A DNA stretch of 32,577 bases from Bdellovibrionota bacterium (GTDB lineage: Bacteria > Bdellovibrionota > Bdellovibrionia > Bdellovibrionales > JAEYZS01): positions 1-32,577 of the forward strand of contig CAUJEF010000145.1 in the NCBI GenBank assembly GCA_963169515.1, written 5' to 3'. Shown here piece by piece: positions 1 through 32,577 of the stretch (the first letter of the stretch is position 1; every line of letters starts with the position of its first letter). The notes under the pieces are model-generated. The model worked only from the letters and a program-made list of their open reading frames with translations, made no database searches and had not been told where the DNA came from. A program made the position numbers and the translations under genes.

Positions 1-35
1 ACACCGCCGGTTGTGATTTCAACAATGTTGTCATT

Positions 36-869
36 TCAATCTGATCCAACTAAAAGATTACCGTTTGGCAAGACGGCAATTGCTGTCGGATTATTAGTAT
101 ATGTCGTTCCACTTATAATAGTTGCTGCGACATCTGCTCCCGTGAAGGCTTCAGGTAGCTCGTATATTGTGTCATTTGTTTGAGTTCCAATATAAACATT
201 CCCATTTGGATGTACTGCGAGCGGAATGGGTTGATTCGCTCCTATCGTGACATTTGAGTCCGAACATGACGGGGAAGATGTAGATATATCATATCGCAGT
301 ACACGACCATTTCCGAAGCTAGCTACTATTAAATCTCCCAGGCTGTTAATAGCCAAGCCTCTAGCGGCAGAGATAGTGCATCCTCCGACAACTGTGCCTA
401 TGAAGGGTGCGCCAATACGAGTGTTGCCGCTGAAAAGTTCGATATTATTTGTCTCGATAACCAGGAATTGATTGTTGGCTCTTTTTGCCATGCCATAAAT
501 ATTACCGCTCAGATTTAGATTTGTTGTGTAGCTTTCCATGTAGCCAGTTAATAGGTTCACTTTTCGCAATGAGTCTGGCGTATCACTGGCTATTAAAATG
601 TTGAATTCATCAAATATTGATGTACCCCGAGGAATCAGCCCGATGCTAGAGGTGTCCTTTACAATTTGCAAAAAATTTCCGTTAATGTCATACATGGCAA
701 CTCCGTAACTTACAGGTGCGGTGGTTGCGTAAGAGACCAAGATGCGTCCATCATTAAGCCCCAAGGTAGAATAAAAGAAGCTGTCGCCTTTCGACCCACA
801 TCCAAAAAATGATATCGAGAGTGCCCCAACGGAAACAATTGATAAAAAATAAGTAGCTATCAATTTCAT
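36..869 (-). CDS. Lipoprotein with NHL-like beta-propeller repeats; probably truncated by an in-frame TGA, with the frame continuing to the window edge
   Basis: Signal peptide with lipobox-like FFGC. Repeated blades LAINSLGDLIVAS, LAVHPNGNVYIGT and IAVLPNGNLLVGS. Past the TGA at 36-38 the frame reads NDNIVEITTGG. Confidence 0.75.
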   Translation of the reverse strand: MKLIATYFLSIVSVGALSISFFGCGSKGDSFFYSTLGLNDGRILVSYATTAPVSYGVAMYDINGNFLQIVKDTSSIGLIPRGTSIFDEFNILIASDTPDSLRKVNLLTGYMESYTTNLNLSGNIYGMAKRANNQFLVIETNNIELFSGNTRIGAPFIGTVVGGCTISAARGLAINSLGDLIVASFGNGRVLRYDISTSSPSCSDSNVTIGANQPIPLAVHPNGNVYIGTQTNDTIYELPEAFTGADVAATIISGTTYTNNPTAIAVLPNGNLLVGSD

Positions 870-1492
870 TTATTGACCACCAATTCTCTTGTTAGTGAGG
901 CCACTGAAGCACCAGTTACAAAAGTAAAATTTAACCAGACCGTCTTGTTTGATATTTTTGCATTCCTTGAAGCTCTGATTTCACTTTTTGAAATTTGCCC
1001 ACTCCCGAAGGTATATCCAATGCCGACAAGCATTTTTCCTACATTGTAGTCCAGTCCAGTAGAAATCTGCGATGTATTATAGCCGTATTCGATTTGGTTT
1101 CCTATTGATCCAACATAGGAATGGGATGCCCTCATCAAATAGTAGTTGTAGGACAAGTAAAGGGAGTAGTATGTAAATTTTAATCCTAGTCCAGGCCCAT
1201 AGTGATGGGCCATTTCAGCAAATTGATTGCTGTTTATGGAGTTTTTCAAATCGTCGTACTGGAATTGTCCACTGACGTACATGGAAAAATTGTTTTCAAA
1301 TATCGGAACCAAAACTTTACCGAGTACTGACAATCCGTCAAAACCTGCGGCAGATCCGTTGGGATTCTCTATTTCCACTGACGGAACCCCAATAGCAGCC
1401 TGAAAGCTTAAGCCGTGGGCCTCTTTAGAGTGCGAAGAAAAAGAGATGCTGGACATAGCAATGATAAACAAAATATGTTTATATTTCAACAT
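866..1492 (-). CDS. Outer-membrane beta-barrel protein (OMP_b-brl-like)
   Basis: Start reassigned to ATG 1492 (GGAG RBS at about 1507-1510). Signal peptide; alternating aromatic/Gly beta-strands (GLGLKFTY, STGLDYNV, VGIGYTFG). Its stop overlaps the start of the downstream lipoprotein. Confidence 0.65.
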   Translation of the reverse strand: MLKYKHILFIIAMSSISFSSHSKEAHGLSFQAAIGVPSVEIENPNGSAAGFDGLSVLGKVLVPIFENNFSMYVSGQFQYDDLKNSINSNQFAEMAHHYGPGLGLKFTYYSLYLSYNYYLMRASHSYVGSIGNQIEYGYNTSQISTGLDYNVGKMLVGIGYTFGSGQISKSEIRASRNAKISNKTVWLNFTFVTGASVASLTRELVVNK

Positions 1493-1585
1493 CTTACAAA
1501 TTAACACTCCTTGTAATATTTTATTAAAATATGACGAATTATGAAATTTTAAATTCAATTTTAAATTTTTATTTAGTTTTAGGGA

Positions 1586-1611
1586 CCCAGGCATTGATCT
1601 AGTTGCCTGGG
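1586..1611. other. Inverted repeat / stem-loop CCCAGGCA-N10-TGCCTGGG after the small basic ORF
   Basis: Perfect 8-bp inverted repeat. No clear U-tract on the minus strand, so a terminator role is uncertain. Confidence 0.45.
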
Positions 1612-1620
1612 CCTTTGGGT

Positions 1621-1797
1621 TCAACTTGGGTGAATGCTTTTTTTTATTTGTTTTAAAATAGTTTTTTTATTTTTTTCGAAGGCCCGAATGATTTTTTTCT
1701 TTTTCTTTGCAGCCGCTTTTTTTTGAGCAACGACTTTGGGGAACTCTTTGAGTGCCTTCTTTATTTTTTTTAGGCGTTCGATTTGCTCTTTGGTCAT
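1621..1797 (-). CDS. Small Lys-rich protein (58 aa) translationally coupled to the P-loop ATPase; not in the ORF track
   Basis: ATGA overlap with the ATPase stop at 1794-1797. Translates as MTKEQIERLKKIKKALKEFPKVVAQKKAAAKKKKKIIRAFEKNKKTILKQIKKSIHPS. Confidence 0.55.
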   Translation of the reverse strand: MTKEQIERLKKIKKALKEFPKVVAQKKAAAKKKKKIIRAFEKNKKTILKQIKKSIHPS

Positions 1798-2381
1798 GTT
1801 TTGCCCTTGCTTAAAAATTTTTCACTAAATTTATTTTGGCCAGCCCCATCCAACTTTTCGTAATCGTCCTTGCTGAGTATCAGTTTGGGCTGTGAATTCG
1901 AGTTGTCGAATATGTACCAGTCTTTGCACAGCGTACGATAGAGAGCCCAAAAGTTTTCAACCGAGCGAGGGATTCTTCTTTTAACTGCTTCTTTGGGGAT
2001 GTCGTGTCCACCTAAGGAAACCCTTTGTTTAATTCGCAGCAGGTTTAGTTTATAATTATTAAGATAAAGAAAATAAATGACGATTTCGTATCCCTGTTTT
2101 TTTGCATCAGATAGCGTATGCAGCCAGTTGCGACCCGATAATGTACTTTCAAAGCAAAAGGATTCGTTTTTGGAAATGCGATCTTTAACTTCAGAAATTA
2201 AAACTCGCCCTGCTTGTATCGATGCTTTTTCGGTTCCTATAGGGGAGATACCGCTGGCAATTAAATCCGGATTTAAATAAACGGAAGTGATCTTTTGTTT
2301 AACCAGATAGGTTTCTGCGAAAGTTGTTTTGCCACTGCCGTTGGGCCCAGCGACGATTTCGATTTTTTTTGAACTACTCAT
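1794..2381 (-). CDS. Zeta-toxin-like / AAA-family P-loop kinase-ATPase (COG4185-type)
   Basis: Walker A AGPNGSGKTT, plus NPDLIA, SFCFESTLSG and RIKQRVSLGGHDIP motifs typical of this family. Confidence 0.85.
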   Translation of the reverse strand: MSSSKKIEIVAGPNGSGKTTFAETYLVKQKITSVYLNPDLIASGISPIGTEKASIQAGRVLISEVKDRISKNESFCFESTLSGRNWLHTLSDAKKQGYEIVIYFLYLNNYKLNLLRIKQRVSLGGHDIPKEAVKRRIPRSVENFWALYRTLCKDWYIFDNSNSQPKLILSKDDYEKLDGAGQNKFSEKFLSKGKT

Positions 2382-2395
2382 CGCTACCTAAAAAT

Positions 2396-2472
<77 letters not shown>

Positions 2473-2527
2473 TAACATAATTATTCGAATTTTATCTCAA
2501 GCGAGATTTAAAAATTGAGATCTGATG

Positions 2528-2556
2528 AAATTAAGTTAGTAGACAACGTATGTCAA
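2528..2556 (-). promoter_or_regulatory. Putative sigma70 promoter for tRNA-Pro
   Basis: Perfect TTGACA (2556-2551), 17-nt spacer, then a weak TAATTT -10. Confidence 0.4.
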
Positions 2557-2726
2557 TAAACCTGCCCTAAAGTCCTAACACTGAGTATAATCATATTAAA
2601 AAGATATTGCTTTCTGGACCAAGACAAAAATACGATCAAGGCGTAAACGTAAGGAAAACAAATTTAAGATGAACAACAGTGTGGAGGCTCGCGTAAGCCC
2701 CAACTGAAAGCAACAAGGAGTTATGA

Positions 2727-3995
2727 ATGAAAAAGCTTATGTTTGTCGTCGCTAGCTTAGCACTTGCTTCAATAGCAATGGCTGCCGATGGCACAGAGAC
2801 AAAATTTAGCGGCGAGCTTCGTGGCCGTTACTTGATGGCGGATAATCCATCTATGGCGCCAGATGCGACTGCAGACGGATCGTCAGGATGGATGCAAAGA
2901 ACTAAAATGGGCGTAACATTCTCAAAAGGCGAAGACCTAATGGGACAATTTACCTTTATGCATAACGCCAATTGGGGGGATGCTGCAAACGGTGGTGCTG
3001 CAAACGGTGGTGTTGCTGCGGGAACTTCCGATGTGTGGGCGTCTGAAGCATGGGGATTTTGGAAAGCTACAGACAACTTTTCTCTACGTATTGGTCGTGG
3101 TGGATTTCAAATCGCGGATGGATCTGTTGTTGGAACAAACGACTGGGCTGAAATGCCAAAAGCATTTGAAGGCGTTTTGGGTACTTGGTACACAGAATTT
3201 GCCAACATTCATGGGTTTGGCGTAAAAGGTGTTGATAGCACAGGAGCTGTCGGAACAGACACTCCAGAAGCGAACTTTTACGGTTTAAGCTTTGATGTTA
3301 AAAACCTTCCAGAAGCTCTTAAAATGGCGAATGTTCACTTCTTGCAAATTAATTCGCATGATGTCATTGCTGCAGGTATGATGACAAATACACTTCGCTA
3401 CGGACTAACACTTGGCGGTGGTCTGAATAACTTCGACTATCGTGCAACTTATGCAGGCTATTCTGGTGAAGCAAAAATGGGTGCAACCTCAGCAGATATG
3501 ACGGGTTCAATGTTTGATGTTGAAGCAGGTTACACCTTACCAGACTACATGAAATGGCACTTCGGTGTTCTTTATCATATGGATTCTGGCGAGGATGCTG
3601 ATGCCTCTAAAACAACCCAGTACGACCCATTCCATTACAACGAACATGAAAATGCAGGTTTAATGGATGTCATTGCTTGGGGTAACTCAACTTACATTAA
3701 AGTTGGTACTTCTATCGCTCCGTGGGAAAATTCAGTGATTGGTTTGGACTACTATATGTTCAGCCTATCTGAAGAAGCGGATACTGTGAATTATCAAACA
3801 GCCGGCTACGGTGCTGCTCGAAATGCAACACTCAGTGACGCTGTTGGTTCAGAGATCGATTTCTATGCTACAAAAACATACGCAAACGGTTTCTCAGCAG
3901 GTCTTCGCTACGGCGTTTTCACTCCGGGCGACTACTACGTAGACACTGCCGAAGCAGCAAGCCAATTCATGCTTGAAGGCAAATTCACTTTCTAA
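2727..3995 (+). CDS. Alginate-export-family outer-membrane beta-barrel (porin-like)
   Basis: AAGGAG RBS, signal peptide, N-terminal FSGELRGRY, RIGRGGFQIADGSVVGTNDW..AFEG segment, GSEIDF, C-terminal Phe. Codon bias suggests high expression. Confidence 0.75.
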   Translation: MKKLMFVVASLALASIAMAADGTETKFSGELRGRYLMADNPSMAPDATADGSSGWMQRTKMGVTFSKGEDLMGQFTFMHNANWGDAANGGAANGGVAAGTSDVWASEAWGFWKATDNFSLRIGRGGFQIADGSVVGTNDWAEMPKAFEGVLGTWYTEFANIHGFGVKGVDSTGAVGTDTPEANFYGLSFDVKNLPEALKMANVHFLQINSHDVIAAGMMTNTLRYGLTLGGGLNNFDYRATYAGYSGEAKMGATSADMTGSMFDVEAGYTLPDYMKWHFGVLYHMDSGEDADASKTTQYDPFHYNEHENAGLMDVIAWGNSTYIKVGTSIAPWENSVIGLDYYMFSLSEEADTVNYQTAGYGAARNATLSDAVGSEIDFYATKTYANGFSAGLRYGVFTPGDYYVDTAEAASQFMLEGKFTF

Positions 3996-4020
3996 TTTGA
4001 TCTGAAAAGATTAAATCACA

Positions 4021-4052
4021 AAAAGCCGAGACCCGCTCTCGGCTTTTTTTTT
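4021..4052 (+). terminator. Intrinsic terminator, probably bidirectional
   Basis: AAAAGCCGAGA-cccgc-TCTCGGCTTTT followed by a long T run. Confidence 0.9.
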
Positions 4053-4053
4053 A

Positions 4054-4068
4054 GGGTGCCAGGCACCC
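4054..4068. repeat. Short palindrome GGGTGCC-A-GGCACCC (REP-like)
   Basis: Perfect 7-bp inverted repeat directly after the terminator; single copy in the window. Confidence 0.5.
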
Positions 4069-4094
4069 GTTGTCCGTTGGCCGGACGAAAGTGG

Positions 4095-4124
4095 TTGTCA
4101 GATGCTGATATATTTCATTAAAAT
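4095..4124 (+). promoter_or_regulatory. Putative sigma70 promoter, leaderless arrangement
   Basis: TTGTCA-N18-TAAAAT, ending 6 nt before ATG 4131; no SD sequence. Confidence 0.5.
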
Positions 4125-4130
4125 TATCTG

Positions 4131-4634
4131 ATGAGATGTTTTTTGTTGATATTCTTTGTGGCTATTTCGTGTCCAGCAAAGGCTAAGGCATCTAAAAAAG
4201 CCAAGATCGATTTAAGACCCACTACAGTAAAAGAACTTACGCAGGTTTTCAGTCAGGCAGAACGGCTTAGGCAATTCATGTTTGAATCCAATGGGCCATT
4301 AGTCGGCGGACAGCTTGAATTTTTAAAAGTGTCGATCCAAAAAGCAATGAATGCGAGCAAAAGTGAAAGCGTCAAGGGTCAACACATCAGTCGATTGTTA
4401 CTTTCTGCGCAAGATAGTCTGACAAATGCGCAGAATACTTCGGGCAAACAAAAAACTAAATTTATCCAAGATGCTTTCAAACAGCTTGTAATCCTGTATC
4501 AAACTTACCAATTGGATTTAAAATACACGATTTATTGGTGCCATATCGATCGAAGTATATGGTTTCAAAAGGGATCAAAAGCACAAAACCCTTTCGAGCC
4601 GCGATCAAATTGCGGCCGTGTTGTAACCAAATAG
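4131..4634 (+). CDS. Secreted protein with a DUF3347-associated-like C-terminal motif
   Basis: Signal peptide. C-terminal YWCHIDRSIWFQ...NPF...CG resembles the YCPM..W....I.NP....CG motif of DUF3347-containing proteins. Confidence 0.55.
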   Translation: MRCFLLIFFVAISCPAKAKASKKAKIDLRPTTVKELTQVFSQAERLRQFMFESNGPLVGGQLEFLKVSIQKAMNASKSESVKGQHISRLLLSAQDSLTNAQNTSGKQKTKFIQDAFKQLVILYQTYQLDLKYTIYWCHIDRSIWFQKGSKAQNPFEPRSNCGRVVTK

Positions 4635-4641
4635 GAACCTG

Positions 4642-5244
4642 ATGAATAACCTACCCCGAGCGATGTTGGTTGCGCTTGGCCTAGCCGGCGGATTAATACT
4701 CATCTACCTGGTGACTCCCCCCTTTACGGCCTGTACGGCTCAGTACGAGGTTATTCAGAAGTCTTTGACCCCGTATCTATATCTGGACCCAAGGAAAAAA
4801 CATATCGTTAAGACAGGGATGCAAAAATCCGTTGAAGATTGTAAATTAACGAATAACTCCGGTGGATGTTTCCCATTTTTTGAAGGCTCTCAAAAAATGG
4901 TGCATGAACTAAGGGTGGTGAGCCCCGAGTGTGCGGCAGAAGTTTTGGAGAAATCCGAAATAAAAAGTGCTTTGTTCCAGTCGACTCGTTTCATGGTAGC
5001 TTTAGCTTGGGGAGCAGCCCCACCGAAATCTGAATTTGAACGTGACGGATGGTACGACAACTTGAATAAAGCAATTTTTTGTGAGTTGAAAACTTTTTTG
5101 CAAAACAACTTCAAAGATGATTGGGCAAGTTTCATTGACGAGACCCTTCAGTCGTTACCCGGCTCCAACGAACTTCAGGGCCCAAAGGGATGGCGGGAAG
5201 CGACCTGGAACCGTACCATCTTGGCAAATCGATGTGATTTTTGA
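4642..5244 (+). CDS. Hypothetical membrane-anchored Cys-rich protein
   Basis: N-terminal TM helix, several Cys, operon spacing, ATGA overlap with the next gene. Confidence 0.7.
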   Translation: MNNLPRAMLVALGLAGGLILIYLVTPPFTACTAQYEVIQKSLTPYLYLDPRKKHIVKTGMQKSVEDCKLTNNSGGCFPFFEGSQKMVHELRVVSPECAAEVLEKSEIKSALFQSTRFMVALAWGAAPPKSEFERDGWYDNLNKAIFCELKTFLQNNFKDDWASFIDETLQSLPGSNELQGPKGWREATWNRTILANRCDF

Positions 5245-5642
5245 TGAACCAAAAACGCGATTTAATCCAAATTTTAATTTTTCAACTGCTCACTGTTCCT
5301 GCCGTAATTTTTATTTTCAAGTTTATCGAGCCCCGCCAAATTGCAGCACTTTTAGCAAGCTTTACGTTCATTTCATTTGGCGTTTTTGGGTTATTTAAAA
5401 TTACAAAATGGCCGGCCTTTAAATGGGATATTTTATTTTGGCTTTTTTGTATTCACTTGCTTGTGATCTCGCTTCCGACATTATTCGTTCGGCTGTTAAA
5501 TTGGTCTTCTGACTTTGCCACTCTGCATATCTTTAGTATTCCGGCCCCTGTTTTTCACAAACTAAGCGAGCGATTTGCCATGATTATGATGGTGGTGGTT
5601 TTGATTAAAATTTATAGACTAAGGTCCCCGAAGGCAGGCTGA
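5241..5642 (+). CDS. Hypothetical integral membrane protein (about 4 TM)
   Basis: Four hydrophobic segments; coupled to the upstream gene. Confidence 0.7.
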   Translation: MMNQKRDLIQILIFQLLTVPAVIFIFKFIEPRQIAALLASFTFISFGVFGLFKITKWPAFKWDILFWLFCIHLLVISLPTLFVRLLNWSSDFATLHIFSIPAPVFHKLSERFAMIMMVVVLIKIYRLRSPKAG

Positions 5643-5775
5643 GCCTAGACTTAGTTACCGCAATCGCCGTTCTTTAATTTTTAGCCATCTAATTTTGATA
5701 TTTTTCTTGGTCATTTTGTGTAATCAAACCCACTTAAAAAACCGAAAAAGATACAAGAAAATAGGGGATTTAAAT

Positions 5776-7266
5776 ATGTCAGAAGCCAGTAAAAAAGATG
5801 ATCAAACGCGTGTTTCCAAAAGTAAAGCATTTCGATTTCGTGAATCTAGAATCACACTACCTGAAAAATTCAGTTCGCACGCACTTTTAAAAAACTTCTA
5901 TGGCGATGAAGTCACCGCAAAGGTAGTAAACCTTTCTCAGTTTGGTGCAAGGATTGAAGTCGATACAAAAGATTTTAATTTGCATAAAAACGAATTAATA
6001 AAAGAGGCGAGCGTTTTTGTAAATCACACAAAAGTATATAGCGGCTCCATCAAGGTTGTGAACGAGGCACAGATCGACATAGGCAGGATCGCATATGGGA
6101 TTATTTTTAACGACGATGGAATTGACGTCGAAAAGGTTCGAGCTATCTTAGAGATGGATGGCAAAGAAGATGAATTCATTATTACCACAAGAAACTTTGA
6201 ATTATCAGATCTGGTTTCCCCCAGATTCAAAGAGCTTGTCGCTGATTTAAACACCGTTTTGCAAGAGGTGAGGATAAAGCTTCTGCACGAGGAAATGAGA
6301 ATAAAGGACGCGTATAAAGACGGAGCGTATCAGCAAAGCCTTTGTGAGCACGCCATCTCCATTGCCTTTTCTGTTTACGGTCCGGAAGTAAATCGAATTT
6401 TTTCAAAATTCCAAGAGCTGTCATCTAACTTTGTTGGTGACGAAATTTCTATTCATAAGAAATATTTCCGAATCAACTTTCATCCAATTTTAATGGCCAC
6501 TCCGTTCGTTAATCGGAGCTTCACAAAACCACTCGGTTACTCTGGTGACTATGGGCTAATGGTAATGCTGTACGAATACGAGGACCTTGGGGGAAATCTT
6601 TTTGACAAGTTTTTTCACCGTTTTTGTTGCAATCAAATTGTTACGCTTGCAAACAAAAATCGGGTAGAGGTGCTTAGCCAGTTGATCGTTGAAGATTACA
6701 CAAAATGCTCAAAAAAAGCGGATGAATTTAAAATTTCTAGTATTGCCTGCGGACCCGCACGAGAGATTCAACTCGCGTTGGATAAAATTGAAAATGATCA
6801 TGGGCCTCGAATTGAGATAAAGTTGATAGACAACGAACCTATGGCGCTAGAACACGCACGAAGAAAATTGAGTAAAAACCTGGTGAGTAGGAATTGCAAC
6901 ATAGAGTTTTTCCAAGAAGATGCCATACTCGGTATAATAAAAAAGAGACCGTTTGCAAATGAAATGGAGAATTCTGACGTAATAGTTTGCGCAGGCCTAT
7001 TTGATTACCTAAGCGATAGGGTGAGCGCGAAGCTTATTGAATCGCTATTCGCAATGCTTAAGCCTTGTGGCAGACTTTTAATTGGTAATGTTTCAAAATC
7101 AAATCCAGATCGCTTCTCAATGGAGTATGGGTTGGACTGGCATTTGGTATTAAGATCCAAGGACGATTTATTGAATCTTGTCCCAAGTTCGATAAAGGCA
7201 GCTGCGAAAGTAGATGTTATTTCAGAATCTTTAGGGGTGAACCTGTTTTTGAGCATTATAAAGTAA
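5776..7266 (+). CDS. PhcB-like class I SAM-dependent methyltransferase with N-terminal PilZ-like beta-domain
   Basis: Start reassigned to ATG 5776 (AGGGGA RBS). PilZ-like RFRESR...NLSQFGA; family motif KPLGYSGDY; SAM motif SIACGPAREI; AGLFDYL; LKPCGRLLIGN; LDWHLVLRS. Confidence 0.8.
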   Translation: MSEASKKDDQTRVSKSKAFRFRESRITLPEKFSSHALLKNFYGDEVTAKVVNLSQFGARIEVDTKDFNLHKNELIKEASVFVNHTKVYSGSIKVVNEAQIDIGRIAYGIIFNDDGIDVEKVRAILEMDGKEDEFIITTRNFELSDLVSPRFKELVADLNTVLQEVRIKLLHEEMRIKDAYKDGAYQQSLCEHAISIAFSVYGPEVNRIFSKFQELSSNFVGDEISIHKKYFRINFHPILMATPFVNRSFTKPLGYSGDYGLMVMLYEYEDLGGNLFDKFFHRFCCNQIVTLANKNRVEVLSQLIVEDYTKCSKKADEFKISSIACGPAREIQLALDKIENDHGPRIEIKLIDNEPMALEHARRKLSKNLVSRNCNIEFFQEDAILGIIKKRPFANEMENSDVIVCAGLFDYLSDRVSAKLIESLFAMLKPCGRLLIGNVSKSNPDRFSMEYGLDWHLVLRSKDDLLNLVPSSIKAAAKVDVISESLGVNLFLSIIK

Positions 7267-7273
7267 TTTAGAT

Positions 7274-8716
7274 ATGAAAAAAGAACTTCCAGGGACCTAC
7301 ATCGAATATGAACGTGAAGTTCACATAAGACGGGCAAGACAAGCGATTGTATATTTTGCCATCCCGGCCGTATTGATATGGACTATTGTGGATCGTTTTT
7401 ATGTTCCAGATATCATGATGGAATTCTTTTTTGTTCGTTTATTGGTTATCCCCGCAGCTATAATTACTCTAATTTTGTTCCGTCAAAAAAATATTATTTC
7501 GCATGACAAGCTTTATACAGTTCCGTCATTTTTTATGATCTTTTTTATTGGTGTCTATTCTGCCTATTTATGTTATCGGACGGGATTTGAAGAGTCGATT
7601 TATTATGCGGGTATAAACTTAGTTGCAGTAGCACTGTTTGGATTTGTACCCTGGCAACCATATCAACTTTTTATTTTGCCATTTTTGCTTTACTTGCCGT
7701 GGGGGGCAATGCTTTTTTTTAAATCAAGTCAGCTCAATATGGCGATTCTGGTCCCGCATACGGCATTTATGGCTTCAACGGCAACAATAGGATTCGGAAT
7801 CTCGTTGATCATGCGAGCGATTCGAATTAGCGATTTTAAGGCAAAAGTGAGGTTGGATAACGAACTGAAGACCAAGGAGCAGGTTATCGCCCGCAAGACC
7901 AATGAGGGCATATATCTCGAAAAACTTGCAAGCCAGTTTTCCCCACAAGTTATCGATGCAATCAAGAACGGAAAAATATCAATTGATGCCAAAGTAAGAT
8001 CTGAAATATCATGCATCTTTATTGACATAGAAAATTCAACGGACAGATCTGGGAAAATTGATCACAATGACTACCTCGATACGATCACAGAGTTTTTTAA
8101 TAATTGTATAGAAATATTACTAAGGCATGACATTACAATTGGAACTTATCTGGGGGACGGAATGCTTGCATTTGTAAACGCTCCTCAAAAACGCGAAAAT
8201 CATCCCTTGGTTGCAATAGAGGCATGCTTAGATATTCTAAGGGAGCATGACTCGAAAAGAAAATACTACTTTGAAAAGTGGCGCAGGGATTTCAACGTCA
8301 GAATTGGCATAAATACCGGGTACTCATATGTCGGCTTTTTTCCAAGTTATAAGCGGGGAACGTATACAGGGATGGGTGATTCTGTAAATTTGGCATCAAG
8401 ACTGTGCACAAGAGCTACTGCCAATACGATATGCGTCTCCAAAACCTTTATGAAAAGAATCGTTCAAAGCGCGCCGAGTGTTGAAATTATCAAAACAGAA
8501 AGAGTAAATGATCTAAAGGGTTTTGAGAGTGAGCAAATTGAAATTTTCCATCTACGTCATAAAAACACAATTTCGATTCCTTCTGCAGATCTGTGCCCCA
8601 TGTGCAAAGGCAATTTCACAATAGAAGCCGATCTGGGGGTCTCGCTTTATTTAAAGTGTCCTTCGTGCGGCTTCATAGATCTTAGGGACAAAATTCATAA
8701 GAAAAAAGCTGCCTAG
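7274..8716 (+). CDS. Membrane-bound class III adenylate/guanylate cyclase with ~6-TM sensor and C-terminal Cys4 ribbon
   Basis: Hydrophobic N-terminus; catalytic motifs FIDIENST, YLGDG, RIGINTG and GDSVNLASRL; C-terminal CPMC...CPSC. Confidence 0.88.
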   Translation: MKKELPGTYIEYEREVHIRRARQAIVYFAIPAVLIWTIVDRFYVPDIMMEFFFVRLLVIPAAIITLILFRQKNIISHDKLYTVPSFFMIFFIGVYSAYLCYRTGFEESIYYAGINLVAVALFGFVPWQPYQLFILPFLLYLPWGAMLFFKSSQLNMAILVPHTAFMASTATIGFGISLIMRAIRISDFKAKVRLDNELKTKEQVIARKTNEGIYLEKLASQFSPQVIDAIKNGKISIDAKVRSEISCIFIDIENSTDRSGKIDHNDYLDTITEFFNNCIEILLRHDITIGTYLGDGMLAFVNAPQKRENHPLVAIEACLDILREHDSKRKYYFEKWRRDFNVRIGINTGYSYVGFFPSYKRGTYTGMGDSVNLASRLCTRATANTICVSKTFMKRIVQSAPSVEIIKTERVNDLKGFESEQIEIFHLRHKNTISIPSADLCPMCKGNFTIEADLGVSLYLKCPSCGFIDLRDKIHKKKAA

Positions 8717-9678
8717 TGTTTTCTTAACTTCATGTCGATTAATGTTTTGCTAGGTGCTTTTGGTAAGGTTACTAATTTCAGTTCACTCAGAACTAATAAC
8801 AACCAGTGCGATGGATCTAAATGTCGTTTCAAAATGTCGTTTCTGTGCGAGTTGGGAAAGGCGTGGTGGGTGTTGTGCCATGATCCCCCCAGGGTAGGGA
8901 TGAATAGCAATAGATTATTTTTACTGTTGTCGTCCGTACTAAAATCAGTTGCTCCCCAAATATGACAAACAGAGTTGATCATCCAGGTAAAGTGCTGTGT
9001 AAGCGTCAGTCGAACAATCCCTCCCAAAAGGATTCCTTTGGCCAAGAATGTTGGATTTTGACCAGAAATAAAATATGCAATCACGCCTGGAAGAAGAATT
9101 CCGAGAAGTACATTTACAAAGTAAAATCGATCAAACTTGCGAAGTGTTTTATCTGTCAAAAGATCTTTCAGGTAAAGGTTTGGATTTGGATATGGATATC
9201 GTAATTTCCATAGAATATGTGATCGGATGAATGTCTTGAATGTAACTTTGCCGTTGGAATCATAAGGGGAGTGGGTATCGGCTTTGCTGTCGCTATATGC
9301 ATGATGGTGTCGATGAGTTGCCGCCCACGAAGTAATTGTACCTTGCCCTGCGATGTGGGTCAAAAATGCCAAAACGAATTTCACAGATGGTGTGGCGGTA
9401 AATGCTTTGTGCGAAAACAACCTGTGGAACCCCAGCTCAACTCCCACAGCGGTAAGAAACCACATAAACGCAAACACACCGAGATCTAACCAGCCTATGC
9501 CTAAATGAACAAGTATGGGTATTGAGATCAGAGTTAAAACAAGAGGCAAAATATCCATAAGATAAAAATGTACCTTCTGTGCTCTATAAATTGCCGGGTG
9601 CGAGAGAAAGGTTCGGCGTGTTAGCTCTATTCTTTGCTCTGTGATGCCATTGAACTGGCTGGTTTTTTCGTCTTTCAT
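8713..9678 (-). CDS. Membrane fatty-acyl (acyl-CoA) desaturase
   Basis: Three His boxes (HRLFSH, HRHHH, HNTHH), DTHSP, and INSVCHIWG. Its stop overlaps the cyclase stop (CTAG 8713-8716). Confidence 0.92.
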   Translation of the reverse strand: MKDEKTSQFNGITEQRIELTRRTFLSHPAIYRAQKVHFYLMDILPLVLTLISIPILVHLGIGWLDLGVFAFMWFLTAVGVELGFHRLFSHKAFTATPSVKFVLAFLTHIAGQGTITSWAATHRHHHAYSDSKADTHSPYDSNGKVTFKTFIRSHILWKLRYPYPNPNLYLKDLLTDKTLRKFDRFYFVNVLLGILLPGVIAYFISGQNPTFLAKGILLGGIVRLTLTQHFTWMINSVCHIWGATDFSTDDNSKNNLLLFIPTLGGSWHNTHHAFPNSHRNDILKRHLDPSHWLLLVLSELKLVTLPKAPSKTLIDMKLRKH

Positions 9679-9833
9679 GCTTATTACAACACCTCAGAGC
9701 CTGATCGGAATAATTCAATGACAGGTAAATCTGAGCAGTACCTTAGTCATAGGTGTTTTAGAATATACGAATAAAACGTCTTAATTTCGTAATAAGAAGT
9801 AAATTAGAAGTGGCTCCGCAGTTTTAAAAACTA

Positions 9834-10103
9834 CTACGCCTTAGCGGCAGCTTTGGTTTTCTTTTTTGAGGCTTTTTTCTCTGGCGTTGCTGATTCGATT
9901 AGTTTCACGTTTGAATAATCGATGAAGCCTTCCATCTTTTTAATGCCGTCTTTTTTATCAAAGTGGGTCATCATTTTTACTCCAGTAACTTTGATACGAA
10001 GACGTTTTGAGCCTGTTTGAACCAGAAGAACTTTCCCGCGTTTGCCTTTGTCGGCGCCTGTTGTAACTTCAACGGTGGCACCTTTTTTGATTTTCAATTT
10101 CAT
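9834..10103 (-). CDS. rplX: 50S ribosomal protein L24 (short, KOW motif)
   Basis: KIKKGATVEVTTGADKGKRGKVL KOW motif; EGFIDYSNVKL matches the L24 EAPIHxSNV segment. Confidence 0.8.
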   Translation of the reverse strand: MKLKIKKGATVEVTTGADKGKRGKVLLVQTGSKRLRIKVTGVKMMTHFDKKDGIKKMEGFIDYSNVKLIESATPEKKASKKKTKAAAKA

Positions 10104-10432
10104 TGTTGTGCTCCCTGCTCAGTGCCTTCCCCGGGCCTTGTGGTCGGGCTTTTTCCGCGTAGCTTTCTTAGTAGCTGTGTGCGAACTTTGCGAGCGCGTA
10201 AAGATAAATTTTGAATAGGCTGTTTTAGGATGAAGCTATCCAGGCCGCCATTATGTTCGATGGTTTTGATTGTGCTTGATGCTAGCTTTAGGCTTACCAG
10301 TTTTCCAAGAGTCGCGCTAAACAGTTTTTTTTGCTGGATATTTGGGTGTTTAATCGTTTTTGTTTTGATATTTGAATGGCTTACCTTGTGGGCAACGGTT
10401 GGGCCTTTTCCTGTTAATTCACAACGAGGCAT
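10100..10432 (-). CDS. rpmB: 50S ribosomal protein L28 with C-terminal extension
   Basis: RCELTGK...VSHSNIKTK...PNIQ...IKTIEHNGGLDSFIL. Confidence 0.93.
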   Translation of the reverse strand: MPRCELTGKGPTVAHKVSHSNIKTKTIKHPNIQQKKLFSATLGKLVSLKLASSTIKTIEHNGGLDSFILKQPIQNLSLRARKVRTQLLRKLRGKSPTTRPGEGTEQGAQQ

Positions 10433-10478
10433 ACTTTTTATCCCTTTACTTAATTTCAGGTTTTAAATAACCCCATAG

Positions 10479-10546
10479 GGTATATGGTAGAAAGGTCCAT
10501 TTTGGCAATAAAAAAGCTTGTCAATTAGGGGGTTAGGCCTTAATTC
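10479..10546. promoter_or_regulatory. Putative back-to-back promoters for rpmB (-) and rpsR (+)
   Basis: Minus strand TTGCCA (10508-10503)-N18-TATACC; plus strand TTGTCA (10518-10523)-N17-TAATTC. Confidence 0.35.
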
Positions 10547-10596
10547 TTTATGTTTTAACAAAACTATTAGTTTAAAAGCTTAACGGAGTAAAACGG

Positions 10597-10872
10597 ATGA
10601 AAAAACAATCATTTAGGTCAAAGTTCAGATCGGACTTTCCCGCAGACTATCACTTTGATTACAAAGACGCCCACACATTGGGGAAATTCGTAATCGAAGG
10701 TGGAAAGATTGTTCCATCACGAATCAGCAAGCTCAGCTCAAGCCAACAGCGTGCAGTAACTGGTGCCATTAAGCGTGCGCGCAATCTTGCTTTGTTGCCA
10801 ATTGGTAGCGATGCTTACGACCGAGGAGCATTTGTAGAACCAATCTCTCCACAGCCATTTAAGTTCGAATAA
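10597..10872 (+). CDS. rpsR: 30S ribosomal protein S18 (Cys-free type)
   Basis: DYKD...[14 protein letters not shown]....[23 protein letters not shown]. Confidence 0.95.
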
Positions 10873-10902
10873 CACGCTAAATATAACGTCTTTTAGATTT
10901 TC

Positions 10903-11628
10903 TTACTGAGCCTTTTGCCAGCAGAGCTTGGCGGTTTCTGGCTGAAGATTTTCAGACTCCGTAAGGCATTTTTCAGATTGGCTAACCTTGGTCATTTCTT
11001 TTTTCATTAGCTTTTTCATTGTGCCGCTCATTGCTCGGACCCACCATCGAAGCGGATAGACGATTGAAATCTCTCTTGCGATGACTCCACCGGGGGCCTT
11101 TTCTAAGACTTTTAGGTTATCCCGCAGGGCAAAGTTTTTTTTGTCTTCTGACAATGGCGCACGGACAAAATAAAAATTTTCAATCTGTCGGCCCCTATAT
11201 TGGAGCGTAAAATCTTGGTCTTCAATGCCAGGGACCTTTTTTTGCAATCTTCCTAAAAACATTCCACCGACTGGATCGTTTACCTTTGATGGGCCGTCGA
11301 GCCCATAGGCAAACTGAAACAATTGCGGAGAGTTTAAAAAATCACGATAGGTTTCGAACTTGGTTTTAGCAAAAGATTGAGTGTGCCCAATTCCAATTGT
11401 AAATGTGTCGTTGTCAATTGCTAAAACTTCGCTGGTTACAACTGTTGATGGCTTCGAATCAGGGGAAATTGGGGGAAACACATTTGGGTTTTCGTTTATG
11501 AATTTTGTCCAGGCCTGAGCGGTTGCGAGCTTATCCAGGCGGGCATTAAAGTTTTTTAAAATATGCTGGTGGGTGGGGGTAAGGTCAAAGCCCAGTGCAA
11601 AATTTACTAAAAAACAAAATAAAATCAT
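10903..11628 (-). CDS. Secreted hypothetical protein coupled to SPT; possibly START/SRPBCC-like
   Basis: Signal peptide; starts 2 nt after the SPT stop; beta-rich core with a long C-terminal amphipathic helix. The fold is an inference. Confidence 0.6.
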   Translation of the reverse strand: MILFCFLVNFALGFDLTPTHQHILKNFNARLDKLATAQAWTKFINENPNVFPPISPDSKPSTVVTSEVLAIDNDTFTIGIGHTQSFAKTKFETYRDFLNSPQLFQFAYGLDGPSKVNDPVGGMFLGRLQKKVPGIEDQDFTLQYRGRQIENFYFVRAPLSEDKKNFALRDNLKVLEKAPGGVIAREISIVYPLRWWVRAMSGTMKKLMKKEMTKVSQSEKCLTESENLQPETAKLCWQKAQ

Positions 11629-11630
11629 GA

Positions 11631-12905
11631 TTACGAAAATAGATCTGCCGCCGAATCTGGGGCATGATTCAGGCGCGAATCGCCACTATCCAAATTGTCA
11701 GCGAGCGCGGTATCGTTATCTGCCAGATTGTTCGCTTCCGCGATCATTGGTGCGAGCTCTTTAAATGCGGCAATGGCTTTGTCCAAATCTGCACGTGTAT
11801 GGGTTGCCATAACCGAGCAACGGATCAAAGCGTGGCCCTTTGGAACGGCCGGGTATGGGACCGGTGTTGTGAAAATTCCTCGTTGTAGCAGTTCCTGGCA
11901 AATTACTAATGACATCTCGTCGCTGCCAATGAATACAGGAACCACACAAGTCTCTGAACCAAGGGTGTTCAACCCGATATCATCGAAGGCCTTTTTTAAA
12001 TACGCTGCGTTTGCCTGAACATTATCCACACGTTGGGGCTCTTCTTTTAAAATACGAAGGGCCTTAAGAGCAGACGCTGTACTCGCCGGAGAAAGCGCTG
12101 CAGAAAACATGAATGTGCGCGATTTAACCCGCAACCATTCTGTCAAATCCTTAGACCCGCAAATATAACCACCTTGGCTTGCCAACGATTTCGAAAATGT
12201 GCCCATAAGAACATCTGGTTCAATTTTAAAATGACTTGGAGTCCCTCGACCGCCGACGCCGATTACACCCAGGCCGTGAGCGTCGTCAACATAGGTGCGA
12301 GCGTTGTATTTTTTTGCAAGCTTATGGATACGATCAAAAGGGGCTATGTGTCCGGTCATACTGAATACGCCATCAGTGATAATTAGCTTACCCGCGTCCA
12401 GTGGAACCGATTGGAGAAGTTGTTCCAAATGTTCCATATCTCCGTGTCTATAAACCAGAACATTTGCCCGAGTCAGGCGACAGCCTTCGATGATGCACGC
12501 GTGGTTTTCAAAATCAGAAAAAATGTAGTCGTCTTTTTTAACCAACGCGCCAATAGCGCCTTGGTTTGCCATAAATCCAGTTGCATAAACTAGGGCGGAT
12601 TCTGTACCAAAAAAACTGGCAAGTTCGTCCTCAAGTTCTTCGTGAAGTTCGAGGTTACCATTTAGAAAGCGCGACCCAGTGCAACCGGTTCCCCATTTGT
12701 GGATGGCATCGATAGCGGCCCCCATCACTCGAGGATCGTGCGTGAGACCCAGGTAATTGTTCGAGCCCATCATCACAAGTTCTTGGTTATTGAAAAAAAC
12801 ATTTGTGCCGCGACTGCCTTGAAGACGTCTAAAAAACGGATACATTCCAGAAGATTTCAGCAAACGAATGATCTCTAGACCTTTAAACTTGTTAAACAAA
12901 TCCAT
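11631..12905 (-). CDS. spt: Serine palmitoyltransferase (PLP alpha-oxoamine synthase family)
   Basis: Start reassigned to ATG 12905 (GGAGG RBS). YPFFR, GSNNYLGL, GTGCTGSRFLNG, DDAHG and GTFSKS PLP-lysine motif typical of bacterial SPTs; adjacent to a CerS-like GNAT. Confidence 0.82.
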   Translation of the reverse strand: MDLFNKFKGLEIIRLLKSSGMYPFFRRLQGSRGTNVFFNNQELVMMGSNNYLGLTHDPRVMGAAIDAIHKWGTGCTGSRFLNGNLELHEELEDELASFFGTESALVYATGFMANQGAIGALVKKDDYIFSDFENHACIIEGCRLTRANVLVYRHGDMEHLEQLLQSVPLDAGKLIITDGVFSMTGHIAPFDRIHKLAKKYNARTYVDDAHGLGVIGVGGRGTPSHFKIEPDVLMGTFSKSLASQGGYICGSKDLTEWLRVKSRTFMFSAALSPASTASALKALRILKEEPQRVDNVQANAAYLKKAFDDIGLNTLGSETCVVPVFIGSDEMSLVICQELLQRGIFTTPVPYPAVPKGHALIRCSVMATHTRADLDKAIAAFKELAPMIAEANNLADNDTALADNLDSGDSRLNHAPDSAADLFS

Positions 12906-13104
12906 GCAAAAATCCGCCTCCAAAAAGGTCGCTTTTATAAAAAGCGTACCCCCCCATGACACTATCCGAAAAGCATTTCTTATAGACCGTTTTAAATGGT
13001 TTATCGATAAGAAAATGTAGCGAGGAATATTTTTTTCTACTCAACGCAGCACTTTACGGTAAATAATAATAAGAACGCCAATTTTTAGAAAAAACAAGTG
13101 TTTT

Positions 13105-14280
13105 TTAATGCTTAGGACTACTGAGCGGTGCCTTTTCAAAAATACGATAAACCTTACTGTGTTTTCCACCCATTGCTTTTGAAAGCTCGTTCATTGGACC
13201 GTTGTTGGCAAGTACCCATGACACTTCTGCCGAAGGGTAACCGTGGCGGGGGCCACGTTCGAACATATCTTTCACAAGTAGGCTTCCAATCCCCAGCCCG
13301 TGCGCCTCTTTAAGAACACCCAGCGCGTATCCGCGCAGATTATTTACGTATTTTTTTCGATTCATGAATTTTAATATAAACCCGGGCGTAACTTTACCCC
13401 TAAAAGGTTTGATCAAAGGGTTATAGTTTGGAAGCATAATCAAACAGCCGACGGGCTTGCCATTAAGCATGGCAATAGAAACAACGTCCGTGTCTAGAAA
13501 CATCTTCATCATCATGACCATTTCATTGATTTGGTCCTCAAGGAACTCTTCAAAACCCCAATTTTTAGAAAGCGCATCGTTGAATATTTCAGAAATAATT
13601 CTTGATTCATCGTATAGTTTTTTTCTATTCACCGTTCGGATTGTTACGCCGGCTTTGGTGGATTCTTCGGCATTTTTATACAGCGAGGGTTCGAGAGGAT
13701 TTTTGCTATGAAGTTCATACGTAAATAGATCCATAACTTTTGTAAATCCGGCTTTTTCCAAATAGTCTTTGTAGTATGGCGGATTGTAGGACATAAGGAA
13801 AAATGGATCCTGATCAAATCCCTCTGTAAGAACGCCAATATAAGGGTCTTCCATGCGGAAGTGATGCGGTCCAATGACTTTCAAGTTGGGGTAAAGTGCA
13901 TGAACAGCATTAATAAGTGCAAGCGTTGCATCTTGATGGCCTTCAAGACATTCATAAAAACCAAAATTTAGCGTGGTATGATTACCGTATTTGTGAACTT
14001 TTGCTGCGATTCGAGCGACGGTAGCTCCATTTTTTCGTGCTAAAAACAGATGCTTTTGCCCTTGCCCCAGCTTTCCAATCATCATTTTCATGTGGAGGTT
14101 AAGGGGTTTAACATAGCGGGTATTTACGTCTGTATAGATCTGATCAGGCAGGTTCAAAAAATCACGATAGTTCTTGCTGTTTTTTACTTCAATTACCTCG
14201 ATTTGGCCAGGCCCCCATGATTTTTGTTGGCTTGTTTGGTTGTTTGTTTGACTGTTTGTTTGTTCGTGCAAAGAACCCAT
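13105..14280 (-). CDS. Double-GNAT protein of the YghO / bacterial ceramide synthase family
   Basis: ARIAA, FGFYEC, MSYNPPYY..YLEKAGF.K..DL, NWGF, SWVLANN.PM and KVYRIFEK motifs. Start probably ATG 14280. Confidence 0.78.
   Translation of the reverse strand: MGSLHEQTNSQTNNQTSQQKSWGPGQIEVIEVKNSKNYRDFLNLPDQIYTDVNTRYVKPLNLHMKMMIGKLGQGQKHLFLARKNGATVARIAAKVHKYGNHTTLNFGFYECLEGHQDATLALINAVHALYPNLKVIGPHHFRMEDPYIGVLTEGFDQDPFFLMSYNPPYYKDYLEKAGFTKVMDLFTYELHSKNPLEPSLYKNAEESTKAGVTIRTVNRKKLYDESRIISEIFNDALSKNWGFEEFLEDQINEMVMMMKMFLDTDVVSIAMLNGKPVGCLIMLPNYNPLIKPFRGKVTPGFILKFMNRKKYVNNLRGYALGVLKEAHGLGIGSLLVKDMFERGPRHGYPSAEVSWVLANNGPMNELSKAMGGKHSKVYRIFEKAPLSSPKH
14226..14264 (-). repeat. Low-complexity CAAA-rich repeat encoding QTNSQTNNQTSQQ
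   Basis: Imperfect 12-nt periodicity at the N-terminus of the GNAT gene. Confidence 0.55.
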
Positions 14281-14413
14281 TGTGTAACCCCGCCTAGCCT
14301 TAGGACCTTTGACCATTGCATACATCCTTTCGTGGGGCACGTCATCATTTTTTTGTTCCTTGCTAATTTTGATGTTATAAGAATTAGTGAATCCATATCA
14401 AGGAGAGAGCGAG

Positions 14414-14704
14414 ATGGTTTTACAGCTTTTATTGTTAATTGCAGCCAGCGTTTCCTTTGCAGAAACAGATCCGCAACAAGTGCTCTGCCGTAACGGTAAA
14501 GTAGTAAGAACCCTGTCATTTCAAGTTGATAAAAATAAGAACGAATGTACCACTGTTTATACTAAGGGTGGTGTAGACCGCGAAATTGGCCGAGGACAAA
14601 ATTCATCAACTTGCATCGAAGTCTTCAACCAAGTTAAGGGCACTCTGGAAAAAGCGGATTGGAAATGCAAAGACATAAGTGCCCTACAAGTGTTTGATAA
14701 CTAA
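14414..14704 (+). CDS. Small secreted Cys-containing hypothetical protein
   Basis: AGGAG RBS before ATG 14414, signal peptide, four Cys. Confidence 0.75.
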   Translation: MVLQLLLLIAASVSFAETDPQQVLCRNGKVVRTLSFQVDKNKNECTTVYTKGGVDREIGRGQNSSTCIEVFNQVKGTLEKADWKCKDISALQVFDN

Positions 14705-14731
14705 GATTTAGCTTGAATTACCGGAGGTGAC

Positions 14732-15538
14732 ATGAAAACCGAGCTTAATGTTGCGGTTTTTCAAATGACTTCTTCGAATAACCTTGAATCTAACATCCAG
14801 CAATTTTGGGGGCTTGTTAAAAAAATTAACCACCCGAAAAAGCTGGATTTAATTTCTACCCCTGAGAATACATTTTTCATGCGGCATAATCAGGCGGAAA
14901 AACAACAGACGCTGACCCTGAAACACCAAATTTTTGCAGATCTTGTTGAATACGCACAACGAAATGAAGTGTTCATCCACATCGGGTCAGTTGCACTTCG
15001 TGAAAAAAATGAAGATTACAATGCGACAGTCATCGTAACGCCAGAGGGGCAGATTTTCTCGCCATACCAGAAAATTCATTTGTTCGATATTCAGCTTGAA
15101 AATGAGAAGCCGACTAATGAATCGGACTTATTTGTACACGGAGATAAACCGGGAATTATAGAATATGAAGGTTGGAAAATGGGGTTGAGCATTTGTTATG
15201 ACCTGCGGTTCAGCGAGCTTTACAATCACTATAAAAAGGTCGACGTTATTTTTATTCCAAGCGCATTTTTAGTGCCGACAGGAAGAGCGCATTGGGAGAT
15301 CTTGGTCCGGGCTAGAGCGATCGAGAACCAATGTTTTGTCATCGCGGCGGCACAGGGCGGGAAGCATGGCGACCGTTCAACCTATGGTCACTCGATGGTC
15401 GTAGACCCGTGGGGAGACGTTTTGGGCGAAATAAAAGATGCATCCGAACCGTCTGTTCTTGAGTGCACCCTTGATAAAAGTCGAGTGGCATTTGTTCGTA
15501 AACAAATCCCTATGCATAATCATCGGCGACTTAGGTAA
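14732..15538 (+). CDS. Carbon-nitrogen hydrolase (Nit1 / deaminated-glutathione amidase type)
   Basis: Glu-Lys-Cys triad (PEN, YQKIHLFD, ICYDLRF); ARAIENQ; GHSMVVDPWG. Confidence 0.92.
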   Translation: MKTELNVAVFQMTSSNNLESNIQQFWGLVKKINHPKKLDLISTPENTFFMRHNQAEKQQTLTLKHQIFADLVEYAQRNEVFIHIGSVALREKNEDYNATVIVTPEGQIFSPYQKIHLFDIQLENEKPTNESDLFVHGDKPGIIEYEGWKMGLSICYDLRFSELYNHYKKVDVIFIPSAFLVPTGRAHWEILVRARAIENQCFVIAAAQGGKHGDRSTYGHSMVVDPWGDVLGEIKDASEPSVLECTLDKSRVAFVRKQIPMHNHRRLR

Positions 15539-15589
15539 TCTGGACAATGGGCCGTCTTAGTCTTCAATGAAAAAATGCCGAAATGCTAA

Positions 15590-16051
15590 GTGATGAAAAT
15601 TATTACAGCTGTTTTGTTATTTTTGGGATCTTGCGCGAACGCACAGGATATATTTGTGCCACCGACGGGATATCAGCCGCCACCAAAAGCCGAAGAGGTT
15701 TTACCAATTGCGCCAATGCGTATTGATGACCGTGCTGAAATGCCGGCTCAGGTTTTTTCGTCTGTAAGCAAAAGCGATCCTTGGGAAAAATATGAACGGG
15801 GAGAAGGGAAAAACTCTAAGAGTACGGTGATGGTGGCCGACAGCAATGCCAAAAAAAGAGTCGCTAAGAGTAAGATCACTTCAAAGCGAAAAGTTGACTC
15901 CAAAAAGAAAGTTGCTAAGCTAAAATCTCAAAAAGGCACATTATCTAAAGGTAAAGTTGCAAATGCAAAAAAAATATCAAAGCGACAGCCTGCTGGGAAG
16001 AAAGCCTCTTCCAAAGGTAAATATAAAGGCAAGAGCAAGAAAAAGAAATAG
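15590..16051 (+). CDS. Secreted hypothetical protein with Lys/Ser-rich basic tail
   Basis: Signal peptide, Pro-rich linker, very basic C-terminal half. Confidence 0.65.
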   Translation: MMKIITAVLLFLGSCANAQDIFVPPTGYQPPPKAEEVLPIAPMRIDDRAEMPAQVFSSVSKSDPWEKYERGEGKNSKSTVMVADSNAKKRVAKSKITSKRKVDSKKKVAKLKSQKGTLSKGKVANAKKISKRQPAGKKASSKGKYKGKSKKKK

Positions 16052-16052
16052 C

Positions 16053-16367
16053 TTGTTCTTTCTTTTCCTGATTTTAATTGCAATTCCATGTTTTGCGCAA
16101 ACAAGAAAAAATGATTCTCGCAAAGTTGAAATAATAAAACGTCAAATTGAATTGCCAAGGGTGGATAAGCTGAGTGCAAAGCCAGACTATTCTTCAAGCA
16201 AATCGTTGAATGAAGAACCTTTGCAAGTACAAAAAGATTTGAATTTCCCACAGCGCTCAGGCAGCATTTTTTCAATTCAGAAAAAAGTTTTAAAGGAAAT
16301 TGGCGTGTCAGACACGCAGATCAACTCTACTGATACAGACGATGCCGACGATCACGCTATGGATTAA
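16053..16367 (+). CDS. Secreted hypothetical protein with acidic tail
   Basis: In-frame TTG at 16053, immediately after the upstream stop, gives the signal peptide MFFLFLILIAIPCFAQ. Confidence 0.5.
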   Translation: MFFLFLILIAIPCFAQTRKNDSRKVEIIKRQIELPRVDKLSAKPDYSSSKSLNEEPLQVQKDLNFPQRSGSIFSIQKKVLKEIGVSDTQINSTDTDDADDHAMD

Positions 16368-16938
16368 TCACCCGAATAAACTGCTGAATTGCAGCTCCGC
16401 GATGAGAAATTTTATTTTTTTCGGCCATATCCATTTCAGCAGTTGTTTTTGTATGACCATCGGGGATAAAGACGTTATCGTAACCGAAGCCGTTGGTGCC
16501 CCGGATGTCTTTTGAGATTGTACCTTTCAGAACACCTTCAAATACGTATTCTTTTCCCGCGGGATCATAAGCAACAATCACGCATTTAAATTGGGCTCTT
16601 CGATTTGTTGCCGATCGCATATCGATCATTTTTAGTAATTTTGCGGTGTTTTCTACGTCGCGGGCGTTGGGCCCAGCATATCGAGCCGAATGGACGCCTG
16701 GCAGGTGATTGAGGCCTTCGCATTCAATACCAGAATCATCTGCGATCACCCAGCTTTCGTTTTTAATTGCACGAAGGGCTTTTGCCTTGATGCGTGCATT
16801 GTCGGAAAAGGTTTTGCCTGTTTCGGGTGGCATTGTAATGCCCGGAATATCATTGATGGACTTTACGGTTGCAAACGACAATAGACGTTCAAATTCTTTC
16901 AGTTTTCCTTGGTTGCCAGTTGCGATCCAGATTTCCAA
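16357..16938 (-). CDS. rdgB: dITP/XTP pyrophosphatase (Ham1 family)
   Basis: ATGNQGK, ADDSG, PGVHSARY, GFGYD and SHRG. TTG start at 16938 with GGAG RBS; follows rph. Confidence 0.95.
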   Translation of the reverse strand: MEIWIATGNQGKLKEFERLLSFATVKSINDIPGITMPPETGKTFSDNARIKAKALRAIKNESWVIADDSGIECEGLNHLPGVHSARYAGPNARDVENTAKLLKMIDMRSATNRRAQFKCVIVAYDPAGKEYVFEGVLKGTISKDIRGTNGFGYDNVFIPDGHTKTTAEMDMAEKNKISHRGAAIQQFIRVINP

Positions 16939-16949
16939 AATTTCTCCGA

Positions 16950-17669
16950 TTAAAATTTTAAGATCGAATTTAAAATTTCTTTTTGTACAGCGAATAGTGA
17001 TCTGCAACCCAAGAGCGCATGGTCAGTCATTTGATCCATCTGCGTTTTTGTAAATGCCCCTTTTTCTGCTGTCCCTTGAATTTCTACAAAATGCCCTGAC
17101 CCCATAACAACAAAGTTCATATCCACATCTACGCTTGAATCTTCTTGGTAATCCAAATCCAAGAGGATTTGCCCTTCACGCATTCCTACGCTCACGGCTG
17201 CGACGTAATCCTTGATGGGCATTTTTGAAATGATGTTTTGATCAATCAATTTTTGCAAGGCCAGTGTCAACGCGACGAAACCACCGGTAATTGATGCCGT
17301 GCGAGTGCCCCCATCGGCTTTGATTACATCACAATCCACCATGATAGAAATATCTGCCATTTGGTTTAAATTTGTGATCGATCGTAGCGAGCGTCCGATT
17401 AATCGGGAGATTTCTTGTGTGCGCCCGCCAGTAGCGGCCTTGTCACGTTTGATTCTTTGATGTGTCGATCTAGGCAGCATTCCATATTCAGCGGTTACCC
17501 AGCCTTGCTTTGTTCCATAAAGCCATTTGGGTATATTTTCTTCAACGGAGGCAGTGCAAATTACGCGTGTCTGCCCAAATTCGACAAGGACGCTGCCTTC
17601 TGCATGGGAAATAAAATTGGGAGTGATTCTTACCGGTCTTAGCTGGTCGTTGTTTCGATCTGTACGCAC
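16950..17669 (-). CDS. rph: Ribonuclease PH
   Basis: AEGSVL, GWVTAEYGMLPRST, RTQEISRLIGRSLR, DCDV..ADGGTRTASITG. Confidence 0.97.
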   Translation of the reverse strand: MRTDRNNDQLRPVRITPNFISHAEGSVLVEFGQTRVICTASVEENIPKWLYGTKQGWVTAEYGMLPRSTHQRIKRDKAATGGRTQEISRLIGRSLRSITNLNQMADISIMVDCDVIKADGGTRTASITGGFVALTLALQKLIDQNIISKMPIKDYVAAVSVGMREGQILLDLDYQEDSSVDVDMNFVVMGSGHFVEIQGTAEKGAFTKTQMDQMTDHALLGCRSLFAVQKEILNSILKF

Positions 17670-17681
17670 ATGGCCTCCGCG

Positions 17682-18422
17682 TTAGCGGCCAATATCCGTT
17701 AAGAAGCTATTTTTGTCCATTTTTTCTTTAAAATTTTTGATTCCTTTGGCCAGAACGGCAACAATACTTTTCTGGCCCTGGCGATCTTGCATCCATTTGC
17801 GTTCTTTCTTGTTGGAAATAAAACCCAACTCTACAAGTACTGATGGCATTGGAACATTGACAAGGACGTGAAAAGATTCTTGTTTAATTGGCCGATTGCG
17901 AACCTTCAGTTCTTGGCTCCAGTTTTTTTGAATAAAATCCGCAAATATTTGACTTCGATAACTGTCGCTGGTGCGTTTTAAATCGTGAATGATGGCAATG
18001 ACGTCATTTCGTCCAATTTTCTCTTCATTATTTGCTAAAAATAGGTTTTCGTCGTCGATGGACATCTGCGTTTGGAAATAGAACTCGGCCCCGCTCGCGT
18101 GGGGATCGCTCGAGCTATTTGTATGAATACTTAAAAAAAGATCTCCATTTGTTTTTTGAGCATTTTGGGATCTGCTTGAAAGGGATACGATTTCATCCCG
18201 CTCACGAGTTAGACTTACTTGATAATCGCTATCTTTGCTAAGCTCATCAGCCAGAAGGTGTGCGATTTCTAAGGTGATGTCAGATTCTCGAACACCCTCA
18301 CGGGTAGCCCCATGATCCGTGCCCCCATGGCCTGGGTCGATTACGATATGAAATGCAAACGTATTGCTTGCGAATATTGTTAAAGCTATGAAAAGACACC
18401 AAATTTGTTTTTTCCAGCTCAT
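17682..18422 (-). CDS. N-acetylmuramoyl-L-alanine amidase (Amidase_3)
   Basis: IDPGHGG.D, FLSIHTN, PSVLVELGFISN; signal peptide from ATG 18422. Confidence 0.92.
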   Translation of the reverse strand: MSWKKQIWCLFIALTIFASNTFAFHIVIDPGHGGTDHGATREGVRESDITLEIAHLLADELSKDSDYQVSLTRERDEIVSLSSRSQNAQKTNGDLFLSIHTNSSSDPHASGAEFYFQTQMSIDDENLFLANNEEKIGRNDVIAIIHDLKRTSDSYRSQIFADFIQKNWSQELKVRNRPIKQESFHVLVNVPMPSVLVELGFISNKKERKWMQDRQGQKSIVAVLAKGIKNFKEKMDKNSFLTDIGR

Positions 18423-18542
18423 GGTTATATTTTCGATATTTACCTGAAATTCCACAAGGTTCGCAAAGTGGATCTAAATAAAAGTCATAGGCAAAAATTT
18501 CCATTTTCTATTCGTTTGGGATGTGGCATACACATCCGACGT

Positions 18543-19670
18543 ATGAAAATTATAGTGATGACGTCTCGCGGTCTGGAAGACGCTCTTTTTGATGAGCTTA
18601 AGGACCTCGGGATAGCAAATCCCCTAAAAGGTCGGGGTTACATGGTGTTCGATGGCACTTGGAAAGATTGTTTCCATGTGAACCTCAATTCGCGGATTGC
18701 GACTCGCGTACTTTGGAATATTTTAAATTTTCGGGCTAAAAATCCTGTCGAGCTTTATAATCAGATAAAGGCTCACGACTTTACCCAATATATCAACCCG
18801 GATCAAGCGCTTGCCGTGGAAACGCATTCTCGAAGCGACCTTTTTACTGATTCTCGATTTGTTTCATTGAAGACAAAAGACGCAATCGTTGACCAGTTCC
18901 GAGAGAAATTTGAAATTCGTCCGGATGTTGATAAAAAAAATCCAGATTTGCATTTATTTATACGCGTGACGGATACAGAGTTCGAAGTGAGCATTAATAC
19001 TTCGGGCGACAGCTTATTTAAACGCGGTTATCGGGTTGAAACTGTTTTTGCACCAATGAAAGAACATTTGGCGGCGGGGCTTATTCGATACTCGGGTTGG
19101 AATCGCGAGATTCCCATTGTGGATCCAATGTGCGGGTCGGGTACGATTTTAATTGAGGCTGCGTTGCAAAAGTTAAATATTCCGCCGGGCAGTGGGCGTA
19201 AAAAATTTGGGTTTGAAAAATTAAAAACTTTCGACCGCTCATTGTGGGAAGAGGTTACTGGTAATTCCATGAAAGAAGAATTGTCAGAAATTCCTTTCAA
19301 ATTTTATGGCTATGACATTGACCGCAAGGCTATCTTGGCCGCTAAGGTAAATGCAGAAGAAGCGGGACTGGGTGAGCATATATTTTTTAAACGGCTGGCA
19401 ATTCAGGAACTCGAACCACCGACCGAGCATGGTATGTTGATTCTTAATCCGCCATACGGTGAGCGTTTGGACAATGACGAAAATCTTAGGGATGTTTACC
19501 GTGATCTCGGGTATGTGTTAAAAAATCGCTTTAAAGGTTGGACGTGTTGGGTAATGTCAGGACATCAAGAGCTTGCGACGTATATCGGTTTAAAATCGTC
19601 TCGCAAAATCCCTGTTTGGAACGGTCCAATTGAATGTCGCTTCTTAAAGTACGAAGTGCATTCAGTATAG
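18543..19670 (+). CDS. rlmL: THUMP-domain rRNA m2G methyltransferase (RlmL/YpsC type)
   Basis: SLFKRGYR, APMKEHLAA, DPMCGSGTILIEAA and NPPYGER; start reassigned to ATG 18543. Confidence 0.88.
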   Translation: MKIIVMTSRGLEDALFDELKDLGIANPLKGRGYMVFDGTWKDCFHVNLNSRIATRVLWNILNFRAKNPVELYNQIKAHDFTQYINPDQALAVETHSRSDLFTDSRFVSLKTKDAIVDQFREKFEIRPDVDKKNPDLHLFIRVTDTEFEVSINTSGDSLFKRGYRVETVFAPMKEHLAAGLIRYSGWNREIPIVDPMCGSGTILIEAALQKLNIPPGSGRKKFGFEKLKTFDRSLWEEVTGNSMKEELSEIPFKFYGYDIDRKAILAAKVNAEEAGLGEHIFFKRLAIQELEPPTEHGMLILNPPYGERLDNDENLRDVYRDLGYVLKNRFKGWTCWVMSGHQELATYIGLKSSRKIPVWNGPIECRFLKYEVHSV

Positions 19671-19702
19671 CCCAACATATATTGATCAGTTATAGATAAT
19701 TA

Positions 19703-19731
19703 TTGCCGGGCACATGGTCTGCGCGTAACAT
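19703..19731 (+). promoter_or_regulatory. Putative sigma70 promoter for cdd, leaderless arrangement
   Basis: TTGCCG-N17-TAACAT, ending 6 nt before ATG 19738. Confidence 0.5.
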
Positions 19732-19737
19732 GGTTGT

Positions 19738-20145
19738 ATGAAAATACCCGACAGAGTTCAAAAAGCTTACAGGAAAGCAAAGTTAGTAATCAAAAATGCA
19801 TACGCCCCCCATTCCCGTTTCAAGGTCGGAGCTTGTCTTGTCGATACTAAGGGCAAGCTATACACTGGGTGTAATGTTGAAAATTCAGCATTTGGATCAA
19901 CCATTTGTGCCGAGCGATTCGCAATTGGAAAAGCGGTGAGCGAAGGCAGTCGAAAATTCACAGATATATTGATTCTAGTTGAAGAAAGTAAAGCGTCGTA
20001 TCCGTGTGGAGCTTGTCGACAGGTTTTGGGTGAGTTCATGAAGTCAAACGCAAAAATTTGGGTAGCGACCCAAAAAGAAATTACAGATGTAAAAAAAATG
20101 GGTGATCTATTACCAAATGCTTACGGTCCCCGGAGGTTTAAGTAA
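19738..20145 (+). CDS. cdd: Cytidine deaminase (homotetrameric type)
   Basis: AYAPHS.F.VGA, GCNVEN, CAER, PCGACRQ. Confidence 0.95.
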   Translation: MKIPDRVQKAYRKAKLVIKNAYAPHSRFKVGACLVDTKGKLYTGCNVENSAFGSTICAERFAIGKAVSEGSRKFTDILILVEESKASYPCGACRQVLGEFMKSNAKIWVATQKEITDVKKMGDLLPNAYGPRRFK

Positions 20146-20279
20146 TGTCTGAAGACAAAACCGTCCGCTGGAAAGAAATGAATTGGAAAGAGCGACTAAA
20201 GTTCGTTCTGGGCGTGTTAATGGGCATAACTGTAAAGTATTATGATGATAAGCCCATCAAAAAAGAAGGGGACCGGTGA
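20145..20279 (+). CDS. Small hypothetical protein (44 aa) coupled to cdd; not in the ORF track
   Basis: TAATG overlap. Translates as MSEDKTVRWKEMNWKERLKFVLGVLMGITVKYYDDKPIKKEGDR and fills the gap to the metG stop. Confidence 0.5.
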   Translation: MSEDKTVRWKEMNWKERLKFVLGVLMGITVKYYDDKPIKKEGDR

Positions 20280-20280
20280 C

Positions 20281-21810
20281 CTAATCTTTAGTTTCTATCC
20301 TTGGAAATAATGGGTCACCTTTTTGGATCGCGGTCCCAGGCTTCAGGGCGCCCCATTTGCGGGCATCGTCGATTTCGAGTTCTTTATCCCAGCCCATACG
20401 GGTCAGAATTGCCTCCGTTTTTTGGGGCATTACGGGCGACAAGAGAATCGCAGAGATTCGAACCGCCTCAAGGCTATGGTACAAGCTTTCACCCGCGGCA
20501 GCTAAATTAGTTTTTGCGGATTTCCACGGAGCTGTCTCTTCAAGATACTTATTTGCTTCGTTTAATAAATCCACAATATGTCCGATAGCAAGATTTGGCG
20601 CCATTTTTTTAATTTCTGCTTTTACTTTGTCCGCCGTACCCATTCCGGTTTGAACTAAGCGCTTTGTTGCTTCGATATTTTGAGTATTTGCTGGAACTGA
20701 TCCATTGAAGTATTTTGTAATTAGCTGGGTCGTTCTGCTGAACAAATTTCCTAAATTATTTGCAAGCTCTGTATTCACGCGTGAAATCACAAGATCTTCT
20801 GAGAATTGGGCATCGTTACCCAAATGAATGTCACGGGTGAAAAAGTAACGAAGTCCATCTACGCCAACGACGTCCTTCATATCCAAGGGACTTATGGCCT
20901 TTCCCTTGGATTTGCTCATCTTTTCGTTTTCCTTTGTAAGCCACCATCCGTGTGCAAAAATCATTTTTGGAAGTGGCAGACCCAAAGCCATAAGCATCGT
21001 TGGCCAGTAAATGGAGTGGGTAATTAAAATATCTTTCCCAATCAAATGGACTGCGTCGGGCCAAAGTTCATTGAATTGATGTTCCTTGCCTTTTTGTTTT
21101 AGACCGATGCCGCTCACATAGTTGATAAGCGCATCAAACCAAACATACGTGACATAATCTCTGTCAAATGGGATTTCAATGCCCCAACTTAAGCGGGCCT
21201 TGGGGCGACTGATGCACAGATCTTCAAGTGGCTTTGCAAGGAAACCAAGAACTTCGTTTTTCCTGTAATCAGGCTGTATGAATGTTGGATTTTTATGAAT
21301 ATATTCGATCAACTGTTTTTGGTATTTTGACATTTTGAAGAAATAATTTTTTTCTTTTACGCGCTGGACTTCGTTTCCTTGCGGTGACTTTCCGTTCACC
21401 AGATCCTTTTCTGTGTAAAAAACCTCTTCGCTGACGGCATACCACCCTTCGTATTCCTGGATGTAAATGTCGCCTTTTTCGTGCAACTCTGTAAGACAGT
21501 CCTGGACGACTTTTTTATGGAATCCCATGGTTGTGCGAATAAAAAAATTATAATCAATTTCAAGTTCTTTCCAAATGTTTTCAAACCGTTTCGAAAGTTC
21601 GTCACAGTGCTGTTGCGGGGGAACTCCACGTGCGGCAGCAGCACGCTCCACTTTTTGTCCATGCTCGTCTGTTCCGGTAAGAAAAAATGTTTGCTCTTTG
21701 AAAAGCTTATGATAGCGGGTCAGTACATCGGCTACAATTGTTGTGTAGGCATGGCCGATATGTGGGACGTCGTTGACATAATAGATCGGCGTTGTGATGT
21801 AAAAACTCAT
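20281..21810 (-). CDS. metG: Methionine--tRNA ligase (short form, no C-terminal tRNA-binding domain)
   Basis: YITTPIYYVN, PHIGH, TGTDEHGQK, YVWFDAL, KMSKS. Confidence 0.97.
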   Translation of the reverse strand: MSFYITTPIYYVNDVPHIGHAYTTIVADVLTRYHKLFKEQTFFLTGTDEHGQKVERAAAARGVPPQQHCDELSKRFENIWKELEIDYNFFIRTTMGFHKKVVQDCLTELHEKGDIYIQEYEGWYAVSEEVFYTEKDLVNGKSPQGNEVQRVKEKNYFFKMSKYQKQLIEYIHKNPTFIQPDYRKNEVLGFLAKPLEDLCISRPKARLSWGIEIPFDRDYVTYVWFDALINYVSGIGLKQKGKEHQFNELWPDAVHLIGKDILITHSIYWPTMLMALGLPLPKMIFAHGWWLTKENEKMSKSKGKAISPLDMKDVVGVDGLRYFFTRDIHLGNDAQFSEDLVISRVNTELANNLGNLFSRTTQLITKYFNGSVPANTQNIEATKRLVQTGMGTADKVKAEIKKMAPNLAIGHIVDLLNEANKYLEETAPWKSAKTNLAAAGESLYHSLEAVRISAILLSPVMPQKTEAILTRMGWDKELEIDDARKWGALKPGTAIQKGDPLFPRIETKD

Positions 21811-22874
21811 TGGTTTTCATCGTCCTTTAGGCCGAGATGTTTCATTATTTGTTTAATCTGCCTGCGTATGCGTGGAAGGTGTCCCATGCTCGCAGTTGAT
21901 TTAAAGTGTTCTTTTAGGGGCAACAACGGGTAGCCGCCATAGGCGCCTGGTTTTGTAATGTCGCTCAGGACGGCTGCGCGGCCGCCCAAATGAACGTGAT
22001 CTGTAATTTTCAAATGTCCAGATATTGATGCGTGTCCACCGTAAACATTGTGGTCCCCAATTTCAGTTGAGCCGGCGAAAACGATACCCGAAACAAAAAG
22101 GCCGTGTTTACCAATCTTGCAATTGTGACCAACATGAACCATATTATCAATCTTGGTTCCTTCCTTGATTCGAGTTTCTTTAAATGTCGCACGGTCGATT
22201 GTGCAATTTGCTCCGATAAAGACCTTGTCTTCCAAAACGACAATTCCGCGTTGTGGGATACGGTGGTGCTGGCCCTTTTCATCTGTCGCAAAGCCGAACC
22301 CTTCGCTTCCAATTGTAGAGTTGGGCTTGATTTCGCAATTGTTGCCAATACGACAGCCAGAGCCCACAAAGACCAGCGGAAGAATTCTTGTGTTTGATCC
22401 AATGGTCACATTGGATTCGATAACCGAATTTGAACCAATCCAGGCGTTATCGCCTATGGTGACATTGTCGCCGGTTACAACATGAGCGTCGACTTTGGCA
22501 GATTTGGAAATTTTATTGTTTTTCCCAATTGTCGCGGTTGGGTGGATAGATTTTTCCTGAGGCGAGTACAATGGAAAAAATGTCTGAGCCGTCAAGGCCA
22601 ATGCCAGCTGTACGTTCTTGGAAACAAGCAAGGTTTTTGTGGTCTTTGATTCCACGGCTTTTTTGAATAAATCAGGGGTCAAAACGATAGCAGCTGCGTC
22701 ACTTTTCAAGGCTACCTCAAATAATTTTAGACTTGCCACAAACAGGAGAGAGTTTGGCTTTCCGTCTTCAGCGGGCGCTATATCGTCGATTTTTACGTTT
22801 GGATCGCCGTGAATTTCCCCAAATATCTGAGGGTTGGCCTTGGAAATTTCTAAACAGGTAATTGACGTAGACAT
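21807..22874 (-). CDS. lpxD: UDP-3-O-(3-hydroxyacyl)glucosamine N-acyltransferase
   Basis: Hexapeptide repeats, IGSEGFGF, IGANCTIDR, TKIDNMVHVGHN. Confidence 0.95.
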   Translation of the reverse strand: MSTSITCLEISKANPQIFGEIHGDPNVKIDDIAPAEDGKPNSLLFVASLKLFEVALKSDAAAIVLTPDLFKKAVESKTTKTLLVSKNVQLALALTAQTFFPLYSPQEKSIHPTATIGKNNKISKSAKVDAHVVTGDNVTIGDNAWIGSNSVIESNVTIGSNTRILPLVFVGSGCRIGNNCEIKPNSTIGSEGFGFATDEKGQHHRIPQRGIVVLEDKVFIGANCTIDRATFKETRIKEGTKIDNMVHVGHNCKIGKHGLFVSGIVFAGSTEIGDHNVYGGHASISGHLKITDHVHLGGRAAVLSDITKPGAYGGYPLLPLKEHFKSTASMGHLPRIRRQIKQIMKHLGLKDDENQ

Positions 22875-22929
22875 TCCTATTTTTTATGGCATATACAAGT
22901 TTTGTACAATAGTTTTCACCGGAGGTGAT

Positions 22930-23364
22930 ATGGCAAAAAGCAAAGAAAAGCCAAAAAAGGAAAAGGCTGTGAAAAGCGCAAAACCAGTAAAAGCTGAAAA
23001 GACGCCAAAAGTGAAAGCGGTCAAGGCTCCCGAGGCCATGCTAGCCCCTGCGACGCCCCCGGTTGCCAAAGAAGAAAAACCACCAAAAGTAAAAAAGCCT
23101 ACAAAAGCAGAGCTTGCAAAGGCAGCTCGTGCGCAAGCCCTCTCTGAAGAGGAGGCGCAGCTAGTAAAAAAATGGCAGAAGTTGCAAAAACAGTATGCTG
23201 AAGAAAAAGCCGAAAATTATGCGATTTCCGGATTTTTCGAAATTAAAACACCCCTCAGTCACAAGGTTCATGGGTGGGGTTTAGTTCTAAACCGCCGAGA
23301 AAATTACATCGATGTTATTTTTGAAACGGGAATGAAAACTCTTATTATTAATTACAAAGGTTAA
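22930..23364 (+). CDS. Hypothetical protein: Lys/Ala/Pro-rich N-terminus plus small SH3/Tudor-like C-domain
   Basis: GGAGG RBS before ATG 22930; C-terminal LSHKVHGWGLV....IDVIFETG.K.L. Confidence 0.7.
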   Translation: MAKSKEKPKKEKAVKSAKPVKAEKTPKVKAVKAPEAMLAPATPPVAKEEKPPKVKKPTKAELAKAARAQALSEEEAQLVKKWQKLQKQYAEEKAENYAISGFFEIKTPLSHKVHGWGLVLNRRENYIDVIFETGMKTLIINYKG

Positions 23365-23365
23365 T

Positions 23366-23584
23366 CTATTTCTGTCTGTACAGAATAAGACCGTGTGTTG
23401 GGTCGTAGGGTGATACACCCACGGTCACTTTGTCGCCGATCACAACTCGAATGTTAAACCGGCGCATTTTCCCGCAGAGTTTAGTGTTAATTGTCACGCC
23501 ATTTTCTAAAGTAACTTTGTAAATACCGCCGGCATTTGCTTCCACTACTTTACCTTCTAATTGTGCTAAATCGTCTCTGGACAT
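23366..23584 (-). CDS. infA: Translation initiation factor IF-1
   Basis: EGKVVE...V.LENG...GKMR..IRV..GDKV.V..SPYD...G.I.YR. Confidence 0.96.
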   Translation of the reverse strand: MSRDDLAQLEGKVVEANAGGIYKVTLENGVTINTKLCGKMRRFNIRVVIGDKVTVGVSPYDPTHGLILYRQK

Positions 23585-23710
23585 GACACCTCATATTGTG
23601 CTTGTTGTTATAATTCATATAAAAGCCACAATTTTGTCAACACAACCCCTGAATTATGGTTAAGATAATCAAATATTCTGCATTGTTTCTTAAAAACCAT
23701 TTAAAGAGAT

Positions 23711-26098
23711 ATGGCGCAACCAAAATTCCAAGATTTTCTAAAAACACTTTTACCTAAAGTTTCGTGGGAATCAGCCCAGGCTGTAATTGAGCTGCAGAAG
23801 CAAGGTGCAACTGTTCCATTTATTGCCCGCTATAGAAAAGAAAAGACCCGCAATCTCGATGAAGTGGCTGTGCGGGATGTGATTGATGCCCATGAAACCT
23901 TCAATGAATTGATTCAACGCCAGGCATTTATTCTTAAGGAAATCGAGTCCCAAGGGAACTTAACCCCTGAGTTAGCAAAACAGATTCTGTCCTCTATGGA
24001 TTTGGCCGAAATCGAAGAGATTTACCGTCCATACAAGAAAAAAAAGAAAACAAAAGCAAAACTGGCAAAAGAGGCCGGTATAGAACCGTTTGCAGATTGG
24101 GTTTGGGGTATTGGTCAGGGGACAAATTCAGAAACTACGGCGCTTGAAGTAAAGGCGAAAGAATTTTTGAATCCGACTGCGCAGTTTGCGACCTACCAAG
24201 AGGTACTCAAAGGTGCAGAAGACATTTTGATCGAACGTCTTATGAACGATCAAGATATTCGTGCATTCATTCGTATTCACTTAATGGAAAAAGGTACGAT
24301 CGTTTCTAAAAAAGGGAAAAAATATAAGGCTCACTCCAAATACGATATGTATTTGGATTTCAAGGAACTAATTAAGCGACTTTTTGATCAAAAAGCGTCT
24401 TATCGTTATATGGCAATGAAACGAGGATGGACAGAAGGGGAGCTCACGCTGTCTATTGTTGGCGAAGAGAATGTGCTGGAAAATCATCTAAGATCCCTCT
24501 GCGTGAAAAAAACAAAAACCCATGCAGAACCATTTTTCGATGGAATGATAAAAAATGCATTGGATTTGCACCTGATGCCATCAATCACAAACGAGATCCA
24601 TAAAAAATTAAAAGATGCAGCCGATGGACACGCCATCGAAGTGTTTGCAGAAAACGTAAATAAGATTTTATTGGCAAGTCCGTTTGGTTCCAAGTGTGTT
24701 TTGGGGATCGACCCCGGCTTGAAAACAGGGGCAAAAGTAGCTCTTGTAAATGCGGATGGAAGCTATGTCTCTCACACAGTATTGACAATTTTGGGGGATG
24801 CAGCTGAAGGCGAGGCCGAAAAACTATTCAAAGATCTTTTTGCAGCGATCAAAGTCGACGCCGTTGCTGTTGGGAATGGCACCGCAGGACGTGAGACCGA
24901 AGTGTTTATTCGAAAAGTTCTTAAAAAGCTCGACATCAATATTCCCGTTGCTATGGTTAATGAATCAGGTGCAAGTGTATACTCGGCTTCGGAAGTTGCG
25001 CGCGAAGAATTCCCGGACTTGGATCTGACAATTCGCGGAGCAATTTCGATCGCAAGGCGTTTGCAAGACCCGTTGGCAGAGCTTGTGAAAATCGATCCAC
25101 AGAGCATCGGTGTTGGACAATATCAACATGACGTTCCGCCAAACAGGCTAAAAAAATCTTTGGATGCCGTTGTTGAATCGAGCGTAAATAAGGTCGGGAT
25201 TGATTTGAATACGGCGTCCTCTTATTTATTGCAATATGTTTCTGGCATAGGTCCGTCGATTGCAAAAAACATTGTCGATCATCGCAAGCAAAATGGCTTG
25301 TTCAAAGAGCGGGACGAATTGCTTAAAATAAAAAATTTCTCAACGACAACCTTTGAACAGGCGGCAGGGTTTTTGCGCGTGCGCGGCGGCACCAATCTTT
25401 TGGATCAGACAGGAATTCATCCGGAAAGCTACAAGGCTTTGCGAGAGATGGCGCACGAGCTTCGTGCGACGCCCGCGTCCCTTATTGGTGAGGGGGCCAA
25501 GAAACTACTGCCATTGAAAGAAAAATGGGCCGAGCTTATCGGTGAATTTACTTTTAATGACATTCTTAAAGAACTTGAGACCCCAGGGCGCGATCCACGG
25601 GACTTGTTTAAGGTCTTTTCATTCCGGGATGATATTTTTGAAATGAAAGATCTTAAGGAACAAATGATTTGCCCTGGAATCGTTACCAACGTGACAAATT
25701 TTGGGGCATTCGTCGATATTGGGGTTCATCAAGATGGGCTGGTACATATTTCTGAATTAACCCATAATTTTGTCGATGATCCGCGGAAGGTTGTTAGCCC
25801 TGGTGATCAGGTCGAGGTCAAGGTATTAAAGATTGATCTTGAAAAGAAACAAATTTTTCTAACAATGAAACTTTCGGCCGCACCCATAGCAGCTCCGCGG
25901 CCGCGACCTCGGCCACAGTCCCAGTCTCAGACGCAAGCTCCTTCAAAAAATCGTTCGCACAAACCAGAGGACAAAAAGCAACAGTTTGATAAAAACAAAA
26001 AAGGCGGATTCAAACCGAAAGCCCAACCCCCTCGGCCCCCAAAGCCAGCTTTTAATAATCCGTTTGCAGCCCTGGCAGATTTAAAAGTGAAGAAGTAG
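23711..26098 (+). CDS. tex: Tex-family RNA-binding transcriptional accessory protein
   Basis: GATVPFIARYRKE, LGIDPG, VNESGASVYSAS, SIARRLQDPLAELVKI, HhH motifs, and S1 domain TNVTNFGAFVDIGVHQDGLVHIS. Confidence 0.95.
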   Translation: MAQPKFQDFLKTLLPKVSWESAQAVIELQKQGATVPFIARYRKEKTRNLDEVAVRDVIDAHETFNELIQRQAFILKEIESQGNLTPELAKQILSSMDLAEIEEIYRPYKKKKKTKAKLAKEAGIEPFADWVWGIGQGTNSETTALEVKAKEFLNPTAQFATYQEVLKGAEDILIERLMNDQDIRAFIRIHLMEKGTIVSKKGKKYKAHSKYDMYLDFKELIKRLFDQKASYRYMAMKRGWTEGELTLSIVGEENVLENHLRSLCVKKTKTHAEPFFDGMIKNALDLHLMPSITNEIHKKLKDAADGHAIEVFAENVNKILLASPFGSKCVLGIDPGLKTGAKVALVNADGSYVSHTVLTILGDAAEGEAEKLFKDLFAAIKVDAVAVGNGTAGRETEVFIRKVLKKLDINIPVAMVNESGASVYSASEVAREEFPDLDLTIRGAISIARRLQDPLAELVKIDPQSIGVGQYQHDVPPNRLKKSLDAVVESSVNKVGIDLNTASSYLLQYVSGIGPSIAKNIVDHRKQNGLFKERDELLKIKNFSTTTFEQAAGFLRVRGGTNLLDQTGIHPESYKALREMAHELRATPASLIGEGAKKLLPLKEKWAELIGEFTFNDILKELETPGRDPRDLFKVFSFRDDIFEMKDLKEQMICPGIVTNVTNFGAFVDIGVHQDGLVHISELTHNFVDDPRKVVSPGDQVEVKVLKIDLEKKQIFLTMKLSAAPIAAPRPRPRPQSQSQTQAPSKNRSHKPEDKKQQFDKNKKGGFKPKAQPPRPPKPAFNNPFAALADLKVKK

Positions 26099-26158
26099 GG
26101 GCGGGTTTGTTCCTAATGAGGCTTTTTAAAAATGCATCTTCAATAGATGCTAATTGCA

Positions 26159-26509
26159 TTACTTTGGAAAGTATAAGAGTTCTTCCGATTGAAAATCGTA
26201 AAGTGCTACAGGCGTTGGACCTTGCTTAATTTCTCGGATGTATAAACGGTTCGACAAAAAATCAACATAGGCGTGTTGGGATAAAATTCTTTGTTTTTGA
26301 TTTGTGGACTTGTCACTTATGGTAATTTCATTTGAACCAAGGCCGTAGTTCCCATCAAGGGTTCCTACCCCAGCTTCCGGTGCCTTGATGGTCACGCATT
26401 TGGTTTTTCCGCAGCTAAACAAAATGAATCCTGTGATCTTAGATGCAGAAAATGTTGAGATAGAAAAAATTAGGGGGGCTATTAGCCCCCCTATAAATAT
26501 CAGTTTCAT
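26159..26509 (-). CDS. Small secreted hypothetical protein
   Basis: TAATG overlap with the upstream lipoprotein stop; signal-peptide-like N-terminus; Cys pair. Confidence 0.6.
   Translation of the reverse strand: MKLIFIGGLIAPLIFSISTFSASKITGFILFSCGKTKCVTIKAPEAGVGTLDGNYGLGSNEITISDKSTNQKQRILSQHAYVDFLSNRLYIREIKQGPTPVALYDFQSEELLYFPK
26463..26493 (-). terminator. Intrinsic terminator-like hairpin just after the lipoprotein stop, inside the next ORF
   Basis: Perfect 10-bp stem TAGGGGGGCT-AAT-AGCCCCCCTA followed by ATTTTTTC on the minus strand. Confidence 0.65.
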
Positions 26510-27846
26510 TAATTGATGTTCTCTCGGTTGTCGATTTTATAAAAATAACCGTCGAAACGAACACATTGTTTGTTGGTAATTTTAAGAAGATCTTGCACAT
26601 TGCCATTTGGGAATAAACCACCAGCAGTGTCGTCGGAAATAGACGTTAACTGCCCACAATCATCTATTTGTGGCCTAAGTGTTTTTAAGTCAGAAATCGG
26701 TTCTGCTAGGAGCGCAACAGGTTTGACTTTAGTTGCAACGTGCTCATTTGAATTTCCTACTGTTGTAATAAACGATTGACCGGCAAGTGCAGCTTCGGCG
26801 TTATCCAAAGCCTTCTCTATTTTTGGATCATTTGTTTTAACACACAATCCGTCGGCAAATATGTAACCAGGGCGGTTTTCTGGATTTGATTCACCGTGCG
26901 GGCACAGCGAATCTTGCATCTTTTGCGCCCATCGTGCTCCCGCTACAGCGTCAATTCCCATGTCAATAATTGATCTCATTGCTTTTGGGTCACGTACTTT
27001 TGCAAAGTTAGGCTGTTTCATTAATGCATTTAGAACATTTTGACTGCTAGGACTCAAGCCCTCAAATGTAATGGCTGTATCTATAGCTCCAGACAAACTG
27101 TAAGAGTTCAGAATTGTACTGTAAATTTGCATACCAGATGCGATATACTGCATGGCTTCGACATCTGCGGTATTGATCTTATATTCTTGTGAATTATGCG
27201 CACATTCCTCATAAGAACTGTCCGATGGTTCATACCAATAAACGCTTTCAGAATACACGACTTTGCTCCACGCGCAATTTCGTATTGCAGCCGCCCATGC
27301 CCCACCCGTTTTGTAACCGTTTGGATTTACGTACAATGTGAGCTCAAGGCTTTTATTTTCTTTTAGCCAGTTTCTGAGATTGCTTACCGCTTTGGTGTAT
27401 TCGTCAAGGTGTGCTTGGAAGTCCTCTTCACTTTTAATATCTTCCTGGCCATCAAGAAGGAAATCCTTGATTGATCCTGCTTTTATATTTTCGACCACTC
27501 GTGCATATTCAGCGGCTGATTTTTGATTTCGATCAGTGAGTGGCTTAATTCGTTTAAGCGACCCTTTGGCCACCATTGGAATAGCGACAATGTGTTTATA
27601 AAACTGTGCGCGCTTATTGTTCGGATCTACACGCAATGCCATATCTAAAACGTCATTTGCAAATATAAAGTTGTTTGGGGTCGCGAGTGTTTCGCCAGCG
27701 CGCGCGAGCTTTTCAGCTTTATCGCTGGCACTTACTCCTTTTTCGTTAAGTATATCGTTCGGATTAATCCGAATTGGCTTGATAGAATTAGGTGTACAGC
27801 CTACAGCTACAATGAAAATAGCTGATAGCATTAGAGATCGTTTCAT
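26509..27846 (-). CDS. Lipoprotein of unknown function with N-terminal TPR-like helices
   Basis: AGGAGG RBS, lipobox VAVGC, ALRVDPNNKRAQFY TPR-like segment, several Cys. Confidence 0.8.
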   Translation of the reverse strand: MKRSLMLSAIFIVAVGCTPNSIKPIRINPNDILNEKGVSASDKAEKLARAGETLATPNNFIFANDVLDMALRVDPNNKRAQFYKHIVAIPMVAKGSLKRIKPLTDRNQKSAAEYARVVENIKAGSIKDFLLDGQEDIKSEEDFQAHLDEYTKAVSNLRNWLKENKSLELTLYVNPNGYKTGGAWAAAIRNCAWSKVVYSESVYWYEPSDSSYEECAHNSQEYKINTADVEAMQYIASGMQIYSTILNSYSLSGAIDTAITFEGLSPSSQNVLNALMKQPNFAKVRDPKAMRSIIDMGIDAVAGARWAQKMQDSLCPHGESNPENRPGYIFADGLCVKTNDPKIEKALDNAEAALAGQSFITTVGNSNEHVATKVKPVALLAEPISDLKTLRPQIDDCGQLTSISDDTAGGLFPNGNVQDLLKITNKQCVRFDGYFYKIDNRENIN

Positions 27847-27875
27847 GGGGGCCTCCTAAAAAATATTCATGTTTT

Positions 27876-27922
27876 GCCAAAAAAAGGTTCAGCGCCCACG
27901 GCCCGAACCATCCCTCTTTGGC
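27876..27922 (-). terminator. Stem-loop with U-tract upstream of the lipoprotein (terminator or attenuator)
   Basis: Minus strand GGTTCGG-GCC-GTG-GGC-G-CTGAACC followed by T7; outer GCCAAA/TTTGGC pairing also possible. Confidence 0.5.
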
Positions 27923-28092
27923 GCTAGTTCATTTGGCACGAATAAGTACAAATACTATGCCTAGAAAAAGTGAGATGTTTTGTAATAAATTCGCGGTATC
28001 CTTACTGTACGCAGGGCAACCACGGTATCAGCAATTCGCCTGTTATGGCCAATGCCCGCACTCCAACGATGATAGAAAAATATTTGGGCGTT

Positions 28093-28638
28093 CTAACCGG
28101 GTTGTAGTAACTCCCTTTGCCTTTGAATTAGAACCTTTGCAATATCGCGCTTGATCCCCCGTCCCTCTAAGCGGTTTACTTTAATATAGTCCTTTAAAGT
28201 TAATCGGGATTTCCATCCTACCACGACTCGGGTAAAGGGCCGCAAATCCCAAAATCTTTTTATCCCTGCTTCTTCCTTTGTCTTCCAGCGGCTAATACCC
28301 GTCACCTTCATAGCAATCGCCGCCGTTACAGCGCGAATAAAAGGTTTATAGGTGTATCGATTCGTAAGCTTTATTTCTAAGTGAATATGGTTTCCGACAT
28401 TGGCTCCGAAAAGCAATTTGACCCCGTATTTTTCAGCAAATCTTCTTAGAATAGACCTGATATTTTCTTTATTTTTGGGTTCAAGAAAAGACCATTTGCC
28501 CTTGGCATGTGTAGATCGAAGGACCAAGTGCATGGTTTGTCTGGTGGCAATGGGTCTACCCGAGGCCCGTCCTTTTCTGGTTTTAAGAAGTTCACCTCCA
28601 TAGGCGAGTTCTTGTTTTTTAAAAAGCACTTTTTGCAT
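28093..28638 (-). mobile_element. HUH (Y1) transposase-like protein, IS200/RAYT superfamily
   Basis: MHLVLRS, GNHIHL HUH motif, FW..RPFTRVV, and DYIKVN with catalytic-type Tyr. No TnpB partner or clear IS ends. Confidence 0.8.
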
Positions 28639-28752
28639 GCGAACGAAGGTATAGATTATTCAAAGTAATTGCAACATTCGATGCGCAACAGCAACGGCTT
28701 TTTTTGGACATGGTCGACAAATGTAGCGGATGCCTAATTACTGCCAGCTGAA

Positions 28753-29040
28753 ATGATCAATCTGCACTCAGAGCGGTGGCACCTGAGGACTGTCCGAGAT
28801 TTTTACAAAGAGAACAATAAGCTAGTTGGTCTCAAGGCTGATATATCAACATGCAAGTGGGTCAGTTTTAATTGCATATGCAAATGCCAAGAGCGCCGTC
28901 TAGAAAATTTTGAAAACTCTCTTCAAGCGCTTGAAACAAATAATCAAAGGACATTGAAGTCCTGGAGTTATGACAGTAAACTGACTGAACGCCAAAAAGG
29001 GTTCGCCGAAACTGCACTGAAGATATGGCTCTCACATTAA
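28753..29040 (+). CDS. Hypothetical protein or gene fragment
   Basis: 95-codon ORF without a clear RBS, next to the transposase; no recognisable motif. Confidence 0.3.
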   Translation: MINLHSERWHLRTVRDFYKENNKLVGLKADISTCKWVSFNCICKCQERRLENFENSLQALETNNQRTLKSWSYDSKLTERQKGFAETALKIWLSH

Positions 29041-29199
29041 TTTTACAATTTTTTTTGTTAAGCAAGTATGAGCGCCTTTCCTATATTTCAACATTTAATT
29101 CCTCAACAGCAAGATTATCACGGAGAAGAACAGCTGCGTCACAAAGCTCAGTACATTTTGAATCGTGGTTAGATTGCATTTGAATGATTTGGTTGTGTT

Positions 29200-29994
29200 T
29201 TAAAACTCCCAATCGGCGGGCTTTTTTAAAAATGCGTCTGTAATTGCACAAAAGCCTCGGGAGCCAGAATGCATTGTTACGAATGCGGGCTTGTGTTGAA
29301 TTTGGTCTATAAAGTTTTTTATATTTTCAACGGCAAAGCTATTTTTAAAAAATTGAAACATGGGTTCGTCATTTGGGGAATCACCCACAAATGCGACAGA
29401 TTTTTGAATTTGATCCAATTCATAATTGAATTCTTTTTTTACAAACTCTTTGCACATACTGAGTTTGTCATAGGTTCCGAACCAGCCGTTGACATGAATG
29501 GAGCTTACTTTTGCAACGGCGCCGTGGGCTTCAAATATTTTAACTATTTCCTGGATTTTTTCTTTCGGCAAGGGTTTCACGTCTTCAGAAAAATCAATTG
29601 CAAGGTCCAGAAGCCTGCAAAACTGGTCCGAGGCAACGGCGCAGCCTGGAACTTTTGCTAAAACTTCGGCTTCGATTTTTTCTAATTTCTTTTTATTCTC
29701 AACGCGTATATTTTCTGGAATTGCAAAATGACGGCACATTTTTTTATCTTTGTAGCGAAAATAAAACCCACCGTTTTCGCCAATAACCCCGGCAACGGGC
29801 CAAAACCGCGCAATCATTTCGCACCATCCGGCGGGTCGTCCGGTAACAGGAATGACTGAAATTCCATTTTGATAAAGGTCCCAAAGCGCTTTGTATGAAC
29901 GGTCTGGTAACTTACCATCGTCTGTAATTGTGTCGTCAATATCGGTAAACACAAAACGGATTCCTGGATTTTGAAATTGGTTTAAAGGTCTCAT
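29200..29994 (-). CDS. HAD-IIB family hydrolase
   Basis: DIDDT motif I, VTGR motif II, GENGG, and FVGDSPND motif IV; start reassigned to ATG 29994. Confidence 0.92.
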   Translation of the reverse strand: MRPLNQFQNPGIRFVFTDIDDTITDDGKLPDRSYKALWDLYQNGISVIPVTGRPAGWCEMIARFWPVAGVIGENGGFYFRYKDKKMCRHFAIPENIRVENKKKLEKIEAEVLAKVPGCAVASDQFCRLLDLAIDFSEDVKPLPKEKIQEIVKIFEAHGAVAKVSSIHVNGWFGTYDKLSMCKEFVKKEFNYELDQIQKSVAFVGDSPNDEPMFQFFKNSFAVENIKNFIDQIQHKPAFVTMHSGSRGFCAITDAFLKKPADWEF

Positions 29995-30016
29995 AATGAC
30001 AGCATAATTTAAAATT

Positions 30017-30025
30017 TGTGGATAA
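30017..30025 (-). promoter_or_regulatory. Consensus DnaA box TTATCCACA
   Basis: Exact 9-mer in the divergent HAD/topA intergenic region. Confidence 0.5.
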
Positions 30026-30164
30026 CAAAGTAGCGAAAACAAATTGGATTTATAATGCACGCGGGCGAATTTAGGACTTGCTAAGTTGTGGTGATGTAGT
30101 TCATTTTTTTTATAAATGTCCCGAGTTATTACCGACCTTATTTGAAAAAGGTCTAGGAAGATTC

Positions 30165-32577
30165 ATGACGAAAAAAGCAGCAGGTTCTGCTCGAAAACTT
30201 GTGATTGTAGAGTCTCCGACGAAAGCAAAGACAATCAGAAAATTTCTTGGCAAGAATTTTATGGTTGAATCTTGCATGGGACATGTTCGTGATTTGCCCC
30301 AATCCGCCAAGGACATTCCTGAAAAATATAAAAAACAAGCCTGGGCAAAGCTTGGCGTGAATACTGAAAAGGATTTTGAACCGCTCTATTGCATACCCAA
30401 CAATAAAAAAAAGGTTGTAAGTCAGCTGAGGGATTTAATCGACAAAGCCGATGAACTTTATCTTGCGACGGACGAAGACCGCGAAGGTGAGAGCATATCA
30501 TGGCATTTGCTTCAGCTCTTAAAGCCTAAAGTTCCGGTGAAACGTATGGTCTTCCACGAGATCACTGAAGATGCAATTAAGGACGCCTTAGAAAATCCTC
30601 GAAAAATCGACGACAATCTTGTACATGCCCAGGAGGCTCGCCGAATATTAGACCGCTTGGTGGGTTATACGCTTTCTCCTATTATATGGAAGAAAATTGC
30701 GTTTGGCTTGTCGGCGGGAAGGGTGCAGTCGGTTGCTGTAAAACTCATATCTGAGCGGGAAGCGCTGAGGTTAAAATTTAGAAAGGCTGAATATTGTGGC
30801 CTTCAGGCCCTTGGTGAAAAAGATAAGCAGGAGTTTTTGAGCAAATTGTCTATATATAAGGACAAGAAGATCGCCACGGGTAAGGATTTCGACAGTGAAA
30901 CGGGCGAGCTGATCAAAAATAAGAAAAGCGACCTGCTGCAACTTTCTAAAAAAGAAGCTCAAAAAATACTGGATGAAATTAAAGGGAAAAAGCTGGTCGT
31001 TGAAAGCGTGGAAGACCGACCTATTTCGCGCTCCCCATATGCTCCGTTCATAACCTCAACATTGCAACAGGACGCCAGCCGGAAGTTTGGTTGGACTGCT
31101 CGAAATACAATGAGAACTGCTCAAACGCTGTATGAGAATGGTTTGATTACCTATATGCGTACGGACTCGACAGTTCTATCCGCACAAGCGCTAAAGGCGG
31201 CTCGAGCACAAGTGAAAGAACTGTATGGTGATAAGTATCTGCCGTCTGGACCACGATCCTATGAAAAGAAAAAAGTAAAAGGTGCGCAAGAGGCGCATGA
31301 AGCCATTCGCCCTGCAGGAAACAATTTTAAAATACCGAAAGAGACGGGTTTGTCCGGAGACCCCTATAAGCTGTACGAACTGATTTGGATGAGAACTTTG
31401 GCTTCGCAGATGGTGGATTCAAGGCAACGCCAAACGCAAGTGCGGCTGGGACATGGCAATGCAACATTTTCAGCATCGGGTACGGTGATTGAGTTCCCAG
31501 GCTTCCTCAAAGTGTACGAGGAAAGCCAAGACGACGTATCTGACGAGGAAAATTCACAGTTACCCGCACTGAAGAAGGGAGATTCGATTACTGTTCGAAA
31601 ACTAGAGGTTACTGAACATGAAACAAAGCCGCCAAGTCGATTTACCGAGGCTGGTTTGATTCAGGTCATGGAAAAAGAAGGTATTGGTCGTCCATCAACA
31701 TACGCCGCAATTCTTGGAACAATTCAAGATCGTGGTTATGTCACTAAGCAAGGGAACACCCTAAAGCCGACCTTTACGGCAATGATCGTAAGCCAATTGC
31801 TAGAAAAATATTTCCCTGAATATGTGGACCTTGGGTTTACGTCTGCAATGGAAAATTCCCTTGATGAGATTGCATCGGGCGACTTGGAGTCAGTAAAGTA
31901 TTTAAAAGATGTGTATCTTGGGAAAAATGGTCTAAAGAAATTGGTAGAAACTCAAGATAAGAAAATTGACCCTGATGAAGCCCGTGCGATTAGGCTTTTT
32001 GGGCTCGATGAATTCGTATTTAAGGTTGGCCGTTATGGTGCGTATGTTTGCCGAAAAGAAAAGGGCGAGGAAATTTGTGCTTCAATACCAGAAACGCATG
32101 CGCCCTCAGAATTGAACGCAGATATTATCAACAAGTTGATCGATCAAAAAATCAAAGGTGCTGACGCATTCGCGACGGATCCGAAAACAAAAAAGAAGAT
32201 TTATGTTTTAACCGGTCGATATGGCCCATACGTGCAGCTGGGCGAATCGGACGAAGAAAAACCAAAACGAGTTTCAATTCCACCGACAATTCAGCCAGAA
32301 AATATTACATTAAACCAAGTGATGACGTTGATTAGTTTACCGGCAACACTCGGAACGCACCCTAAAACCAAAAAAGAAATCAAAATGAGTATTGGCCGAT
32401 TTGGCCCATACATTCTTCATGATGGTGAGTTCCGATCCATTCCCAAAACGGATAGCATTTTCGATATGGACTTGAAAAGGGCGGTTGAAATTTTGGCCGA
32501 GCCTAAAAAAGGCCGTGGTGGAAGAAAATCATCCGTGTTGAAAGAACTCGGAAAACATCCGGATAATAACGAAAAAG
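30165..32577 (+). CDS. topA: DNA topoisomerase I (partial, runs off the window)
   Basis: Translated by eye: LVIVESPTKAKTI, GHVRDLP, ATDEDREGE, SAGRVQS, catalytic GLITYMRTDS, AQEAHEAIRP, and C-terminal GRYGAYV / GRYGPYVQLG / GRFGPYI repeats. Confidence 0.97.
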   Translation, partial: MTKKAAGSARKLVIVESPTKAKTIRKFLGKNFMVESCMGHVRDLPQSAKDIPEKYKKQAWAKLGVNTEKDFEPLYCIPNNKKKVVSQLRDLIDKADELYLATDEDREGESISWHLLQLLKPKVPVKRMVFHEITEDAIKDALENPRKIDDNLVHAQEARRILDRLVGYTLSPIIWKKIAFGLSAGRVQSVAVKLISEREALRLKFRKAEYCGLQALGEKDKQEFLSKLSIYKDKKIATGKDFDSETGELIKNKKSDLLQLSKKEAQKILDEIKGKKLVVESVEDRPISRSPYAPFITSTLQQDASRKFGWTARNTMRTAQTLYENGLITYMRTDSTVLSAQALKAARAQVKELYGDKYLPSGPRSYEKKKVKGAQEAHEAIRPAGNNFKIPKETGLSGDPYKLYELIWMRTLASQMVDSRQRQTQVRLGHGNATFSASGTVIEFPGFLKVYEESQDDVSDEENSQLPALKKGDSITVRKLEVTEHETKPPSRFTEAGLIQVMEKEGIGRPSTYAAILGTIQDRGYVTKQGNTLKPTFTAMIVSQLLEKYFPEYVDLGFTSAMENSLDEIASGDLESVKYLKDVYLGKNGLKKLVETQDKKIDPDEARAIRLFGLDEFVFKVGRYGAYVCRKEKGEEICASIPETHAPSELNADIINKLIDQKIKGADAFATDPKTKKKIYVLTGRYGPYVQLGESDEEKPKRVSIPPTIQPENITLNQVMTLISLPATLGTHPKTKKEIKMSIGRFGPYILHDGEFRSIPKTDSIFDMDLKRAVEILAEPKKGRGGRKSSVLKELGKHPDNNEK

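Follow-up and report, generated by a model that had tools for sequence, protein, structure and literature searches.

In the Phc quorum-sensing system of Ralstonia, the membrane sensor PhcS is no more than "thought to perceive" its signal: no direct binding of a ligand to it has been demonstrated, and quorum sensing is not abolished in strain OE1-1 when phcS alone is deleted (PMC13532016). A quorum receptor has been joined to a cyclase by design in the CqsS-Rv1625c chimera, where the six-transmembrane (6-TM) domain of the Vibrio CAI-1 receptor, a lipid-autoinducer receptor, directly controls a class III adenylate cyclase of mycobacterial origin (Beltz et al. 2016, PMC4821796). Other class III cyclases, such as M. 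tuberculosis Rv1625c/Cya and P. aeruginosa CyaB (3r5g), carry N-terminal membrane anchors that are orphans. We compared these systems with a locus on the 32,577-nt contig CAUJEF010000145.1 (hereafter the window), in which two co-directional genes probably form a Phc-type cassette of synthase and receptor, with a class III cyclase taking the place of the receptor's histidine kinase. Our literature searches found no paper on an arrangement of a synthase with a PhcS-type receptor-cyclase.

The block has three parts: a gene for a PhcB-family SAM-dependent methyltransferase and putative signal synthase (496 aa; positions 5776-7266, plus strand), a gene for a receptor-cyclase that combines a PhcS-type 6-TM sensor, a coiled linker, a class III cyclase domain and a C4 zinc ribbon (480 aa; 7274-8716, plus strand), and a convergent gene for a membrane fatty-acid desaturase (321 aa; 8713-9678, minus strand). 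The length of the methyltransferase is counted from an ATG, and a TTG further upstream, at 5695, is open too. Its TAA stop (7264-7266) is separated by a 7-nt spacer (7267-7273) from the ATG of the cyclase gene at 7274, and the two genes are probably co-transcribed or translationally coupled, judging from this layout. The cyclase and desaturase genes share the letters CTAG at their ends, a 4-nt overlap at 8713-8716. The upstream ORFs at 4131-5642 matched no Pfam family, while a KOW protein and ribosomal proteins L28 and S18 are encoded 3' of the block. An earlier note, made from the letters alone, had described these reading frames, the 7-nt gap, the overlapping convergent stops and a position between hypothetical and ribosomal genes, all of which we recovered, and every motif that it quoted (KPLGYSGDY, IACGPAREI, AGLFDYL, VDRFYVP...FFFVRL and ESIYYAGINLV) is present in the translations.

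The same note had called the methyltransferase PhcB-like and proposed a comparison of HMMs, which bore the assignment out. Against a profile of 77 Burkholderiales PhcB sequences, including Ralstonia spp. and Cupriavidus necator, hhalign aligned residues 35-494 with PhcB positions 10-460 of 468 (Prob 100, E=1.1e-66, 448 columns). When the 153 reading frames of the window were searched with a PhcB-only HMM, the methyltransferase frame was the sole match (E=1.6e-59). BLASTP found 31% identity over 269 aa to the orthologue of Ralstonia sp. R-29 (E=4e-44) and a similar match to that of Paraburkholderia (E=1e-46), both at 30-31% over about 270 aa; these comparison orthologues (Ralstonia spp., Cupriavidus, Paraburkholderia) were picked by organism name and gene order, and the experimentally studied R. 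solanacearum proteins are not among them. JGI names homologues of the protein "EF 3-hydroxypalmitic acid methyl ester biosynthesis protein", which is the PhcB orthology name. The class I SAM-methyltransferase models of Pfam fall on residues 293-453 (Methyltransf_31, E=1.4e-7; CheR, E=5.4e-7), the Rossmann SAM-binding core (6652-7134), which is preceded in the AF2 model (pLDDT 90.7) by a helical domain at residues 118-312. Pairwise identity to PhcB is no higher than about 30%, and for the N-terminal half an alignment was obtained at the profile level only. Judged by these profiles, the first protein is a PhcB-family SAM methyltransferase over its full length, and its gene is present in one copy in the genome.

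The N-terminus of the methyltransferase (residues 26-111; 5851-6108) had been described as PilZ-like, and the structural models agree. The AF2 model of residues 1-122 (pLDDT 78.8) gave four Foldseek matches in the PDB at E<=0.001, all of them c-di-GMP-binding PilZ proteins (YcgR, BcsA and a P. aeruginosa PilZ), and nearly all of the first 30 ranks were PilZ proteins. While the window copy has no Pfam PilZ match at E<=1, 20 of 58 homologues matched PF07238 (best E=3.6e-5). The conserved PilZ-type motifs are R22-x-x-R25, an RxxR unlike the RxxxR form, and N52-x-S54-x-F56-G57, and R22, R25, S54 and G57 do not vary among 15 sequences from the window's phylum; the motifs are conserved in this phylum but degenerate in Burkholderiales PhcB. 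Modelling thus indicates that the N-terminus is a PilZ-fold barrel, through which c-di-GMP may control signal synthesis. The MapZ-CheR1 complex (PDB 5xly), which is among the fold matches, likewise combines a PilZ-fold module with a SAM methyltransferase, but there the two are separate proteins with a chemoreceptor target, whereas the window protein unites the PilZ fold and a PhcB-type enzyme in one chain.

The resemblance of the membrane segment of the cyclase to PhcS, which the earlier note had offered from recall of its motifs, held up in profile comparisons. Kyte-Doolittle hydropathy places six hydrophobic spans at residues 21-183, within a sensor domain at residues 11-199 (7304-7870). This domain aligned with 77 PhcS N-termini over 186 columns (hhalign, Prob 99.5, E=2.7e-23), while one reversed and five shuffled controls gave E=0.05-0.56. 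An HMM built from the cyclase TM domains alone matched 78 of 3158 Burkholderiales ORFs and, up to E=10, no others; this is the same number as the kinase-bearing loci, and three listed ORFs are the kinases of such loci. Reciprocally, a PhcS-only HMM matched 40 ORFs among 850 from the window's phylum, each a membrane protein of the cassette, and only the cyclase among the 153 frames of the window (E=4e-10). Since pairwise BLAST was not significant with the Ralstonia sp. R-29 kinase (E=0.32) and reached only E=2e-5 with that of Paraburkholderia, the homology of the sensor rests on profiles. The D of VDRFY, the R of FVRL and the Y and G of YYAG occupy invariant or near-invariant columns in kinase and cyclase receptors alike, with D40, R55 and G113 invariant. 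From these profiles, we conclude that the 6-TM domain of the cyclase and the input domain of PhcS are homologous.

The sensor profile matched 4123 cluster representatives. Among 100 that were scanned of the best 149, with the window's own protein left out, 38 were cyclases, 44 kinases and one a Ser/Thr kinase fusion, while 17 had no family; with up to five families listed for each, none of the 100 showed a membrane-sensor family, including MASE8, at E<=1e-4. The whole MASE8 profile (PF20968) was weakly aligned by one orthologous cyclase (E=0.0049) and by the Paraburkholderia PhcS-like kinase (E=0.0044), and one close homologue carries a precomputed PF20968 label. All MASE8 matches fall under the 26.2-bit cut-off, and the window cyclase itself has none at E<=1.

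The pairing of methyltransferase and sensor is shared across lineages, while the output domain differs. In the window's phylum, 42 of 47 loci pair the methyltransferase with a receptor-cyclase, which lies directly downstream on the same strand in 40 of these 42 (gap -53 to +104 nt); in three loci of genus g10, no sensor gene adjoins the methyltransferase gene. In Burkholderiales, 78/80 loci have a histidine kinase output, in the order methyltransferase, kinase, regulator, regulator. Among 80 metagenome loci, a sensor ORF lies directly 3' of the methyltransferase in 74, and a kinase output, mostly in forms of about 890 aa, is present in 50, with 24 more cut by contig ends. Like the Ralstonia Phc system, the window has a homologous full-length methyltransferase, a homologous 6-TM sensor that shares the invariant D, R and G columns, and a synthase gene followed by the sensor gene across a tiny or overlapping spacer. 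On the other hand, identity to the Phc proteins is about 30% for the methyltransferase and 16-20% for the sensor, the Phc sensor carries a HisKA/HATPase kinase where ours carries a class III cyclase and a zinc ribbon, and no PhcR/PhcQ-type regulators lie downstream of the window cassette. These comparisons of loci indicate that the linkage of synthase and sensor is conserved across lineages and that the output domain alone is exchanged. The claim that the same pair has been rewired to a cyclic-nucleotide output thus stands as a statement of homology and architecture.

The desaturase had been proposed as a third member of this module, and here the neighbourhood survey gave a divided answer. The protein matches Pfam FA_desaturase (E=2.3e-13) and shows three His boxes (HRLFSH, HRHHH and HNTHH), and it is one of only two desaturases in the 2.4-Mb genome, yet its gene ends inside the cyclase stop codon. 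Of the 47 loci of the phylum, 20 have a desaturase gene at most about 7 kb from the cassette, covering six other genera of six families, and the desaturases of L045, L046, L147, L152 and L155, at most about 0.9 kb from their cassettes, form a supported clade of their own (98/95). However, the gene is convergent and therefore not co-transcribed with the pair, and desaturase genes are absent within 6 kb of the cassette in all five closest relatives (L034-L038). The neighbouring desaturases belong to three different lineages; that of the window, on a long branch as sister to the C149/g10 lineage, falls outside the one directly beside cassettes. We therefore lean slightly towards reading the desaturase gene as a housekeeping bystander that happens to adjoin the cassette here, with the two-gene pair as the functional unit; desaturase membership is possible but unproven. 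That the enzyme may supply or tailor the acyl chain is the weakest link of our explanation.

The output of the receptor raises a separate question, namely whether cyclases of this clade make cAMP or cGMP at all. Directly before the catalytic domain, a linker (7871-7990) carries the motif L-x-x-QFSPQV-x-x-x-I, which is kept in nearly all 15 orthologues and which may be akin to the "cyclase transducer element" known from class III cyclases. The catalytic domain itself (residues 240-402; 7991-8479) matched Guanylate_cyc in Pfam (E=2.3e-14) and P. aeruginosa CyaB in the PDB (3r5g, E=1.4e-14). A residue census found D251, D295, N372 and R376, and we consider the metal-binding and transition-state residues intact on this basis, while T365 is of the class IIIb type, a Thr at the second specificity position as in Rv1625c/CyaB. 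However, the lysine of the DKF motif in CyaB and in 1wc0/1wc1 ("ADENYLATE CYCLASE", presumably Spirulina CyaC) aligns to T291. The change spans the clade: the window and L034-L038 have T or S at this position, whereas DKF is kept in nine more distant orthologues, and across 82 aligned rows, one of them the L034 kinase, the residue is K in 59, T in 16, S in two, A in two, and N, E and Q in one each. Since Thr291 takes the place of the canonical substrate lysine, "cyclic nucleotide" cannot be narrowed to cAMP, and activity could be altered or weak. That the clade makes neither cAMP nor cGMP, being a weak or inactive scaffold or a source of another cyclic nucleotide, is nevertheless doubtful: the signature DTDTNR, with both metal aspartates, N372 and R376, is retained in 12 sequences of the clade, which argues for catalysis under selection, and active mycobacterial cyclases with non-canonical substrate pairs exist. 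Beyond this domain lies a C-terminal CxxC...CxxC zinc ribbon (C441, C444, C462 and C465; 8594-8668), with weak Pfam zinc-ribbon matches in the window cyclase and its orthologues and all four cysteines in 53 of 82 aligned receptor-cyclases. This ribbon and Thr291 set the protein apart from Rv1625c and CyaB, as does an anchor for which a homologous receptor and a possible source of the ligand can be named. The CqsS-Rv1625c chimera (PMC4821796) has the same succession of six TM spans, linker and catalytic domain, but it is man-made and of the CqsS family, whereas the window fusion is natural, of the PhcS family and adjacent to a putative ligand synthase gene.

An unlikely alternative is that nothing diffusible is exchanged: the methyltransferase would modify an endogenous membrane lipid or fatty acid, and the sensor-cyclase would report the lipid state of the cell's own membrane, such as its unsaturation, to cyclic-nucleotide signalling. 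The recurrence of desaturases from three recruited lineages near the cassette would fit such sensing, as would a cyclopropane-fatty-acid-synthase family gene that precedes the Paraburkholderia phcB-like gene on its strand by about 1 kb, and a sensor with very short extramembrane loops and conserved polar residues within the membrane. However, a desaturase was found in none of 81 Burkholderiales or 80 metagenome loci, the strict one-to-one cassette of synthase and sensor across phyla is typical of autoinducer systems, and experimentally studied family members produce secreted signals (PMC13532016). It is very improbable that the methyltransferase instead methylates the receptor protein, as in CheR-like adaptation, and makes no small-molecule ligand; the Pfam CheR SAM-binding model does score above its cut-off (29.7 vs 27 bits), 49 of 58 homologues match it at E<=1 and the fold matches include MapZ, a PilZ protein, in complex with the methyltransferase CheR1, but the match covers no more than the generic SAM-binding half of CheR, a CheR chain appears at E=0.18 only in a PDB sequence search, the full-length Foldseek matches are small-molecule O-/C-methyltransferases, the cyclase has no methyl-accepting (MCP-type) domain in Pfam, and the studied family member is described as a fatty-acid methyl ester synthase (PMC13532016).

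Under the synthase-receptor reading, the product of the methyltransferase would be a lipid-like methyl ester, on the model of methyl 3-hydroxypalmitate and methyl 3-hydroxymyristate. This product would partition into the membrane and be bound by the sensor domain, with the conserved intramembrane residues D40, R55, Y110 and G113 as candidate ligand contacts. Binding, relayed by the QFSPQV linker, would alter how active the dimeric cyclase is, and the cyclic nucleotide would act on some of the eight cNMP-binding proteins encoded in the genome, one of which is CRP-like. Altogether, a lipid-like signal may, via this pair, become a cyclic nucleotide directly.

The methyltransferase gene (5776-7266, +) encodes 496 aa from an ATG; the frame is also open from a TTG upstream at 5695, and the ATG fits since homologues start about 20 residues ahead of the conserved RExR. 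It is followed after 7 nt by the receptor-cyclase gene (7274-8716, +; 480 aa), which shares the tetranucleotide CTAG at 8713-8716 with the convergent 321-aa desaturase gene (8713-9678, −). The spacer and the overlapping stops thus read as the earlier note described them, and all of the motifs that it quoted are found in the translated ORFs. The flanking genes are likewise unrelated to the block, with ORFs lacking a Pfam family on the 5' side and a KOW protein, L28 and S18 on the 3' side; a functional tie to the ribosomal genes was rejected, since the related loci that we inspected lack them. A scan of 5200-10000 for promoters and terminators gave 11 and 2 sites, where shuffled sequence would give 12.1 and 3.4; these counts therefore do not inform the limits of the operon.

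The surroundings hold several further genes. A 422-aa outer-membrane porin of the alginate-export family (2727-3995, +) lies 5' of the cassette, with three hypothetical ORFs in between, and a 195-aa ORF with a Zeta_toxin domain is found at 1794-2381 (−). Just past the ribosomal genes, 10903-14340 (−) encodes in series an unknown protein of 241 aa, an alpha-oxoamine synthase of 443 aa (Aminotran_1_2; serine-palmitoyltransferase/KBL-like) and a GNAT protein of 411 aa. Close to the cassette, these may form a lipid cluster of the acyl-amino-acid or sphingolipid type. An IS200-like Y1 transposase ORF of 181 aa lies at 28093-28638 (−). The assembly that holds the window (2.38 Mb, 173 contigs, 96% complete) has the methyltransferase gene in a single copy, and it encodes one protein with a PhcS-type sensor domain, class III cyclase domains to the number of three, two desaturases and eight cNMP-binding ORFs. 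One of these eight is CRP-like, one carries a zinc ribbon and six have no further Pfam domain; none is a cNMP-binding/EAL effector like Bd1971. Named homologues are labeled Bdellovibrionales or Deltaproteobacteria bacterium, and it is from these labels that we infer a Bdellovibrio-like host. A scan against NCBIfam returned no specific family.

Pfam places class I SAM-methyltransferase models at aa 293-453 of the methyltransferase, and a word-indexed search with this protein found 1909 relatives among 8000 scored candidates, many of them named by JGI [quoted passage not shown] which we take to be the KEGG orthology name of phcB. Searching PLSDB by tblastn, we found a Paraburkholderia graminis plasmid on which the methyltransferase gene is followed by genes for a kinase and two response regulators. 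When the Paraburkholderia protein was used to seed a genome scan, we obtained 80 loci from Burkholderiales, five Ralstonia spp. and Cupriavidus necator among them, and this four-gene order was kept in 78 of them, the remaining two being too short. It is also the order of phcBSRQ as laid out in a passage of a published account (PMC13532016). The proposed homology to PhcB was borne out by hhalign comparison of profiles from 15 methyltransferases of the window's phylum and 77 PhcB proteins, Ralstonia spp. and C. necator included (Prob 100, E = 1.1e-66, aa 35-494 against 10-460 of 468). By BLASTP, the window's protein matched the Paraburkholderia and Ralstonia sp. R-29 orthologues at E = 1e-46 and 4e-44, respectively, with 30-31% identity over an alignment limited to the C-terminal ~270 residues, while an HMM built from PhcB only matched a single one of the window's 153 frames, that of the methyltransferase. 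As expected of the PhcB family, the gene lies immediately 5' of one for a PhcS-type membrane sensor. An AF2 model of the protein (pLDDT 90.7) shows a beta-barrel at aa 26-111, a helical domain at aa 118-312 and a Rossmann fold. Together, sequence comparison and structure prediction place the methyltransferase in the PhcB family, with a PilZ fold at its N-terminus.

The N-terminus had been called PilZ-like, and the barrel modeled alone (AF2, pLDDT 78.8) indeed matches only c-di-GMP-binding PilZ domains at a Foldseek E ≤ 0.001. Nearly all of the 30 highest-ranked hits are PilZ proteins, the top ones with TM scores of 0.47-0.68. The Pfam PilZ model (PF07238) matched 20 of 58 homologues and gave no match in the window's own methyltransferase. 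PilZ domains bind c-di-GMP through the motifs RxxxR and (D/N)xSxxG. Here, R22, R25, S54 and G57 do not vary among 15 sequences whose identity is otherwise 13-33%; the second motif is matched by N52-L-S54-Q-F-G57, whereas the first, R22-E-S-R25, reads RxxR rather than RxxxR. Both motifs are degenerate in the methyltransferases of the Burkholderiales and of a third clade, known from metagenome loci.

The receptor-cyclase has six hydrophobic spans within aa 21-183, in line with the approximately six TM segments noticed earlier, and it is this region that had been likened to the input domain of PhcS. Profiles of 15 cyclase N-termini and 77 PhcS N-termini aligned over 186 co-linear columns (hhalign, Prob 99.5, E = 2.7e-23), compared to E = 0.31 for a reversed target and E = 0.052-0.56 for five column shuffles. 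BLASTP aligned aa 33-128 with aa 35-130 of the Paraburkholderia kinase (27% identity, E = 2e-5), and gave no significant match to the kinase of Ralstonia sp. R-29 (E = 0.32). Searches with HMMs built from one side only were reciprocal. The cyclase-only sensor HMM matched 78 of 3158 Burkholderiales ORFs (E = 2.4e-24 to 1.8e-9; no others up to E = 10), which is the number of Burkholderiales loci with a kinase, the matches listed being kinase ORFs. Conversely, the PhcS-only HMM matched 40 of 850 ORFs of the window's phylum, all of them cassette membrane proteins, and within the window the cyclase alone (E = 4e-10). Within the motifs that the earlier note had singled out, D40, R55 and G113 are invariant in the joint alignment, and F51 and Y110 nearly so. 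At the profile level, there is thus a strong case that the membrane domain of the cyclase is a PhcS sensor domain. The HisKA and HATPase_c kinase core is absent, Pfam finding only Guanylate_cyc and weak zinc-ribbon matches, so the receptor-cyclase is not an orthologue of PhcS; the sensor domain is what the two have in common.

No Pfam family matches the sensor domain at threshold. MASE8 (PF20968) gave no match in the window's protein at E ≤ 1 and was rejected as an assignment, its matches being confined to relatives and all below threshold (17.5 bits against a cut-off of 26.2). A word-indexed search with the sensor region was too insensitive, returning one close homologue only, while a joint sensor profile found 4123 cluster representatives at E ≤ 0.001, 270 of them at E ≤ 1e-30. 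When we scanned 100 from the best 149 with Pfam (the window's own protein excluded), we found 38 cyclases, 44 histidine kinases, many of them hybrid, and one Ser/Thr-kinase fusion; the split of 38 to 44 is not an unbiased frequency, since the joint query mixed both receptor types. The other 17 had no Pfam family, 16 of them being short fragments, and no GGDEF was seen among the 100. In the representative P0185 (794 aa), the sensor (aa 350-544) lies behind an N-terminal Ser/Thr protein kinase domain, a third type of output; another representative, P0261 (1246 aa), has its PhcS-type sensor at aa 352-546.

To follow the linkage of methyltransferase and cyclase through the phylum, we fetched 13-15 kb around each of the 47 other methyltransferase loci, homologues at E ≤ 1e-20 being present in 48 of 301 genomes with the window's own counted. 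A cyclase with a PhcS-type sensor was found in 42 of the 47, and in 40 it is immediately 3' on the same strand (gap of −53 to +104 nt); at L042 and L161, the two genes are on opposite strands, about 1 kb apart. The remaining loci differ in what follows the methyltransferase. L157 has a kinase with a PhcS-type sensor in place of the cyclase, and L143 has a 204-aa sensor-only ORF (6363-6977, −), in which either the cyclase part was lost or the gene is broken. L146, L148 and L149, all of the genus g10, have no sensor gene within 7 kb, an SLT-domain protein after the methyltransferase and a desaturase immediately 5' of it on the same strand; they may represent a receptor-less or re-arranged variant of the cassette. 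In the third clade, sampled as 80 metagenome loci with a Pelagicoccus-type protein as seed, 74 loci have a sensor ORF right after the methyltransferase, 50 with a kinase core (mostly ~890 aa) and 24 ended by the contig edge; the other six lack a sensor ORF on short or truncated contigs, and none of the 80 has a cyclase output. The conservation leads us to reject chance adjacency. Since the linkage is conserved while the outputs differ, the synthase-sensor unit is constant and the output domain lineage-dependent. At two of the window's five closest relatives, L034 (9149-10516, +) and L035 (3297-4532, +), an extra histidine kinase with the same sensor adjoins the receptor-cyclase, and in these relatives a single signal may feed both a phosphorelay and the cyclase. 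This extra kinase is absent from the window's genome.

The desaturase (8713-9678, −) matches FA_desaturase (PF00487) at 50.9 bits, shows the His boxes HRLFSH, HRHHH and HNTHH in translation, and is presumably of the Delta-9 type. It had been proposed as a third member of the module, and this part of the proposal stood only partially. In 20 of the 47 loci, a desaturase homologue lies no more than ~7 kb from the methyltransferase; 15 of these loci are in g10 and five in as many other genera, each of a different family. With just two desaturase genes in the window's genome, chance proximity would be about 1% per genome, a rough figure based on the copy number in that genome. On the other hand, the cassette-linked desaturases fall into three lineages in our tree, the window's gene is convergent to the cassette, and none of the five closest relatives (L034-L038) has a desaturase within 6 kb of its cassette. 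One lineage is a supported clade (98/95) of short proteins (269-327 aa) encoded no more than ~0.9 kb from the cassette in five families (L045, L046, L147, L152 and L155). The g10 proteins are orthologues of the second desaturase of the window's genome, on contig C149 (46-49% identity), and at only 28-32% identity were rejected as orthologues of the window's desaturase, which forms a long branch sister to the C149/g10 group. No desaturase was found near the cassette in 81 Burkholderiales or 80 metagenome loci. We read this as a real but loose functional affinity between the cassettes and fatty-acid desaturation, for which the window's own gene gives weak support, and we lean slightly towards this gene being a bystander, which would be compatible with our main reading. 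The P. graminis plasmid (L048) carries a gene of the cyclopropane-fatty-acyl-phospholipid synthase family (4379-5401, +) about 1 kb 5' of its phcB-like gene, which is another lipid-tailoring neighbor of a Phc cassette.

The catalytic domain matches Guanylate_cyc (PF00211) at aa 240-402 with 53.8 bits against a cut-off of 21.9, its closest solved relative being Pseudomonas aeruginosa CyaB (3r5g, E = 1.4e-14). The metal ligands D251 and D295, the transition-state residues N372 and R376, and T365 at the class IIIb position are all present. The adenine-specifying lysine, which in an adenylate cyclase is paired with Asp or the class IIIb Thr, is replaced by T291; this position aligns with the DKF lysine of CyaB and of the adenylate cyclase 1wc0/1wc1, presumably Spirulina CyaC. 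The site is T or S in the window and L034-L038, while nine more distant orthologues keep K, and an alignment of 82 rows, the L034 kinase being one, has 59 K, 16 T, 2 S, 2 A, 1 N, 1 E and 1 Q. A second, divergent group of receptor-cyclases (L144, L150, L154, L158 and L159) also has Thr there, with the signature DTDTNR, so the change is not confined to the window's immediate clade. Ahead of the catalytic domain, a QFSPQV linker, which we take to resemble a cyclase transducer element, is kept in nearly all of 15 orthologues, and a C4 zinc ribbon follows (C441, C444, C462 and C465; all four Cys in 53 of the 82 rows). The cyclase therefore looks catalytically competent from its residues, which do not assign ATP as the substrate, and the Thr291 variant suggests that the nucleotide product may be non-canonical. 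That the enzyme as a whole is non-canonical or weak is possible, if on balance doubtful, and would likewise be compatible with our main reading.

We consider a Phc-type synthase-receptor pair with cyclic-nucleotide output to be the best reading of the cassette, and a fairly probable one. Its homology and linkage steps are established by the sequence comparisons; beyond these, the methyltransferase product would be a ligand, this ligand would be diffusible and would control the cyclase, and the cyclase would make a cyclic nucleotide. Passages of one account bear on the receptor step: PhcS is "thought to perceive" the signal, and deletion of phcS by itself leaves quorum sensing in strain OE1-1 not abolished (PMC13532016). 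Cell-autonomous sensing of lipid state is an unlikely alternative, and a CheR-like methylation of the receptor by the methyltransferase seems very improbable: a sequence search of the PDB returned a CheR chain alone, at E = 0.18, and Foldseek with the full model returned generic small-molecule methyltransferases and no functional lead. In its fullest form, which we advance tentatively, the Phc-type reading describes a natural lipid-autoinducer receptor-cyclase fusion beside its own ligand synthase, in which the cell would translate a fatty-acid-type methyl ester of its own making directly into a cyclic-nucleotide signal and the PilZ fold would place signal production under c-di-GMP control, so that two second-messenger systems would be joined via an extracellular signal.

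Parts of this were already on record: relatives of the methyltransferase bear the PhcB orthology name at JGI, and the cyclase is named only generically, ten receptor-cyclase representatives appearing in databases as "adenylate/guanylate cyclase." We found no description linking PhcB with Bdellovibrio or PhcS with adenylate cyclase in the full-text literature outside subscription journals. The receptor role of the hexahelical anchors of class III cyclases is still open, a "signal transduction blind spot" in the words of a 2025 review (PMC12414865), and the best evidence to date for anchor receptors is an engineered quorum-receptor/cyclase chimera (PMC4821796). The cassette would be a natural receptor-cyclase fusion supplied with an adjoining candidate ligand synthase and, if our reading is true, direct natural evidence that the 6-TM "anchors" are ligand receptors. 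Since the candidate synthase is adjacent, the ligand can be sought via simple co-expression. Phc-type signaling would be extended past the Burkholderiales and past two-component output. In a section of a paper on B. bacteriovorus, four annotated adenylate cyclases are listed as uncharacterised, as are the sources of cAMP (PMC6717892). The cassette is a candidate upstream input to cyclic-nucleotide signaling in Bdellovibrio-like bacteria, and it may represent a cell-to-cell signaling system of the Phc type in this group.
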